Source: an uncultured Burkholderiales bacterium
GTDB taxonomy: Bacteria; Bacteroidota; Bacteroidia; UBA8524
Direction: 5' to 3'
DNA length: 64,000 nt
Assembly (NCBI GenBank): GCA_964584305.1
Contig: CAZOZL010000007.1
Coordinates: forward strand, 11,405 to 75,404
Below, piece by piece: positions 1 to 64,000 of the stretch. Made by a program: the position numbers and the translations under genes. Numbering within the stretch: position 1 is the stretch's first letter; the number at the start of each line of letters is the position of its first letter. The notes beneath the pieces are model-generated. The model was not told where the DNA came from and ran no database searches. It saw only the letters and a list, made by a program, of their open reading frames with translations.

Positions 1-228
1 ATAAATATTTTTTACTTGGAACTCCAAACTGTCTAAGTAGTTTTTTCTACTGGTTGCCGTTGTTTTAAATTGTGCATTTAACTTTTTGCTCAACTCAAAC
101 TCATTATACACTTTGCCTAATTGTACATAGCCTGTTCTCTTTTCTTTATGTATAAAAAAATAAGTGATTGCCAGTGAAATTATTACACTAACAATTGCTA
201 CAACTATATAGGAAACTGCTTTTTTCAT
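1..228 (-). CDS. OmpH/Skp-family periplasmic chaperone-like protein (5' part; runs off the window edge)
   Basis: Not in the ORF track. ATG at 228 reads MKKAVSYIVVAIVSVIISLAITYFFIHKEKRTGYVQLGKVYNEFELSKKLNAQF...LDSLE. A hydrophobic N-terminus followed by GYVxxxKVYNEF and a helical region is typical of Bacteroidota OmpH. Confidence 0.7.
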   Translation of the reverse strand, partial: MKKAVSYIVVAIVSVIISLAITYFFIHKEKRTGYVQLGKVYNEFELSKKLNAQFKTTATSRKNYLDSLEFQVKNIY

Positions 229-235
229 TATTTTT

Positions 236-1414
236 TTAATAGCAATTGTTTGTTGTTTGGTTATTGGTAATTCGCAAATACCATTTTTCACCTTTGGCAT
301 TAGTTATTACCAAAAGATAGTGTTCGCCATTGATGAGGTTTGCTGCATTGGGGCAGGAATTAAGGGTATAGGTATTGTAGCCTTTTGTAACGCTTAGGTT
401 TAGCTGGGCTGAGGTATTTACTATTTTGTTTTTACTATTGTAAATGGTGGCATTTAGTAAAGTTCCTTCTTCTACGTTGTATTCTTCGTAATAGGCAAAG
501 TGTATGGTATTGTTTTGTACATGGCATACGGATAGGTCTTTTTTTTGTTTTACTAATACGGGAGCTCTTGGGGCAATTATTTCTTTCTCGCAAGGGGTAG
601 AAAAAGTCCATATTTCACTGGCAATAACGGTTTGTCCGTTTATTATGCCTTTTACTTGCCAAGCATAGGTTTTACAAAGGTTAAATTTTCTTGCTGAAAA
701 AGGATAGGTGAGTAATGTGTTCTCTAAACCTTGTTGGTAAAAGTATTGAGGATTAGCAGTTAAGGCAACATAAGGGGTTTGGTTTACTAAAACTTCTGCG
801 ATAGAAATAGTATAGGTAAGTTTATATTCTCGTGAGCTTTCAATTGAACCTACTGTGCGTGTAGCACTTGCAGGAAGCCACATAAAGTTTGGGTTTTCTT
901 CTTTAATAGTATCCTTATCAAATACCGATACTAATTGAAGAAAAGAGGGCATTAGTACACTGTGGTTGCCTGAGTATTCTGCTAATTTGGTTGTTGTTCC
1001 AGCATTAGTTCCGTATAGTGTATAATCAAATTTATAATCGCCTGCTGGGAAGAGTCCACCTCTCTGTATGATACTATTAATTACAGTTGAACTTTTGTAT
1101 GGATAACTAAATGGACTTATTTGAGATAACGAGGTTGAATTTATATTTAGTGAAGTAGCACTAATTATAAATTTTTTTGACTGGGCTTCTATTAATAAAC
1201 CTCTGTTTACATCAAACACTCGTAAACTTATACGGTAGTTATCATACTTGTTTTGATTGTCTATTGAAATAGAGATATTCCATAAATCTTCAAATCGAAA
1301 ATCATTGGGGGGTGTTATTGAAAATATTGAGTTTTGGGCTTTACTACCAAAAGAGCAGCAAAAAACAAAAATTAAACAATACACTATTTTAAAATTCAAC
1401 GCTTTTATCATCAT
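236..1414 (-). CDS. Secreted hypothetical protein with Ig/fibronectin-like domains
   Basis: 392 aa with a signal peptide. Motifs GGLFPAGDY, PNFMWLP and YAWQVKG...SEIWTF resemble FN3-like/DUF928-type modules of Bacteroidota surface loci. Confidence 0.6.
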   Translation of the reverse strand: MMIKALNFKIVYCLIFVFCCSFGSKAQNSIFSITPPNDFRFEDLWNISISIDNQNKYDNYRISLRVFDVNRGLLIEAQSKKFIISATSLNINSTSLSQISPFSYPYKSSTVINSIIQRGGLFPAGDYKFDYTLYGTNAGTTTKLAEYSGNHSVLMPSFLQLVSVFDKDTIKEENPNFMWLPASATRTVGSIESSREYKLTYTISIAEVLVNQTPYVALTANPQYFYQQGLENTLLTYPFSARKFNLCKTYAWQVKGIINGQTVIASEIWTFSTPCEKEIIAPRAPVLVKQKKDLSVCHVQNNTIHFAYYEEYNVEEGTLLNATIYNSKNKIVNTSAQLNLSVTKGYNTYTLNSCPNAANLINGEHYLLVITNAKGEKWYLRITNNQTTNNCY

Positions 1415-1476
1415 AACTTAGCTGAACAATCGGTAACTACTTCAAATGTGTAGCTAAAAATTTTTATAAACAAGAT

Positions 1477-1490
1477 ATTTTCGACGAACG
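1477..1490 (-). promoter_or_regulatory. Candidate operator CGTTCGTCGAAAAT upstream of the 392-aa gene
   Basis: An identical 14-mer lies at 4281-4294. The core TTCGnCGAA is palindromic. Confidence 0.45.
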
Positions 1491-1493
1491 ACA

Positions 1494-4229
1494 TTACCAT
1501 TTTTTTATCATACTGAAAATCAACAGGTTCTCAATATACGATGGGTCGTTATCTACAATAATATTTGATATATAGTTGGTATTTTGGTAACGTATTTTTA
1601 ATAATAGGTTTTCAAGAATGGGGTAATTAATATCATAGAAGTAAGATTTTCTATTACCCAAGTTATTATCTGTTATAGTAAAGCCTACTTGCTGATTTAG
1701 CTTTCGTTTGTGGATATATCCCATTGATAATGTTCCTACATATCCCCTAATTGGTGTATTTGATAGCTGCTCTATCCTATTAAGATTAATACTGGTATTA
1801 AATTTTTGTTTGTACGATAAAAAGTAATTGGCAGTATAAGTATTTGATATAAAATTATTATAGCCTATTCTGCTTCTAACATCTTGTTGGGTAAACAGTG
1901 CTGACCATTGGTGGTAATAACTGCCTTTCCTAAGACCATAAGTAGATGTTGCTGTAAGTAAATTGGTGTTAAAATAATTACTTTGAGTTTGCTGTACCAT
2001 AGGCATATACAATACTCTAAGAGTGGGCCAATTAGGCACTCTGATGGATATATCACCCCCAAAATTTTCATTTTTGGTAGTAAACATTTTGATGTTACTT
2101 AAATTATCAGTGGTCAACCTATAAAATGCTGATACGACGGCTCGCCCTTTCCAAAGCCTTTGTGTAATTTTTGCATCATTCATAAATATATCTGTAAGAA
2201 TAAATGGAGTACCGAAAGAGACGTAGGTAGGGGCTACTTTTTTACTAACTAATGATAATGTTGTAGTGTTTTTATTAAGTTGTTGTTTAATAGATACTTT
2301 ATAGCCGTATCCTACCCTTATACCACTACTACTTTTTTGATTAATAATATTAGCTATCCAGTTGCCCGTAGTTTCTCGGTTAACAGTATTTTCTGTTAAT
2401 AGATTTAGTGTTTGCTTATCTGTTATTTGTGAGCCAGCAATTTCTCCTTGCAGTATCGTTTTCCCTTTAAACAGTGTTGTTCTAAATTGTGTAGAAAGCA
2501 CTTTGTTGTTTCCTGTATTAGCATAAAAAAGCGTGGTACTATCGTCTCTAATAAGAGTATTGTTTCCCAAGTCTTTTGCATCAATAAATTGTAGGCTAAT
2601 AAAGTTGCCGCTTTGTTTTCCTACTCCTACCCAAGCACTTAGCAGGTTTCTTTCAAAGGGTGTGGGCGAGTTATTCTCATTAGTTAGTCCAGAGGTACGT
2701 TGCAATTTTCCATAAGCCCCGCCAAAAAAAATATTTTTGAATTGTAGTTCTGCGCCTCCCCCTCTTATGGGAACACCGTTAAGCGTGAGTTCACTGGTAA
2801 AAGGGGCAAAAAAGCCAAAGTTGATACTTTTAAAGGATTTTAAAAATTTGAGTTTATCTTTTAATTTTGAAGGGTCTCTTAGTGATTTTTTTGCACTGTC
2901 CTTAATATTTGCAGGGGTAAAATCACCTCTCTGTTTTCTAATACTATCTAATTTGCTTTGGTACTCATAGGCATGGTATAGGTTGGCATAGTTCTCTTTT
3001 AATACTTCGTATTCTTCTTTCCTTTTTTTATTAGCAAAAAGTCTATCCCGTTGTTGTTTCAATATTTCTCTTCTTGATTTTGAGAGTGGGGTATTGCTTA
3101 ATAAGCTGTCTGCATTTTTTAGTCTTGCTTCGTCTTGTTCTGAAAAAGGATTCCGAGTGGTGTTGAGTTGCGTTTCTAACCGAGTTAATGAGTCTTTTAG
3201 CATTTCAGTGTCGAAGGGTTTTTCATATATACTGATTACTTTAGCTAACGTTTTTTGTTTTTGTAGTAAGTTTAAGTAGGCTTCCTTCTTTGCTTCAATA
3301 GGGGCTAAATTATCTCTTTGTTGTTGTAGTGTTTTTATTCTCTCTGTATTAAGGTATGGGGATGAGTCTTGCAGTAACTTGTTTAAACTATCTAAGCTGT
3401 TTATTTTAGCTAATTCGCTTTTTATATATGGATTGGAAAGTATTTTATTCAGCTTGCTTAATTCTTCTGCTTTCTTTTTGTAGTTACCCAGTTCCGTGTT
3501 TTCTAACAGGTAATCGGCACCTAAGTTTTTCAGGTACTTCTGCTCCATATTTTGTTTAAACCTATTAGCATCAAAATAGAGGTTAAACATATTCATATTT
3601 TGAAAGTTCTTGTCTGAAGCGGTGGAGTAATTCATTCTTGCGCCTATAGGCACTCCAAATACCTCTAATTGTGGATTAAGGATTACATTAGTATAGCTTG
3701 CAGGGAGGTTTTGAAAACTTCCCTGCCTGTTAGAATAATTACCAGATACTTCCGCATAACCTGTAAAACGAATAGGAAGTGGTTTTTTATTTGGTTTGTT
3801 TTCTCTTTCCTTATTTAAGAGTATGGTAACGCAGTGATTACCCAATTCCACATTATCAAAAGCGTTAATAAAACTGAAACATAGCTGAACTTCGCCTTGT
3901 GTAAGAATTCTGCTATTACGCAACTCATCTGATAGTATGTTTTCGCTTATTTTGCTAAGTTCTGATGTATTTATAGAGGTAATGCCTTGTTGTAATTGTA
4001 TTTGCTGATATGTGATAACGGCTAATTGGTTTTGAGACTGTGAAAGGATAATTTGTAGTTTCCCCGTTAGCACATTGTTTTGGTTGTTATTTAACTGTAT
4101 AAAAAAGGAGTTATCAATAGCTATTGTACCTTGAGGTAATTGCGAAGGTGTAATGATAACTTGCCCTTTGATAGAGAAAGAGAGTAAAAACAATAAAAAA
4201 GAATAAATAAGTTTGCGACTGAAAAACAT
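1494..4229 (-). CDS. Large outer-membrane protein: N-terminal Ig-like domain, long coiled-coil insert, C-terminal beta-barrel
   Basis: 911 aa with a signal peptide. A K/E/L/Q-rich helical segment spans about aa 220-460. The C-terminal half has alternating amphipathic strands and ends in W. Confidence 0.6.
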   Translation of the reverse strand: MFFSRKLIYSFLLFLLSFSIKGQVIITPSQLPQGTIAIDNSFFIQLNNNQNNVLTGKLQIILSQSQNQLAVITYQQIQLQQGITSINTSELSKISENILSDELRNSRILTQGEVQLCFSFINAFDNVELGNHCVTILLNKERENKPNKKPLPIRFTGYAEVSGNYSNRQGSFQNLPASYTNVILNPQLEVFGVPIGARMNYSTASDKNFQNMNMFNLYFDANRFKQNMEQKYLKNLGADYLLENTELGNYKKKAEELSKLNKILSNPYIKSELAKINSLDSLNKLLQDSSPYLNTERIKTLQQQRDNLAPIEAKKEAYLNLLQKQKTLAKVISIYEKPFDTEMLKDSLTRLETQLNTTRNPFSEQDEARLKNADSLLSNTPLSKSRREILKQQRDRLFANKKRKEEYEVLKENYANLYHAYEYQSKLDSIRKQRGDFTPANIKDSAKKSLRDPSKLKDKLKFLKSFKSINFGFFAPFTSELTLNGVPIRGGGAELQFKNIFFGGAYGKLQRTSGLTNENNSPTPFERNLLSAWVGVGKQSGNFISLQFIDAKDLGNNTLIRDDSTTLFYANTGNNKVLSTQFRTTLFKGKTILQGEIAGSQITDKQTLNLLTENTVNRETTGNWIANIINQKSSSGIRVGYGYKVSIKQQLNKNTTTLSLVSKKVAPTYVSFGTPFILTDIFMNDAKITQRLWKGRAVVSAFYRLTTDNLSNIKMFTTKNENFGGDISIRVPNWPTLRVLYMPMVQQTQSNYFNTNLLTATSTYGLRKGSYYHQWSALFTQQDVRSRIGYNNFISNTYTANYFLSYKQKFNTSINLNRIEQLSNTPIRGYVGTLSMGYIHKRKLNQQVGFTITDNNLGNRKSYFYDINYPILENLLLKIRYQNTNYISNIIVDNDPSYIENLLIFSMIKKW

Positions 4230-4280
4230 ATTTGGTCTAAATATATGCGATTCCTGTTTAATTAATAATAAATTCTTCAG

Positions 4281-4294
4281 ATTTTCGACGAACG
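4281..4294 (-). promoter_or_regulatory. Candidate operator CGTTCGTCGAAAAT upstream of the 911-aa gene
   Basis: Identical to 1477-1490 and about 50 bp upstream of the start codon. Confidence 0.45.
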
Positions 4295-4473
4295 GAGCAG
4301 GTTTTTAAGAAAATGTTGAAGAAATTAGGCTAAGGTATTACTTTAGTGTAAATAGCTAATTACATAGTGAAGGCTATTGCTACTTAAACAACAAAGTGTA
4401 TAAGTAATGGGTCATGTTAAAAATTACTCTTAAAAATATTAACGGTTGCTCTTCGAAAAAGATTCAATACGTA

Positions 4474-5268
4474 TTAAACTGCAATAGGGGCTTTAATGGA
4501 AGGGTGTGGGGTATAATTTTCCAACGTAAAATCTTCAAACTTAAAATCGAATATAGATTTTACCTCAGTGTTTAGTTTCATAGTAGGGAAGGGGTAAACT
4601 TCTCTGCTTAGTTGTGTTTCTACCTGCTCAAAATGGTTACTATAAATATGTGCATCGCCAAATGTGTGGACAAAATCGCCTAATTCAAAGCCACATTCAT
4701 GTGCTATCATCATAGTGAGCAAGGCATAGCTGGCAATATTGAAGGGAACGCCCAAAAATATATCGGCACTGCGCTGGTATAGCTGGCAGCTAAGTTTATT
4801 ATCAGCCACATAAAACTGAAACATAGTGTGGCAAGGCATAAGTGCCATATTAGGCAAATCTGCCACATTCCAAGCACTAATAATCATGCGGCGGCTATCA
4901 GGGCTTTTTTTCAACATATCAAGCACCTGCTTCATTTGGTCTATTGATTGCCCGTTGGGTACTGCCCAGTTGCGCCATTGTTGCCCATATACAGGTCCTA
5001 AATTGCCGTTTTCATCCGCCCACTCATCCCAAATTTTCACCCCATTATCTTTAAGGTATTTTATATTGGTATCCCCCTTCAAAAACCATAATAGTTCATG
5101 AATGATAGATTTTAAATGCACTTTTTTAGTGGTAATTAGCGGGAAACCTTCTTGTAGGTTAAATCGCATTTGGTAGCCGAAAACACTGCGAGTACCTGTA
5201 CCCGTACGGTCGGTTTTGGTAACTCCATTTTGGTGCACATAGCGTAGAAAGGTTTCGTATTGGTTCAT
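4474..5268 (-). CDS. thyA: Thymidylate synthase
   Basis: DRTGTGT, MALMPCH (catalytic Cys) and [18 protein letters not shown] motifs; 264 aa. Confidence 0.98.
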
Positions 5269-5391
5269 ATTTATAGCTAATAAATAACACTACAAAAATT
5301 AGCTTTAGTAATAGCATTGCCAAAGTGTATTATCAACAGAAGGTGAATAGATAAAAATCTTGCTCGTTTTGATTTAATCTTTAGTTTAGCT

Positions 5392-6618
5392 TTGCTGGCG
5401 TTGAATTTTAGTTATTACATAGGGCAAAGACTCACATTTAAGGGAAAAAAAACCTTCTCGCGTTTAATCATCAGGATAGGTATTGCGGGCATAGCACTAA
5501 GCATTGCTGTAATGATTGGGGCTGTTGCTATACTCACAGGTTTCCAAAAAGAGATAACCAATAAAGTAATAGGTTTTGGCAGCCATATACAGGTGCGTGC
5601 CTTAGATATGAACGAAACATATGAAGCGCACCCCATAAACAGATACGGCAATTATTTTGATGAACTAAAAAAACTACCTGTAATAAAACAAATGCAGGTG
5701 TATGCCCAAAAAGCAGCCATTATAAAAACCGATGATAATGTAGAGGGGATAGTGCTAAAAGGAGTGGATAGTAGTTATGATTGGAGTTTTTTGCAAAAAT
5801 GTTTAATCAATGGCAAATTGCCCCGCCTTGATGGTGAATTTGCCAGTAAAGAAATCTTACTATCAAAAACCATTGCTAATAAACTTCAACTAAAAGTGGG
5901 CGATAAGGTGCGTTTATATTTTATACAAGAACCTGTGCGGGCAAGGGCATTAACTATTTCGGGTGTTTTTGAGACAGGGCTTGAAGATTATGATAACTCG
6001 TTTGCTTTGGTAGATATACGGCATATACAAAAACTTAATGGCTGGAGCGATAGCTTGGTGCATGGGCATGAGATAACCCTAAAAAGTTTTGATAACCTGC
6101 AAAATATTGCTGACGATATTAATGCTGAACTCCCCCCACAATTGTACGCATATAGTGCAGTGAAAATGAAACCACAAATTTTTGATTGGCTAAACTTGCT
6201 GGATATTAATGTGATAATTATAATAGTATTAATGATTTTGGTTGCCAGTATCAATATGGTTACTGCATTATTAGTACTAATAATTGAGCGTACTAATATG
6301 ATAGGAATACTAAAGGCTTTGGGTAGTAGCAATGCGGGTATTCAAAAAATATTTTTATACAAAGCGGCGTACCTAATTGTGCAGGGATTGGGCATAGGCA
6401 ATATCTTAGGCATTGGGTTTTGTTTATATCAGGCTGAAACAAAGTTTATAACCCTTAATGCTGAATCGTATTATTTAAGTTTTGTACCCATAAATATTGA
6501 TTGGACAGCTATTGCAATTATTAATATTGGGGCATTTGTAATATGCTTGTTGGCTATGATACTGCCCAGCCTAATGGTTTCACGTATTAGCCCAGTAAAA
6601 GCTATCCGTTTTGATTAA
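5392..6618 (+). CDS. ABC transporter permease, LolC/E (FtsX-like) family
   Basis: N-terminal TM, large periplasmic domain, IIERTNMIGILKALG motif, C-terminal SPVKAIRFD. Confidence 0.88.
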   Translation: MLALNFSYYIGQRLTFKGKKTFSRLIIRIGIAGIALSIAVMIGAVAILTGFQKEITNKVIGFGSHIQVRALDMNETYEAHPINRYGNYFDELKKLPVIKQMQVYAQKAAIIKTDDNVEGIVLKGVDSSYDWSFLQKCLINGKLPRLDGEFASKEILLSKTIANKLQLKVGDKVRLYFIQEPVRARALTISGVFETGLEDYDNSFALVDIRHIQKLNGWSDSLVHGHEITLKSFDNLQNIADDINAELPPQLYAYSAVKMKPQIFDWLNLLDINVIIIIVLMILVASINMVTALLVLIIERTNMIGILKALGSSNAGIQKIFLYKAAYLIVQGLGIGNILGIGFCLYQAETKFITLNAESYYLSFVPINIDWTAIAIINIGAFVICLLAMILPSLMVSRISPVKAIRFD

Positions 6619-6701
6619 AGATGTAAATGTGATTGTTTTTATTTCTGTTGCCTATTTTTTTGTAATGCACTTTTGTTAGGTTCTTTAACATTGGTATAAT
6701 T

Positions 6702-6728
6702 GTACGGGCAATGCCTGCAAGCATTGCC
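6702..6728. repeat. REP-like palindrome GTACG-GGCAATGC-N6-GCATTGCC
   Basis: 8-bp perfect inverted repeat in intergenic DNA, preceded by GTAC. Confidence 0.4.
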
Positions 6729-6903
6729 ACAGCAGTACCCTCTTTTTTTATGATAGTGTGTTGTAAATACCATCAAACCGTTTTCAAAATAAAAATCTTC
6801 ACCTTCTTTATCCATTATCTATTTTTGTTTCAACTTTTACACACACTTTGTCGTTTATACATTGCGTAACACAAAATTTGTTTAGTTTGCGCCGCACTTT
6901 GCC

Positions 6904-9201
6904 ATGAAGAAAATTTTTATAGTACTACTACTCTTTTTTAATGTTTCACATATATATAGCCAAACTGGGGAAATTAGGGGTGTTGTATTTGACAAAACCA
7001 CTGGAGAAGCCCTTATTGGCGTTAGCGTAATAATACAAGAAACCAAACAGGGAGCCGCCACCAACTTGAACGGTTTTTTTACCATTAATAAAATAAAACC
7101 AGGCACTTATACATTACGAGCTACCTATTTAGGGTATGATACTACACGTACAAAGATAACCATAGAAGCCAAAAGTGTTAAAAGCAAAACTATATATCTT
7201 CAAGAGTCTGCTATTGATGTTGCTGAAGTAATAGTATCTGCCGCCGCGCAAGAAAAGAAAACAAAAAATAGTGTGGCTACAACAAAACTCACACAAAAAA
7301 ATCTGAGGCAATTAGTAACCGTAGGTGGAGAGCCTGATTTAGTACAAAGTTTGCAAATACTACCAGGGGTTACCACAACAGGAGACCAAGGGGGGCAGTT
7401 GTTTATTAGAGGTGGTTCACCAATTATGAATAAAATAATTTTAGATGGGATGACTATTTATAATCCATTCCACTCCATAGGGATGTTTTCAGTTTTCGAT
7501 TCTGATATTATACGAAACGCCGATGTATATTCTGCGGGATTTGGCGCACAGTATGGCGGTAGAATATCTGCCGTTGTTGATGTTACCACTCGTGAGGGGT
7601 CGAAAAATAGATTTGCAGGCAAGGTTTCAGTCAATCCTTTTACGGCAAAAGTATTGCTTGAAGGACCTTTGAAAAAATTTAAAGAAGGCGGAGGGAGTGT
7701 TTCCTATATATTTTCTTACAAATCTTCTTATTTAGATAAAACTGCGGGCTCTATATACTCCTACGTTGAAGATGATCGCTTACCATATAGTTTCGATGAT
7801 TTGTATGGTAAAATATCAATTAATGCTCGTAATGGAAGCAAGTTTGAGGTATTTGGTTTTGATTTTAGAGACAGGGTAAATTTTGCAAACAGCACGGCGT
7901 ATAACTGGAAATCAAAAGGTTTTGGTACTCGTTTCGTTGCTATTCCCGATGCCGCTCATACTGTTGCTGATGGTTTTATTTCATTTTCGAATTATGAGAT
8001 AGAGCAAACAGAAGCCGATAATTTGCCAAGAAAAAGCGGTATAAACGGGTTTAATGTAGGCTTAAACTTTACCTATTTAATGGGGTTAAATGATATTAAA
8101 TACGGTATTGAACTAAATGGTTTTTCAACCAATTTTGAAACCATTAATGCAGTAGGGCGAAAGTTGCAACAAGAAGATAACAATACAGAAATAGCCTTTT
8201 ATATCCGCCATCGTAATGTGTTTAAACGTTGGGTGATAGAACCAGGTTTTCGATTACAATACTACGCCTCATTGGCGGAGCAATCTCCAGAACCACGTTT
8301 AAGTGTAAAGTATAATGCAGGCACACGTTTACGGTTTACTGGTGCAGCAGGCTTATACTCGCAAAACCTAATGGCATCAGTAAGCGATAGAGATGTGGTA
8401 AACCTGTTTTATGGTTTCTTATCAAGTCCTGAAAGTTTGCCCAGTAGTTTTGATGGACAGCCAAGAGAAACAAGACTGCAAAAGGCAAGGCATATTGTGC
8501 TGGGGGTGGAGTATGATATTAATTCCAAATTAGAGGTTTTGGTAGAAGGATATATTAAAAGATTTGACCAAATAACTAATGTTAACCGTGATAAACTGTT
8601 TGAAGACATTGAAAGTAATTTTAACCAACCCGAATTTTTAAGAAAAGACTTTGTTATTGAAAGAGGACAGGCGAGTGGGATAGACATACGTTTTCAGTAC
8701 GACGACCGTAAAAACCTGTACCTATGGTTGGTGTATTCACTTACCTATGTTGACCGTTACGATGGTATTCGTACTTATTTCCCCAATTTCGATCGTAGGC
8801 ATAATATTAACTTAGTGGGAGCATACTCTTTTGGTAAAAAGAAAAATTGGGAGATTAATGCACGGTGGAATTTTGGTTCGGGTTTTCCCTTCACCCTCAC
8901 GCAAGGTTTTTATGAGCAGTTACCATTTCAAGGCTCTATTGGGCAAGACTACACAAATAGCAACGGAGATTTAGGTATTTTATATGGGGATATAAATACA
9001 GGCAGATTGCCCTATTTCCACCGATTAGATATATCAATAAAAAATAAAGTGAAGTTAAATAAAAACAGCGAGCTAAATATTATTGCAAGTGTTATAAATA
9101 CATATAACAGGGCTAATATTTTCTACTTCGACCGTGTAAACTTTACCCGTATTAATCAGTTGCCCATATTACCAAGTTTAGGTTTTAACCTTACCTTTTA
9201 A
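6904..9201 (+). CDS. TonB-dependent receptor
   Basis: Signal peptide, carboxypeptidase-regulatory-like N-domain, plug (LPGV...IRGG...ILDG...YGGRISAVVDV), barrel ending in F. Confidence 0.92.
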   Translation: MKKIFIVLLLFFNVSHIYSQTGEIRGVVFDKTTGEALIGVSVIIQETKQGAATNLNGFFTINKIKPGTYTLRATYLGYDTTRTKITIEAKSVKSKTIYLQESAIDVAEVIVSAAAQEKKTKNSVATTKLTQKNLRQLVTVGGEPDLVQSLQILPGVTTTGDQGGQLFIRGGSPIMNKIILDGMTIYNPFHSIGMFSVFDSDIIRNADVYSAGFGAQYGGRISAVVDVTTREGSKNRFAGKVSVNPFTAKVLLEGPLKKFKEGGGSVSYIFSYKSSYLDKTAGSIYSYVEDDRLPYSFDDLYGKISINARNGSKFEVFGFDFRDRVNFANSTAYNWKSKGFGTRFVAIPDAAHTVADGFISFSNYEIEQTEADNLPRKSGINGFNVGLNFTYLMGLNDIKYGIELNGFSTNFETINAVGRKLQQEDNNTEIAFYIRHRNVFKRWVIEPGFRLQYYASLAEQSPEPRLSVKYNAGTRLRFTGAAGLYSQNLMASVSDRDVVNLFYGFLSSPESLPSSFDGQPRETRLQKARHIVLGVEYDINSKLEVLVEGYIKRFDQITNVNRDKLFEDIESNFNQPEFLRKDFVIERGQASGIDIRFQYDDRKNLYLWLVYSLTYVDRYDGIRTYFPNFDRRHNINLVGAYSFGKKKNWEINARWNFGSGFPFTLTQGFYEQLPFQGSIGQDYTNSNGDLGILYGDINTGRLPYFHRLDISIKNKVKLNKNSELNIIASVINTYNRANIFYFDRVNFTRINQLPILPSLGFNLTF

Positions 9202-9205
9202 TAAA

Positions 9206-9787
9206 TTGCCCTCAATGAGAGGGAGATTATTTTTGATACTGGTAAGCATTTTACTACCATTAGTATCCATAGCTCAACAAAACGATAGTAAAACCACCAC
9301 AAAATTTACTTTGGGGGGGGAGTTTCAGGCATACCCAGCGGGGCAAATGTATGGGCTACGGGGCGAGTACTTTATCAATCAAAAATCAGAGATAAATTTT
9401 CGTGTAGGATATAATGCAGCCTTTAGGAAAGATTTTAGTGGTTTAAATGATAATGAGCAGGGCGGTGGTAGTGGCTTTGGGTTAGGATATAGATACCATT
9501 TTGCTAACGGTTTTTTAAGAAATTTTTTTATAGGTGCGCGCTGCGATTTTTGGCAGCTAAGTATAGACTGGCGTGATAATGATAATATACCCAGTACGGG
9601 TAATACCAAAATAAGCGTAGTGCAACCTACTGCTGATTTTGGATATAAAGTAAAAATAACGAAAAACTTAGCAGCTACATTTTCCGTTGCCTTTGGGCAA
9701 GAGATAAATGTGGTTACTAAAGGCGATGCCGTGGGACAGGGGGGGATTTCATTAGTAGGTGCTACACTGTCTTATAAAATATTCTAA
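9206..9787 (+). CDS. Small outer-membrane beta-barrel protein (hypothetical)
   Basis: Signal peptide, amphipathic strands, C-terminal LSYKIF. The real start is probably the ATG at 9215. Confidence 0.65.
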   Translation: MPSMRGRLFLILVSILLPLVSIAQQNDSKTTTKFTLGGEFQAYPAGQMYGLRGEYFINQKSEINFRVGYNAAFRKDFSGLNDNEQGGGSGFGLGYRYHFANGFLRNFFIGARCDFWQLSIDWRDNDNIPSTGNTKISVVQPTADFGYKVKITKNLAATFSVAFGQEINVVTKGDAVGQGGISLVGATLSYKIF

Positions 9788-9820
9788 TGAAAGGCTTTCG
9801 CATAGGGAGTTTATTATTTT

Positions 9821-9828
9821 TATATTTG
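9821..9828 (+). promoter_or_regulatory. Bacteroidota -7 promoter element (TATATTTG)
   Basis: Matches TAnnTTTG about 30 bp upstream of the haloperoxidase gene. Confidence 0.55.
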
Positions 9829-9856
9829 CCAATTCATCTCACAATCTAAAAAACAA

Positions 9857-11173
9857 ATGAAAGCCATTAGATTAATTACACTCGTATTTCTTATAGCATT
9901 TAGTGTAGCCTGTAAAAAAACACAAAAAAACAGCGAAAAACCCATAGGCGGTGCTTTTATTGAAGATTTATATCTTGGTTTAACAAGCGCAATTGTGCGC
10001 GACCAGTTTAGCCCGCCAGTGGCAGCTAGGGTATATGCCTATGCTAATATAGCTGCTTACGAGGCTGGAGTTCCTTTTCATAATGAGTATAAAAGTTTTG
10101 CAGGTAGGTTAACCGATTTAAAACCTTTGCCAAAGCCTGAAAATATTGAAGAGCTGGATGTAAATGTGGCTGTACTATCAGCATTTACTACCGCTGGTTT
10201 AATGCTAACCTTTAAAAATCATTCTTTTCAAAAATTTGAGAAAGAACAATTAGAAAAATATACTAAACTAATAGGTAAAGAAAAAGTTGAAAAATCAGTA
10301 GCCTATGGCAAACAAGTAGGCGAAGCTATACTTGCTTGGACAAAAACAGACAACTATGTAGAAATTAGGAGTGCACCCAAATACAGAGCCAATCAAGACT
10401 CAAGAGAAAGCTGGTTGCCCACATACCCAAACTATGCCGAGGCACTATGCCCTTATTGGAATGATTTGCGCCCAATGGTGTTAGACTCTGCCACTCAATT
10501 TTTAGTAGAACCACCTACACAGTTTGATTCTACCGAAGGCAGTCCATTTTATTTAGAAAATATGGAAGTGCTAAAGGCTTCAAAAGAAGTAGATAGTACA
10601 AAAGAAATGATAGCGTATTTTTGGGATGATAATCCTAGTGTTACAGTACATAAGGGGCATTTGGGATTTAATGAGTTGAAACTAACACCTGGTGGACACT
10701 GGATGGGAATTGCAGCAGCAGCTTGTAGAAGAGAAAATGTTGACCTGATGGAAGGGCTAAAAATACAAGCATTAGCTTCTATTGCTATTTTTGATGGATT
10801 TATAGTTTGCTGGGACGAGAAATTTAGAAGCGATTATATACGCCCTATTACTTATATAAGCAGATATATAGAGAGAGACTGGAAGTCTTTTTTACAAACG
10901 CCTAACTTTCCCGAGTATCCTAGCGGACATAGTGTAGTATCGGGTTCAGCATCAGTAGTATTAGAAGATGCTTTTGGAAAAAACTATGCCTTCACAGATT
11001 CAACTGAAATGGAGTACCTGCACGGCGCACGTTCGTTCAAATCGTTTAGTGCTGCCGCTGATGAGGCTGCCATAAGCAGAATGTATGGAGGAATACATTT
11101 TGTGCCAGCCATTGTAAACGGAATAGAAATGGGGCGTAATGTAGGCGGTCTTATTCTTAAAGAGATTAAATAG
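9857..11173 (+). CDS. Vanadium-dependent haloperoxidase / PAP2-superfamily lipoprotein
   Basis: Lipobox SVAC. Active-site motifs KFRSDYIRP, FPEYPSGHS and SRMYGGIH. Confidence 0.88.
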   Translation: MKAIRLITLVFLIAFSVACKKTQKNSEKPIGGAFIEDLYLGLTSAIVRDQFSPPVAARVYAYANIAAYEAGVPFHNEYKSFAGRLTDLKPLPKPENIEELDVNVAVLSAFTTAGLMLTFKNHSFQKFEKEQLEKYTKLIGKEKVEKSVAYGKQVGEAILAWTKTDNYVEIRSAPKYRANQDSRESWLPTYPNYAEALCPYWNDLRPMVLDSATQFLVEPPTQFDSTEGSPFYLENMEVLKASKEVDSTKEMIAYFWDDNPSVTVHKGHLGFNELKLTPGGHWMGIAAAACRRENVDLMEGLKIQALASIAIFDGFIVCWDEKFRSDYIRPITYISRYIERDWKSFLQTPNFPEYPSGHSVVSGSASVVLEDAFGKNYAFTDSTEMEYLHGARSFKSFSAAADEAAISRMYGGIHFVPAIVNGIEMGRNVGGLILKEIK

Positions 11174-11283
11174 CGATAAGTTTACGCTTGGGATAAAGAG
11201 GTATTCATTTACTGTATAGGATTTTTAGTGTGCTATACAAAATTGATGGCTGATAGTATTTTCGATTTATTTGATAAAGAAAT

Positions 11284-14200
11284 ATGAGAGTTAGTAAAAA
11301 TTATTTAGTAAGTATTTTAGTAGCATCAGGTTTACTGTTTACTCCATCATGTAAAAAGAAAACGAAAGATGATAGCAAAGAGGGGGGACAATCATCACAA
11401 GTTACAAAAGCATTACTCACATATTTAAGTCCCGAAGAAACTGGATTAAACTTTATAAATAAGGTAGATGAGAACGACTCTATAAATGTACTTAATTTCT
11501 TAAACTACTATAATGGAACTGGTGTAGCCATTGGCGATATTGATAACGATGGCTTGCTGGATGTTTTTTTAACAGCAAATACATCAGGGTGTAAACTGTT
11601 TAGAAACAAAGGCAACTTTAAGTTTGAAGACATTACTGAAAAAGCAGGAATATCCACTACGGGGTGGTGTACAGGTGCGGTAATGGGCGATATAAACAAC
11701 GATGGGTTTATGGATATATACCTATGCCGTTCAGGAGCACGGAGTGATTTACCAACGGGTAATCTACTGTTTATTAATAATAAAAACGGAACGTTTACCG
11801 AAAAAGCAACCGAGTATGGAGTAGATGATAAAAACTTAAGCAATGCTTCAGCATTGTTTGATATGGATAATGATGGTGATTTAGATTTATACGTTTTAAA
11901 CTTTCCCAACAGGTTTGATTTGTATTTAGACAATCAATTGATTGACAACTCAAGAGCCGAAGAAAGCTCTACCCATAGAATGTATGAAAACATGGGCAAT
12001 GGCAAGTTTAACGAAATAACAAAACCTGCTGGTATGTTTTGCTTTGGTTTTGGACTTAGCGCAACACCTGGAGATTTTAACAAAGATGGGTTTATGGATT
12101 TGTATGTGTGTAATGATTTTATGACACCAGATTTCCTGTATATAAACAATGGAGATAATACATTCACCAATAAACATCAAGAGTATTTTAAGCATACCAC
12201 ATTCTCGAGCATGGGTTCTGATGTGGCTGATTTTAACAATGATGGCTTAATAGACCTGATGATTGTGGATATGCTACCCGAAGATAATTATAGCCGTAAA
12301 ATGATAGCGGGTTCTGTGAACTGGGATATATTTCAAATGGCAGCCCGTATGGGGTATGGACAGCAGTTTATGCGCAATACTTTGCACCTAAATAATGGAG
12401 AGGGGTATTTTAGTGAAATAGCAGGGCTGGCAGGCGTAGTAGCAACAGACTGGAGTTGGACACCTTTATTTATTGATATTGATAATGATGGAAATAAAGA
12501 TATATTTATTAGCAATGGAGCTTATCGTGATGTTACTAATAATGATTTTATGAACTATAAGTACGATGAATTAAGAAATAAAGACAAAGATAACTTTGAT
12601 AGAAGAAAACTTTTAGATGCCTTGCCTTCTAAAAAAATAATGAGCTATGTATATAAAAACAATGGCGACTTAACTTTTTCAAACAAAACATCAGAATGGG
12701 GTTTAACTCAAAAAAAATATGCTAGTACTGGTGCAGCATATGCTGATTTGGATAACGATGGCGATATGGATATTATAGCTACCAGTATTAATGCTAATGT
12801 ATTGGTATATAGAAATAATACAAGTGAGGTGCTAAAGCATAATTACCTTAAAATTAAACTTAAAGGTACTGAAAGTAATAGCTTTGGCTATGGTACAAAG
12901 GTAACGGTAGAGGCAGGCGGAAAAGAACAATATTTTGAATGTACAGGTATAAGAGGATTTCAATCTAGTAGCGACCCCTACCTTAATATTGGCATAGGCA
13001 AAAGCACAACTATTGATAAAATTACAGTTGTTTGGACTTCAGGTAAAATACAAATTTTGCAAAATGTAAAACCCAATCAAACAATAACTGTAAATGAAAG
13101 TGAAGCGAACGATAAGGTTTTGCCAAATAAAAATAAAGTAGAAAAACCTTTTGAAGATATTACCAGACCAGCCAATTTAAAATTCTTTCATTCAGAAGAT
13201 AAGTTTGTCGATTTTAAACGCGATAGGCTCGTGCCGCATATGCTTTCACGTTTAGGACCGGGTATTGCCGTGGGCGATGTAAACAATGATGGTAAAGATG
13301 ATTTTTTCATAGGTAACGGAGCTGAAAGTGCTGGCGGAACTTTATTTGTACAAGATAATACGGGTACTATAAGAGAAGCGACAGGGCAACCATGGCGTAA
13401 AAATAATAGTGCCGATAATATGGGCTGTTTGTTTTTTGATTTGGAAAACGACGGAGATTTAGACCTTTATATAGCTAACGGTGGAAACCACGATGATTTT
13501 TATCCCAATACCTACCAGCACCATTTATATATTAATGATGGTAATGGTAATTTTAAGCAATCAGCAGAAAGAGTGCCTTTAAACATGAGTGCTTCTGTGG
13601 TAGTAGGTGCTGACTATGATGGTGATGGTGATATTGATTTGTTTGTGGGCGGAAGGTCGCTACCAGGGAAATACCCAAAATCATCGCCCAGCGCATTACT
13701 AATAAACGAGAATGGAAAACTTGTAAATGCTACCCAACAAATTTTACCAGAACTTGAAAATGCAGGTATGGTATGTGCCGCCATTTGGACGGATTGTAAC
13801 GGCGATAATAAAATTGACTTGATTGTTACAGGTGAGTTTATGGAGGTTAAAGTCTTTATAAATCAAAACGGGAAATTAGTAAACAAAACCCGTGATTTTG
13901 GTTTAGCACAAAGTTCAGGGTGGTGGAATAGCATATCTGCGGGCGATTTTGATAACGATGGAGATATGGACTATATAGTAGGAAATAGAGGAATGAATGG
14001 ATACTTTAAAGCAACACCCAGCGAGCCTGTGAGAGTGTATGCTAAAGATTTTGATAACAACGGCACTATCGACCCAATTTTAACCTACTATATTTTGGGG
14101 CAAGAATATACCCATGCCGAACTGAAAGACCTTGCCGCGCATATGCCAACTATACAGCGCAATTATGCTAAATACCACGAATACGCCATTCAAAAACCCG

Positions 14201-14820
14201 ATGAGGTTTTTAAGAAAGAAGACTTACAAAATAGCATAAAACTCGAAGCAAGGTACTTTGCTTCAGTAATGCTGGTAAACAACAACAATAAAAGTTTTAC
14301 TATTAAAGAACTTCCACAAAGGGCGCAATTTGGACCCGTTTACGGTACAAATATTATGGATTATGATAACGATGGTAATTTAGATATAATATTATCAGGC
14401 AACTCACTATCTGTACAAATAGAAATGGGGTACGAAGATGCTTTAAACGGATTGATACTAAAAGGCGATGGGAAGGGTGGTTTTACCTCTCAAATAACTA
14501 CCAAAACAGGATATTATACGCCCTATGATGCTAAATCGGTAGCACGCCTTTCAGGCAATGGATACGAGTTGCTTTTAGTGGGCAATAACTCTAATTATAT
14601 GCAAGCAATTCGCTTGAAAACGCAGGCTAAAACTGTAAAACTAAATAGTGATGAGTATAAACTGGTGATAACACTTGAGAGTGGTAAAAAACAAGTGGTA
14701 GAAAACACTTACGGCGCAGGCTATCTTTCACAAAACTCACGTACGGTAAGGCTTTCGGGTAAAGCTAAAAGTGTTGAAATTTTTAATTTTAAGGGAAAAA
14801 GCCGTACCATAAACTTTTAA
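11284..14820 (+). CDS. FG-GAP/VCBS-repeat lipoprotein with ASPIC/UnbV domain (CRTAC1-like)
   Basis: Lipoprotein signal (TPSC), many D-x-D/N-x-D-G-x-x-D repeats, and an ASPIC/UnbV motif (GTKVTV...RGFQSSSDP...GIG...VVWTSG). Confidence 0.9.
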   Translation: MRVSKNYLVSILVASGLLFTPSCKKKTKDDSKEGGQSSQVTKALLTYLSPEETGLNFINKVDENDSINVLNFLNYYNGTGVAIGDIDNDGLLDVFLTANTSGCKLFRNKGNFKFEDITEKAGISTTGWCTGAVMGDINNDGFMDIYLCRSGARSDLPTGNLLFINNKNGTFTEKATEYGVDDKNLSNASALFDMDNDGDLDLYVLNFPNRFDLYLDNQLIDNSRAEESSTHRMYENMGNGKFNEITKPAGMFCFGFGLSATPGDFNKDGFMDLYVCNDFMTPDFLYINNGDNTFTNKHQEYFKHTTFSSMGSDVADFNNDGLIDLMIVDMLPEDNYSRKMIAGSVNWDIFQMAARMGYGQQFMRNTLHLNNGEGYFSEIAGLAGVVATDWSWTPLFIDIDNDGNKDIFISNGAYRDVTNNDFMNYKYDELRNKDKDNFDRRKLLDALPSKKIMSYVYKNNGDLTFSNKTSEWGLTQKKYASTGAAYADLDNDGDMDIIATSINANVLVYRNNTSEVLKHNYLKIKLKGTESNSFGYGTKVTVEAGGKEQYFECTGIRGFQSSSDPYLNIGIGKSTTIDKITVVWTSGKIQILQNVKPNQTITVNESEANDKVLPNKNKVEKPFEDITRPANLKFFHSEDKFVDFKRDRLVPHMLSRLGPGIAVGDVNNDGKDDFFIGNGAESAGGTLFVQDNTGTIREATGQPWRKNNSADNMGCLFFDLENDGDLDLYIANGGNHDDFYPNTYQHHLYINDGNGNFKQSAERVPLNMSASVVVGADYDGDGDIDLFVGGRSLPGKYPKSSPSALLINENGKLVNATQQILPELENAGMVCAAIWTDCNGDNKIDLIVTGEFMEVKVFINQNGKLVNKTRDFGLAQSSGWWNSISAGDFDNDGDMDYIVGNRGMNGYFKATPSEPVRVYAKDFDNNGTIDPILTYYILGQEYTHAELKDLAAHMPTIQRNYAKYHEYAIQKPDEVFKKEDLQNSIKLEARYFASVMLVNNNNKSFTIKELPQRAQFGPVYGTNIMDYDNDGNLDIILSGNSLSVQIEMGYEDALNGLILKGDGKGGFTSQITTKTGYYTPYDAKSVARLSGNGYELLLVGNNSNYMQAIRLKTQAKTVKLNSDEYKLVITLESGKKQVVENTYGAGYLSQNSRTVRLSGKAKSVEIFNFKGKSRTINF

Positions 14821-14904
14821 AATAAGAAGTTCTTTTCATTGTTTTTTTTTTTAAAGCAACAAAAAAAAGACACACCCACTCTGTTGGGTAAAAAAGTGTA
14901 ACAA

Positions 14905-16062
14905 ATGCGATACGTAGTATATTTAATTTTATTTTGTGTTTCGTTTAATGGGGTTTCGCAAATACAAGTAGGGGCAGAACAAACCCATCAGTATTTATCA
15001 CTAATTAAGGATAAAACGGTTGCGTTGGTGGTAAACCAAACATCAGTAATAAAAGAAACACACTTAGTTGATAGCCTTAAAAGTTTAGGCATAAACATAA
15101 AAGCTATTTTTGCCCCCGAGCATGGTTTTAGAGGCAAGCAAGAAGCAGGCGCACACATAAAAAACGGTATTGATGCTAAAACAAAAATACCGCTACTATC
15201 GCTATATGGCAATAAGAAAAAACCTTCTAAACAAGACCTGAAAGGCATTGATATAGTAATTTTTGATATTCAAGATGTTGGGGCAAGGTTTTACACTTAT
15301 ATATCTACCCTGCACTATATAATGCAGGCGTGTGCCGAAAATAAAATTTCTCTTTTAATATTTGACAGACCTAACCCAAACGGGCATTATGTGGACGGGC
15401 AAGTGCTGGATACTAAGTTTAAAAGTTTTGTAGGGATGCACCCCGTACCCGTAGTACACGGTATGACCATAGCTGAATACGCTAAAATGATTAATGGCGA
15501 GAAATGGCTGCCCAATGGCGTACAGTGTGAGCTAAAAATAGTTAAATGTAAAAAATATAGCCATAAAACTCTTTACTCGCTACCTGTAAAACCCTCGCCC
15601 AACTTGCCTACTATGGCTGCAATATACCTATATCCATCTCTTTGTTTTTTCGAGGGAACGAGTATTAGCGTGGGTAGGGGAACAGATAAACCCTTTGAAG
15701 TAATAGGAAGACCCAATTTTGAAAAAGGCACTTACAAGTTTACCCCACAGGCAATAAAAGGAGTAGCCGAAAACCCAAAGTACAAAGGGCAAAAATGCAA
15801 AGGCATACAGCTTACCGATTTTGGAAACTCGTATATGCCCATACACTCGGCATTGTATTTAACTTGGCTGTTAGATTTTTATAATGAATCGCCCAATAAA
15901 GAGAAGTTTTTTACCCCATTTTTTGATAAACTGGCGGGTACAGACCAACTGCGCAAACAAATTATAGCACAAAAAGCGGTAGTAGAAATACGTAAAAGTT
16001 GGGAACCTGCATTAAGCAATTACAAAAAAATGCGTAAAAAATACTTGCTCTATTTAGAGTAA
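14905..16062 (+). CDS. namZ: Exo-beta-N-acetylmuramidase NamZ / DUF1343
   Basis: FAPEHGFRG, DIQDVGARFYTY, DRPNP and PSPNLP motifs. Confidence 0.9.
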   Translation: MRYVVYLILFCVSFNGVSQIQVGAEQTHQYLSLIKDKTVALVVNQTSVIKETHLVDSLKSLGINIKAIFAPEHGFRGKQEAGAHIKNGIDAKTKIPLLSLYGNKKKPSKQDLKGIDIVIFDIQDVGARFYTYISTLHYIMQACAENKISLLIFDRPNPNGHYVDGQVLDTKFKSFVGMHPVPVVHGMTIAEYAKMINGEKWLPNGVQCELKIVKCKKYSHKTLYSLPVKPSPNLPTMAAIYLYPSLCFFEGTSISVGRGTDKPFEVIGRPNFEKGTYKFTPQAIKGVAENPKYKGQKCKGIQLTDFGNSYMPIHSALYLTWLLDFYNESPNKEKFFTPFFDKLAGTDQLRKQIIAQKAVVEIRKSWEPALSNYKKMRKKYLLYLE

Positions 16063-16103
16063 ACTAAAAACTATTATGTATTGTTTATTATTCAACTTAG
16101 CCC

Positions 16104-16111
16104 TACCTTTG
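16104..16111 (+). promoter_or_regulatory. Bacteroidota -7 promoter element (TACCTTTG) of the rpmB operon
   Basis: TAnnTTTG 27 bp upstream of the rpmB ATG. Confidence 0.6.
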
Positions 16112-16137
16112 CAGTCCTTTTAATAAAAAGAGTAGTA

Positions 16138-16371
16138 ATGGCACGTGTTTGTGATTTAACTGGTAAAAAAACATTAGTGGGCAATAGAGTTTCCCACTCA
16201 AATAGAAAAACTAAACATAGGTTTAGACCTAACCTGCAGGTGAAAAAGTTTTATATACCCGAAACTGATGAATGGATAGTACTTAAAGTATCTACATCAG
16301 CTATGCGTACTATAAACAAAAATGGTATTTCAGCTTGCTTGAAAAAATTTATTAACGAAGGTAAAATATAA
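16138..16371 (+). CDS. rpmB: 50S ribosomal protein L28
   Basis: MARVCDLTGKK...GNRVSHSNRKTKHRFRPNL. The start is reassigned to the ATG at 16138. Confidence 0.97.
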   Translation: MARVCDLTGKKTLVGNRVSHSNRKTKHRFRPNLQVKKFYIPETDEWIVLKVSTSAMRTINKNGISACLKKFINEGKI

Positions 16372-16388
16372 TTTAGAAGCAAAAAGCA

Positions 16389-16571
16389 ATGGCTAGAAAA
16401 GGAAACCGCATACAAGTAATAATGGAGTGTACTGAGCATAAAGAAAGCGGTATGCCAGGTACATCTAGGTATATAACTACCAAAAATAAAAAGAATACTA
16501 CTGAGAGATTGGAGTTAAAAAAATATAACCCCATTCTTAAAAAGTATACCGTTCATAAAGAAATTAAGTAA
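16389..16571 (+). CDS. rpmG: 50S ribosomal protein L33
   Basis: [18 protein letters not shown]...[20 protein letters not shown]. Confidence 0.97.
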
Positions 16572-16595
16572 TAACCCTAAAACAAATAAAGAGTT

Positions 16596-16751
16596 ATGGC
16601 AAAGAAAGTTGTAGCAACACTAAAACAAGCTGGTTCGGGTAAAGAGTGGACTAAAGTAATAAAAACAGTTCGTTCTCCTAAAACTGGTGCATATACATTT
16701 AAAGAAGAGATGATTCCTTCAGAAAAAGTGAAGGAATATTTTAAATCTTAA
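16596..16751 (+). CDS. DUF4295 small protein
   Basis: Not in the ORF track. 51 aa, MAKKVVATLKQAGSGKEWTKVIKTVRSPKTGAYTFKEEMIP..., in its usual position between rpmG and ftsY. Confidence 0.9.
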   Translation: MAKKVVATLKQAGSGKEWTKVIKTVRSPKTGAYTFKEEMIPSEKVKEYFKS

Positions 16752-16777
16752 TTTAAGTAGCATTGGAGAAATTTTTT

Positions 16778-16810
16778 AAGGCTTCCTAAACTTATTAGGA
16801 GGCTTTTTTT
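16778..16810 (+). terminator. Intrinsic terminator
   Basis: AAGGCTTCCTAA/TTAGGAGGCTT stem followed by a T-run. Confidence 0.7.
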
Positions 16811-16828
16811 ATTTGATAATATAAATCA

Positions 16829-17776
16829 ATGGGCATATTTAGCTTTTTCAGTAAAGATAAGAAACAGAAGCTGGATAAAGGTTTAGAAAAAACCAAAAGC
16901 GGCTTATTAGGTAAAATTAGCAAAGCACTGGTTGGGCGTTCAACCATTAGCGAGGAGTTTTTAGATGAGCTTGAGGAGATACTTGTATCATCAGATGTGG
17001 GTATAGAAACTACCTTAAAAATTATAGAGCGTATTGAGAAACGAGTTTCTAAAGATAAATACGTAAATGCCTCAGAGCTTAATACAATGCTGAAAGAGGA
17101 AATGGCTGACCTTTTACCAGAAGATAATAATACTACTGGCGAGTTGCAAATTCCAGAGGGTACAAAACCCTATATAATATTAGTTGTTGGAGTAAATGGG
17201 GTGGGTAAAACTACCACCATAGGCAAACTTGCCCACCAATTTAAAAAACAAGGCAAAAAAGTACTTTTAGGAGCAGGTGATACTTTTAGGGCCGCCGCTG
17301 TTGACCAGCTAAAAATATGGGCTAAAAGAGTAGGCGTTGATATAGTAGAGAAAGGCATGAATGCCGACCCTGCAAGCGTAGCCTTTGAAACCGCCAAAGC
17401 CGCCGCCGAAGGTGGATATGATGTAGCAATAATAGATACCGCAGGGCGTTTGCATAACAAAGTGAACTTGATGAATGAGTTATCCAAAATTCGTCGTGTG
17501 GTGCAAAAACATATACCTGATGCGCCCCACGAAGTAGTATTGATACTTGATGCCAGTACAGGGCAAAATGCCTTTGAGCAAGCCCGCCAGTTTACCGCAG
17601 TAACAGAAGTAAACGCGCTGGCACTTACAAAATTAGACGGTACAGCAAAAGGGGGGGTAGTTATTGGCATATCTGACCAGTTTTCAGTACCAGTAAAGTA
17701 CATAGGAGTTGGCGAGACGATGGAAGACCTACAAGTATTTAACAAACACGAGTTTATAGACTCTTTGTTTAGTTAA
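16829..17776 (+). CDS. ftsY: Signal recognition particle receptor FtsY
   Basis: GVNGVGKTTT, DTFRAAA, DTAGR and TKLDGTAKGG. Confidence 0.98.
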   Translation: MGIFSFFSKDKKQKLDKGLEKTKSGLLGKISKALVGRSTISEEFLDELEEILVSSDVGIETTLKIIERIEKRVSKDKYVNASELNTMLKEEMADLLPEDNNTTGELQIPEGTKPYIILVVGVNGVGKTTTIGKLAHQFKKQGKKVLLGAGDTFRAAAVDQLKIWAKRVGVDIVEKGMNADPASVAFETAKAAAEGGYDVAIIDTAGRLHNKVNLMNELSKIRRVVQKHIPDAPHEVVLILDASTGQNAFEQARQFTAVTEVNALALTKLDGTAKGGVVIGISDQFSVPVKYIGVGETMEDLQVFNKHEFIDSLFS

Positions 17777-17781
17777 CTGAT

Positions 17782-17792
17782 TTCGTCGAAAA
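17782..17792 (+). promoter_or_regulatory. Candidate operator TTCGTCGAAAA upstream of the low-GC island
   Basis: Same core and same gene-relative orientation as the motifs at 1477 and 4281. Confidence 0.4.
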
Positions 17793-17868
17793 AGATTTTT
17801 TTGATAGTAATTGGATAATATCTTTAATATATATATATGTTTGTATATAAGAAATTATTGTTCCTGTC

Positions 17869-18300
17869 ATGTTCTATAAAAATTTAATATTATTATTCTT
17901 TTTTACGTTAAACTTTAATGTTGAAGCTCAAATTCCTGGCACTTGGAATTCTTCACCTCAAACTACAACTTCTAACGCTATTGGTATAGGAACAATTATG
18001 CCAGTGGGGTGGCAAGAAATTGAAATGAAATCAACAACACCTTGGTCTGATTATGTCTTTGATAGTACATATGTCTCTGCATTGCAACCCATTGAGCAAT
18101 TAAGAGATAGTGTTTTCAAGAATAAAAGATTAAGTAATATGCCAAGTGCCATAGAGGTAGAGAATAATGGAGTAAAGCAAATGGAGTTTAATGTAAAATT
18201 TTTAGAAAATGTAGAACAATTGTACCTTTATGTAATAAAACTTAATGAGGAGATAAAATACCTTAAAGCAAAGTTGGGAGACGTTGAGAAAAATGATTGA
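17869..18300 (+). CDS. Secreted protein of the GIGT...WxDYVF coiled-coil (tail-fibre chaperone-like) family, apparently shortened internally
   Basis: Signal peptide, one IGIGT repeat, then WSDYVF...PSAIEVENNG...LENVEQLYLYVIKL coiled coil. Confidence 0.6.
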   Translation: MFYKNLILLFFFTLNFNVEAQIPGTWNSSPQTTTSNAIGIGTIMPVGWQEIEMKSTTPWSDYVFDSTYVSALQPIEQLRDSVFKNKRLSNMPSAIEVENNGVKQMEFNVKFLENVEQLYLYVIKLNEEIKYLKAKLGDVEKND

Positions 18301-18812
18301 AAAAAGTGTAAAAAAATTCGGTGTTGCATTAGGACTGAATGGGGTAACAAATTTTTCTAATACAATAAACTACGTATATGTAAATCCTTTAATAAATGTC
18401 GTTTATAAAAATAAAAAAAATATTTTTTCATCGGGTATTTTAATTCCTGTAATGCCTGTTAATAATTATAAATATTGGTTTAGTTTTAATTATTTACGGA
18501 CTAAATATTGGACAGGAAACAAAACTATTTTGTATGGAGCTAATGTGGATTTTAGTAGATTTTCATATAGATATCACTCTATATCAAATTTTGTTTCGGT
18601 TAACTCTTATTACAAAAAATTTAGTAGTGAAGCCCTAATTCAAATAGGTTTTTTATATAAACTTCATAAAAATACTTCAATAATGGTGAATTTGGGATTA
18701 GGAGTAAATATTGCTTTTAATAATGACCCCCCCTCCCCCCGAAATAAACTCTGCTACTATTTTTGAGCCAATGATAAAAATGAAATTAAATATTATCAAT
18801 CTATTTTACTAA
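18284..18812 (+). pseudogene. Outer-membrane barrel-like protein frameshifted in a C7-T-C6 tract
   Basis: The ORF stops at 18766. The +1 frame after the poly-C reads EINSATIFEPMIKMKLNIINLFY* to 18812, 6 bp before the next ATG. No clear signal peptide. Confidence 0.45.
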
Positions 18813-18818
18813 ATAATT

Positions 18819-19265
18819 ATGAAAAATTTTAATATTATAGTAATATGTTTCATTTTAAATATTTTATCAAATACTACTTTTTCACAAAACCTTATACAAA
18901 ATGGGAAGTTTGAAAATGGTACAAGGCTTATTAATGAGTGTTTTTCTTTACCCAACCCAGATGCATTTAATGGAATTAATTACTGGGAAATGGCTCAAAG
19001 ATATCCAGTTTGTAATTTTAGTACAAATGGTTCAACGGTAAATCAATGCAGAACACCTGATTGGATTAAAGCAGATTTATGCCGCAATAACAATGGGTTT
19101 CAAGCAAACACTATATTACCACCTTCTACACCAAACACTGAGATGTGTATAGTTACTCACAACTTTACTTTCAAGAACAACTTTACTTTCAAGATAGGTG
19201 GATACCCAAAAACAATTTTGATAACAGGCAGTTTGATATTACTGGGTATTCAGTATGGGCAGTAA
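18819..19265 (+). pseudogene. N-terminal fragment of a secreted (T9SS-substrate-like) protein
   Basis: Signal peptide plus QNLIQNGKFE...W...TPDW, a typical start of large secreted Bacteroidota proteins. The sequence loses sense after the 18-bp duplication. Confidence 0.5.
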
Positions 19266-19438
19266 ATGCCCATGTAGAGGCGGGATATATAGTACCTATT
19301 TTCAGATATAATATTACGTGGAAAGCAGCATTTGAATATGCACTTACAGATTATATAAAAAGTCAATACCCCTTAAACCTGTATCCATATACGTTTAGCA
19401 TTGGTGTTTCATTACCTCTATTTGTTAGTAAAAATTAA
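19145..19438 (+). pseudogene. C-terminal fragment of an outer-membrane beta-barrel protein
   Basis: Strands VNAHVEAGYIVP, WKAAFEYAL and YTFSIGVSLPLF. No signal peptide; overlaps the previous fragment in another frame. Confidence 0.45.
19160..19194. repeat. 18-bp tandem duplication CAACTTTACTTTCAAGA(A)
   Basis: Two adjacent copies, directly visible. Confidence 0.9.
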
Positions 19439-19524
19439 CAGTAAAAGTAAGTTCATATCAATAACTATATGCTAAAACTAATTTGAAGGTTGAGAGTTAA
19501 TTTTCTCTACTTTTGTGTGCTTAA

Positions 19525-20838
19525 ATGCGCACCAAAACACATAAACAAAATAAGATAAATATAGTAACACTGGGTTGTAGCAAAAACTTGGTAGATAGTG
19601 AGGTACTATACAGTCAGCTAAAAGCAAACGACTACGAGGTAGAGCATGAATCAGCGAAAGATGACTCAAACATTATAATAGTAAATACGTGCGGTTTTAT
19701 AGATAATGCCAAGCAAGAAAGTATAGATACTATACTGCGTTATGTTGATGAGAAAGAAGAAGGTAATATTGATAAACTATATGTTACAGGCTGCCTATCG
19801 CAACGCTATAAAGACGATTTAGAAAAAGAAATACCGCAGGTAGATGCTTTTTTTGGCACATTAGAACTGCCCAATATTCTTAAAACATTGGGCGCAGACT
19901 ATAAGCATGATTTAATAGGCGAACGTTTAATAACTACCCCGCAGCACTACGCTTACCTTAAAATATCAGAAGGGTGTAACCGCCCGTGTTCCTTTTGTGC
20001 AATCCCATTAATGCGGGGCAAGCACGTATCAAAACCTATTGAGCAGTTGGTTATCGAAGCTAAAAACTTGGTAAAAAACGGCACAAAAGAATTGATGCTA
20101 ATAGCGCAAGATAGTACCTACTATGGTTTAGACTTGTATGGCAAGCGCAACTTGGCAGATTTGATGCGTAATCTTAGTGATGTGGAAGGATTAGAGTGGA
20201 TACGCTTACATTATGCCTTCCCGTCCCAATTTCCTGTGGATGCTTTGGAAGTAATGGCAGAACGTGAAAATATTTGCAACTATATAGATATACCCTTGCA
20301 ACACGCTACGGATAATATGCTTAAAATTATGCGTAGGGGCATCACTCGCAAACGCTCTGAGGATATAATAGAGACCATTCGTCAAAAAGTACCTAATATC
20401 GGTATTCGTACTACTATGCTGGTGGGACACCCTGGTGAAACCGAAAGCGAGTACAACCAGTTGGTTGATTTTGTAAAACAAATGAAATTTGACCGTTTGG
20501 GAGTATTTACCTACTCGCACGAGGAAAATACGCCTGCACACTCATTGGCTGATGATATACCCGCAGAGGAGAAAGAAGAGCGCGCCGAAAACCTGATGGA
20601 AGTACAGCAAAATATATCATTGGCTATAAACAAACAAAAAGTAGGAAATACCTACAAAGTATTGTTTGATAGGGTAGAAGGCGGGTATTTTGTAGGAAGA
20701 ACAGAATATGACTCTCCCGAAGTAGATAACGAGGTATTAGTAGATGCCAAAAACAACTATGTACGAGTGGGCGATTTTGCCAATATAAAAATTACTAATG
20801 CCGCCGAGTTTGATTTGTATGGCGAGGTTGTTGTTTAA
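19525..20838 (+). CDS. rimO: Ribosomal protein S12 methylthiotransferase
   Basis: TLGCSKNLVDSE, NTCGFI, CNRPCSFC radical-SAM motif and C-terminal TRAM domain. TACTTTTG promoter element at 19508-19515. Confidence 0.97.
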   Translation: MRTKTHKQNKINIVTLGCSKNLVDSEVLYSQLKANDYEVEHESAKDDSNIIIVNTCGFIDNAKQESIDTILRYVDEKEEGNIDKLYVTGCLSQRYKDDLEKEIPQVDAFFGTLELPNILKTLGADYKHDLIGERLITTPQHYAYLKISEGCNRPCSFCAIPLMRGKHVSKPIEQLVIEAKNLVKNGTKELMLIAQDSTYYGLDLYGKRNLADLMRNLSDVEGLEWIRLHYAFPSQFPVDALEVMAERENICNYIDIPLQHATDNMLKIMRRGITRKRSEDIIETIRQKVPNIGIRTTMLVGHPGETESEYNQLVDFVKQMKFDRLGVFTYSHEENTPAHSLADDIPAEEKEERAENLMEVQQNISLAINKQKVGNTYKVLFDRVEGGYFVGRTEYDSPEVDNEVLVDAKNNYVRVGDFANIKITNAAEFDLYGEVVV

Positions 20839-20862
20839 TTTCCACTTAAAAAAATAACAATT

Positions 20863-22473
20863 ATGCAAAGTATAGCTGCCAGCAAAGAGCATCTTACCCA
20901 ATATTATTCTAAAACAGTGGTCGATTATCTAAATCAAGACCCAAAGATTAAAGATTTTTACCAATATGGGCACGATGATGAGGGGTACAAGCAAAAAATA
21001 GCGCAACGTACTTTTGACGATAAATATAGGCTCACATTAGTTAGTATATTACAACAGCAATACAAAGACATATTAAAAGCAGATAGTGCAGTAGCTAAAA
21101 ATATAGCAGCCCTTGCAAACAAAGATACCTTTACTATTACAACAGGGCAGCAAATACATATATATTTAGGACCATTATATGTAGTAAATAAAATACTAAG
21201 CACTATTGCTAAATGTAGAGAACTGGCAAAGCAATATCCAAATAAAAAATTCGTCCCCATATTTTGGATGGCAAGCGAAGACCATGATTTTGAAGAGATA
21301 AACCATATAAAATTATACTATAAAGATTTTGTGTGGCAGGGAGAAGAAGGTTTTAAAGGAGCAGTAGGGCGACTGAACCCTGCAAGCATAAACGAGTTAA
21401 AAGAGCAAATAGGCGAAATAATTAGTAACGATGCTGATGCAACTAAATTATTAGCACTTTTTGCAGAAGCCTATACCAAGTTTAATACCTTAGCAAATGC
21501 CACACGATATGTATTGAATGTTTTATTTGAAGCACAGGGTGTAGTAGTGCTTGATGCTGACGATAAAGAACTAAAACAAATATTAAAACCCTATATACTT
21601 AAAGATGTTTTTGATAGTGAAAACCTTGAAGTAGCACAAGCTACAACTACACAACTCGAAATAAACTATAAGGCACAAATACACCCACGTGAAATAAATT
21701 TTTTTTACCTGACAGCAAAAGGACGTTACCGTATTGCAAAAGAAGGGGATACCTATAAAGCACTTGGTAGCTTTAATATTGAATTTACAAAGCAACAACT
21801 TGAAGCTGAAATAGAGCGACACCCAGAAAATTTTAGCCCTAATGTGTTGCTACGCCCACTGTACCAAGAAATAATACTACCCAATATAGCATACATTGGC
21901 GGTCCTGCTGAGGTGAACTACTGGCTACAACTAAAGGCAGTTTTTAATGCTAACAGTGTTCAGTTTCCAATTATAGAACTGCGTAAATCATTGATACTAC
22001 TGAATGAGAAAACAGAGCAAAGTATTGTAGATATAAGTATGGAGGTTACAGATTTTTTGCAAGATGAGAAAGTAATTATCAAAAACTTTATTCAAAAAAA
22101 CGCTACTGGAATTCCTAATTATGGCAACCATTATAAGGCGGTGGAAGAACAGTTAGAAACCATTAAACAAAAGGCACTTGAAGTAGATAAAAACTTAAAA
22201 CCTTTTTTAGAGGGGGAGTTTAAAAAAATAAGAGACACATTTGGTAAATTAGATGGCAAACTTCAAAAAATTGAGAAGCAAAAGTTCGATAATCAACTAA
22301 AAAAGATAGAAGCTATCAAAAATAAGTTTTTCACATCAGGAAAACTTGCAGAGCGAACAGATACTATACTTTCAGAGCCTCAAATTTGTAATCCACAGGT
22401 AATAGAAAATCTGTTAACAACTTTTGGTAAGCTAAAAAAACCACTCATCATCGTTTTGCCCCCATTAAGATAA
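20863..22473 (+). CDS. bshC: Bacillithiol biosynthesis cysteine-adding enzyme BshC
   Basis: TTGQQ...GPLY, FWMASEDHDFEEI, FSPNVLLRPLYQE and YIGGPAEVNYW. Confidence 0.95.
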   Translation: MQSIAASKEHLTQYYSKTVVDYLNQDPKIKDFYQYGHDDEGYKQKIAQRTFDDKYRLTLVSILQQQYKDILKADSAVAKNIAALANKDTFTITTGQQIHIYLGPLYVVNKILSTIAKCRELAKQYPNKKFVPIFWMASEDHDFEEINHIKLYYKDFVWQGEEGFKGAVGRLNPASINELKEQIGEIISNDADATKLLALFAEAYTKFNTLANATRYVLNVLFEAQGVVVLDADDKELKQILKPYILKDVFDSENLEVAQATTTQLEINYKAQIHPREINFFYLTAKGRYRIAKEGDTYKALGSFNIEFTKQQLEAEIERHPENFSPNVLLRPLYQEIILPNIAYIGGPAEVNYWLQLKAVFNANSVQFPIIELRKSLILLNEKTEQSIVDISMEVTDFLQDEKVIIKNFIQKNATGIPNYGNHYKAVEEQLETIKQKALEVDKNLKPFLEGEFKKIRDTFGKLDGKLQKIEKQKFDNQLKKIEAIKNKFFTSGKLAERTDTILSEPQICNPQVIENLLTTFGKLKKPLIIVLPPLR

Positions 22474-22501
22474 TTCATTACGCATACTCCTTTCCTATTC
22501 T

Positions 22502-22509
22502 TAACTTTG
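22502..22509 (+). promoter_or_regulatory. Bacteroidota -7 promoter element (TAACTTTG) upstream of the gldL-like gene
   Basis: TAnnTTTG 30 bp upstream of the ATG at 22539. Confidence 0.55.
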
Positions 22510-22538
22510 TTGGTAAGAATTAGGCTTAAAAGTGTGTA

Positions 22539-23081
22539 ATGGAAAGAACAAAACCCCAATTTGATTTTTTAAACTTTGTTTATGGTGTTGGTGCAGCAGT
22601 AGTAATACTAGGTGCAATAGCCAAATTTTTAGACTGGAGATATGCCGACGAAATATTTATTACTGGTTTGGGAACCGAAGTAATGGTATTTATCGTTTCA
22701 TCATTCAGGTTTAAAAGCAAAAAAAATGAATACAAGTGGGAAAAAGTTTTCCCAGGTATTTTAGAAGGTAGTGATGAGGAATTTAAAGCCTATGACCAAG
22801 TGGGTATGAATAACGAAATTGTTAAACGCAATACTGACTACCTCGAATCAAAACTTACACAAATGGAAGAGAATATTGATAAACTAAACGATGTATTCTC
22901 ACTACTCACACGCTCTATTGAAGGGATGAATACTGGTATCAAAAAACTTGAAGATGCAAACAATGGCTACGAAGGGCAAATGACCGAATTGAAAAAGAAC
23001 TTGAGCAGAATGAATGATTTTTATACCGATTTTAATGAGGTTATGGTGTATAAAAACAAAAAAGAAGAAGTTAAGAAATAA
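22539..23081 (+). CDS. gldL: GldL/PorL-family motor subunit (divergent, short paralogue)
   Basis: NFVYGVGAAVVILGAIAK...GLGTE...WEKVFP two-TM signature followed by a cytoplasmic coiled coil. Confidence 0.85.
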   Translation: MERTKPQFDFLNFVYGVGAAVVILGAIAKFLDWRYADEIFITGLGTEVMVFIVSSFRFKSKKNEYKWEKVFPGILEGSDEEFKAYDQVGMNNEIVKRNTDYLESKLTQMEENIDKLNDVFSLLTRSIEGMNTGIKKLEDANNGYEGQMTELKKNLSRMNDFYTDFNEVMVYKNKKEEVKK

Positions 23082-23102
23082 TTGAGCAGATAGAAGTAAA
23101 TA

Positions 23103-24647
23103 ATGTTTAACGTAGAAAATAGCGATTTAAGGCAAAAACTCATTAACTTGATGTATTTGGTATTTATTACCTTAGCCTTTATTTATTTACCGTCAGACTT
23201 TATTGATGCAACAAAATATATACAAAACTCATTTGTACAAACAGAAAAAGAATACAATACTAAAGTTGAAGCAAATCAAGGTTTACTAAAAGAGAGCTTA
23301 TACATAAACACCCCATTGGCAGAAGACTATTATAATATTTTAAATGTCTCAATTGATATTGACTCTACTGATGCACATATAAACAGGATGCTGCAAACTA
23401 TACAAAGCACAGTAGGAGGAAATAATGAATATGGATTTTTAAACAATTCGAAAAACTTTTTGTTAGGAAACGATTTAATTGTTAATAGCGGCGATGCTAC
23501 CATACTGCAAAGGCAAATAGAAAAAGTAAAGCAAAAGATAAAAGGATATGATTTAAAAAATGTAACCCCATTTTTAGACGATATTTTACCCACTTCTATT
23601 GATTTAAAGAATGCAGTAGGGAAAGAAAAGAGTTGGGAGAATTTCTTTTTCTCAAAAACGCCGATAGCGGTAATTAGTACAAATTTGCAAAAAATAAAAT
23701 CAGACTTAGCATATACAAAATTTAAGTTGGTGGAGTATTTGGTGAGCAATGTGAGCAAGGGGGAATCAAACAAAAAAATAAGTATATTGTCAAGTAACTC
23801 AATAGCGGTGGAGGTGTTAGCAGCAAAAAGTTTTTTATTAGGCGATAAAGTAGCTTTTAAAGTGATTTTGCTTGACTCTACAAAAGGCGCAGGCGCAGGC
23901 AATGGATATAAAAATGTTAAAGCCTACATAAAAAAGGGGAGAAACATTGTAAAAAAATTAAAAATAGGCAAAGGGGGGGTAATAAGCTATTTGGCAAATG
24001 AATCGGGAACTTTTAAGCTAATAGTTAAAGATACAGCCAATACTTCAACCCTTAAATTTGTAGTTAAAAATTTAAGAACTGCCTTTACTGAAAAAAATAG
24101 CCCTGAGGAGATGTATATGGGTATTGATAATCCTATACAAATAGAGGCAAGTGAGATAGACCTGAATAGTATTGAAACTGAAATAGATTTAGGCGAGGTT
24201 ATCCCTTTTGGTGGGAAATATTATTTGCGCTTTCAATCAGAAGGTATAGCGCATTTAAAAGTATATTCGGCCAATAAAGATGGGCGATACTTAGTAGTAC
24301 AAAAGACATATAAAGTAAAAAAATTACCCAATCCTGTGGTAACCATCGATGGAAAATCGGGCGGCAGCATATCACAAAAAATACTGCAAGTACAGGATAA
24401 ACTTGTAGCCCAATCTACTCTGATAACTGTTGAGGATGTGTATAATATTCTTAGCTTTGAAGTGATTAGAGTACACAGAAGGGGAAAGGATGTAGCAGTT
24501 AATAGAGGGGGTGTTTTTGGGTATGAAACAAGAAAGCTATTAAGGGAAACAAATAGTGGAGATTTAGTTATTATTGATAATATAAAAATAAAAGCAACCG
24601 ACGGTACTTTAAAAGAAGTGAGTCCCGTTGTATTTAGTGTGAAATAG
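23103..24647 (+). CDS. gldM: GldM/PorM-family motor subunit (divergent paralogue)
   Basis: RQKLINLMYLVF TM signature, SWENFFFSKTP helical domain, MYMGIDNPI, and C-terminal LPNP...GDLVIIDNIK. Confidence 0.85.
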   Translation: MFNVENSDLRQKLINLMYLVFITLAFIYLPSDFIDATKYIQNSFVQTEKEYNTKVEANQGLLKESLYINTPLAEDYYNILNVSIDIDSTDAHINRMLQTIQSTVGGNNEYGFLNNSKNFLLGNDLIVNSGDATILQRQIEKVKQKIKGYDLKNVTPFLDDILPTSIDLKNAVGKEKSWENFFFSKTPIAVISTNLQKIKSDLAYTKFKLVEYLVSNVSKGESNKKISILSSNSIAVEVLAAKSFLLGDKVAFKVILLDSTKGAGAGNGYKNVKAYIKKGRNIVKKLKIGKGGVISYLANESGTFKLIVKDTANTSTLKFVVKNLRTAFTEKNSPEEMYMGIDNPIQIEASEIDLNSIETEIDLGEVIPFGGKYYLRFQSEGIAHLKVYSANKDGRYLVVQKTYKVKKLPNPVVTIDGKSGGSISQKILQVQDKLVAQSTLITVEDVYNILSFEVIRVHRRGKDVAVNRGGVFGYETRKLLRETNSGDLVIIDNIKIKATDGTLKEVSPVVFSVK

Positions 24648-26812
24648 TGAAGAAAGTGTTGAAATATTGTGTTTTAGTTATTGCTATATTTGCTTTGCAA
24701 TTTTGTAAAGCGGGTGAGGATAGTACTGCTTTTACTCCTTTGGGTGGCAATATTTTTACGAATAGAACCTTAGAAAAGGGGCGTTATCTAATAAGCAGTA
24801 ACCTACGCATAGGTAAAGATGCTACACTAACCGTAGAAGCAGGTAGCCAACTAATTTTTAACCCTGGAACAGAAATAGTTGTTTTGGGTGGAATTGTAAT
24901 AAAAGGAACGCCCAATAACTTTGTTAAAGTATATAGCCTTAATGCCAGTGAAGAGGGTATAGGTATTAATATTACTGGCGATAATGCAAGTAAAGAGGTG
25001 ATGATAGAATACGCTAATTTCTCCTCGTTGTTACGCCCGTTTACTTTTGATAATAAGTGGTATAGAAACAAGGTAAGTATTACCTACTCACAATTTAAAA
25101 ACATTAACACAAACGATGCAGCTATTTTAGTTGCTGATGCTGAACACTTAAAAAATAAAACGATCGTTCCGTTTGAGTTTTCTCACAATGTATTTGCTGA
25201 TAATTTTAGCAATATCCATATCCATAATTTTTCCACATACAATATTGCGTACACCATTACCAACAATGTTTTTTATAACAACTCATACTACGATTATAGA
25301 GGTAGAGTAAAAAACAACCCTATATATGGAAACATTGATGATGACGAGAATAAGCTGCAAATGAAGTTTGAAAACAATGTTTTGATAAACAATACTGTTT
25401 TCCATGATGTGGCAGACACTCTTTTTGATTATTCAGGCTTTGGAGTTGAAGGTACAGCACAACTTATTTCAATACAAAACAACTATTGGGGTAGTAACGT
25501 GAGCAGGGCAGAGATAGAGCAAAGAACTTTTGGATTTAATAAAGATAAATTTGCCCCCAGCATAAATGTAGCACCCTATCTTAAAAAATCTCCCAGAACA
25601 AGTGCATTTATTGAAAAAGTAGAGGTGGATGGGCAGGAGTTTGATTTTAATTTACCCGCAATAGATTATATAGGTAAGCCAATAATTATCTATTTCTCGA
25701 AACCATTGGCAAAAAAACAAAGAGAAGCCCTTGCTGTGGTGTACCTTGATACATCAATAGGAAAAGTACTAAGCCAAAGAATAAGCAACTACCAGTTTAA
25801 TTATAATAACGGTGCAAAAACCGCTACACTGCTAATTGAAAAAGTAGAAGGGATAGAACACGCATTTTATCTAAAATTAAGCAACTTAATAGACGAGGAA
25901 GGCTTTGAGCTACCCAGTTGGGATTTTGGACGGTTTTATTTAAATAAAATATTTGGCAAGTATAAAAATGATAGGAATATTAACCTTGATTTATTTTTTG
26001 CTAATGCGGCACTTTGGAAAACCCCACCACAACAAGGCGAGTTTGAAACAATAGACCCAATGTTTAAAAACCTTGAAAAAAAGAAAAGAACGTTTGAAAT
26101 TGGTTTAATGAACGGGGTTACTAATTATTTTGGCGATTTAAGTACAAGTACTTTTAATCGTGATGAGATTAATTACGCCATAGGGTTACGCTTTAGATAT
26201 AACTTTAGAAAACGCTACTCCATTCGTGGAATGTTTGATTATGGTAGTTTAAGCGGTAGCGACAGACACTCGCAAAGCGATTTAAAACGTAGTAGAAACC
26301 TTAGTTTTCAATCAGTGTTATATGCTATTTCAGGGCAATTTGAGTACCATCTAAATAATTATGTATTTACTGATAGGTACAGGTTTATTCCAAGTATAAG
26401 CACGGGTTTTACTTTATTCCATTTCCGACCAACAGCAACAGTAGATGGTAAAACCTATGATTTAAATGCACTGGGAACAGAAGGGCAAACCTTACCTGGT
26501 GGGGCGGGTAAATACAATCTTACACAATTTGCCCTGCCTGTAAGTGCAAGCCTTAAAACAATGGTAGGGTATCACTTTATTCTCGAAATGGAGATTAATT
26601 TTATAAAAACATTCACCGATTATTTAGATGATGTAAGTGGTTTTTATCCAAACATAGGCAGTATACAGGCACAAAACCCAAGCGAGGATGCCGCAGCAAT
26701 TGGGAGCATAGTAAAGCCCTCATCACGTTTTAACGAAGGCGATATAAGGGGCGATCCTGATAAAAAAGACTGGTATTTGATATTAGGGTTAACATTATCA
26801 TACAGGTTTTAA
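24647..26812 (+). CDS. Fusion: parallel beta-helix + Ig-like domain + DUF6089 (PorG-like) outer-membrane barrel
   Basis: Signal peptide; N/F-rich beta-helix repeats ending NNYWG; IYFSKPL...LIDEEG Ig-like segment; barrel NYFGDL...RNLSFQS...LGTEGQ...TFTDYLDDVS...GDPDKKDWY...LSYRF. The GTG start overlaps the gldM stop. Confidence 0.7.
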   Translation: MKKVLKYCVLVIAIFALQFCKAGEDSTAFTPLGGNIFTNRTLEKGRYLISSNLRIGKDATLTVEAGSQLIFNPGTEIVVLGGIVIKGTPNNFVKVYSLNASEEGIGINITGDNASKEVMIEYANFSSLLRPFTFDNKWYRNKVSITYSQFKNINTNDAAILVADAEHLKNKTIVPFEFSHNVFADNFSNIHIHNFSTYNIAYTITNNVFYNNSYYDYRGRVKNNPIYGNIDDDENKLQMKFENNVLINNTVFHDVADTLFDYSGFGVEGTAQLISIQNNYWGSNVSRAEIEQRTFGFNKDKFAPSINVAPYLKKSPRTSAFIEKVEVDGQEFDFNLPAIDYIGKPIIIYFSKPLAKKQREALAVVYLDTSIGKVLSQRISNYQFNYNNGAKTATLLIEKVEGIEHAFYLKLSNLIDEEGFELPSWDFGRFYLNKIFGKYKNDRNINLDLFFANAALWKTPPQQGEFETIDPMFKNLEKKKRTFEIGLMNGVTNYFGDLSTSTFNRDEINYAIGLRFRYNFRKRYSIRGMFDYGSLSGSDRHSQSDLKRSRNLSFQSVLYAISGQFEYHLNNYVFTDRYRFIPSISTGFTLFHFRPTATVDGKTYDLNALGTEGQTLPGGAGKYNLTQFALPVSASLKTMVGYHFILEMEINFIKTFTDYLDDVSGFYPNIGSIQAQNPSEDAAAIGSIVKPSSRFNEGDIRGDPDKKDWYLILGLTLSYRF

Positions 26813-27067
26813 ACAACTAACCAGTATAGTTGTTTACTAAAATATACGATTTGACAATAGACTAAAATAACTGAATATAGGGGCTATATACCTTAACAAA
26901 GTACCGTTTTTGTTGCCCTTTGGGTGCATACATGATAACTGGCACTTAAATTAATTAGTATGCGAATGCTAAAAAGACCACTATAATCACTATTTTCGTT
27001 AATAACTAAGTGAAGAGAAAAAAGTAACAAAAATTATTATTGAATAAAGATTTACACTATTTTTATA

Positions 27068-28591
27068 ATGAAAGCAATCATAAAACTAAGTTTGGCGTTA
27101 GCATTGGCTAGCTTAATAGCTATGCCAGCAATTGGACAAAGGAAGTCTAATTCGTCAGAGTCGAAATCGTCAAAAAAATCATCTAAATCCAAAGCTGCAC
27201 GTTTTCTTTTTACAAAAGAGTCAAAACGTATGGCGGTAGGGATTCAAGCAGGTACATCTCTTTTCCATGGAGATGCTGACAAGTTAAGGTTAGGCTGGGC
27301 TTTAGGGGCTAACTTTCGCTACAATGCCTCTCACGTTTTAGGATTTAGAGCATTATTTAATGTAGGACGGGTGAGAAGTGGATTAACTAATCCTGGTGGT
27401 TCTAACTTTAGTGACTATGATTTTACCTCAAATGTTTTTGAGTACCAAGGGCAAATTATACTGACCGTAGGTAATATATCCTTTTTTAAAGAACACTGGA
27501 AGTGGAATATGTACACATTTGCTGGTGTTGGGCAAGTTATTATGAATAGTAAAACAGAATCAATAAGTGCTGATACTAATCGTACCCAAATTAATAAAAA
27601 TTATGACAGAACACATATTGCCTTTACCTATGGTATAGGTGTAAAACGAAATATTAATAAACGTTGGGATATTGGATTAGAATACGGAATGCGTTGGGTG
27701 CGTACTGACTCAATGGATATTATTAATGCGGCTATTCACCGTAACCGTAAATTTGATGCTTATTCGCTACCACAATTAATAATTAATTTTAAGATTGGTA
27801 AAAATGGAAGAGAGCATTTAGATTGGATTAACCCAATTGCCAGTGTGTATGAAGAAATAATAGGCTTAGAAGAAAAAATAGATAGATTAGATAAAGATAG
27901 TGATAATGATGGTGTTCCAGATCGTTTTGATAAAGAAGAAAACACACCCGAAGGTGCTAAAGTATGGGGCAGTGGTGAGGCTGTTGATTTAGATAACGAT
28001 GGTGTACCTGATATTAACGACCAAGAGCCTAATACCCCTCCAGGTGCTAAAGTTGACCCAAATACAGGTATGGCAGAAGACGAAGACGGTGATGGTGTCC
28101 CCGATATTTTAGACTTATCTCCTAATACAGACCCTAAGTACATGGTAAACCATCAAGGTATTCCTATCATGTCAAAAGACGCTTCAACCAATATAGTAAA
28201 TAATAAAGGCGATAATATAGTAACCAATATTGGTGGTAATATTAGCGGAGGAGGGATATTCTTTCTTCCTGCTGTTTTCTTTGCTACGGATATAGACGAA
28301 CCTTATCCAACACACTTGGTTGATTTACAGAATGTTGCCGAAGCAATGAAATACAATCCTAATATTAAATTGCAAGTAATAGGTAATGCCGATTTACGTA
28401 ATAGCGATAAATATAACTTGCGCTTAGCACAGCGCCGTGCTGATAACGTAAAGAAAATATTAGTGAAATTTGGTGTAGCAGCATCACGCCTAATAACTAA
28501 AACCAATGGCGAGCGTGTACCTATTATAACAGGTTCATCGCCAATGCACCTACAAGCCAATCGCCGTGTGCAGTTTTTTATAATGCGATAA
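27068..28591 (+). CDS. OmpA-family protein (N-terminal barrel, TSP3 Ca-binding repeats, C-terminal peptidoglycan-binding domain)
   Basis: DSDNDGVPD, DLDNDGVPD and DEDGDGVPD repeats; YNLRLAQRRA...NRRV. Confidence 0.9.
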   Translation: MKAIIKLSLALALASLIAMPAIGQRKSNSSESKSSKKSSKSKAARFLFTKESKRMAVGIQAGTSLFHGDADKLRLGWALGANFRYNASHVLGFRALFNVGRVRSGLTNPGGSNFSDYDFTSNVFEYQGQIILTVGNISFFKEHWKWNMYTFAGVGQVIMNSKTESISADTNRTQINKNYDRTHIAFTYGIGVKRNINKRWDIGLEYGMRWVRTDSMDIINAAIHRNRKFDAYSLPQLIINFKIGKNGREHLDWINPIASVYEEIIGLEEKIDRLDKDSDNDGVPDRFDKEENTPEGAKVWGSGEAVDLDNDGVPDINDQEPNTPPGAKVDPNTGMAEDEDGDGVPDILDLSPNTDPKYMVNHQGIPIMSKDASTNIVNNKGDNIVTNIGGNISGGGIFFLPAVFFATDIDEPYPTHLVDLQNVAEAMKYNPNIKLQVIGNADLRNSDKYNLRLAQRRADNVKKILVKFGVAASRLITKTNGERVPIITGSSPMHLQANRRVQFFIMR

Positions 28592-28610
28592 TTTCAGTAA
28601 ATCTTAATTA

Positions 28611-28645
28611 AAAAAACGTCGGGCTTATTAGTCTGGCGTTTTTTT
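28611..28645 (+). terminator. Intrinsic terminator after the ompA-like gene
   Basis: AAAAAACGTCGGGC/GTCTGGCGTTTTTT stem with G-U pairs, plus T-run. Confidence 0.65.
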
Positions 28646-28648
28646 ATG

Positions 28649-28770
28649 CCCGTCATTTCGAGAAAGCCAAATTGCAGCATAGGTAAAAACTGCAATACAT
28701 TGGTAGGAGTTAATTAATAAAATGATATCCTGCCTATGCCATTCAGGCGGGCTTCATCAACCTAAGAAGG
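28649..28770 (-). repeat. Partial, rearranged copy of the 55.8-56.5 kb repeat unit
   Basis: 28664-28711 matches the reverse complement of the unit segment AACCCCTACCAATGTATTG...TTTGGCTT. CCCGTCATTTCGAG and CCTAAGAAGG pieces are also present. Confidence 0.75.
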
Positions 28771-28828
28771 TTCTCTTGTCAAAGGAGTGGCTGAGAGAGG
28801 CAAAAATGCACTAAATTACCCTAAGCTG

Positions 28829-29365
28829 TTAACTACCCCTCAAAGCACTAACAATATGCCACAATGCCACCGCAGTGGCTACCGAGATATTTAAGGAGTG
28901 TTTAGTGCCGTGCTGTGGTATTTCAATCAAAATATCACAAGCATTTACAGCTTCTTGGCTCACACCATCTACCTCGCTGCCTGCTATTAGTGCAATTTTC
29001 TCATCAGCAGCAATAGTCCATTCATTAAGTAATGTGCTGCCTTCGGTTTGTTCTAACCCTGCAATAGTATAGCCTTGTTGTTTCAATTGTGCAATGGCGG
29101 TTACAGTATCAGGGTAGTGTTTCCAATCTACACTTAAATCAGAACCTAACGCCGTTTTTGTAATTTCTTTATGCGGTGGTTTCCCTGTTATTCCACACAA
29201 GTAAATAGCTTCTAAAGCAAAGGCATCAGTAGTTCTAAACACAGAACCCACATTATGCAAACTGCGGATATTATCCAGCACTACCACTACATTTAGTTTA
29301 TTTATATTTTTATATTCATCAACAGTCAACCTGTTTAGCTCAATATTTTTTAATTTGCGGACCAT
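28829..29365 (-). CDS. SpoU/TrmH-family RNA methyltransferase
   Basis: VLDNIRSLHNVGSVFRT, GSEVDGV and IPQHGTKHSLNISVA. Confidence 0.92.
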   Translation of the reverse strand: MVRKLKNIELNRLTVDEYKNINKLNVVVVLDNIRSLHNVGSVFRTTDAFALEAIYLCGITGKPPHKEITKTALGSDLSVDWKHYPDTVTAIAQLKQQGYTIAGLEQTEGSTLLNEWTIAADEKIALIAGSEVDGVSQEAVNACDILIEIPQHGTKHSLNISVATAVALWHIVSALRGS

Positions 29366-29368
29366 AAT

Positions 29369-31981
29369 TTGGTAAATAAAAAGAAAAATAAGGGTGAAAC
29401 ACCGCTAATGCGGCAATACGCGCAAATTAAAACAAAATACCCTGGTGCGCTTATACTTTTCAGAATAGGTGATTTTTATGAAACCTTTGGCGAAGATGCT
29501 ATTATAGCCTCTAAAGTGTTGGGTATTGTGCTTACCAAAAGGCATAATGGCTCTGCCAATGAGATAGAATTAGCAGGTTTTCCGCACCATTCTTTAGATA
29601 CTTACTTGCCAAAATTAGTAAGAGCGGGCTATCGTGTTGCCATTTGCGACCAGTTAGAAGACCCTAAAACGGTTAAAGGCATTGTGAAACGTGGCGTTAC
29701 CGAGTTGGTTACCCCAGGGGTATCCTATAATGATAAAATTGTTGATGTAAAAGAAAGTAATTACTTAGCGGCGATATATCAGGAAAATAAGCAATATGGA
29801 TTGGCTTTTTTAGATATTAGCACAGGCGAGTTTATGGTGGCGCAAGGACAGTTAGAATATGCTGATAAGCTATTGCAGGGGCTAAAACCATCAGAAGTGA
29901 TTTTTACTAAAAGCTATAAAAACGATTTTGAAGCCACTTTTGGCAACCGATTTTATACCTACGGATTAGAAGATTGGGCTTTTGGGAAAGACCACACTTA
30001 TGATAAACTTATCAAACATTTCGGCACAAAATCACTAAAAGGCTTTGGGGTAGATGATTTTGGCTTAGGCATAGTAGCGGCAGGTGCAGCTATACAATAC
30101 CTTGAAGATACCCACCATACCGATTTAGGACATATAAGAGCTTTATCTCGATTAGAAGAGGATAGATATGTTTGGTTGGATAGGTTTACCATTCGTAATT
30201 TAGAACTGATACGCCCCAGTAACGAAGGGGGAAAAGCACTTATTGATATAATAGACCAAACCAATACGCCAATGGGGGCAAGGCTACTACGCAAGTGGTT
30301 GCTTTTGCCCTTAAAAGAATTACGCCCCATTGCCGATAGGCATAATATGGTGCAATACTTTTTTGATAATGAGGAGAAGTGTGAGGAACTTTTAGGGGTA
30401 TTGAAACAAATGGGCGATTTAGAACGCCTAATATCAAAAGTAGCACTTAAACGTATTAGCCCTAAAGAAGTGGTGCAGTTGCGTCGCTCGTTAGAGTTGA
30501 TAAAACCTATTAAAGAACTTTGTGCCACAAGCGAACTAATAGAACTACAACGCTTGGCTGATTTGCTTAACCCTTGTCAACTATTAGTAGATAAAATAGC
30601 CAAAGAAGTAGTAGAAGACCCACCTGCTTTGCTAAATAAAGGGGGAGTGGTAGCAAATGGTGTAGATACTGATTTGGATGATTTACGAGAGATTAAATTT
30701 TCGGGGAAAGATTTTTTAGCCAAAATACAAAAACGTGAGGCAGAGAAAACAGGCATTACATCATTAAAAATATCGTTTAATAATGTTTTTGGATATTTCT
30801 TAGAGGTTACCCATGCACACAAAGATAAAGTACCTGCCGAGTGGGTGCGTAAACAAACTTTGGTAAATGCAGAACGCTATATAACCGAAGAACTAAAAAT
30901 ATATGAGGAAAAGATTTTAGGAGCTGAAGAAAAGATACAAATAATAGAGAACCGCATATTTACCGATTTGCTCAATTTCTGTTCAGAGTATATAAGCCCT
31001 GTGCAGCAAAATGCGAATGTATTAGCGCAATTAGACTGTATTAGCAACTTTGCAGTAATAGCAAAAGAGAATAAATATACTCGCCCCATTGTGAGCGAAA
31101 ATTTTGAAATAACGCTAAACCAGCTGCGCCATCCTGTAATAGAAAAACAACTACCCATTGGCGAAGAGTATATACCCAATGATATTTATCTGGATAATGA
31201 AAAACAGCAGGTAATTATACTTACAGGACCAAATATGTCGGGTAAGTCGGCTTTATTACGCCAAACTGCATTAGCTATCTTATTAGCACAAATGGGAAGT
31301 TTTGTGCCAGCAACGGAGGCAAAAATTGGCTTAATAGATAAAATATTTACCCGTGTGGGAGCGTCAGATAATATATCGTCGGGGGAGTCTACTTTTATGG
31401 TAGAAATGTTAGAAACTGCCAGTATTTTAAATAATGTTTCATCACGTAGTTTAATATTATTAGATGAAATAGGCAGGGGAACAAGTACCTACGATGGGGT
31501 GTCGCTTGCATGGGCAATAGCAGAGTATTTAAACAATACACCCGAAAAGCCTAAAACCATATTTGCTACCCATTACCACGAGCTAAATGAGCTGGAAAAG
31601 AAAACAGAGGGGGTAGTAAATTACCATGTTACGGTGAAAGAGATAGACCAGAAAATTATTTTTTTACGTAAAATAAAGCAGGGGGGAAGCGAGAGTAGTT
31701 TCGGTATTCATGTAGCAAAAATGGCAGGCATACCCACTAAGGTAGTAGAGCGTGCTGATGAGATTTTAGGTAGATTGGAAGAAGACAAAGCCATGATTAG
31801 CGGGAGGCAAACTTTTAAGAAAATACCACAAAAAACCTTTCAGGTAAATATGTTTCAAGCGGATAACCCACATTTGGCGAAATTAGAAGAAGCACTTAAT
31901 AAGCTCGATTTAAATGTATTAACCCCTATTGAGGCAATGATGAAACTTAAAGAGCTAAAAGAAATACTACCAAAAGAGTAA
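29369..31981 (+). CDS. mutS: DNA mismatch repair protein MutS
   Basis: TPLMRQY, GDFYETF, TGPNMSGKS, STFMVEM and DEIGRGTSTYDG. Confidence 0.98.
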   Translation: MVNKKKNKGETPLMRQYAQIKTKYPGALILFRIGDFYETFGEDAIIASKVLGIVLTKRHNGSANEIELAGFPHHSLDTYLPKLVRAGYRVAICDQLEDPKTVKGIVKRGVTELVTPGVSYNDKIVDVKESNYLAAIYQENKQYGLAFLDISTGEFMVAQGQLEYADKLLQGLKPSEVIFTKSYKNDFEATFGNRFYTYGLEDWAFGKDHTYDKLIKHFGTKSLKGFGVDDFGLGIVAAGAAIQYLEDTHHTDLGHIRALSRLEEDRYVWLDRFTIRNLELIRPSNEGGKALIDIIDQTNTPMGARLLRKWLLLPLKELRPIADRHNMVQYFFDNEEKCEELLGVLKQMGDLERLISKVALKRISPKEVVQLRRSLELIKPIKELCATSELIELQRLADLLNPCQLLVDKIAKEVVEDPPALLNKGGVVANGVDTDLDDLREIKFSGKDFLAKIQKREAEKTGITSLKISFNNVFGYFLEVTHAHKDKVPAEWVRKQTLVNAERYITEELKIYEEKILGAEEKIQIIENRIFTDLLNFCSEYISPVQQNANVLAQLDCISNFAVIAKENKYTRPIVSENFEITLNQLRHPVIEKQLPIGEEYIPNDIYLDNEKQQVIILTGPNMSGKSALLRQTALAILLAQMGSFVPATEAKIGLIDKIFTRVGASDNISSGESTFMVEMLETASILNNVSSRSLILLDEIGRGTSTYDGVSLAWAIAEYLNNTPEKPKTIFATHYHELNELEKKTEGVVNYHVTVKEIDQKIIFLRKIKQGGSESSFGIHVAKMAGIPTKVVERADEILGRLEEDKAMISGRQTFKKIPQKTFQVNMFQADNPHLAKLEEALNKLDLNVLTPIEAMMKLKELKEILPKE

Positions 31982-32056
31982 AAAAAACAATAAGAGTATT
32001 GCACCAAAATCTAAAGAGTACTATATTCGCATCCCCTTAATGAAATAAGGGCATTT

Positions 32057-32129
32057 GCGAGAATAGCTCAGCTGGTAGAGCGCAACCTTGCCAAGGTTGA
32101 GGTCGCGAGTTCGAACCTCGTTTCTCGCT
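32057..32129 (+). tRNA. tRNA-Gly (GCC)
   Basis: Acceptor GCGAGAA/TTCTCGC, D-arm AGCTCAGCTGGTAGAGC, anticodon arm CAACC-TTGCCAA-GGTTG, T-loop GTTCGAA. Confidence 0.97.
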
Positions 32130-32184
32130 CAAAAAACTAACGAGTTTAAGTTTTAGGCTCAAACTCGTTTTTAGTTAAAACTCT

Positions 32185-32270
32185 GCTTAGGTGGTGGAAT
32201 TGGTAGACACGCAGGACTTAAAATCCTGTGAGCCGAAACGCTCGTGCGGGTTCGACCCCCGCCCTAAGTA
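32185..32270 (+). tRNA. tRNA-Leu (TAA)
   Basis: Acceptor GCTTAGG/CCTAAGT, anticodon arm CAGGA-CTTAAAA-TCCTG, long variable arm, GGTTCGAC. Confidence 0.96.
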
Positions 32271-32276
32271 CGCAAC

Positions 32277-32306
32277 AAGCCGCTTTTAACCAAGCGGCTT
32301 TTTTTA
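32277..32306 (+). terminator. Terminator of the tRNA operon
   Basis: AAGCCGCTT/AAGCGGCTT stem plus T-run. Confidence 0.8.
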
Positions 32307-32631
32307 TTGTAAGTTCTTTTTTTGAGACTTGCATACAATAGATATGGTCATTTGATTAAAATAACTTTCTTTCAGCAAATAAATTAAGTTGAGAGTTGAT
32401 TTCAGGGTTGCCTCTAACTTTATTATCTTAGGTATGTTTTTTCATAATTGGAGTCATATCTGATATTATGGTCATAAAGAGTGTTTATTTTTAATTGAGT
32501 CAAACCCAGTACCCATAAAAAGTTGCAATTCTCAGTCTTTAAAAATGGATTTTTTTGCAAAAAAGAAACATTCTCTTTATTATAAATAGTTACTATACAT
32601 TTAAATCAACTTTCTTGTATTTTCGTTCAGC

Positions 32632-34254
32632 ATGAAAAAAATACAAGAAGTAGCTGCCAATATTGGAATTACAGAAGAGCAACTTATCCCTTATGGACAT
32701 TATAAAGCTAAAATAATTCCATCGTGGGACGAGGAAAAGATAAAGCAAGGAAAACTGGTATTGGTTACTGCTATTAGCCCTAACAAAGCAGGAGTTGGTA
32801 AAACAACCACTTCAGTAGCACTAAGTATGGGACTAAACCGCATTGGAAAAAAATCGATATTAGCATTACGCGAACCTTCTTTAGGTCCTTGTTTTGGAAT
32901 GAAAGGCGGCGCAACAGGTGGGGGTAATGTTACCGTACAACCTTCCGACGATATTAACTTACATTTCAATGGTGATTTTCATGCCATCACCAGTTCAAAT
33001 AATATCTTAGCAGCCTTAATAGATAATCATAACTATTTTGCTCGTGGTGCAGCTAATGCCATACGCCAAATACTATGGAAGCGAGTATTAGATGTGAACG
33101 ATCGTAACTTGCGTAATATAGTTACAGGATTGAAAGGAAACGGCTCATCCTACGAAACAGGTTTTGATATTACTCCTGCCAGTGAGATAATGGCAATATT
33201 TTGCTTAGCTAAAAGTGTAGAAGATTTACGCAAACGGATTGATAATATACTAATAGGCTACACTAACGATAAACAACCTTTTTATGTTAAAGATTTAAAA
33301 AGTGGTGGAGCAATTACAGCACTGCTAAAAGATGCTTTGCAACCTAACTTGGTTCAAGATGTAGATGGTGGTGCAGCATTTATACACGGAGGACCTTTTG
33401 CCAATATAGCACACGGGTGTAATAGTATAATTGCTACTAAAATGGCATTACAATATGGTGATTATGCTATAACAGAAGCAGGTTTTGGCAGTGATTTAGG
33501 AGCGGAAAAATTCTTAAATATAAAATGTAGAATTGCCGAATTAAATCCTTCGCTTAGTGTGTTGGTAGCTACAACACTATCGCTAAAACTTCATGGTGGG
33601 GCAAGTGAAAAGATGCTAAAAGAGCCTGATGCAGAAGCATTACAAAACGGAATGCAGAATATAGAAAGGCATTTAAACATACTAAAATCATTTGGACAAA
33701 CGGTTGTTGTTGCTATAAACCGCCACCCAACAGATACTGATGATGAAATAGCTTTAATTAAAAAATGGTGTTTAGATAGAGAAGTAAAATGTGCTACACA
33801 TTCAGGCTTTTCTGATGGGGGCGCAGGTGCAGAAGAGTTAGCTGCTTTAGTTGCTAAGGAGATTGAAAACAATCCTTCAAAACCTATTTCCTATACCTAC
33901 AGCTTGGAGGATGGTATAGAAGAAAAGCTAAACAAAATAATACAAACCATTTATAAAGGTAAAAATGTAGTGTTAAGTAAAAAAGCCAAAACTGCATTGA
34001 AGAAAATAAACGAAATGGGTTTAGACAAGCTACCCATTTGTATAGCCAAAACCCAATACACCTTTAGTGTTAACGTAAGCGACCCGCATAATATTACTGA
34101 TTTTGAGTTTCCGGTTGAAAACTTGGTAATAAATGCGGGTGCAGGCTTTATAGTAGCCGTTTGTGGCGAAATAATGCGTATGCCTGGCTTACCAAAACAA
34201 CCCCAAGCCCTTAAAATTGATGTGGTTGATGGTGAAATTACAGGGGTGGTTTAG
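32632..34254 (+). CDS. fhs: Formate--tetrahydrofolate ligase
   Basis: GVGKTTT, LREPSLGPCFGMKGGATGGG, HGGPFANIAHGCNS, TEAGFGSDLGAEKF and MRMPGLPK. Confidence 0.97.
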   Translation: MKKIQEVAANIGITEEQLIPYGHYKAKIIPSWDEEKIKQGKLVLVTAISPNKAGVGKTTTSVALSMGLNRIGKKSILALREPSLGPCFGMKGGATGGGNVTVQPSDDINLHFNGDFHAITSSNNILAALIDNHNYFARGAANAIRQILWKRVLDVNDRNLRNIVTGLKGNGSSYETGFDITPASEIMAIFCLAKSVEDLRKRIDNILIGYTNDKQPFYVKDLKSGGAITALLKDALQPNLVQDVDGGAAFIHGGPFANIAHGCNSIIATKMALQYGDYAITEAGFGSDLGAEKFLNIKCRIAELNPSLSVLVATTLSLKLHGGASEKMLKEPDAEALQNGMQNIERHLNILKSFGQTVVVAINRHPTDTDDEIALIKKWCLDREVKCATHSGFSDGGAGAEELAALVAKEIENNPSKPISYTYSLEDGIEEKLNKIIQTIYKGKNVVLSKKAKTALKKINEMGLDKLPICIAKTQYTFSVNVSDPHNITDFEFPVENLVINAGAGFIVAVCGEIMRMPGLPKQPQALKIDVVDGEITGVV

Positions 34255-34418
34255 TGTTTTTTTTATACTGCGAGGAGTTTTCTCAACAAAAAAAATACCC
34301 CTGAAAGAGATAAACAACTCCCATTAAAAAGAAACTAAATACTTAGGTATTAATTTATAGGTAGGATAAGTATATTGTGGGCTTAACAAAAACTGTGGAT
34401 AAGGGCGGTAAAAAAGAT

Positions 34419-35252
34419 ATGACAAACGATAAAAGTATAGTGAAAGAAGAAAATGCCTATGTTTTGGGTACTGATAGAGAAGAGTTGCACCGTCTTGGGT
34501 TTCAACATCAGGTGTGGGCAGAAACTTCATTTCGTGCTTGGGATGAAGCGGGTTTTACAAGCGGAAATACTTTATTAGACCTTGGCTGTGGACCAGGGTT
34601 TGCAACAAGAGATTTAGCTTATATTGTGGGGCAAGAAGGGAAAGTTATTGCTGTTGACCAATCCACCGAGTACCTAAATTTTTTAGATATTGATAGAAAA
34701 CATCACGGACTGAATATTGAATTGAGAAACTGTGATTTTAATGAATTAAATCTTACCCCAAACAGTATTAATGGAGCATATTGTAGGTGGGCTTTGGCAT
34801 GGATAAACAACCCGAAGGAAATAGTGCAAAAGGTTTCGGATGGGCTAATGGAAGGGGGGCGTTTTGTTATCCATGAATATGTGGATTGGTTATCATTTAC
34901 AACAGAACCATTTAGCAGTAATATTCAGTTGGCTCTTGAAGCCTGCTTCAGCAGCTTTCAAAAAACAGGCGGGGATATTAATATTGGTAAAAAATTACCG
35001 CAAATATTAAACGATGTAGGGATGAAGGTAGAAAGTATTCGCCCCATCCCAAGAATAGCAATACCGAAACGAATGATATGGCACTGGCCCAGAAATTTTT
35101 TGCGTATATATCTGCCCAAAATTGTTGAGACAGGTTTGCTCACCGAAAAACAAAAAGAGGCTGCACTAAAAGATTGGGATAAACTTGAAACCGTAGAAAA
35201 TGCTTTTTGCCAAACTCCTCAAATGTTGGAAATAATTGCTAGAAAGAGTTAA
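34419..35252 (+). CDS. Class I SAM-dependent methyltransferase
   Basis: YVLG...ELHRL, LLDLGCGPG and AVDQS. The start is reassigned to the ATG at 34419. Confidence 0.88.
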   Translation: MTNDKSIVKEENAYVLGTDREELHRLGFQHQVWAETSFRAWDEAGFTSGNTLLDLGCGPGFATRDLAYIVGQEGKVIAVDQSTEYLNFLDIDRKHHGLNIELRNCDFNELNLTPNSINGAYCRWALAWINNPKEIVQKVSDGLMEGGRFVIHEYVDWLSFTTEPFSSNIQLALEACFSSFQKTGGDINIGKKLPQILNDVGMKVESIRPIPRIAIPKRMIWHWPRNFLRIYLPKIVETGLLTEKQKEAALKDWDKLETVENAFCQTPQMLEIIARKS

Positions 35253-35287
35253 AAATAACTTTACCTATTTGATACAACAAAGAAGCT

Positions 35288-35731
35288 ATGAAATTTTTAT
35301 GCACAAGTACTATAAATGCACCCTTGCAAAGGGTAGTAGATTTGTTTACCCAAATAGAACTTTACCCAAAATGGTTTATAGGCTTTTGTAGCTATGAGCA
35401 ACTAAGCGGAAATTTTGGCGAGGAAGGGGCAAAGGCAAAAATTATTTTTAAAGCAGGTAAAAACGAATTAGAAATAACAGAAACTATATTGGTAAATAAC
35501 CTGCCTCACGAAAAAACAATGCTAAGCGAGCATAAGCACATGATTAATACTATGAAAAATACATTTGAAGCTATTGATAAAAATACTACACGCTATACCA
35601 CCGAGATTGAATACACCCAATTTATTGGTTTTATGCCTAAACTATTGTCTGTACTAATGCCGAGTATATTTAAAAAAGGAACTCAAAAAATGGTAAAGCA
35701 GTTTAAAAGTTTTGTTGAAGAGAAAGTTTAA
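35288..35731 (+). CDS. SRPBCC (START-like) family protein
   Basis: INAPLQRVVDLF...W; helix-grip pattern; 147 aa. Confidence 0.8.
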   Translation: MKFLCTSTINAPLQRVVDLFTQIELYPKWFIGFCSYEQLSGNFGEEGAKAKIIFKAGKNELEITETILVNNLPHEKTMLSEHKHMINTMKNTFEAIDKNTTRYTTEIEYTQFIGFMPKLLSVLMPSIFKKGTQKMVKQFKSFVEEKV

Positions 35732-35968
35732 ATTAGTGAGTACATCTAACCATCATCAGACTGTTTGTGAATTTTACCTGTAATTATTTCTTTTGGTTTA
35801 AATGCTTTCTAATTGCTTGATTAAATATTTTAAAAGTAAAAAGGTAGTACAAAAGGATAATTATGGCATTGATGGCATTGTTTGATGAGTTTCTATCATT
35901 TCTTATCTAAAGTCAACATTATTTTAGTAATTGGTTAGCAACTTTGCGCAATCATATTTAAGGGCAAA

Positions 35969-36673
35969 ATGGAGGTAAATAAAATTTCGCAACGCAGTGC
36001 CGCAATTATTGCGGGCGTATCAATTATACTTATGGCACTTACTGCCGCATTTTCATACGGCTGGGTATTAAGTGGTATACTAATTCCTGATAATGCTGCT
36101 GACACAGTGAAGGCTATTAAAGAGTCCCTATTTCTGTTCCGTTTTGGCATTTTAGGGTGGTTGCTTATACTTATTTTAGACACAATAGCTGCTTGGGCTC
36201 TGTATATCTTTTTAAAACAGATAAACCAAAGTTGGTCTTTATTGGCTGCATTACTTAGGTTAATATACACAGCCTTTTTAGGCGTTGCTATTTACAACCT
36301 TAGTATGGTGGTAGTACTGATAGATAATGCTGAAAACGAGATGTTTACAACCCATAAGTTTAACCACACAATAATGGTTTTACTTGATGGATTTACCAGT
36401 ATTTGGGGACTTGGTTTGATAATTTTTGGACTGCACTTGGCAGTATTAGCTTATTTGGCTTTAAAATCGGGCTTTATGCCCAAATTTATCTTTGTATTAC
36501 TTGCTGTGGCAGCTATGGGTTATATAGTTATATCCTCTGCAAAATTTCTAATCCCACAATACCAATCCACAATAGAGGTGCTGGAAACGGTTCTTAGTTT
36601 CCCAATGGCAATAGGCGAAATTGCATTGGCTATATGGCTTTGGGTAAAGGGTGGGAAAAACAAAAAGATTTAA
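35969..36673 (+). CDS. DUF4386 membrane protein
   Basis: Multi-TM protein with LFRFGILG, IFGLHL, SGFMPK and C-terminal GEIALAIWLWVKG. Confidence 0.8.
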   Translation: MEVNKISQRSAAIIAGVSIILMALTAAFSYGWVLSGILIPDNAADTVKAIKESLFLFRFGILGWLLILILDTIAAWALYIFLKQINQSWSLLAALLRLIYTAFLGVAIYNLSMVVVLIDNAENEMFTTHKFNHTIMVLLDGFTSIWGLGLIIFGLHLAVLAYLALKSGFMPKFIFVLLAVAAMGYIVISSAKFLIPQYQSTIEVLETVLSFPMAIGEIALAIWLWVKGGKNKKI

Positions 36674-36685
36674 GGTTGTATTAGT

Positions 36686-37264
36686 TTATTTTTTTACTGA
36701 AAGTCTTTTTCTAATCCTGCTTAACGATTCAGGAGTTATCCCAATATAACTGGCTATTTGGTGCTGCGGTACTTTATTTAGCAATTGCGGGCGGTGGGTT
36801 AACACATCTAAATATCGTTTTTCAGGAGATGAAGTAATAAATGCTGCAAAATTTTCTTGTGTTTTACCAAGGTCTTGCTCCATCATCATGCGAGTTATAT
36901 CTACCAATTTAGGAAATGCTTCATACATCTTTTTTTCTTGATTAAGAGTACCTACTATTAGTTTAGTCTCTTCAACACAAGAAAAAATGTGTTTTGATGG
37001 CGTTTGCTCAATATAACTTAAGTAAGAGGTTACTGCTTGCAACTCAGTAAAAAACGCAGTAGTCTTTTCTTCTCCATCCATTATACAATGCTGCCTCACA
37101 CATCCTTTAAGAATAAAAAAACACTTGTCAGAAATTTCGCCTTCGTTTAAAAGTATAGCCCCTTTTTTGAAGGTACGTACCACAAGTTTCTCGCCTATGG
37201 CTTCTTTTTCAGTATCATCTAATAAAGAAAAATTAGAAATAAATGCCAATAAATCACTGTCCAT
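36686..37264 (-). CDS. Crp/Fnr-family transcriptional regulator
   Basis: cNMP-binding N-domain and HTH QHQIASYIGITPESLSRIRK. Confidence 0.93.
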   Translation of the reverse strand: MDSDLLAFISNFSLLDDTEKEAIGEKLVVRTFKKGAILLNEGEISDKCFFILKGCVRQHCIMDGEEKTTAFFTELQAVTSYLSYIEQTPSKHIFSCVEETKLIVGTLNQEKKMYEAFPKLVDITRMMMEQDLGKTQENFAAFITSSPEKRYLDVLTHRPQLLNKVPQHQIASYIGITPESLSRIRKRLSVKK

Positions 37265-37491
37265 AGCTATACTAATTTTATACCATTAAGTTTAATGCAA
37301 ATTTAGTATTTTCAATATTGGTATTGCAATGACACCTTTGCCATAAATATTTTTAGAAGATTAAAAATAGGATAAAAACAAGAATAGTAGTTGTTTTCTT
37401 GTGCTTGCAGGGTGTGAGGCATTAATGGGATATAGTCATATAGTTTTAATACAGTTTGGATAAACCAAGTAGTATTGTGTAACTTTACTGT

Positions 37492-38340
37492 ATGAAACTA
37501 TGGGTATCAGCAGTACTATTTTTTTTAGGGGGTGCTATTTGTATAGGGCAGCAACTACCTAACAGCAGCTTTGAAAACTGGAGTTTACGGGGAGAGTATA
37601 TAGAACCCGATGGTTGGATAAGCACAAATGCGCTCGCCTCTTTTGGTGCGGTAGAAACCTGCTACCCTTTTGAGGATGCCCGTACGGGTAAATGGGCGAT
37701 GAAGATAGAAACACGTATAGATCCATTATCAAAAGATACACTACAAGCAATTTTAGCCATTGGGATTAACTATAATAGTGCAGGAATATCTTTTAACCAA
37801 AGACCAACGGCATTAAAACTTTTTTATAAGCACAATTTAAAGGATACAGCACTTGCGGCTATTTTTCTTACTAAATGGAATACACAAACAAACGGGAGGG
37901 ACACTATTGCAAACGCCGTGCATTTTTTTACAGATAGTACAAGTACATACAAGGCATTAACAATGCCACTTACCTATACCCAAACCATTGAGCCTGATAC
38001 TTGCATAGTAATTTTTTTAGCTTCTTTAAAACCAAAGCCAAACCCTCTTAATTTTTTGTTGATTGATGATTTAGAATTAACAGGTTTAGTAAGTGTAAAT
38101 GTAGGAGAATTGCCCAATACTACTCAAGTAAAAGTGTACCCAAACCCTGTAAGCAATGTACTTACAATAGAGGCTAAACAACCCATACAAGCAGTAACCA
38201 TTTTTGATACTCAAGGCAAGCAAATTTTTAAAACAAAATACGATGAAATAGATGTAAGTAGTTTTAAAACAGATACTTATTACTTGTTTGTTGAGTTTGT
38301 AAATGGAGAGAACTACACTACAAGGTTTTTTAAAGAGTAA
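37492..38340 (+). CDS. T9SS type-A sorting domain protein
   Basis: Signal peptide, QLPNSSFENW start, C-terminal VYPNP...IFDTQGK...YYL CTD. Confidence 0.85.
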   Translation: MKLWVSAVLFFLGGAICIGQQLPNSSFENWSLRGEYIEPDGWISTNALASFGAVETCYPFEDARTGKWAMKIETRIDPLSKDTLQAILAIGINYNSAGISFNQRPTALKLFYKHNLKDTALAAIFLTKWNTQTNGRDTIANAVHFFTDSTSTYKALTMPLTYTQTIEPDTCIVIFLASLKPKPNPLNFLLIDDLELTGLVSVNVGELPNTTQVKVYPNPVSNVLTIEAKQPIQAVTIFDTQGKQIFKTKYDEIDVSSFKTDTYYLFVEFVNGENYTTRFFKE

Positions 38341-38344
38341 ATAA

Positions 38345-38371
38345 GAAAGCAGGCTTATATAGCCCGCTTTC
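38345..38371. terminator. Probable bidirectional terminator
   Basis: GAAAGCAGGCT/AGCCCGCTTTC stem between convergent genes. Confidence 0.55.
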
Positions 38372-38389
38372 ACTGTTATATTTTATAGG

Positions 38390-40423
38390 TTATTCTTTCA
38401 ACCATTTATCCAACCAGTCAAAAAACACCCTGTTCCAAAGTATGCTGTTTTGGGGTTTGTTTACCCAATGTCCCTCATCAGGAAAGTACAAAAAACGACT
38501 GGGTACACCCACACTTTGTGCTGCCGTAAAGGCTTCCATACCTTGCCCTAAGGGCACTCTAAAATCTTTCTCGTTATGAATAACCAACATAGGCGCATCC
38601 CAGTTTTTAACGTACTTGTGTGGCGAATTTTTATTGTAGTTGCTGGGGTTTTCCCAGTAGTGTCCATTGTCGTTTTTAGCAAAAAACATCTCTTCGGTAG
38701 TGCCGTACCAGCTTTCCATATTAAACATACCACAATGCGATATAAAACATTTAAAACGCTTTTTGTGGTTGCCTGCCAGCCAATACACGCTATATCCACC
38801 AAAACTTGCGCCTATTGCACCCAAACGGTCGTTATCAACATAACTTTCTTTGGCTACCTCATCAATAGCACTTAAATAGTCTTGCATGGGCTGCCCGCCA
38901 TAGTCGTTTATAATAGCATCATTCCACTCTTGCCCAAAACCTGGTAAACCTCTGCGGTTGGGGGCTACTATAATATAGCCTTGCCCTGCCATTAGCTGGA
39001 AATTCCATCTATAACTAAAAAACTGCGATAGCGGACTTTGTGGACCACCTTGGCAGTATAATAGTGTTGGATATTTTTTAGTACTATCAAAATTAGGAGG
39101 ATATATTACCCAAGTCAGCATATCTTTTCCATCAGTAGTTTTTACCATACGCTTGCGTACTTCACCCATTTGTATTTTGCTTAAAAATGCACTGTTTATA
39201 TCCCAAAGTGCTGTTTCATTGCCTTTCAAATCTATTTTATATAATGCGGCAGGGTGGCTCATGCTATTTTTCATGCCTATAAGCAGGGTTTTCTTGCCTT
39301 TTTTATAGGGTATAATGGCATTATAGTCGTGTATTCCTTTAGTTATTTGGGTTATTTTTTTGCTTTTAAAATCGTATTCAAATATTTGTCGGGTGGCATT
39401 AATGGTAGATAGAAAAAATATCTTATCCCCGTTAGGGCTCCATGTATATCCATCAACACTGTATTTAAAATTTTTGGTAATATCTGTTGGGGTGTTAGCT
39501 GTGTTTAACGCACTTACCAGTATGCGGTTTTTATCGGCTTCATAGCCTGCTCGTTCCATACTTAGCCAAGCTACTTTATTTGTTTTTTCCCCTTGTATTT
39601 GCGCTTCAGTATCATAGCCAATGCCACAACCTTTTAGTGCGTTGGTACTTTGTTTTTCAATATTATATACATAAATATCGCTATTGGTACTATATGCGCT
39701 TTTTGTGCCTTCCAATTTTTTGCAGGTGTATAACAAAAACTTACCATCGGCACTAAAATTTATTTGCTCATCGCCACCAAAAGGGTGTAGGGGAGAGTGA
39801 AATTTTTCGCCTTTCATTATATCTTTCCCTGTATTTATAAGGTTTTGCTTTTGATAGGGTGTAACAAATACATGGCTATAAGTATAGTCGTTCCACTGTG
39901 TCCAGTGTCGGTACAATAGTCCGTCAATAATTCGTGCATCTACTTTATCCAAATCAGGGTATAGTTCTTTCACGGTTTTGTCAAGTTTCATATTTTTCCC
40001 GTAAGCAATGTGTTTCATATCAGGGCTATACTTATACCATGTAATGCCGCCGCTGATATTGGTTACCCGTTTTTGTCTATTTGTGCTTATATCATATTCC
40101 CATAGCTGTGTCCCGTTTTCCATATTGCTTAGGTAGCTTACTATACTGCCATTAGGTAGCCAAGCCACCTGCATAGGTTTTTGAGGTATGTTTTTAGCCT
40201 CTATTAATTCTCCATTAGCTATATTCATAAAATATAGCTTAGTAGTACCTGTATTCTCTTTTACACTATAACTGCGGGTGGTAAACAGCAGTATCTCACT
40301 ATTAGGCGAAACGGCGGGACTGCCTATGCGTTTTAGCTGCCATAGTTTTTTTGGCGTAAAGTTATTTTGCGCTGTAAGTGAAGCGGAAATAAGTAGAAAT
40401 AGTATGAGGTATAGCTTTTTCAT
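38390..40423 (-). CDS. S9-family serine peptidase (dipeptidyl-peptidase 5-like)
   Basis: Beta-propeller, QGGPQ, GASFGG nucleophile, KDFRV and DEGHW. Confidence 0.93.
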   Translation of the reverse strand: MKKLYLILFLLISASLTAQNNFTPKKLWQLKRIGSPAVSPNSEILLFTTRSYSVKENTGTTKLYFMNIANGELIEAKNIPQKPMQVAWLPNGSIVSYLSNMENGTQLWEYDISTNRQKRVTNISGGITWYKYSPDMKHIAYGKNMKLDKTVKELYPDLDKVDARIIDGLLYRHWTQWNDYTYSHVFVTPYQKQNLINTGKDIMKGEKFHSPLHPFGGDEQINFSADGKFLLYTCKKLEGTKSAYSTNSDIYVYNIEKQSTNALKGCGIGYDTEAQIQGEKTNKVAWLSMERAGYEADKNRILVSALNTANTPTDITKNFKYSVDGYTWSPNGDKIFFLSTINATRQIFEYDFKSKKITQITKGIHDYNAIIPYKKGKKTLLIGMKNSMSHPAALYKIDLKGNETALWDINSAFLSKIQMGEVRKRMVKTTDGKDMLTWVIYPPNFDSTKKYPTLLYCQGGPQSPLSQFFSYRWNFQLMAGQGYIIVAPNRRGLPGFGQEWNDAIINDYGGQPMQDYLSAIDEVAKESYVDNDRLGAIGASFGGYSVYWLAGNHKKRFKCFISHCGMFNMESWYGTTEEMFFAKNDNGHYWENPSNYNKNSPHKYVKNWDAPMLVIHNEKDFRVPLGQGMEAFTAAQSVGVPSRFLYFPDEGHWVNKPQNSILWNRVFFDWLDKWLKE

Positions 40424-40645
40424 AATAAAAACGTAATGGGGCTAAGATATGAATTTATGGTTTTGATATAGCTATTTAACTTGAGTTGGATATAAAAACA
40501 AAATTTTAACTGCTTAATCTTGATAAGCCTTTGCTATGCTGCAAAATTTGGAATGAAAGGACATAGAATAGGCATGACAAGACCGTTTGCAAGGGGCTAT
40601 GGTTCTATTTTTGCTATTGGTTTTTATTCTTTAGCATAGATTTGT

Positions 40646-40699
40646 GTGCGTTTAGCACCTCCCTTTCTCCCTCCTTTTTAGGAGGGAAACAGCCGCACA
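40646..40699 (-). repeat. REP-like element (CCCTCCT..AGGAGGG hairpin flanked by GTGCG/CGCAC), family shared with 49956-50028
   Basis: The reverse complement begins TGTGCGGCTGTTTCCCTCCTA, identical to 49956-49976. Confidence 0.75.
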
Positions 40700-40812
40700 G
40701 GCTTCATTAAACAAAACAGGCATTCATGCCTATTCTATTCATAAAGGTTTTTCCCTTGCAACGGTCTTACTTTTTACGATATTTGTAATGGAAAATAATA
40801 GCACTACTTTTT

Positions 40813-41178
40813 TTGAAAGAAATAACAAAACAACCTAAGATTAATACTAATGCCCCCATCACTTTTACCGAAGGGGCTAAAAATGAGCTATACCGTTTAC
40901 TACAAACCCTTAATATAGATGATAAACAGGGATTGAGAATAGGGGTGAAGGGTGGCGGCTGTGCAGGCTTATCATACCTTTTAGCTTTTGACCATATGGA
41001 GGAGGATGATACTATTTACCATGCAGATGGCATACGTGTGCTGATGAAAAAACCTAACTTAATGTATTTGGTAGGAATGCAGGTAGATTGGGAAGATGGA
41101 CTAAATAATAAAGGCTTTACATTTAGCAATCCTAATGCTGCTGAAACCTGTGGTTGTGGTGAATCTTTTTCTACATAA
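40813..41178 (+). CDS. iscA: Iron-sulfur cluster assembly accessory protein (HesB/IscA)
   Basis: LRIGVKGGGCAGLSY and FSNPNAAETCGCGESF. Confidence 0.93.
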   Translation: MKEITKQPKINTNAPITFTEGAKNELYRLLQTLNIDDKQGLRIGVKGGGCAGLSYLLAFDHMEEDDTIYHADGIRVLMKKPNLMYLVGMQVDWEDGLNNKGFTFSNPNAAETCGCGESFST

Positions 41179-41288
41179 AATATATTTCTTTCTTTTTATC
41201 GAAACAAAAAGCATAATGGTAGATTAAGTACGCCGCTTATTAACCGTTTTGTAGCATCTTTGGCTAATTAAATCCTACAATACCCTTT

Positions 41289-42527
41289 GTGAATTTTAAA
41301 GAAACATTACTACTTTCCTACAACTCTATAAAAATAAATAGATCGCGTACTATAATTACGCTTTCTATTATTGCAATAGGTATAATGGCTTTGGTGGGCA
41401 TACTCTCATCTATTGATGCTATGAAAAGCTACCTAAGCAAGAGTTTTAGCGAAATGGGGGCAAACTCATACAATATTAAAAATCGCGGAAAACGAGTGCG
41501 TAGTGGCGGTAGAAGAAAAAAAAGTATCATATATCGTAAAATTAGTTTTGAAGAGGCTATACAATTTAAAAAAGACTATGCCTTTCCTGCTACCGTAGCA
41601 AACTCTGTAAATGTATCTTTTTTAAGTACTATTAAATACCGCTCTAATAAAACTAACCCTAATACCGTTGTTATTGGTATTGATGACAACTATCTATCCG
41701 TATCGGGTTATAAACTCTCGAAAGGTAGAAATATCTCTGTTGCTGATATGGAAGGTGTTACCCCTGTAGCCGTTATAGGTACTGATATTGTTTCTAAACT
41801 TTTTCCTAATAATGCAAACCCTATTGATAAAACTATTTCTGTTGGCGGGATAAAAATGAGGGTGGTAGGGGTATTAGAGTCCAAAGGAAACTCAGCAGGT
41901 TTTGGTGGGGGAGATAAATTAGTTTACGTGCCGCTAACTTTTGCACGCAATAGGATGGGGGCAAAAAACAAATCGTTTGTTATTGCTGTGCAGATAACCA
42001 ATCCTATGGTAATGGATGCAGCCATATCAGAAGCGGAGGGCGTGTTTAGGCTGGTAAGAAAAATTCATACATTAGACGATAATAATTTTCAGATAACAAA
42101 AAGCGACAATTTAGCGCAAGAACTGATTAAAGACCTTGATATGCTTACCTTTGTAGCCAATATTGTGGGTTTTATTACCCTTTTTGGCTCGCTTATAGCA
42201 TTAATGAATATAATGCTGGTTACTGTTACCGAGCGCACCCGTGAAATTGGGGTACGAAAATCGCTGGGGGCAACAAAATCTATCATTAAAAAACAGTTTT
42301 TATACGAAGCAATTACCATTAGTATTTTTGGTGGAATATTTGGGATTATATTAGGATTGGGCGTGGGTAATCTTATCTCTTTTGCCTTGGGGGTAGGTTT
42401 TATTATACCATGGCAATGGATTTTTTTAGCCGTTGCAATATCTATAATTGTGGGAGTATTAGGAGGGTACTACCCTGCCAGTAAAGCTGCCAAGCTAAAC
42501 CCTATTGATGCTTTAAGGTTTGAGTAA
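41289..42527 (+). CDS. ABC transporter permease (MacB/FtsX-like)
   Basis: [23 protein letters not shown] and [18 protein letters not shown]. Confidence 0.92.
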
Positions 42528-42591
42528 ATTATAGTACTTTTTTAAGTTTTTAAGTAGTACTTTTGCGCCCGTTAACCAATAATACAAAATA

Positions 42592-43668
42592 ATGGCTGTA
42601 GTACGATTTAACAACAAAAACACAGAGTTCTTCACTACCCTTCGCAAACGTGTTGACGAGTATTTTAACCAAACGAAAAAACCAATTACAGGTAACTTTA
42701 GGCTTTACCTTAAAACTATTATTCTTTTTACTACGCTTATAGCAAACTATATAGTGCTTACATTTTATACCCCCTCCCAAATTTGGGTAAGTGTTGTATT
42801 ATGTATAATTATGGGGGTAAATTTTGCTGCCATAGGGTTTAATGTGATGCACGATGGCTCGCACGGTAGCTATTCCGACAATAAATTTATAAATAAAATA
42901 ATGGCATTTTCTCTTAATCTTTTAGGAGGTAGTGCTTATATATGGAACTTGAAACATAATGTGAACCACCATACATTTACTAATATAGATGGTATGGATG
43001 ATGATATTGACATAAAACCATTTATCCGTACTAATACCAACCAACCAAAATATTGGTTTCACCGTTTTCAGCACATTTATTTCATGGCATTGTACGGTTT
43101 AACCTATCTGTTTTGGATTTTTTACCAAGACTTTAAAAAATACTTTTTAAGTAGAGTATCAGAACATACACCTATGCGTAAAATGAGCTTTAGAGACCAT
43201 ATAAACTTTTGGATGTCGAAAGTGATACATATAGGTATATTTATAGTAATTCCACTGTTTACGGTTGGTCTTGTCAAGTTTATGGTAGGTTACCTTATAA
43301 TGGCGGCTGTAACAGGTGTTTTAATAGCCGTTGTATTTCAATTAGCACATATAGTTAAAGAGGCTAACTTTAAAGCACCCAATGCGGAGAAAAAACTAAG
43401 TATAGAGGAAGAATGGGCAGTTCATCAAATGAATACAACCGTAAATTTTGCTACAAAAAGTAAAAGTTTAGGTTGGTTATTAGGGGGATTAAACTTTCAG
43501 ATAGAGCATCATTTATTTCCTAAAATTAGCCATATACATTACCCAAAAGTGAGTAAAATAGTACGTGATACGTGCAAAGAATTTAATGTAGTTTATACGG
43601 AGTTCCCTACTATGCTTCAGGCGTTTGTATCGCACGCCAAGTATATAAAACAATCAGGAGTGGCATAA
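42592..43668 (+). CDS. Fatty acid (acyl-CoA) desaturase
   Basis: His boxes HDGSH, HNVNHH and QIEHHLFP. TACTTTTG promoter element at 42558-42565. Confidence 0.94.
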   Translation: MAVVRFNNKNTEFFTTLRKRVDEYFNQTKKPITGNFRLYLKTIILFTTLIANYIVLTFYTPSQIWVSVVLCIIMGVNFAAIGFNVMHDGSHGSYSDNKFINKIMAFSLNLLGGSAYIWNLKHNVNHHTFTNIDGMDDDIDIKPFIRTNTNQPKYWFHRFQHIYFMALYGLTYLFWIFYQDFKKYFLSRVSEHTPMRKMSFRDHINFWMSKVIHIGIFIVIPLFTVGLVKFMVGYLIMAAVTGVLIAVVFQLAHIVKEANFKAPNAEKKLSIEEEWAVHQMNTTVNFATKSKSLGWLLGGLNFQIEHHLFPKISHIHYPKVSKIVRDTCKEFNVVYTEFPTMLQAFVSHAKYIKQSGVA

Positions 43669-43693
43669 TACCAAACTCAGAAAATTTATAATT

Positions 43694-43730
43694 AAAAACC
43701 TCAAGTGAAAATTTTTACTTGAGGTTTTTT
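43694..43730 (+). terminator. Intrinsic terminator
   Basis: AAAAACCTCAAGT/ACTTGAGGTTTTT perfect stem. Confidence 0.8.
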
Positions 43731-43744
43731 ATGTTTGCTACGAA

Positions 43745-44284
43745 ATGAAAAAAATCCTTCTTATTTCTGATACACACGGTTTTTTAGACCAAAAAATATT
43801 AAATCACATAAAACAAGCTGATGAGATATGGCACGCTGGTGATTGGGGAACAATAGCCGTGAGCGATTATATAAAAAAACTAAAACCAGTGCGAGGCGTT
43901 TGGGGCAATATTGATGGACAGGAATTGCGGACAGAACACCCTTTACACAATCGTTTTATTTGCGAAGGTTTAGATGTTTGGATAACACATATAGGCGGAT
44001 ACCCTAATAAATACTCGCCAGCAATAAAAGAGGATATTAAAATAAACTCGCCACAGCTATTTATTAGTGGACACTCGCATATACTAAAGGTAGTGCGCGA
44101 TACAAAGTTAAACCTGCTGCATATAAACCCTGGTGCTGTGGGTATTCATGGTTTTCATAAAGTGCGCACAATGGTACGTTTTACTATTAATGCAGGTAAA
44201 ATTGCCAATGTTGAAGCAATAGAATTAGGCATGAGGGCGGACATAAATAATTTAGAAGACCCAATACTAACAAGTAGAGGGTAG
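43745..44284 (+). CDS. Metallophosphoesterase (YfcE/MJ0936 family)
   Basis: SDTHG, HAGD, GNID, GHSH and NPG motifs. Confidence 0.92.
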   Translation: MKKILLISDTHGFLDQKILNHIKQADEIWHAGDWGTIAVSDYIKKLKPVRGVWGNIDGQELRTEHPLHNRFICEGLDVWITHIGGYPNKYSPAIKEDIKINSPQLFISGHSHILKVVRDTKLNLLHINPGAVGIHGFHKVRTMVRFTINAGKIANVEAIELGMRADINNLEDPILTSRG

Positions 44285-44434
44285 CACATTTAGTTACGTG
44301 AGTAGAGTATATCTTTTTTGGAAAATATAGCTTACTGTAATTTGCACATGGGCTGCTACAGTCTCTTGAATTGGTTATACAGTAATGAAGAAATTTGTGA
44401 AATCTTGCTTATAAAAGGCTACGTGCGCAGAACA

Positions 44435-44484
44435 CCCTTTCTTGGGCAAGACTTGCAGGGCTGCAAAGAGAGGGGCTGGGGGAT
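44435..44484 (+). repeat. REP-like element (CCCTTTCTT...AAGAGAGGGGCTGGGGGATA)
   Basis: GC-rich imperfect palindrome between convergent genes. Its 3' end resembles the element inside alaS. Confidence 0.45.
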
Positions 44485-44547
44485 AGTTAGAAAATTTGTG
44501 TGGGCTAAAGGGATACAGTTAAAACAGACTGCTATGAAAGCTAAAGA

Positions 44548-47193
44548 CTAAACATATTTCTTAGCTTTTTCTATTACAGCGTCTAATCCGCTTATATCGC
44601 TACCACCGGCAGTTGCATAAAATGGCTGCCCGCCACCGCCGCCTTTTATCAGTTGAGCCAATTCACGAATTATTTTACCTGCATTATACCCTTTATCTTT
44701 CACCAAGTCCTCACTAATTATTACCGTAATATTGGGTTTTTCGTTTACTTCAGCAGCCAAAACCAAGAAAATATTTTCTACTTCTTTGTTAAGAGCAAAA
44801 GCAAGGTTTTTAATAGCATCAGCACTATTTATACTTATACGGCGAGAAAGAAAATTTACCCCGTTTATATTCTCAAAAGCAGTTTTAAGTTCAGCCTTTA
44901 CTTGCTGTACTTGGGCATTTTCTAAGGTTTCTAAACGTTTTTGCAAGCCTTCTTTTTCATTGATAAGGTTTTCTATTCCTTTTTTAAGGTCTTTAGGGTT
45001 GTTTAGCAATGTTTTAGCCTCTTCTACCAAGTGTATATGTTGGTTTATATATTCTTCGGCTTTATCGGCGGTAATAGCTTCAATACGGCGCACGCCTGCG
45101 GCTACCGAGCTTTCAGCAGTAATTTTAAAACACCCAATTTGCCCTGTGGCTGCAACGTGTGTGCCACCGCACAGTTCTACGCTATATTCTTTATCAAAAG
45201 TGATAACACGAACTGTATCGCCATATTTTTCACCAAATAGGGCGGTAGCACCTTGCGCTTGTGCTTCGGCAATGGGTATGCTGCGTTGCTCGTTCAATGG
45301 GATATTCTCACGTATTTTTTGGTTCACAATGTGTTCCACTTTTTTTATTTCCTCATCAGTTACTTTAGTAAAGTGCGAGAAATCAAAACGCAAATAATCA
45401 GGGGCTACTAAACTCCCTTTTTGGTTTATATGGCTGCCTAAAACCTGCTTTAAAGCTGCATGAAGTAAATGCGTAGTACTGTGATTATCAGCTATTAATA
45501 TGCGGCGTTTGATGTTTACATGAGCCACGAAATCAGCATTGATATTTTGGGGCAATTTATCCGTTATATGAACTATAAGATTGTTCTCTTTTTGGGTATC
45601 AATAATATCTATTTTCTCATTAGCTGATTGTAAATAGCCTGTATCGCCCACCTGCCCGCCACTTTCACCATAGAAAGGAGTTTCGTTTAATATGAGTTGA
45701 AAAAACTGCTTCTTTTTAGCCTCCACCTTGCGGTATCGGGTAATTTTAACTTCTGCCTTTAAAGTATCGTAGCCTATAAACTCACTTTCAGTAGTAGTGT
45801 TTCCAATGCTTATCCAATCGTCCTTACTTACCTCTGCATCCTTACGGCTGCGGTTTTTTTGTTCTTTTAAGAGTGCTTCAAAACCAGCTATATCAACTTT
45901 TAAGCCTCTTTCTTTAGCAATAAGAAGTGTCAAGTCGATAGGAAAACCAAAGGTGTCGTATAGTTTAAAGGCTTCTTCGCCTTTTAAATCATTATTTTTT
46001 ATTAGTGATAACCCATTCTCTAAAGTCCTTAAAAAGCTAACTTCTTCTTCAAGTATTACTTTTTGTACAAAGTCTTGTTGTTGTTTCAGTTCGGGAAAGG
46101 CATCTCCAAACTCTTGTGCCAATACAGGCACTAATTCATTTATAAACGGTTTGCTAAGGTTTAAAAAGCTAAAACCGTACCGTATTGCACGGCGCAATAT
46201 GCGGCGTATTACGTAGCCTGCACCATTATTGCTTGGTAGTTGCCCATCGGCAATAGTAAAAGCTACGGCACGTACATGGTCAACAATTACACGTATGGCT
46301 ATATCAGTCTCTTTTGTTTTTATCCCCAAGCCCTTTGCCAAAGAGAGGGAGGCTGTGCTTGGGTCGCCTTCTGTATATTTTATATTACTTAGTTGTTCTA
46401 CTTTTTTAATTAAAGGAGTGAACACGGAAGTATCGTAGTTGCTGGTTCTGTTTTCGACAGCCCGCACCAAGCGTTCAAGTCCCATACCTGTATCCACGTG
46501 TTTAGCGGGCAGGTTGTGTAGTTTCTTGTCGGTAGTGCGGTTAAACTCCATAAATACCAAATTCCACAATTCAATCACTTGTGGGTGGTCGGCATTTACA
46601 AGGGTTTTCCCATCAATAGTTTTACGTTCATTATCAGGGCGCAGGTCAATATGTATTTCACTACATGGCCCACAAGGACCAGTATCGCCCATTTCCCAAA
46701 AGTTATCGTTTTTATCGCCTGTAAGTATATGATCTTCGGTAATGTATTTTTTCCAATGGTTGTATGCTTCTTGGTCAAAGGTAGTACCGTCAGTTTTATC
46801 CCCTTCAAACACAGTAACGTATAAACGGTCTTTATTTAGTTTAAAAACATCAGTTAATAATTCCCAAGCCCAAGCAATGGCTTCTTCTTTAAAAAAATCA
46901 CCAAAACTCCAATTGCCCAACATCTCAAACATGGTATGGTGGTAGGTATCATGTCCTACCTCTTCCAAATCATTATGTTTACCGCTTACTCGTAAACATT
47001 TTTGTGTATCAGTAAGCCGTTTATTTTTGGCTTCTTCGTTTCCCAAAAAATAATCCTTAAACTGGTTCATGCCTGCATTGGTAAACATTAGCGTAGGGTC
47101 GTTTTTTATTACCAATGGGGCAGAAGGCACTATTTTATGCCCCTTACTCTCAAAAAAATCTAAAAATTGTTGCCTTATTTGTTGAGCGTTCAT
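44548..47193 (-). CDS. alaS: Alanine--tRNA ligase
   Basis: PTLMFTNAGMNQFK, HHTMFEMLGNWSFG, DTGMGLER, ELCGGTH and GGGGG. TATTTTTG promoter element at 47250-47257 (-). Confidence 0.98.
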   Translation of the reverse strand: MNAQQIRQQFLDFFESKGHKIVPSAPLVIKNDPTLMFTNAGMNQFKDYFLGNEEAKNKRLTDTQKCLRVSGKHNDLEEVGHDTYHHTMFEMLGNWSFGDFFKEEAIAWAWELLTDVFKLNKDRLYVTVFEGDKTDGTTFDQEAYNHWKKYITEDHILTGDKNDNFWEMGDTGPCGPCSEIHIDLRPDNERKTIDGKTLVNADHPQVIELWNLVFMEFNRTTDKKLHNLPAKHVDTGMGLERLVRAVENRTSNYDTSVFTPLIKKVEQLSNIKYTEGDPSTASLSLAKGLGIKTKETDIAIRVIVDHVRAVAFTIADGQLPSNNGAGYVIRRILRRAIRYGFSFLNLSKPFINELVPVLAQEFGDAFPELKQQQDFVQKVILEEEVSFLRTLENGLSLIKNNDLKGEEAFKLYDTFGFPIDLTLLIAKERGLKVDIAGFEALLKEQKNRSRKDAEVSKDDWISIGNTTTESEFIGYDTLKAEVKITRYRKVEAKKKQFFQLILNETPFYGESGGQVGDTGYLQSANEKIDIIDTQKENNLIVHITDKLPQNINADFVAHVNIKRRILIADNHSTTHLLHAALKQVLGSHINQKGSLVAPDYLRFDFSHFTKVTDEEIKKVEHIVNQKIRENIPLNEQRSIPIAEAQAQGATALFGEKYGDTVRVITFDKEYSVELCGGTHVAATGQIGCFKITAESSVAAGVRRIEAITADKAEEYINQHIHLVEEAKTLLNNPKDLKKGIENLINEKEGLQKRLETLENAQVQQVKAELKTAFENINGVNFLSRRISINSADAIKNLAFALNKEVENIFLVLAAEVNEKPNITVIISEDLVKDKGYNAGKIIRELAQLIKGGGGGQPFYATAGGSDISGLDAVIEKAKKYV

Positions 47194-47364
47194 CTATGTT
47201 TAATTGGAATTATTTTTGTTAAACTCTACATTCGCAAAGAATGAAGGCACAAAAATAGCAAAAGCAAGCTATGATTTGCTGATTTGTTGATTTGAAATGG
47301 AGTAGTAATTAAACTTAAAAACACTGAAAGCTAACCATTGATAGACGATAGCAAAAACTGATAA

Positions 47365-48333
47365 ATGGCAAAAAAACCTAAATATCTTTACAATCCACAA
47401 AGTCTTACCTATGAGGTAGAGCAACGCAATTGGGGGAAAATTGCATTTCGTATTTTTGGATTTTTATGTGCTTCGGTAGTGTTTGCTGCCTTAATTATTT
47501 GGGGTGCGTATTCTTATTTTGAATCGCCTCAAGAAAAAATATTAGAGAAAAAAATAGAAAACTATAAGCTGCAACTATCACTATACGATAGGTCTATTGA
47601 TGATTTAACGGGAACATTAAACACGTTAATAGAGCGTGATACACAAATATACCGCATAGTTTTTGAAGCTGAACCTTTAAAAGATAGTATTACTGTTGCC
47701 AAAAAATTCTTGAAAAAATACGAAAACCTTAGAGGATTTGATAATGATGAGGAAGTACAACGCCTTAACAATAAGCTATTTCGTTTGGCAAGCAACATGA
47801 AAAAGCAAGAAAAATCGTTTGATGACATTATAGAGCGCGCCAAACGCAAGCAAGATATGTTTGCCAGCATTCCTGCTATACAACCTATTGAAAATAAGGA
47901 TTTGACCCGTGTGGCATCAGGGTTTGGGTATAGAATACACCCCATATACAAAACCCGTAAAATGCACTCGGGTATGGATTTTACCGCTCCTAAAGGCACG
48001 CCAATATACTCCACAGGAAATGGAAAGGTAACTTTTGCAGGATACAACGAGGGCTATGGCTACCACATAATTGTGAACCACGGATATGGATATGAAACCC
48101 TATATGCACACATGAGTAAAATGGAAGTACGAAGAGGCGAAGCGGTAACCCGAGGGCAAAAATTAGGAAAGGTAGGCTCAACAGGCTTATCTACCGCACC
48201 GCACTTGCACTATGAAGTGATGAAAAATGAACGTAAAGTAAACCCAGTACATTTTTATTATAATGATTTAACCCCTGAAGATTACGAAAAAATTAAAGAA
48301 CTTGCAGCCTCAAACAATCAATCTTTTGACTAA
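47365..48333 (+). CDS. M23-family metallopeptidase
   Basis: N-terminal TM and coiled coil; HSGMD, YAHM and HLHYEV. Confidence 0.93.
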   Translation: MAKKPKYLYNPQSLTYEVEQRNWGKIAFRIFGFLCASVVFAALIIWGAYSYFESPQEKILEKKIENYKLQLSLYDRSIDDLTGTLNTLIERDTQIYRIVFEAEPLKDSITVAKKFLKKYENLRGFDNDEEVQRLNNKLFRLASNMKKQEKSFDDIIERAKRKQDMFASIPAIQPIENKDLTRVASGFGYRIHPIYKTRKMHSGMDFTAPKGTPIYSTGNGKVTFAGYNEGYGYHIIVNHGYGYETLYAHMSKMEVRRGEAVTRGQKLGKVGSTGLSTAPHLHYEVMKNERKVNPVHFYYNDLTPEDYEKIKELAASNNQSFD

Positions 48334-48683
48334 TGCTACCTGAAGAAGAAAACCCCGACAAATTATACTACTCCATTAGCGAAGTATCAAAAATATTAGG
48401 AGTAAATGCTTCATTAATACGCTTTTGGGAGAAAGAATTCACTATTTTAAACCCCAAAAAAAGTAGTAAAGGCAATCGCCAGTTTACTAAAGAAGATGTA
48501 GGCAACTTGCGGTTGATATACCACTTGGTAAAAGAGCAAGGATACACCCTACAAGGAGCGAATGAAAAAATTAGGTTAACTAAAAGCAAATCGAGCAAAA
48601 AAGTAGAAATTATAGATAGCCTGTACAAAGTACGCAACCTACTTACAGATATTAAAGATATAATGGACGAACAAGCTACATGA
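48333..48683 (+). CDS. MerR-family transcriptional regulator
   Basis: KLYYSISEVS...LIRFWEKEF...GNRQF...GYTLQGA. Confidence 0.92.
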   Translation: MLPEEENPDKLYYSISEVSKILGVNASLIRFWEKEFTILNPKKSSKGNRQFTKEDVGNLRLIYHLVKEQGYTLQGANEKIRLTKSKSSKKVEIIDSLYKVRNLLTDIKDIMDEQAT

Positions 48684-49726
48684 AAAAACTACAAATCCTT
48701 ATACTGTTTATATCCACAGTACTATCTGCCAGTAGCCAAACAGATAGTGCAAAAATTGTTACCGTTATAGGTGTAGGCGATATGATGCTGGGTACAAACT
48801 ACCCAAGCACCAGACACTTAGCCCCTAATGATGGTAAGAATATATTAGATAGTGTAAAACACATTTTGCAAAATGCAGATATAACTTTTGGTAATCTTGA
48901 GGGTACACTGGCAGGAACAGCAGGCAAGGTAAAGCGTTGCCGAAATCCTAAATTGTGTTATGCCTTTCGCTCGCCAACACATTATGCCACCTATTTTAAA
49001 GAGGCAGGTTTTGATTTACTAAGCATAGCTAATAACCACAGTGGAGATTTTGGCACAAAAGGGCGTGAAATAACTATGCAAATGCTAAAACAAAACGGTA
49101 TTGCCTATGCAGGTTTGCTAAGTTGCCCCACAACAGTTATTGAAAAAAATGGAGTAAAATATGGATTGGCTGCCTTTGCCCCCAATAGCGGCACAGTAAA
49201 CATTAGAAATATTAAAAATGCCAAAAAAATAATAAAAGGATTAGATAGTATTTGCGATATTATAATAGTTTCGTTTCACGGTGGTGGAGAAGGACGTAGC
49301 AAACAACACGTAACTAAAAAAACGGAGTACTACGTGGGCGAAAATAGAGGCAATGTATATGCTTTTAGCCATGCAGTGATAGATGCGGGTGCTGATATTG
49401 TTTTTGGACACGGACCACACGTTACCCGTGCCATAGAGTTGTACAACGATAGGCTAATTTGTTATAGCTTAGGCAACTTTGCTACCTACGACCGTTTTAG
49501 CCTTAGAGCCGAAAGTGGCGTAGCCCCAATAGTGAAAGTAAGCATTAGCCCAAAGGGCAAGTTTATAAAAGCCCAAATAATACCTATAAAACAGATAGGC
49601 GAGGGGATACCCCGTATTGATACTACCAAAAAATGGGTAATAAAAATAATACAACAACTTACCGCACAAGACTTTCCCAATACGCCGCTACGCATTAGCA
49701 ATAGTGGGCTGGTAGTGAAGAAATAG
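48680..49726 (+). CDS. CapA-family (PGA_cap) metallophosphatase-fold protein
   Basis: VGDMMLG, GNLEG, ANNHSGD, SFHGG, GHGPHV and YSLGNF. Confidence 0.92.
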   Translation: MKKLQILILFISTVLSASSQTDSAKIVTVIGVGDMMLGTNYPSTRHLAPNDGKNILDSVKHILQNADITFGNLEGTLAGTAGKVKRCRNPKLCYAFRSPTHYATYFKEAGFDLLSIANNHSGDFGTKGREITMQMLKQNGIAYAGLLSCPTTVIEKNGVKYGLAAFAPNSGTVNIRNIKNAKKIIKGLDSICDIIIVSFHGGGEGRSKQHVTKKTEYYVGENRGNVYAFSHAVIDAGADIVFGHGPHVTRAIELYNDRLICYSLGNFATYDRFSLRAESGVAPIVKVSISPKGKFIKAQIIPIKQIGEGIPRIDTTKKWVIKIIQQLTAQDFPNTPLRISNSGLVVKK

Positions 49727-49743
49727 GATAACAATCCCTTCCA

Positions 49744-49906
49744 GCCTAAGAAGGTACACTCGCAATAACGGGATTTGTGTCAGTGTTGTACAGGTATAAC
49801 CACCCCTTCCAAATTAACTATTAGCACTATCAACTAAGTACCCTTCCCCTAAAGGGGAAGCCAAATTGTAGTACAGGTGGAAATTTGAAATACATTGGTA
49901 GGGGTT
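49744..49906 (-). repeat. Inverted ~160-bp copy of the 55.8-56.5 kb repeat unit
   Basis: Colinear reverse-complement match including the CTTCCCC-TAAA-GGGGAAG hairpin, TTCCAAATTAACTATTAGCA and TACATTGGTAGGGGTT. Confidence 0.9.
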
Positions 49907-49955
49907 ATTTAGCCTTTACCTATACTGGCATTGCGAGAAGAAATTTGCAATGGAT

Positions 49956-50028
49956 TGTGCGGCTGTTTCCCTCCTACGGTGGGTATGTGTGTGGTATAGG
50001 AGGGACTAAAGGGTGGTCTAAAACGCAC
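49956..50028 (+). repeat. REP-like element, family shared with 40646-40699
   Basis: TGTGCGGCTGTTTCCCTCCTA...TAGGAGGGA...AAACGCAC, with a longer loop than the 40.6 kb copy. Confidence 0.75.
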
Positions 50029-50130
50029 CAGTATGCTACCCCTTCTAAAAACTCTAAACTAAAACGTGTTGTCCACGCTTGTGGAATATCCGTTTATAGA
50101 AACACTTGGCAAACTGTATCTTTGCAGTAA

Positions 50131-52818
50131 GTGAAAGTAGGAATATTTTTTGGTGGAGCATCTCGTGAGCGTGAAGTATCCTTTTCGGGCGGTAGAACGG
50201 TGTACGACAATCTTAATAAATCGTTGTTTACTCCCGTGCCTTTGTTTGTAGATAGTTTTAATAATATAATACTGCTAAACAAAGAGTTGATATACAAGGG
50301 TAGCATTCGTGATTTTTATCCTCCAGCCCAGTATTTACCTACTACACAGCACAATTTTCAGCATTATGTGGAGAGTTTGGAGACAGATATACGTAGTGAC
50401 AAAATTACCAACAATGAGATGATAGCCCATATAGGGCGTATAATTACCATTGATGAACTGCCCCAACTTATTGATATGGCTTTCCTTGCCTTGCACGGTA
50501 GTTTTGGCGAGGACGGTACTATACAAGGCTTGTTAGAGTGGTTGCATATTCCTTATACGGGTTCGGGCATATTGCCCTCGGCAATTGGTATTAGCAAGGC
50601 AGTACAAAAACGCTATATGAGCGCAGCGGGTTTCAACACGCCTGATTTTGTGCTGATAAACCGTATTAATTGGGAGGAAGGCGAGAAAGATATTTTTCTG
50701 TATGATATAAAAGCACATTTACAGTTTCCAGTAGTTATAAAACCCGCCAATCAAGGGTCGTCATTAGGGGTGAGTGTGGTACACCAGTACGATGCAAATA
50801 TTTTATCCGAAGCTATAAGCAAAGCCTTCTTTAAAACCACATTAACCAAAGCAATGTGGAGTGAACTGTCACAATATGAACAAGTTGAATATGTGCGTAC
50901 TACCTGCGACATTCGCGAAGGTTTGGGCTTGCCATTATTGCTTGATGGTAAGCAGATAGATTTACCCGATGAGGTGCTAAATACTATTAGTAACAAGTTT
51001 AAAAATCAGGATATTATACTACTACAAGCTCTGCAAAACGAGAGTGAGGTATTGGTAGAAGAATTTGTAAAAGGACGTGAATTTTCGTGTATAGTGATAC
51101 AAGATTTAGACGGCAACCCTATTGCTTTACCGCCCACTGAAATTATAAAAGGCAGTGAGATATTTGATTATCGTAGTAAGTATTTACCTGGTTTATCTCG
51201 TAAAATTACCCCTATTGAGTTGCCCGATGAGCATATAGAAAATGTCCGCAACCAAGCGGAGGAACTATATAGCTATTTCCGTTTCAACTGTTATGCCCGT
51301 TTAGATGGTTTTATAAATGAGCAAGGCAAGGTTTTTTTAAACGACCCTAATACTACTTCGGGTATGATGCCCTCGTCATTTTTCTTCCACCAAGCGGCAG
51401 AAGTGGGGCTTAATCCATCACAATTCCTAACCTATATTATATACACCAGCTTGCACCAACGTGCCGAAACCAGTATAGATAATTACCACTATATTCAGTT
51501 GTTTACTCAACTAAAAAAACAATTAGAACAAAAAGAGAATAACACTAATAAGAAAAGGCGTATTGCAGTGATAATGGGCGGTTACTCCACCGAGCGGCAT
51601 ATTTCTATGGAAAGTGGACGCAATATTTACGAGAAATTAGCATCATCTGTTAAATACCAGCCTGTACCTGTTTTTTTAACGGGAAATGATGATGCGTTTG
51701 AATTATACAAAATACCCGTCAACATGATGTTGAAGGATAATACTGATGATATTGCTGATAAAGTACAGAACTATAAACCCAACGCTTATTTGCAAAAAAT
51801 AATTGATGAGTGTGCGCCTGTGGTTAAATTGTTTGGTAGCGGTACTTTTGATGCTACTCCACAAGCTATTAGTATTGAAAAATTAGCTGAAATGGTTGAT
51901 GGCGTATTTATAGCCTTACATGGCAGACCGGGCGAGGATGGTGTTATACAACAACATTTAGAGCGTGTGAAGCTGCCCTATAATGGTTCAGGTTATAATA
52001 GTTCTCAAATCACTATAAATAAATATGATACGGCGGAGCTATTAGAAAAAAATGGATTTTCGGTAGCAGCACATTATTTAGCACAAAAAAGTGAGTGGCT
52101 AAAAGATAAAGATGCTTTTTATACTGCTGTACTTGCCGTTACAGGCTTGCCCATGATAGCAAAACCTGCTGATGATGGATGTAGCTCGGCAGTGAAAAAA
52201 ATTAAAACTCGTGAGCAATTGGATGCTTTTGCACACTTAATATTTAGGGAAACAGCAAAACGCGAAGCGAGATACGAGGAAGAACTAAGCCTTATACCTA
52301 AAGAAGAGTTTCCACAAAAAAACTATTTCTTGGCAGAGAAGTTTATAGATAAAAGTGATGCTAAGATATTTTTGGAGATAACAGGCGGCTTACTCACCCA
52401 TCATAAAAATGAGGGCATTGAGTATGAAATGTTTGAACCCAGTGAAACATTAGCCGAAAAAGAAATATTATCTCTTGAAGAGAAATTTTTGGCAGGGCAG
52501 GGGCAAAATATTACTCCAGCACGGTATGCAAAAAACACCTTAGAAAATAAAAGGATAGGCGAAGCCGTTAAAAGTGAGTTGAAACGTGTTGCCCAACTAT
52601 TAAATATTGAAGGATATGCCCGTATTGATGCTTTTATAAAAGTGGATACTAATGCTGCTGTGGAAGTTATATTTATTGAGGTAAATTCGTTGCCAGGTAT
52701 GACCCCCGCCACCTGCATTTTTCATCAAAGTGCAATAAACGGATATATGCCCTATGAGTTTATTGATAAAATATTAGAATACGGTTTTAATAAAAAAACT
52801 AAAACACAGGCATCGTAA
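50131..52818 (+). CDS. ddl: D-alanine--D-alanine ligase, double-length (two tandem ATP-grasp ligase modules)
   Basis: Module 1: FGGASREREVS, LHGSFGEDG, QGSSLGV, ARLDG. Module 2: MGGYSTERHIS, LHGRPGEDG, ARIDA, EVNSLPGMT. TATCTTTG promoter element at 50117-50124. Confidence 0.9.
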   Translation: MKVGIFFGGASREREVSFSGGRTVYDNLNKSLFTPVPLFVDSFNNIILLNKELIYKGSIRDFYPPAQYLPTTQHNFQHYVESLETDIRSDKITNNEMIAHIGRIITIDELPQLIDMAFLALHGSFGEDGTIQGLLEWLHIPYTGSGILPSAIGISKAVQKRYMSAAGFNTPDFVLINRINWEEGEKDIFLYDIKAHLQFPVVIKPANQGSSLGVSVVHQYDANILSEAISKAFFKTTLTKAMWSELSQYEQVEYVRTTCDIREGLGLPLLLDGKQIDLPDEVLNTISNKFKNQDIILLQALQNESEVLVEEFVKGREFSCIVIQDLDGNPIALPPTEIIKGSEIFDYRSKYLPGLSRKITPIELPDEHIENVRNQAEELYSYFRFNCYARLDGFINEQGKVFLNDPNTTSGMMPSSFFFHQAAEVGLNPSQFLTYIIYTSLHQRAETSIDNYHYIQLFTQLKKQLEQKENNTNKKRRIAVIMGGYSTERHISMESGRNIYEKLASSVKYQPVPVFLTGNDDAFELYKIPVNMMLKDNTDDIADKVQNYKPNAYLQKIIDECAPVVKLFGSGTFDATPQAISIEKLAEMVDGVFIALHGRPGEDGVIQQHLERVKLPYNGSGYNSSQITINKYDTAELLEKNGFSVAAHYLAQKSEWLKDKDAFYTAVLAVTGLPMIAKPADDGCSSAVKKIKTREQLDAFAHLIFRETAKREARYEEELSLIPKEEFPQKNYFLAEKFIDKSDAKIFLEITGGLLTHHKNEGIEYEMFEPSETLAEKEILSLEEKFLAGQGQNITPARYAKNTLENKRIGEAVKSELKRVAQLLNIEGYARIDAFIKVDTNAAVEVIFIEVNSLPGMTPATCIFHQSAINGYMPYEFIDKILEYGFNKKTKTQAS

Positions 52819-53588
52819 TGGCAAATAAATTCGTCAATAGAATAGTACAAGGTAAATGGTGGCAAAAACTGCTTATTGCTTTGGTAATGCTCGTTCTTTT
52901 TTTACTGTTTGTAAATTGGTTGTTAAAATACATAACCAATCATGGTGAAAGCCTACCAGTACCAAAAGTAGTAGGGCTTACGTATGATGAAGCCGCTAAA
53001 GTGCTTCAACAAAAAAACTTACGTTATATAGCCTACGACTCTGTATATGTACCCCAAGCCGAGCCTAATGAGATTATAAGTCAAAACCCCAGTGATAGTT
53101 CGTTAGTTAAACGTAATCGTATGATTTATCTTACCATAAATGCTTTGGCTGTGCCTATTGTTGAAGTGCCCGATGTGCGTGAGATGAGTTTGCGGGAAGC
53201 CACCAGTGAATTGCAGCGTGCAGGTTTGCGGGTAGGTAAAATAACAAGTCGACCTGATATTACTACCAACTTTGTATTAGACCAACGCTATAAAGGGAAG
53301 TATATAAAAGAGGGAACAAAATTGGATAAAGGAAGTGCTATTGACTTGGTGGTGAGTAAAGGCGAAGAACCCGAAGATAACGAACTTACCGTTCCAAATT
53401 TAACGGGGCTATCGGCTGATGAAGCAACTATTGAGTTAAGCCTTTTAGGGCTAAACATAGGCGCAGTAACTTATGACGAAACAGTAACGGATAAAGAGTT
53501 TGCCATTATATACAAGCAATCGCTGCCTGCAAACAGCAAAACATATATAGGCAAAGAGATAGATATATATTTAAGTGAGGTGAAATAA
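52818..53588 (+). CDS. PASTA-domain membrane protein
   Basis: N-terminal TM and three repeats starting VPKVVG, VPDVRE and VPNLTG. Confidence 0.92.
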   Translation: MANKFVNRIVQGKWWQKLLIALVMLVLFLLFVNWLLKYITNHGESLPVPKVVGLTYDEAAKVLQQKNLRYIAYDSVYVPQAEPNEIISQNPSDSSLVKRNRMIYLTINALAVPIVEVPDVREMSLREATSELQRAGLRVGKITSRPDITTNFVLDQRYKGKYIKEGTKLDKGSAIDLVVSKGEEPEDNELTVPNLTGLSADEATIELSLLGLNIGAVTYDETVTDKEFAIIYKQSLPANSKTYIGKEIDIYLSEVK

Positions 53589-53592
53589 AACT

Positions 53593-55464
53593 ATGTTGAA
53601 AAGACTTATAGGCGTTTTTATAGTCCTATTTTTTGTATTAGATGTAACTGCACAACGTGGAGAAGAGGTATTACTACCTATACATTACAACCCAGCATTG
53701 CAGCAGGCAACAAAGCAGCCTACCTATACATTTAATCGCAAAACAGGTATAAAAGATACTTTACAACTCCCTTTTTTCGATGATTTTTCTGCCAGCGAGG
53801 TATTTCCTAATGAAAACCGATGGACTACCAAAGATGCTTATATTAATACTGATTTTGTTACTCGTGCACCCAGTATTGGTGTAGCCACTTTAGATGCGCT
53901 GGATAGTACTGGTCGTCCCTATTTTAATATTCGTGCGGGTTTGCGTGGTGGTTGCGATACGCTTACTTCACAGCCTATTAATTTATCAACTCTAAATGTA
54001 GGTAGCAATGTGTTTCTAAGTTTCTTTTACCAACTACAAGGGTTAAGTTTTTTTCCACTTAGTGGGCAAGATTCATTGGTGCTTCAGTTTAAAGACATAA
54101 ATGGTTTTTGGTTTAATGAGTGGGTTATTTATGGTGCTGCGGCAAAACCTTTCGAGGCGGTAATTACGCAAGTAAATTCTGCAAAATATTTTCATGCGGG
54201 TTTTCAGTTTAGGTTTATCAATTACCAAGAGTATTTAGGCGGCGTAGGGCAATGGCATATAGACTATGTGTATATGGAGCGTAACCGTACTGCCAGCGAT
54301 ACTATTTTTAGTGATGTAGCCATTGCTGCAAAACCTAATTCATTCCTTAACGAGTACCAAGAAATGCCGTATAAGCAGTTTAGCGGTTTCGAGAGTAGCG
54401 AAATAGCCTCAACTGTTAATGGTTTGCTTAGTAATATGGGCGATGTAGGGCGTACAGTGGATGTTTTTAACCGTGAGGTAAGAGACCCAAACAATAACTT
54501 AATTATTAACTCGCCACGTTCGGGATTTGCTATTGGAGCGAAAGACCATTTAGCGGTAAATTTTGGTGCAACACCCATTACTCCCCCACTAAGTACGGAT
54601 ACCGTTATATATACCATTAGCGAGTATTTAAAAATTACAGGGGCTAATTTTAGAACAAATAACGATTCGGTAGGGCGAAAGCTGACTTTCGGCAATTGGT
54701 ACGCCTATGATGATGGCACTGCCGAAACAGGGTATGGCTTGCGCAGAGGACAAGGTAAAATAGCGTATAAATTCAGCGTAAATAAACCTGATACACTTAG
54801 GGCAATATCTGTATATTTCTTTCAGGCAGAAGATACTGTGAAAAGAGTATTTAATCTTACTGTTTGGAATAGTATTGAACCTAATGGATTTGGCGAAAGT
54901 ATTGCTTATCAACAACAAATTATTTCTCCTACCTATACCGATAGTATTAATGGTTTTCATACCTATGCCTTAGATAGTGCCATTGCTGTTACCGATAGCT
55001 TTTATATTGGCTGGGAACAAAATACAGAGTTTCTTTTAAATGTGGGTTGGGATAGAAACTATATGCTTGAGGGAGATACAATACCCAATCCTAATTTATA
55101 TTTTAACTCAACAGGTAAGTGGTTTACCTCGTTTATACCAGGTACATTAATGATGCGCCCACACTTGGGTGATAATTTTTTAGATACTATTACAGTAGGT
55201 GTTAAAGAAATAATAGCCACACAAAAAAGAACCGTAAAAGTATATCCTAACCCTGCCACTAAGCAGTTGTGGATAGATTTGGATAAAAATGAAAACTATA
55301 ACTATATAATTACTGATATAGCGGGAAAAGAAGTATTAACAGGAAGGCTAATAGCACAAAAAAGACAGCCAATAAATATTAGTCGTTTGACAAATGGTTT
55401 ATATTTTATAAATTTACATAACCCTAAGCAAGGAGTATTTCAGGCAAAATTTATTAAACAATAG
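53593..55464 (+). CDS. T9SS type-A sorting domain protein
   Basis: Signal peptide, LPFFDDFS, YAYDDGTAE and C-terminal VYPNPA...GLYFI CTD. Confidence 0.88.
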   Translation: MLKRLIGVFIVLFFVLDVTAQRGEEVLLPIHYNPALQQATKQPTYTFNRKTGIKDTLQLPFFDDFSASEVFPNENRWTTKDAYINTDFVTRAPSIGVATLDALDSTGRPYFNIRAGLRGGCDTLTSQPINLSTLNVGSNVFLSFFYQLQGLSFFPLSGQDSLVLQFKDINGFWFNEWVIYGAAAKPFEAVITQVNSAKYFHAGFQFRFINYQEYLGGVGQWHIDYVYMERNRTASDTIFSDVAIAAKPNSFLNEYQEMPYKQFSGFESSEIASTVNGLLSNMGDVGRTVDVFNREVRDPNNNLIINSPRSGFAIGAKDHLAVNFGATPITPPLSTDTVIYTISEYLKITGANFRTNNDSVGRKLTFGNWYAYDDGTAETGYGLRRGQGKIAYKFSVNKPDTLRAISVYFFQAEDTVKRVFNLTVWNSIEPNGFGESIAYQQQIISPTYTDSINGFHTYALDSAIAVTDSFYIGWEQNTEFLLNVGWDRNYMLEGDTIPNPNLYFNSTGKWFTSFIPGTLMMRPHLGDNFLDTITVGVKEIIATQKRTVKVYPNPATKQLWIDLDKNENYNYIITDIAGKEVLTGRLIAQKRQPINISRLTNGLYFINLHNPKQGVFQAKFIKQ

Positions 55465-55466
55465 AT

Positions 55467-55778
55467 ATGGACGATATAACCGTTGAAGAATTAAAAAAAC
55501 GTATGGATAATGGCGAAGACCTTATTGTAATTGATGTACGTGAACCCCATGAATATGAAGAGTTTAATATTGGCGCACGCCTAATACCTTTAGGCACACT
55601 GCACAATGTAGTAGAAGAGCTGGAAGACCTTAAAGACGAGGAAATAATAATACACTGCCGTAGCGGCGCACGCAGTGGGCAAGCAAAAATCTACTTACAA
55701 TCTATTGGATTTAATAAAGTACGCAACATGATAGGCGGAGTTATTGACTGGCAATTAAAATATAGTGTTAGTAGCTAA
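55467..55778 (+). CDS. Rhodanese-like domain protein
   Basis: IDVREPHEY, HCRSGARS and GGVIDW. Confidence 0.93.
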   Translation: MDDITVEELKKRMDNGEDLIVIDVREPHEYEEFNIGARLIPLGTLHNVVEELEDLKDEEIIIHCRSGARSGQAKIYLQSIGFNKVRNMIGGVIDWQLKYSVSS

Positions 55779-55803
55779 ATAATTTTTTGTAATTTATTTG
55801 AAT

Positions 55804-55831
55804 AAAAGCCCTCTTCGTGAGGGTTTTTTTT
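55804..55831 (+). terminator. Intrinsic terminator
   Basis: AAAAGCCCTC-TTCGT-GAGGGTTTT followed by a T-run. Confidence 0.8.
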
Positions 55832-55833
55832 GT

Positions 55834-56528
55834 GGGTATAAGCGATGTTGCATCAACCCCTACCAATGTATTTCAGTTTTTACCTGTACCGCAACTTGGC
55901 TTCCCCGTAAGGGGAAGGGTACTTATTTGGTTGTGCTAATAAGTTAATTTGGAAGGGGTTGTTATACCTGTACAACACTGCCACAAATCCCCTCATTGCG
56001 AGATTGTCTTCTTAGACAAACGTGGCAATCTGCATGGTGTGATGCAAAGGATTGCCTCGCAATGAGGGTATAAGCGATGTTGCATCAACCCCTACCAATG
56101 TATTGTAGTTTTTACCTGTACCACAATTTGGCTTCCCCTTTAGGGGAAGGGTACTTATTTAGGTTCTGCTAATAGTTAATTTGGAAGGGGGTGTTATACC
56201 TGTACAACACTAACACAAATCCCGTCATTGCGAGTATGCCTTCTTAGGCAAACGTGGCAATCTGCATGGTGTGATAGGCAAAGGATTGCTTCGCAAAGCC
56301 TCGCAATGAGGGTATAAGCGAAGTTGCATCAACCCCTACCAATGTATTGTAGTTTTTACCTGTACCGCAATTTGGCTTCCCCTTAAGAGGAAGGGTACTT
56401 ATTTGATTGTGCTAATAGTTAATTTGGAAGGGGGTGTTATACCTGTACAACACTGCCACAAATCAACGTCATTGCGAGATTGTCTTCTTAGGCAAACGTG
56501 GCAATCTGTATGATGTGATGCAAAGAGA
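55834..56528. repeat. Tandem array of three composite palindromic units (232, 244 and ~220 bp)
   Basis: Units start GGGTATAAGCGA at 55834, 56066 and 56310 and are similar along their whole length. Confidence 0.95.
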
Positions 56529-57524
56529 TTATAGCCCCTCCACCATTTTGTTTATATCAATGCTTAATGCACATTTAAAATGCCCTTTGGGGCAGGCTTT
56601 ATGCCCGTGTAATCCACAAGGGCGGCAATCCAATTGTAAATCGGTTTCTATTACAACTCCGTTATCGCTTAGTGGGGTAAAGCCAAATTCTTTTACTGTG
56701 CTGCAAAAAATGGCTCGTGAGGGGGCGTTTATAGCACTTGCCAAATGTAGTGGGGCAGAATCGTTCGTATAATTCATTACCGCATCTTGAAACAGTGCCG
56801 TAGTTTGTAATAAATTTAGTTTTCCTGCTAAGTTTTTTAAGGTAATCCGTTTATTGTTTGCAACATTAATAATACTATCTACAAACGCTGTATCACCAGT
56901 TGCACCTACAAAATAGACTGCAATAGGCGAGGGGATAGCATTTAAAAACTCTATCCATTTTTCTTTTGGAAATTGCTTGGTAAACCAAACCGATGCAGGG
57001 GCAATACATATATAGGGTGTTGTTTTATAGGTAGCCACTTTTTCATAATCTGTTTTTGTAGGATATAGTTTAGGCTTGGCAACAGTATTATCTGTAATGG
57101 CAGCTATTAGCTGGTGGTTGCGTGCTATCTCGTGTTGGTTGTATTGGTGTGCTATTTTAGTAGTAAACAAAAAGGAAAGTGGATTTTTTTTAAACCCTAT
57201 TTTTTGCTTTGCCCCCGAGAAGGCAGTAAGCCACCCTGATGCTGCAAAACGCTGTAAATTGACCACAAACTCATACTTGTTTTTTTTTATAGTTTTAAGA
57301 ATGTTTAGCAAGTTTTTATACTTGCCATTTTTCTTGTCCCATACTAATAGCTGGTGTATAAAAGGATGCTGATGAAACAAACCCTCATTCCCTTTACGAA
57401 CTAATAAGTGTATTTCTGCATTGGGATAGTACTGGTGCAACTTCTCTAATACCCCAGTAGCTAATATGGCATCGCCAATAAAAGCAGTTTGTATAACAAG
57501 AATTTTGTTTAGAGCATCAGGCAT
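56529..57524 (-). CDS. Glycosyltransferase family 9 (heptosyltransferase-like)
   Basis: QTAFIGDAIL, NDSAPLHLASA and CRPCGLHG...C. Confidence 0.92.
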   Translation of the reverse strand: MPDALNKILVIQTAFIGDAILATGVLEKLHQYYPNAEIHLLVRKGNEGLFHQHPFIHQLLVWDKKNGKYKNLLNILKTIKKNKYEFVVNLQRFAASGWLTAFSGAKQKIGFKKNPLSFLFTTKIAHQYNQHEIARNHQLIAAITDNTVAKPKLYPTKTDYEKVATYKTTPYICIAPASVWFTKQFPKEKWIEFLNAIPSPIAVYFVGATGDTAFVDSIINVANNKRITLKNLAGKLNLLQTTALFQDAVMNYTNDSAPLHLASAINAPSRAIFCSTVKEFGFTPLSDNGVVIETDLQLDCRPCGLHGHKACPKGHFKCALSIDINKMVEGL

Positions 57525-57556
57525 TTATAGTATAAAGCATAAAAATTACTACTATT

Positions 57557-58372
57557 TTACACTGCCACATCGTGTTCTCGTAGGGCATCATTAAGGCTTG
57601 TTTTCAGGTCGGTACTGGGTTTTCGTTGTCCAATAATTATGGCACAAGGCACTTGGTAATTTCCTGCGGGGAAGGTTTTGGTATAACTACCAGGTATTAC
57701 CACGCTACGTTCTGGCACATAGCCTTTGGTTTCTTTAGGCTCTGCATTAGTAACATCAATAATTTTGGTGCTTTTGGTTAAAGTAACTCCAGCCCCTAAA
57801 ACAGCCTCTTTACCTACTCTAACTCCCTCAACCACTATACAGCGTGAGCCTATAAATGCACCATCTTCTATTATAACAGGGGCTGCTTGTACAGGTTCTA
57901 ACACACCGCCAATGCCTACACCACCACTAAGGTGTACATTTTTCCCTACTTGTGCACAACTGCCTACCGTAGCCCACGTATCTACCATTGTGCCTGCATC
58001 AACATAAGCACCAATATTTACATAACTGGGCATTAGTATTACTCCTTTAGATATATATGCACCATAACGAGCCACTGCATGAGGGACTACCCTTATGCCC
58101 AATTTTTCATACCCTGTTTTTAAACGCATTTTGTCGTGAAACTCAAAAGGACCTACCGTTGTGGTTTCCATTTTGCGAATAGGGAAATACATTATTACTG
58201 CTTTCTTTACCCAATCGTTCACCTGCCAGCCGTTTGCAGTAGGTGCTGCAACTCTAAGTTTCCCTTTGTCTAAGTCATCTATCAAGTTGTTTATAATAGC
58301 CTGTACATCAGGGTCTTTCAAAAGGGTTCTGTCTTCCCAAGCGGCATTAATAATATCTATTGTTTGTGGCAT
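57557..58372 (-). CDS. dapD: Tetrahydrodipicolinate N-succinyltransferase
   Basis: WQVNDWVKKAV, MPSYVNIGAYVD...MVDTWATVGSCAQ and SGGVGIGGVLEP. Confidence 0.97.
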   Translation of the reverse strand: MPQTIDIINAAWEDRTLLKDPDVQAIINNLIDDLDKGKLRVAAPTANGWQVNDWVKKAVIMYFPIRKMETTTVGPFEFHDKMRLKTGYEKLGIRVVPHAVARYGAYISKGVILMPSYVNIGAYVDAGTMVDTWATVGSCAQVGKNVHLSGGVGIGGVLEPVQAAPVIIEDGAFIGSRCIVVEGVRVGKEAVLGAGVTLTKSTKIIDVTNAEPKETKGYVPERSVVIPGSYTKTFPAGNYQVPCAIIIGQRKPSTDLKTSLNDALREHDVAV

Positions 58373-58444
58373 TGTTGTTTTATTTTAACAGCAAATTTCT
58401 AATATTAATTTTGCAGTGCCAAAATTAAATGGTACAATAAGCTA

Positions 58445-59983
58445 ATGTCGCAGATAAGAAGACGCAAAAAACCCCGAATTATACAACGTACCGCTACGTC
58501 TGATGACTTTAGTGAAATAATAAAATTATCGAAATTATGTTTCCCTGAGCATAAACCGTGGCAACAAGAAATGTTAGAAAGCCAGATTGTTACTTTTCCT
58601 GATGGGATGCAAATAATAGAGTATGATAAGGAGGTGGTGGGAAGTGCTATAAGCCTTATTGTGAATATGGATGACTATACAGACAACCATACTTGGGCAG
58701 AAATTAGTGATAATGGCTATATCACCAATCACGATGCTGAGGGAGATACCCTGTATGGTATAGAAATAATGGTTCATCCTGATTATCAAGGCTTAAAAAT
58801 TGGTCGTCGGTTATACGAGATGCGTATAGAATTATGCGAAGACTTGAATTTGAAAGAAATATTAATTGGGGGTAGAATACCCAGCTATCATAAATACGAA
58901 GATGAGTTTGGCGCACGTGCTTATTTGAAACGTGTACAGAGTAAAAAAATTAAAGACCCTATTGTAAATTTTCAAATATCGCAAGGGTTTCAGATTAGAA
59001 AGGTAATAAAAGACTATTTGCCTGCCGATTGGGAAAGTGGAGGCTACGGCATTTTAATGGAGTGGGTAAATATAGATTATGTGCCTGAAACATCTGCACG
59101 CAGTGTGTTAATGAAAAATATACGCATTTGTTGCATACAATACGAGTTACGAAAAATTGAAAAGTTTGAAGACTTTGCTCGCCAATGCGAATTTTTTACT
59201 GATGTTGCCTCAAACTATAAGTCTGATTTTGCTCTTTTTCCAGAGTTATTCACTACCCAGTTATTATCGTTTATAGATGCGAAGGGAATGAGCATTGATG
59301 AAAGTGTACGGAAGTTAGATAATTTTACCCAAGACTATATAAACCTATTTTCTCGCTTATCGCTGGAGTATAATATAAACATTATTGCAGGGACACACCT
59401 AGTGGTAGAGGGTGATGACTTATACAATGTATCGTATTTATTTAAGCGAGATGGTACTTACGAAAAACAATATAAAATACACATAACTGCCAATGAGGCT
59501 AAATGGTGGGGAGTGAGACCAGGTAATGAAATAAAAGTGTTTAATACCGATTGTGGTAAAATTGGTATTAATATTTGTTACGATGTAGAGTTTCCTGAAG
59601 TAGCTCGCATAATGGCGCAAAAAGGAGCTAAGGTTATTTTTGTACCCTTTTGCACAGATGAGCGGCACGGATATTTAAGGGTTAAATTATGCTCGCAAGC
59701 CAGAGCCATTGAAAACCAAATATATGTGGCTACGGCGGGTACTATTGGCAACATACCATCAGTAGATAATATGGATATTAACTATGCCCAAAGTGGTATA
59801 TACACCCCCAGCGATTTTGCTTTTCCGCCCGAAGCCGTTGCAGGCGAGTGTAGTCCTAACTTAGAAACAGTGGTTATAGCCGATTTGGATTTGGCTGCCA
59901 TAGAACGCACTCGAAAAAGCGGTACAGTAACCAACTGGAAAGATAAACGAGATGATATTTATAAAACCCAAGAGATAGTATAG
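58445..59983 (+). CDS. GNAT acetyltransferase / carbon-nitrogen hydrolase fusion
   Basis: N-terminal VHPDYQGLKIGRRLY. C-terminal E-K-C triad in FPELF, QYKIH and ICYDVEFPE. Confidence 0.92.
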   Translation: MSQIRRRKKPRIIQRTATSDDFSEIIKLSKLCFPEHKPWQQEMLESQIVTFPDGMQIIEYDKEVVGSAISLIVNMDDYTDNHTWAEISDNGYITNHDAEGDTLYGIEIMVHPDYQGLKIGRRLYEMRIELCEDLNLKEILIGGRIPSYHKYEDEFGARAYLKRVQSKKIKDPIVNFQISQGFQIRKVIKDYLPADWESGGYGILMEWVNIDYVPETSARSVLMKNIRICCIQYELRKIEKFEDFARQCEFFTDVASNYKSDFALFPELFTTQLLSFIDAKGMSIDESVRKLDNFTQDYINLFSRLSLEYNINIIAGTHLVVEGDDLYNVSYLFKRDGTYEKQYKIHITANEAKWWGVRPGNEIKVFNTDCGKIGINICYDVEFPEVARIMAQKGAKVIFVPFCTDERHGYLRVKLCSQARAIENQIYVATAGTIGNIPSVDNMDINYAQSGIYTPSDFAFPPEAVAGECSPNLETVVIADLDLAAIERTRKSGTVTNWKDKRDDIYKTQEIV

Positions 59984-60002
59984 GTAAAGGGGGTTAGGGC
60001 TT

Positions 60003-60047
60003 GTTATAACGCACATAACCTCATAATAACGATATGCGCGTTATAAC
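60003..60047. terminator. 15-bp inverted repeat between convergent genes (bidirectional terminator or REP)
   Basis: GTTATAACGCACATA / TATGCGCGTTATAAC, one mismatch. Confidence 0.55.
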
Positions 60048-60080
60048 TCAAAAAAACTTATATCAAACTGACTGTTAAAT

Positions 60081-61181
60081 TTAGTACGTTGATTTAACGC
60101 GAATTATATCGTTTACACGTTTTTCTGCTAATGATGTTGCTGCCGCTTGTGGGTGTGTTTTGTGTTCATCAGCATGGGCGTATATGCTTAAAATAGTATT
60201 GTAAATATTTTCTGTTTGCCCCATTGCTTTATCACGGTTATATCCCGTCCACTCGCTATAAACGTTTATTAAACCACCTGCATTAATAACAAAATCAGGA
60301 GCGTAGGTAATACCTTTATCTACTAATTGCGCTCCGTTGGTTTTCTCATTTGCCAACTGGTTATTGGCAGCACCTGCAACCACGCTACATTTTAGTTGAG
60401 AGATAACATCATCGTTTAATACTGCCCCCATAGCACAGGGAGAAAATATATCTACATCTAACCCAAAAATATCATTACTGGGTACTACAATAGCCCCAAA
60501 TTTTTCGTTGGCTTTCTTTAAAATAGCCTCGTTAAGGTCGGTTATATATAGTTTAGCACCTTCTTTGTGCAAAAAATCTAATAGGTGGTAACCTACCTTG
60601 CCTATTCCTTGTACGGCAACGATTTTGCCTTGCAAACTATCGTTGCCCCAGGCCTTCTTGGCAGATGCTTTTATGCCCATGTAAGTACCGTAGGCAGTTA
60701 CGGGTGATGGGTCTCCACCGCCGCCTAACCATTCAGGCAAGCCTACAACGTTTTTAGTTTCCATTTGCACATACTCCATATCTTTGGTAGTAGTGTTTAC
60801 GTCTTCGGCGGTAATGTATTTACCGTTTAAATTTTCAACAAAACGACCAAATTTGCGAAACAAACCTTCACTTTTCAGGGTTTTTGCATCTCCCATTATC
60901 ACTGCTTTTGCCCCGCCTAAATTAAGCCCGCTTATAGAGGCTTTGTAGGTCATACCACGTGATAAGCGTAAAACATCATTTATGGCATCCTTTTCGTTGT
61001 TATATGCAAAAAATCTCGTGCCGCCTAAGCCTGGTCCAAGTACTGTGTTGTGAACTGCAATAATTGCTTTAAGACCTGTTTCGTTATCTTGGCAAAAAAC
61101 TACTTGCTCGTGATCGTTAGTAGTTAATTCACCAAAGATTCCCGCTTCAGCAGTCGATATATTTTCTTTAGTTTCCAACAT
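60081..61181 (-). CDS. Glu/Leu/Phe/Val dehydrogenase (leucine dehydrogenase-like)
   Basis: GPGLGGTR, LSRGMTYK, ITAEDV, GDPSPVTAYG, GIGKVG and GAANNQL. The start is reassigned to the ATG at 61181; promoter element at 61226-61233 (-). Confidence 0.93.
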   Translation of the reverse strand: MLETKENISTAEAGIFGELTTNDHEQVVFCQDNETGLKAIIAVHNTVLGPGLGGTRFFAYNNEKDAINDVLRLSRGMTYKASISGLNLGGAKAVIMGDAKTLKSEGLFRKFGRFVENLNGKYITAEDVNTTTKDMEYVQMETKNVVGLPEWLGGGGDPSPVTAYGTYMGIKASAKKAWGNDSLQGKIVAVQGIGKVGYHLLDFLHKEGAKLYITDLNEAILKKANEKFGAIVVPSNDIFGLDVDIFSPCAMGAVLNDDVISQLKCSVVAGAANNQLANEKTNGAQLVDKGITYAPDFVINAGGLINVYSEWTGYNRDKAMGQTENIYNTILSIYAHADEHKTHPQAAATSLAEKRVNDIIRVKSTY

Positions 61182-61273
61182 ATTATTATAATTTTGTAGA
61201 GTTAGTGCCTTTATAAAAAGTGCTGCAAAAGTAGTTTTTTTTGGCATAACATATTTTATTTTTAAAAAATCGT

Positions 61274-63058
61274 TTGAAATCCCTTAGTTCTCTCAACAAG
61301 TATTTTTATAAGTATCGCTGGCAATTGCTGTTGGGTACTTTTTTTATAATAGTATCTAATGTTTTTGGCGTTTGGTTAGGTCCACTGGTGCGCTATGCCT
61401 TAAATGCAGGGCAGGAAATGGCGCAGCGACCTAATTTTGAATGGAATGATGATACCATAGCCGAAATTTCTCGTATAAGTCTTAATTTTTTCTTACTAAT
61501 ATTAGGTACAGCATTGATAAAAGCGGTGTTTATGTTTTTTATGCGCCAAAAAATTATAGTAGTATCTCGTAAAATCGAGTTTGATATGAAAAATGAGATT
61601 TATGACCACTATCAAAATCTCTCTCTCTCGTTTTATCGTAAAAACTTTACAGGCGATTTGATGAACCGTATTAGTGAAGATGTGAGCAGGGTGCGTATGT
61701 ATTTAGGCCCTGCGGTAATGTATTGTATCAACACAGTATCACTATTTACTATTGCCATCAGCATTATGCTTTCTATAAATGTAGAACTTACGCTATACTC
61801 GTTAACACCACTGCCTATTTTGGCAATCAGTATATATTTTGTAAATAATATTATTAACAGAAAAAGCGATTCAATACAAAAGCAATTGTCAAAAGTTACG
61901 TCGTTTACACAAGAAGCATTTTCAGGTATAAAAATTATAAAAGCCTTTGCCAAAGAAAGTGCCTCACGTAAAGCCTTCGAGAAAGAATGTGATGACTATA
62001 AAACTAAATCGATGGGTTTGGTAAAGGTAGATGCGCTTTTCTTCCCGCTTATTATGCTTTTGGTAGGGCTAAGTACTTTACTCACTATTTTTATTGGGGG
62101 TAAATTGGTAATAAGGGGCGAGCTTACTTATGGTAATGTAGCCGAGTTTGTAATTTATGTTAATATGCTTACTTGGCCTATTGCGGCATTGGGTTATATA
62201 ACATCATTAGTACAGCGAGCGGCGGCATCGCAAACTCGTATTCAGGAATTTTTGGATACCGAACCTGAGATAGTAAACCAAACCGATAAAAAATTTAGCT
62301 TTAAAAATAAAATAGAGTTTAAAAATGTAAGTTTCAAGTACGAGGGGGCTAATCGCTATGCGATAAAAAACCTTAGTTTCACTATAAACAAAGGCGAAAC
62401 TTTTGGCATAATTGGTTCAACAGGGTCGGGGAAAAGCACCATTGCCTCTTTATTGTTAAGAATGTATGATGTGCAAGAAGGGGAGATATTGATTGATGGT
62501 GAACTCATTAGCCAAATAAATCTTTCAGATTTTAGGGAAAGTATGGGCTATGTCCCACAGGATGTTTTTTTATTTAGCGATAGCATACAAGAAAATATAG
62601 CCTTCGGGTTGCAAGACCGTGAAAACTCATACAATAGTGTGGTAGCGGCTGCTAAAGCAGCTGATATAAATAATAATATTTTGGAGTTTCCTAAACAGTA
62701 CGAAACTATGGTGGGCGAGCGAGGAGTAACCCTATCAGGGGGGCAAAAACAACGGGTAGCCATAGCCAGAGCCATTATAAAAAAACCAGAAATACTATTG
62801 CTTGATGATTGCCTATCGGCAGTGGATACGCAAACGGAAGCTACTATTTTAGCCAACTTTAGGCAGCTATTGAAAAATAAAACTGCCGTAATTATTAGCC
62901 ATAGGATAAGCTCAGTTATTGAAGCTGATAAAATTATTGTGTTGGATGATAGTGCAATAATTGAGGCAGGTACACACAAAGAATTGATGCAAGTGAATGG
63001 AAAATATGCCGAGTTGTATCACAAGCAAATGGACGAAGAAATAGAGGTTGTAAATTGA
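61274..63058 (+). CDS. ABC transporter, fused permease/ATPase (MdlA/MsbA-like exporter)
   Basis: TM domain, GSTGSGKST, LSGGQKQR and LLLDD. Confidence 0.94.
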   Translation: MKSLSSLNKYFYKYRWQLLLGTFFIIVSNVFGVWLGPLVRYALNAGQEMAQRPNFEWNDDTIAEISRISLNFFLLILGTALIKAVFMFFMRQKIIVVSRKIEFDMKNEIYDHYQNLSLSFYRKNFTGDLMNRISEDVSRVRMYLGPAVMYCINTVSLFTIAISIMLSINVELTLYSLTPLPILAISIYFVNNIINRKSDSIQKQLSKVTSFTQEAFSGIKIIKAFAKESASRKAFEKECDDYKTKSMGLVKVDALFFPLIMLLVGLSTLLTIFIGGKLVIRGELTYGNVAEFVIYVNMLTWPIAALGYITSLVQRAAASQTRIQEFLDTEPEIVNQTDKKFSFKNKIEFKNVSFKYEGANRYAIKNLSFTINKGETFGIIGSTGSGKSTIASLLLRMYDVQEGEILIDGELISQINLSDFRESMGYVPQDVFLFSDSIQENIAFGLQDRENSYNSVVAAAKAADINNNILEFPKQYETMVGERGVTLSGGQKQRVAIARAIIKKPEILLLDDCLSAVDTQTEATILANFRQLLKNKTAVIISHRISSVIEADKIIVLDDSAIIEAGTHKELMQVNGKYAELYHKQMDEEIEVVN

Positions 63059-63187
63059 AGATTGCTCACCCAAAAAAATATTTTTAATAAAAAAAATGAG
63101 ATAAAAGTTGCAAATGCGGTAGTCTGCACTATATTTTTACAGAAATTTGCTTAAAAAAAGGTATAACAAACGTAAGAGAGGATTAAA

Positions 63188-63559
63188 ATGGAGGATTTTA
63201 ATAACAACGACAGGGAAGAGATTTTTTCAAAAAGGGTAAGGGCGGGAAAGCGTACTTATTTTTTTGATGTAAAAGCTACTCGGGGAAACGACTATTACAT
63301 TACTATTACTGAAAGTAAGAAACGGCAGGATAATGGGATGTATATAAAACACAAAATCTTTTTATATAAAGAAGATTTTAACAAGTTTATGAATGCGCTG
63401 AACGAAACTGTTGACCATGTGAAAAGCGAGCTAATGCCAGAGTATGATTTTGAGGAGTTTAATCGCCCACAAGAAAACTACTCTAACAATAGTAGTGCTG
63501 ATACTCCTGGCACCCCTGATACCTCTGATGGTGTGGAGGGTACAGATAGCAGTTTTTAA
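63188..63559 (+). CDS. PUR-family nucleic-acid-binding protein (DUF3276)
   Basis: IFSKRVRAGKRTYFFDVK...YITITESKK...KHKIFLYKEDF. Confidence 0.92.
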   Translation: MEDFNNNDREEIFSKRVRAGKRTYFFDVKATRGNDYYITITESKKRQDNGMYIKHKIFLYKEDFNKFMNALNETVDHVKSELMPEYDFEEFNRPQENYSNNSSADTPGTPDTSDGVEGTDSSF

Positions 63560-63666
63560 ATTTTTTAATGAAATAAAGTACTTAACACCTGCATTAAATT
63601 GTGGGTGTATAACTAATATATGCCTTTGGTGATGTAATTTTGCCAAAGGCATATTTTATTTGCGGC

Positions 63667-64000
63667 ATGAAACAAACGTATATGTGGGGAGCCTTAGTAG
63701 GGCTGTTTATTTTCTTAGAAACTATAGCAGGTAGTAAGTTAGCTATCTTCTCAAACCCCGAAGCAAAATTGTATTTAGTAGTTATTAACCTGCTCACTTT
63801 GGGGGTAGGTATTTACTTGGCTTTGCGAGATTATAAGTATAGAAACGAAGGCTATATATCTTTTGGACGATGTATGTTTAATGGTATTTTAATATCAGCA
63901 TTAGCGGGTGTGGTAACTGCTGTAGGGTCGGTGGTGTATTTTAATTATATAGCACCAGAGCAAAAGGAGCAAGCACTTAAAGATACAGAGGTTTTTTTGG
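63667..64000 (+). CDS. DUF4199-family membrane protein (runs off the window edge)
   Basis: Not in the ORF track. MKQTYMWGALVG...GIYLALRDYKYRNEGYISFGRCMFNG...YFNYIAPE. Confidence 0.75.
   Translation, partial: MKQTYMWGALVGLFIFLETIAGSKLAIFSNPEAKLYLVVINLLTLGVGIYLALRDYKYRNEGYISFGRCMFNGILISALAGVVTAVGSVVYFNYIAPEQKEQALKDTEVFL

Follow-up and report, generated by a model that had tools for sequence, protein, structure and literature searches.

A second GldL/GldM pair and an outer-membrane protein form a conserved three-gene set alongside normal type IX secretion and gliding genes in a Bacteroidia genome

Introduction

Ion-driven rotary motors fall into few known classes, of which GldLM is one. To our knowledge, its only role described so far is to power type IX secretion (T9SS) and gliding, where it works through a large track built of GldK and GldN (and GldJ). 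The locus studied here, part of a 64,000-nucleotide stretch of DNA (the window), raises a question: what would a GldL/GldM pair act on when gldK and gldN are not beside it? An earlier note on this DNA had suggested a second, diverged motor with its own outer-membrane partner and an OmpA protein as a possible peptidoglycan anchor of the machine. We find that this genome, in addition to its normal type IX secretion/gliding genes, carries a conserved set of genes, L2-M2-P721 (the module), comprising a second motor pair and an outer-membrane protein.

Results

Organization of the locus

The features of the locus are collected in Table 1. As the earlier note had claimed, the gldL- and gldM-like genes directly follow bshC; next come a 721-residue beta-helix/Ig/DUF6089-barrel fusion, evident from the sequence and the AF2 model, and a barrel-TSP3-OmpA gene, recognized by its Pfam matches. 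The stop codon of M2 (TAG, 24645-24647) overlaps the start codon of P721 (GTG, 24647-24649), resulting in the string TAGTG. The claim that there is no gldK upstream and no gldN downstream of the pair also held: a profile search of the eight ORFs between 19525 and 31981 returned no match to GldK or GldN.

The TAnnTTTG element that had been reported at the head of the pair is present as TAACTTTG, and we take it to reflect the -7 consensus of Bacteroidota promoters. Across the window, the motif shows no enrichment (96 matches vs. 104.8 expected). A TAnnTTTG box is kept 5' of the GldL-like gene in all seven genomes of the genus, in four of them at positions -35 to -37 relative to the ATG; in the remaining three, the ORF calls begin at upstream TTG or GTG codons, and the distance from the box to the likely ATG was inferred. 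TAACTTTG is a plausible promoter of L2.

Table 1. Features of the L2-M2-P721 locus (positions in the window unless given as residues).
Feature	Position	Strand	Basis or remark
bshC	20863-22473		TIGR03998, 375 bits
TAACTTTG, Bacteroidota -7-type promoter-like box	22502-22509	+	read directly; 30 nt 5' of L2 ATG
L2, GldL-like inner-membrane protein, 180 aa	22539-23081	+	PF22827, TIGR03513
M2, GldM-like bitopic protein, 514 aa	23103-24647	+	Pfam GldM domains, TIGR03517, AF2, Foldseek
P721, putative outer-membrane partner, 721 aa	24647-26812	+	AF2 model; DUF6089/PorG profiles
P721 signal peptide	aa 1-25		
P721 beta-helix	24734-25576 (aa ~30-310)	+	AF2 model
P721 Ig-like sandwich	25604-25936 (aa ~320-430)	+	AF2 model
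P721 flexible, low-confidence linker	25940-26059 (aa 432-471)	+	AF2 model
P721 8-strand DUF6089 barrel	26090-26809 (aa 482-721)	+	AF2 model
OmpA507, barrel-TSP3-OmpA protein, neighbour	27068-28591	+	Pfam OmpA, OMP_b-brl, DUF6089, TSP_3

L2 and M2 retain the hallmarks of GldL and GldM

L2 spans the membrane with two TM helices, and its short cytoplasmic tail is a coiled coil. It matched GldL_N (PF22827) at 8e-21 and scored 83.5 bits against TIGR03513 (cut-off 68.3); the latter match spans only profile positions 3-69 of 247, leaving the conserved cytoplasmic C-terminal region unmatched. The whole protein is 180 residues long, compared with 208-305 in 12 aligned canonical copies. The match to the GldL model is confined to its N-terminal third; the cytoplasmic side of L2 may work differently. 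When L2 was aligned to solved GldL/PorL chains, the equivalents of Y13, K27, and E49 were found to be kept, while H30 is replaced by Asp. The pattern is general: Tyr, Lys, and Glu occupy the positions of F. johnsoniae GldL Y13, K27, and E49 in 15/15 aligned module GldLs, whereas the periplasmic-loop residue His30, a His in 12/12 canonical GldLs, is Asp or Gly in all 15. This replacement fits a separate, co-evolved L-M interface.

M2 consists of a TM helix (aa 4-28), a helical D1 (35-215), and the beta domains D2 (234-322), D3 (336-406), and D4 (412-513). The AF2 model (pLDDT 76) displays these same elements, equivalent to the four GldM domains D1-D4, and its best Foldseek matches were periplasmic domains of PorM/GldM (7cmg, 6ey4, 6ey5, 6ey6). 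By sequence, M2 matches Pfam GldM domains 1, 3, and 4, and it aligns over its whole length to TIGR03517 with 95.4 bits, which is below the 180-bit equivalog cut-off; the canonical GldM on contig C4 (see below) scores 351 bits. The RQKLINLMYLVFI motif of M2 carries the equivalents of F. johnsoniae GldM R9 and Y17; in a 24-row alignment of M2, this Arg is kept in at least 90% of rows and this Tyr in all of them. The GldL Tyr, Lys, and Glu and the GldM Arg and Tyr are the residues that have been reported as important for motor function (10.1101/2020.05.11.089193).

The pair is additional to a canonical operon

A search of the genome located a canonical porP-gldK-gldL-gldM-gldN operon on another contig (G000:C4), all of its genes scoring above the NCBIfam cut-offs; it is the only place in this genome where GldK and GldN are encoded. 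L2 and M2 are therefore a second GldL/GldM pair, as had been proposed, and not relocated members of the only one. They also form a clade of their own. In trees of GldM (15 module and 16 canonical rows) and of GldL (15 module and 12 canonical rows), module and canonical sequences are separated by a single branch with SH-aLRT support of 100 in each case, the module clade being set off by a long branch. At every locus that supplied a module row, a P721-like gene lies downstream; the canonical rows came from gldK..gldN loci or were extra copies elsewhere.

The pair thus resembles GldLM/PorLM (F. johnsoniae GldL5M2, 6ys8; P. gingivalis PorLM, 7sat) in that adjacent genes encode a two-TM GldL-type and a bitopic, four-domain GldM-type protein, in the Tyr/Glu of the GldL and Arg/Tyr of the GldM membrane core, and in the best structural match of M2. 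It departs from them in its separate clade, the lack of an adjacent gldK or gldN, the shorter GldL tail, the replaced His30, the score of M2 below the curated cut-off, and the beta-helix/barrel gene that always follows the pair in place of gldN.

The module is conserved beyond the genus

The order rimO-bshC-L2-M2-P721-ompA is kept in all six further genomes of the genus. Among 301 genomes sampled from the class, 15 matched an L2 profile with at least 189 bits (the next best score was 112), and the same 15 carry long matches to the N-terminal part of P721; one of these genomes, G106, is unpublished, and the co-occurrence is 14/14 without it. Outside the genus, the module is present in 9 of 295 sampled genomes. 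The order L-M-partner held in 9/9 distant genomes inspected (eight fetched loci from five families, plus G611, whose short locus displays the M2-like and P721-like genes, the L2-like gene being outside the visible stretch). At these distant loci the order of the triad is the same and the flanking genes are unrelated. In every locus examined, the P721-like gene lies 3' of the M2-like gene. Linkage of the pair to the beta-helix/barrel gene, pointed out earlier for this one locus, is thus conserved well beyond the genus; order and co-occurrence extend across at least six families. The partner architecture was also found in ~75 metagenomic clusters at 50% identity (in a library of 1.84 billion proteins), and the module is present in complete genomes. 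The reading frames are uninterrupted in every genome seen, and L2, M2, and OmpA507 have dN values of 0.10-0.29 with dS above 1.4 (saturated). We conclude that the module is rare but real.

A canonical GldM above the cut-off was found in every module-bearing genome checked (8/8, plus the present genome, G000), a distribution compatible with dependence on T9SS parts such as GldK/N. Since the base rate of T9SS in the class is high, the co-occurrence of module and T9SS is itself uninformative.

P721 combines a barrel with a long N-terminal extension

The AF2 model of P721 has a mean pLDDT of 74. Its barrel resembles the OmpA/OmpX/Ail/OmpW folds in structure comparisons, matches DUF6089, and scores 119.5 bits over residues 481-721 against the PorG model NF052316, whose cut-off is 130 bits. 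PorG is described as an 8-strand outer-membrane protein of the T9SS that is disulfide-bonded to GldK/PorK (PMC12635249; PMC12365241), with one or more cysteines of its periplasmic C-tail forming the bond (PMC12635249). P721 shares with PorG the DUF6089-type 8-strand barrel and a TDYLDD-type loop motif. Unlike PorG, it ends at the last strand (..TLSYRF) with no periplasmic C-tail, its only Cys residues (positions 8 and 20) are within the signal peptide, and it bears an N-terminal, predicted periplasmic extension of ~450 aa. Among 12 P721 family members, no Cys occurs within the final 25 residues; of 80 family representatives, 4 carry one within the final 30. A tail Cys is present in every one of this genome's four stand-alone PorG-like ORFs. 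The former description of the barrel as PorG-type is therefore not borne out in a functional sense. The even number of strands, together with the periplasmic location of PorG's C-tail, suggests that the beta-helix of P721 is periplasmic.

The residues invariant across 12 diverse partner proteins are G81, S97, G104, G106, G111, W138, R140, N212, N249, G269, and P304. No acidic residue of the beta-helix is invariant among these proteins, and the invariant set thus hints at no activity. The P721 gene occupies the position of gldN, directly after a GldM-type gene, and both products are presumed to be periplasmic targets of the GldM tip. P721 nonetheless differs from GldN/PorN in its fold (beta-helix, Ig, and barrel), and it matched neither the GldN model nor, by BLAST, the GldN of this genome.

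Discussion

We lean towards the view that L2, M2, and P721 make up a motor system of GldLM descent, encoded by three genes, in which the motor has an outer-membrane partner of its own and acts on it through a predicted M2-P721 contact. Judging from the conserved core residues, L2 and M2 would most likely assemble in the inner membrane as a GldL5GldM2-type 5:2 complex that is powered by the proton-motive force and distinct from the T9SS/gliding motor of the canonical operon. Like GldM/PorM, the M2 dimer would reach across the periplasm, where its distal domains would engage the beta-helix and Ig-like domains of P721; in the model, these hang on a flexible linker of ~40 residues below the protein's own 8-strand outer-membrane barrel. 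In the T9SS, a disulfide joins the GldK/GldN track to the PorG barrel. In P721, the barrel and the element facing the motor belong to one polypeptide, so that pushing or turning by the motor would be applied to an outer-membrane protein directly and may not require GldK/GldN. Tol-Pal and TonB-ExbBD are likewise 5:2 motors that energise outer-membrane partners. With them the module would share the concept of an ion-driven motor in the inner membrane that acts, through a subunit spanning the periplasm, on a protein anchored in the outer membrane; L2 and M2, however, come from an unrelated family (GldLM rather than ExbB/TolQ), and the OmpA-type neighbour of the triad is no conserved part of the unit.

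Could L2M2 instead be an auxiliary or swappable stator? Dual flagellar stators offer an analogy. L2M2 would then, in certain conditions, serve as an alternative motor for the canonical track of GldK/GldN(/GldJ), with P721 as an accessory or cargo-like outer-membrane protein riding on it. The canonical T9SS core encoded in all module-bearing genomes checked, the GldM D3-D4 fold kept in M2, and the PorG-related barrel of P721 are compatible with this idea. We nevertheless judge it unlikely: co-occurrence with a T9SS carries little information in this class, it is the partner gene and not gldK or gldN that accompanies the module (15/15), the module clade stands on a long branch with its loop His30 replaced, and most of the P721 family lacks the C-tail Cys that couples PorG to GldK.

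A further idea, which amounts to the four-gene machine of the earlier note, is a Tol-Pal-like envelope-integrity system in which the motor and peptidoglycan-binding OmpA-family proteins such as OmpA507 tether or remodel the outer membrane. An OmpA-family gene does follow the triad in 7/7 genomes of the genus, and in G142 the partner is barrel-less (449 aa) and its gene shares 4 nt with the first of two PD40+OmpA genes. Yet, of the lineages examined, only this genus (g1) and G142 had an OmpA-type neighbour, and in 7 of the 8 fetched distant loci the same-strand downstream genes that were scanned or BLASTed gave no OmpA match. The 255 nt between P721 and ompA also contrast with the overlap or near-abutment of genes within the triad. 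Moreover, an orthologue of OmpA507 (43-47% identity) lies directly after bshC in sister genera (genomes G008, G009, and G010), and spoU-mutS follows ompA, as it does at the present locus, in G008, G010, and G011, where the locus extends far enough; no triad was found in any of them. The adjacency of ompA is thus inherited synteny, and the triad is a discrete three-gene indel beside a pre-existing ompA. We therefore give this idea little credence, including the peptidoglycan-anchor role once suggested for the OmpA protein: the unit comprises three genes, not four, and OmpA507 is probably a neighbour rather than a member.

Finally, the low scores against curated models (M2 below its cut-off, L2 matched at its N-terminus only) might suggest a decaying or functionless gldLM paralogue lying by chance beside an unrelated outer-membrane protein gene, but this is highly implausible given the intact frames, the retained motor residues, dN far below dS, and a gene order, co-occurrence, and partner architecture kept across families and metagenomic clusters.

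Returning to the three-gene motor, we tentatively raise the possibility that, among GldLM-type motors, it stands for a third functional class in addition to those of secretion and gliding. It would be minimal and track-free: a GldM-like rotor would drive the P721 barrel via the fused beta-helix, with no GldK/GldN ring or PorG disulfide relay, and it could be a simplified derivative or a relic of an ancestral T9SS core.

Our literature search found no description of an L2-M2-P721 machine, and this envelope-spanning system is apparently undescribed. Since the complete genomes that carry the module may derive from isolates, experiments on it may be feasible. If the proposal is true, the GldLM motor family has been put to a further use in a compact three-gene version with its outer-membrane target encoded alongside. 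It would also offer a much simpler system in which force is transferred from a GldM-type shaft to the outer membrane, by three proteins instead of ~20.

Gene content of the locus

TAnnTTTG is a promoter consensus. The genome stretch under study contains it upstream of the gldL-like gene L2 as TAACTTTG (window 22502-22509). Across the window, the motif is not more frequent than chance would have it (96 occurrences vs. 104.8 expected). Nevertheless, a copy stands upstream of L2 in all seven genus genomes while the remaining spacer sequence diverges, which lends modest support to the box as a candidate promoter of L2's own. Over 22300-29400, a sigma-70 scan returned 17 promoter-like sites vs. 27 expected, and a terminator scan found no convincing plus-strand terminator between genes; for a Bacteroidota genome, neither scan is informative. 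The GC content of the triad formed by L2, the gldM-like gene M2 and the partner gene P721 is 31-36%, that of the flanks 35-40%, a difference that does not clearly point to recent transfer.

Genes of the locus (window coordinates) and parts of the P721 protein (residues)
Feature	Position	Strand	Basis or remark
rimO	19525-20838	+	
bshC	20863-22473	+	
L2, GldL-like, 180 aa	22539-23081	+	GldL_N PF22827 at 8e-21; TIGR03513
M2, GldM-like, 514 aa	23103-24647	+	TIGR03517
P721, 721 aa	24647-26812	+	GTG start overlapping the M2 stop (TAGTG)
OmpA507, barrel-TSP3-OmpA, 507 aa	27068-28591	+	
spoU	after OmpA507	-	
mutS	after spoU		
P721 signal peptide	N-terminal		AF2 model
P721 right-handed beta-helix	about 30-310		AF2 model
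P721 Ig-like sandwich	about 320-430		AF2 model
P721 low-confidence linker	432-471		AF2 model
P721 8-strand barrel	482-721		AF2 model

PADLOC matched the L2 coiled-coil tail (residues 93-165, window 22815-23033) to the ZorA tail at 20.6 bits (E 3e-5), and gave a match of 15.8 bits for M2; both were taken as composition or coiled-coil noise and not as a defence system.

A second GldL/GldM-type pair in addition to a canonical operon

The genome (G000) carries a canonical operon, porP-gldK-gldL-gldM-gldN, on contig C4, in which GldK (545 bits), GldL (198), GldM (351) and GldN (161) each score above cut-off. Because this operon is present, L2 and M2 are not the sole gldL and gldM genes. The search of the rest of the genome thus bore out the earlier note's view that this is a second pair, and the sequence features that it had named at the locus (gene calls, domain matches, the overlap and the box) were all found.

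L2 scored 83.5 bits against TIGR03513 (cut-off 68.3), with a match limited to its N-terminal membrane part (profile positions 3-69 of 247). M2 matched TIGR03517 from end to end at 95.4 bits, under the 180-bit cut-off. When L2 was aligned to the solved GldL/PorL chains, a Tyr, a Lys and a Glu fell on Y13, K27 and E49 of F. johnsoniae GldL; likewise, alignment to the solved GldM/PorM chains placed the equivalents of GldM R9 and Y17 in the M2 segment RQKLINLMYLVFI. GldL E49 and Y13 and GldM R9 and Y17 are reported to be membrane-core residues important for motor function (10.1101/2020.05.11.089193); GldL K27 and H30 lie in a periplasmic loop that touches GldM (10.1101/2020.05.11.089193; 10.1101/2022.01.28.478170). 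The Tyr, Lys and Glu were kept in 15 of 15 module-type GldLs, that is, those with a P721-like gene downstream. The position of His30 was Asp or Gly in all 15 of these vs. His in 12 of 12 canonical GldLs. In the 24 rows of the M2 alignment the Tyr is invariant, and conservation of the Arg is 90% or higher. In an AF2 model of M2 (pLDDT 76), a TM helix is joined by a helical D1 and by three beta domains; the top structural matches of the model are the periplasmic domains of PorM and GldM. Taken with the dN and dS values given below, these data are read as a motor that is under constraint and probably functional, with a periplasmic L-M interface that differs from that of the canonical pair by divergence.

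Additional GldM- and GldL-type genes were observed elsewhere. Directly 3' of the canonical gldN lies a 355-aa GldM-like ORF (G000:C4:79869-80936; L006 9869-10936). Its match to the GldM profile is limited to positions 223-517 (D2-D4), and it lacks both the TM helix and D1. A sister-genus genome, G008, has the tandem duplication gldM-gldN-gldM'-gldN' (L027, G008:C42), and in other genus genomes a second full-length GldM follows the first at a distance of about 2 kb. A GldL-type protein of about 297 aa is encoded in two genomes that belong to a single genus (G176:C12:13581-14054, G209:C111:15298-15771). Against the module L2 profile it reaches 112 bits, between module copies (at least 189) and typical canonical ones (80-108); no P721-like match was seen in either genome.

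The putative outer-membrane partner, P721

The AF2 model of P721 (16-row alignment, pLDDT 74) ends in a barrel that Foldseek matched to OmpA, OmpX, Ail and OmpW. For the N-terminal part, the ESM Atlas clusters were of a generic right-handed beta-helix/NosD-like kind and, at 0.78-0.82, none of them reached the 0.9 lead level.

By sequence the barrel is similar to PorG, at 119.5 bits vs. a PorG cut-off of 130; the tail does not conform. [quoted passage not shown] P721, in contrast, stops at its last strand without such a cysteine, and outside the signal peptide it has no cysteine at all. Cys is likewise absent from the final 25 residues of all 12 diverse family members compared, and 4 of 80 family representatives have one in the last 30. 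G000 also has four stand-alone PorG-like genes, three of them in tandem on C2, each with the tail cysteine. Because that cysteine is absent from it, P721 is, on sequence grounds, not a PorG equivalent. The side of the PorG C-tail, taken with the even strand number, suggests that the beta-helix/Ig part of P721 should be periplasmic.

The three tandem PorG paralogues (C2:95098-97615; L089-L091) are all above the NF052316 cut-off, and the fourth gene (C2:116415-117017; L093) is about 19 kb away. All four proteins have a single cysteine in a short C-tail beyond the last barrel strand.

Linkage and distribution of the module

The order rimO-bshC-L2-M2-P721-ompA was kept in six of six further genus genomes; in a seventh, fragmented one, M2 is split into two pieces. 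Two of the carrier genomes, G002 and G004, are complete and may come from isolates. A search of 5.8 billion proteins yielded 17 full-length P721 relatives, all at least 53% identical. Residues 1-471 of P721 were then used as the query of a six-frame search of 301 genomes of the class, and 29 genomes matched at E <=1e-3. Long matches were confined to the six genus genomes and G142, G045, G092, G284, G163, G213, G242, G106 and G039; in the remaining 14, a short N-terminal stretch matched, within ORFs of different size. Eight of the nine distant loci were inspected (G106 was left out). All eight had L2-like, M2-like and P721-like genes in this order on one strand, with ends that overlap or nearly abut, amid unrelated housekeeping genes, and all eight genomes also encode a canonical GldM above cut-off. 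The linkage to the fusion gene proposed in the earlier note is therefore conserved both within the genus and in these distant loci.

When an L2-module profile was run on the same 301 genomes, exactly 15 of them reached 189 bits or more, vs. 112 for the next and about 80-108 for canonical GldLs. These were the same 15 genomes, and the same contigs, that had long P721 matches (14 of 14 when unpublished G106 is set aside). In a 401-genome phylum sample, G611 was one more carrier, with an M2-like gene adjoining a P721-like one. In the other 108 genomes at E <=1e-6, the matches were limited to short stretches of large repeat proteins, most of them at positions 1-135 of the profile, and G601 and G625 had short matches to the Ig part. 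In a library of 1.84 billion representatives, 228 proteins matched the N-terminal profile at E <=1e-30. Among the 150 matches listed, 58 were giant multi-repeat proteins and 92 were classed as one-stretch (one of these has two stretches); 80 of the 92 are at least 600 aa long, with a barrel in 75, and the other 12 are shorter and barrel-less, some being fragments.

Trees of GldM (31 rows) and GldL (27 rows) each split module from canonical copies by one branch (SH-aLRT 100), the separate grouping for which the earlier note had proposed to look. These were quick, unrooted IQ-TREE searches in which long branches were flagged for the f9/f26 rows; the module and canonical labels were set by BLAST score and agree with genomic context. 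Within the module clade, L, M and P721 fall into the same groups, consistent with their having been inherited together.

In three of the eight distant loci (families f9 and f26), a second GldM-like gene lies between L and M (L044 11730-13130(-), L045 6815-8206(+), L046 6872-8269(+)), so that two GldM-like paralogues of about 465 aa stand ahead of the partner gene. In L044, alignment by eye apparently places Asn at the Arg9 equivalent of the first paralogue, with an Arg three residues on. Such pairing hints at a heterodimeric axle.

Limits of the unit

OmpA507 has single orthologues in sister genera (43-47% identity), where no module was found with M2 as query (G008-G014) or with the P721 query or L2 profile (G008, G009 and G010). 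G008 and G010 both read bshC-ompA-spoU(-)-mutS, G009 reads bshC-ompA, and G011, at a contig end, reads ompA-spoU-mutS; in G000 and G002 the same frame has L2-M2-P721 inserted between bshC and ompA. Because sister genera keep the identical frame without the triad, the unit is three genes, and OmpA507 is a neighbor by inherited synteny. The OmpA protein that the earlier note had proposed as a possible anchor is accordingly not supported as part of the machine. One lead toward OmpA involvement comes from G142 (L039 9003-15351, G142:C90), whose barrel-less 449-aa partner gene overlaps by 4 nt that of a 660-aa PD40+OmpA protein; next comes the gene of a 968-aa PD40+OmpA+SPOR protein. The library representatives likewise include barrel-less forms, 445-462 aa in length (P0046, P0048, P0049, P0053).

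The P721-ompA507 spacer (window 26813-27067; orthologous in L019-L024) is 170-258 nt long, with short conserved blocks across the genus: a AATATACA-like block about 25 nt past the stop and a GTTAATAA block close to the ompA start. In sister genera, the bshC-ompA gap is 3 to about 60 nt by ORF calls.

Proposed mechanism

How might such a module work? L2-M2 could be a swappable stator that feeds the canonical track, which G000 retains on C4; we regard this as unlikely, and the module has its own conserved partner gene. A Tol-Pal-like system with OmpA included, to which the G142 arrangement might be related, is more improbable still, the sister genera having bshC-ompA without the triad. Finally, a dead duplicate is scarcely credible: between G000 and two congeners, dN was 0.10-0.29 and dS above 1.4 for L2, M2 and OmpA507 (P721 excluded), although the ratios are rough because dS is saturated.

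Full-text literature searches turned up no account of any second module of the GldLM type, and no papers for DUF6089 or for GldL-like, GldM-like, PorL-like or PorM-like proteins; supplementary tables of T9SS comparative genomics, outside that search, might list paralogues. Public annotations of the module proteins read "GldM family protein", "gliding motility-associated protein GldM", "DUF6089 family protein" or "hypothetical"; one GldM-family protein, P0038 from a Ferruginibacter strain, has 30% identity.

The reading that we favor, by a modest degree, is that of a proton motor acting directly on P721. L2 and M2 would assemble as a GldL5M2-type motor, and the GldM-like shaft would drive the periplasmic beta-helix/Ig part of the outer-membrane barrel protein through a putative contact; a complex prediction of two copies of M2 residues 336-514 with P721 28-432 gave a median of 0.28 vs. 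a mark of 0.32, an uncontrolled score that counts neither for nor against binding. The K/N track of the canonical machinery would thereby be dispensed with.
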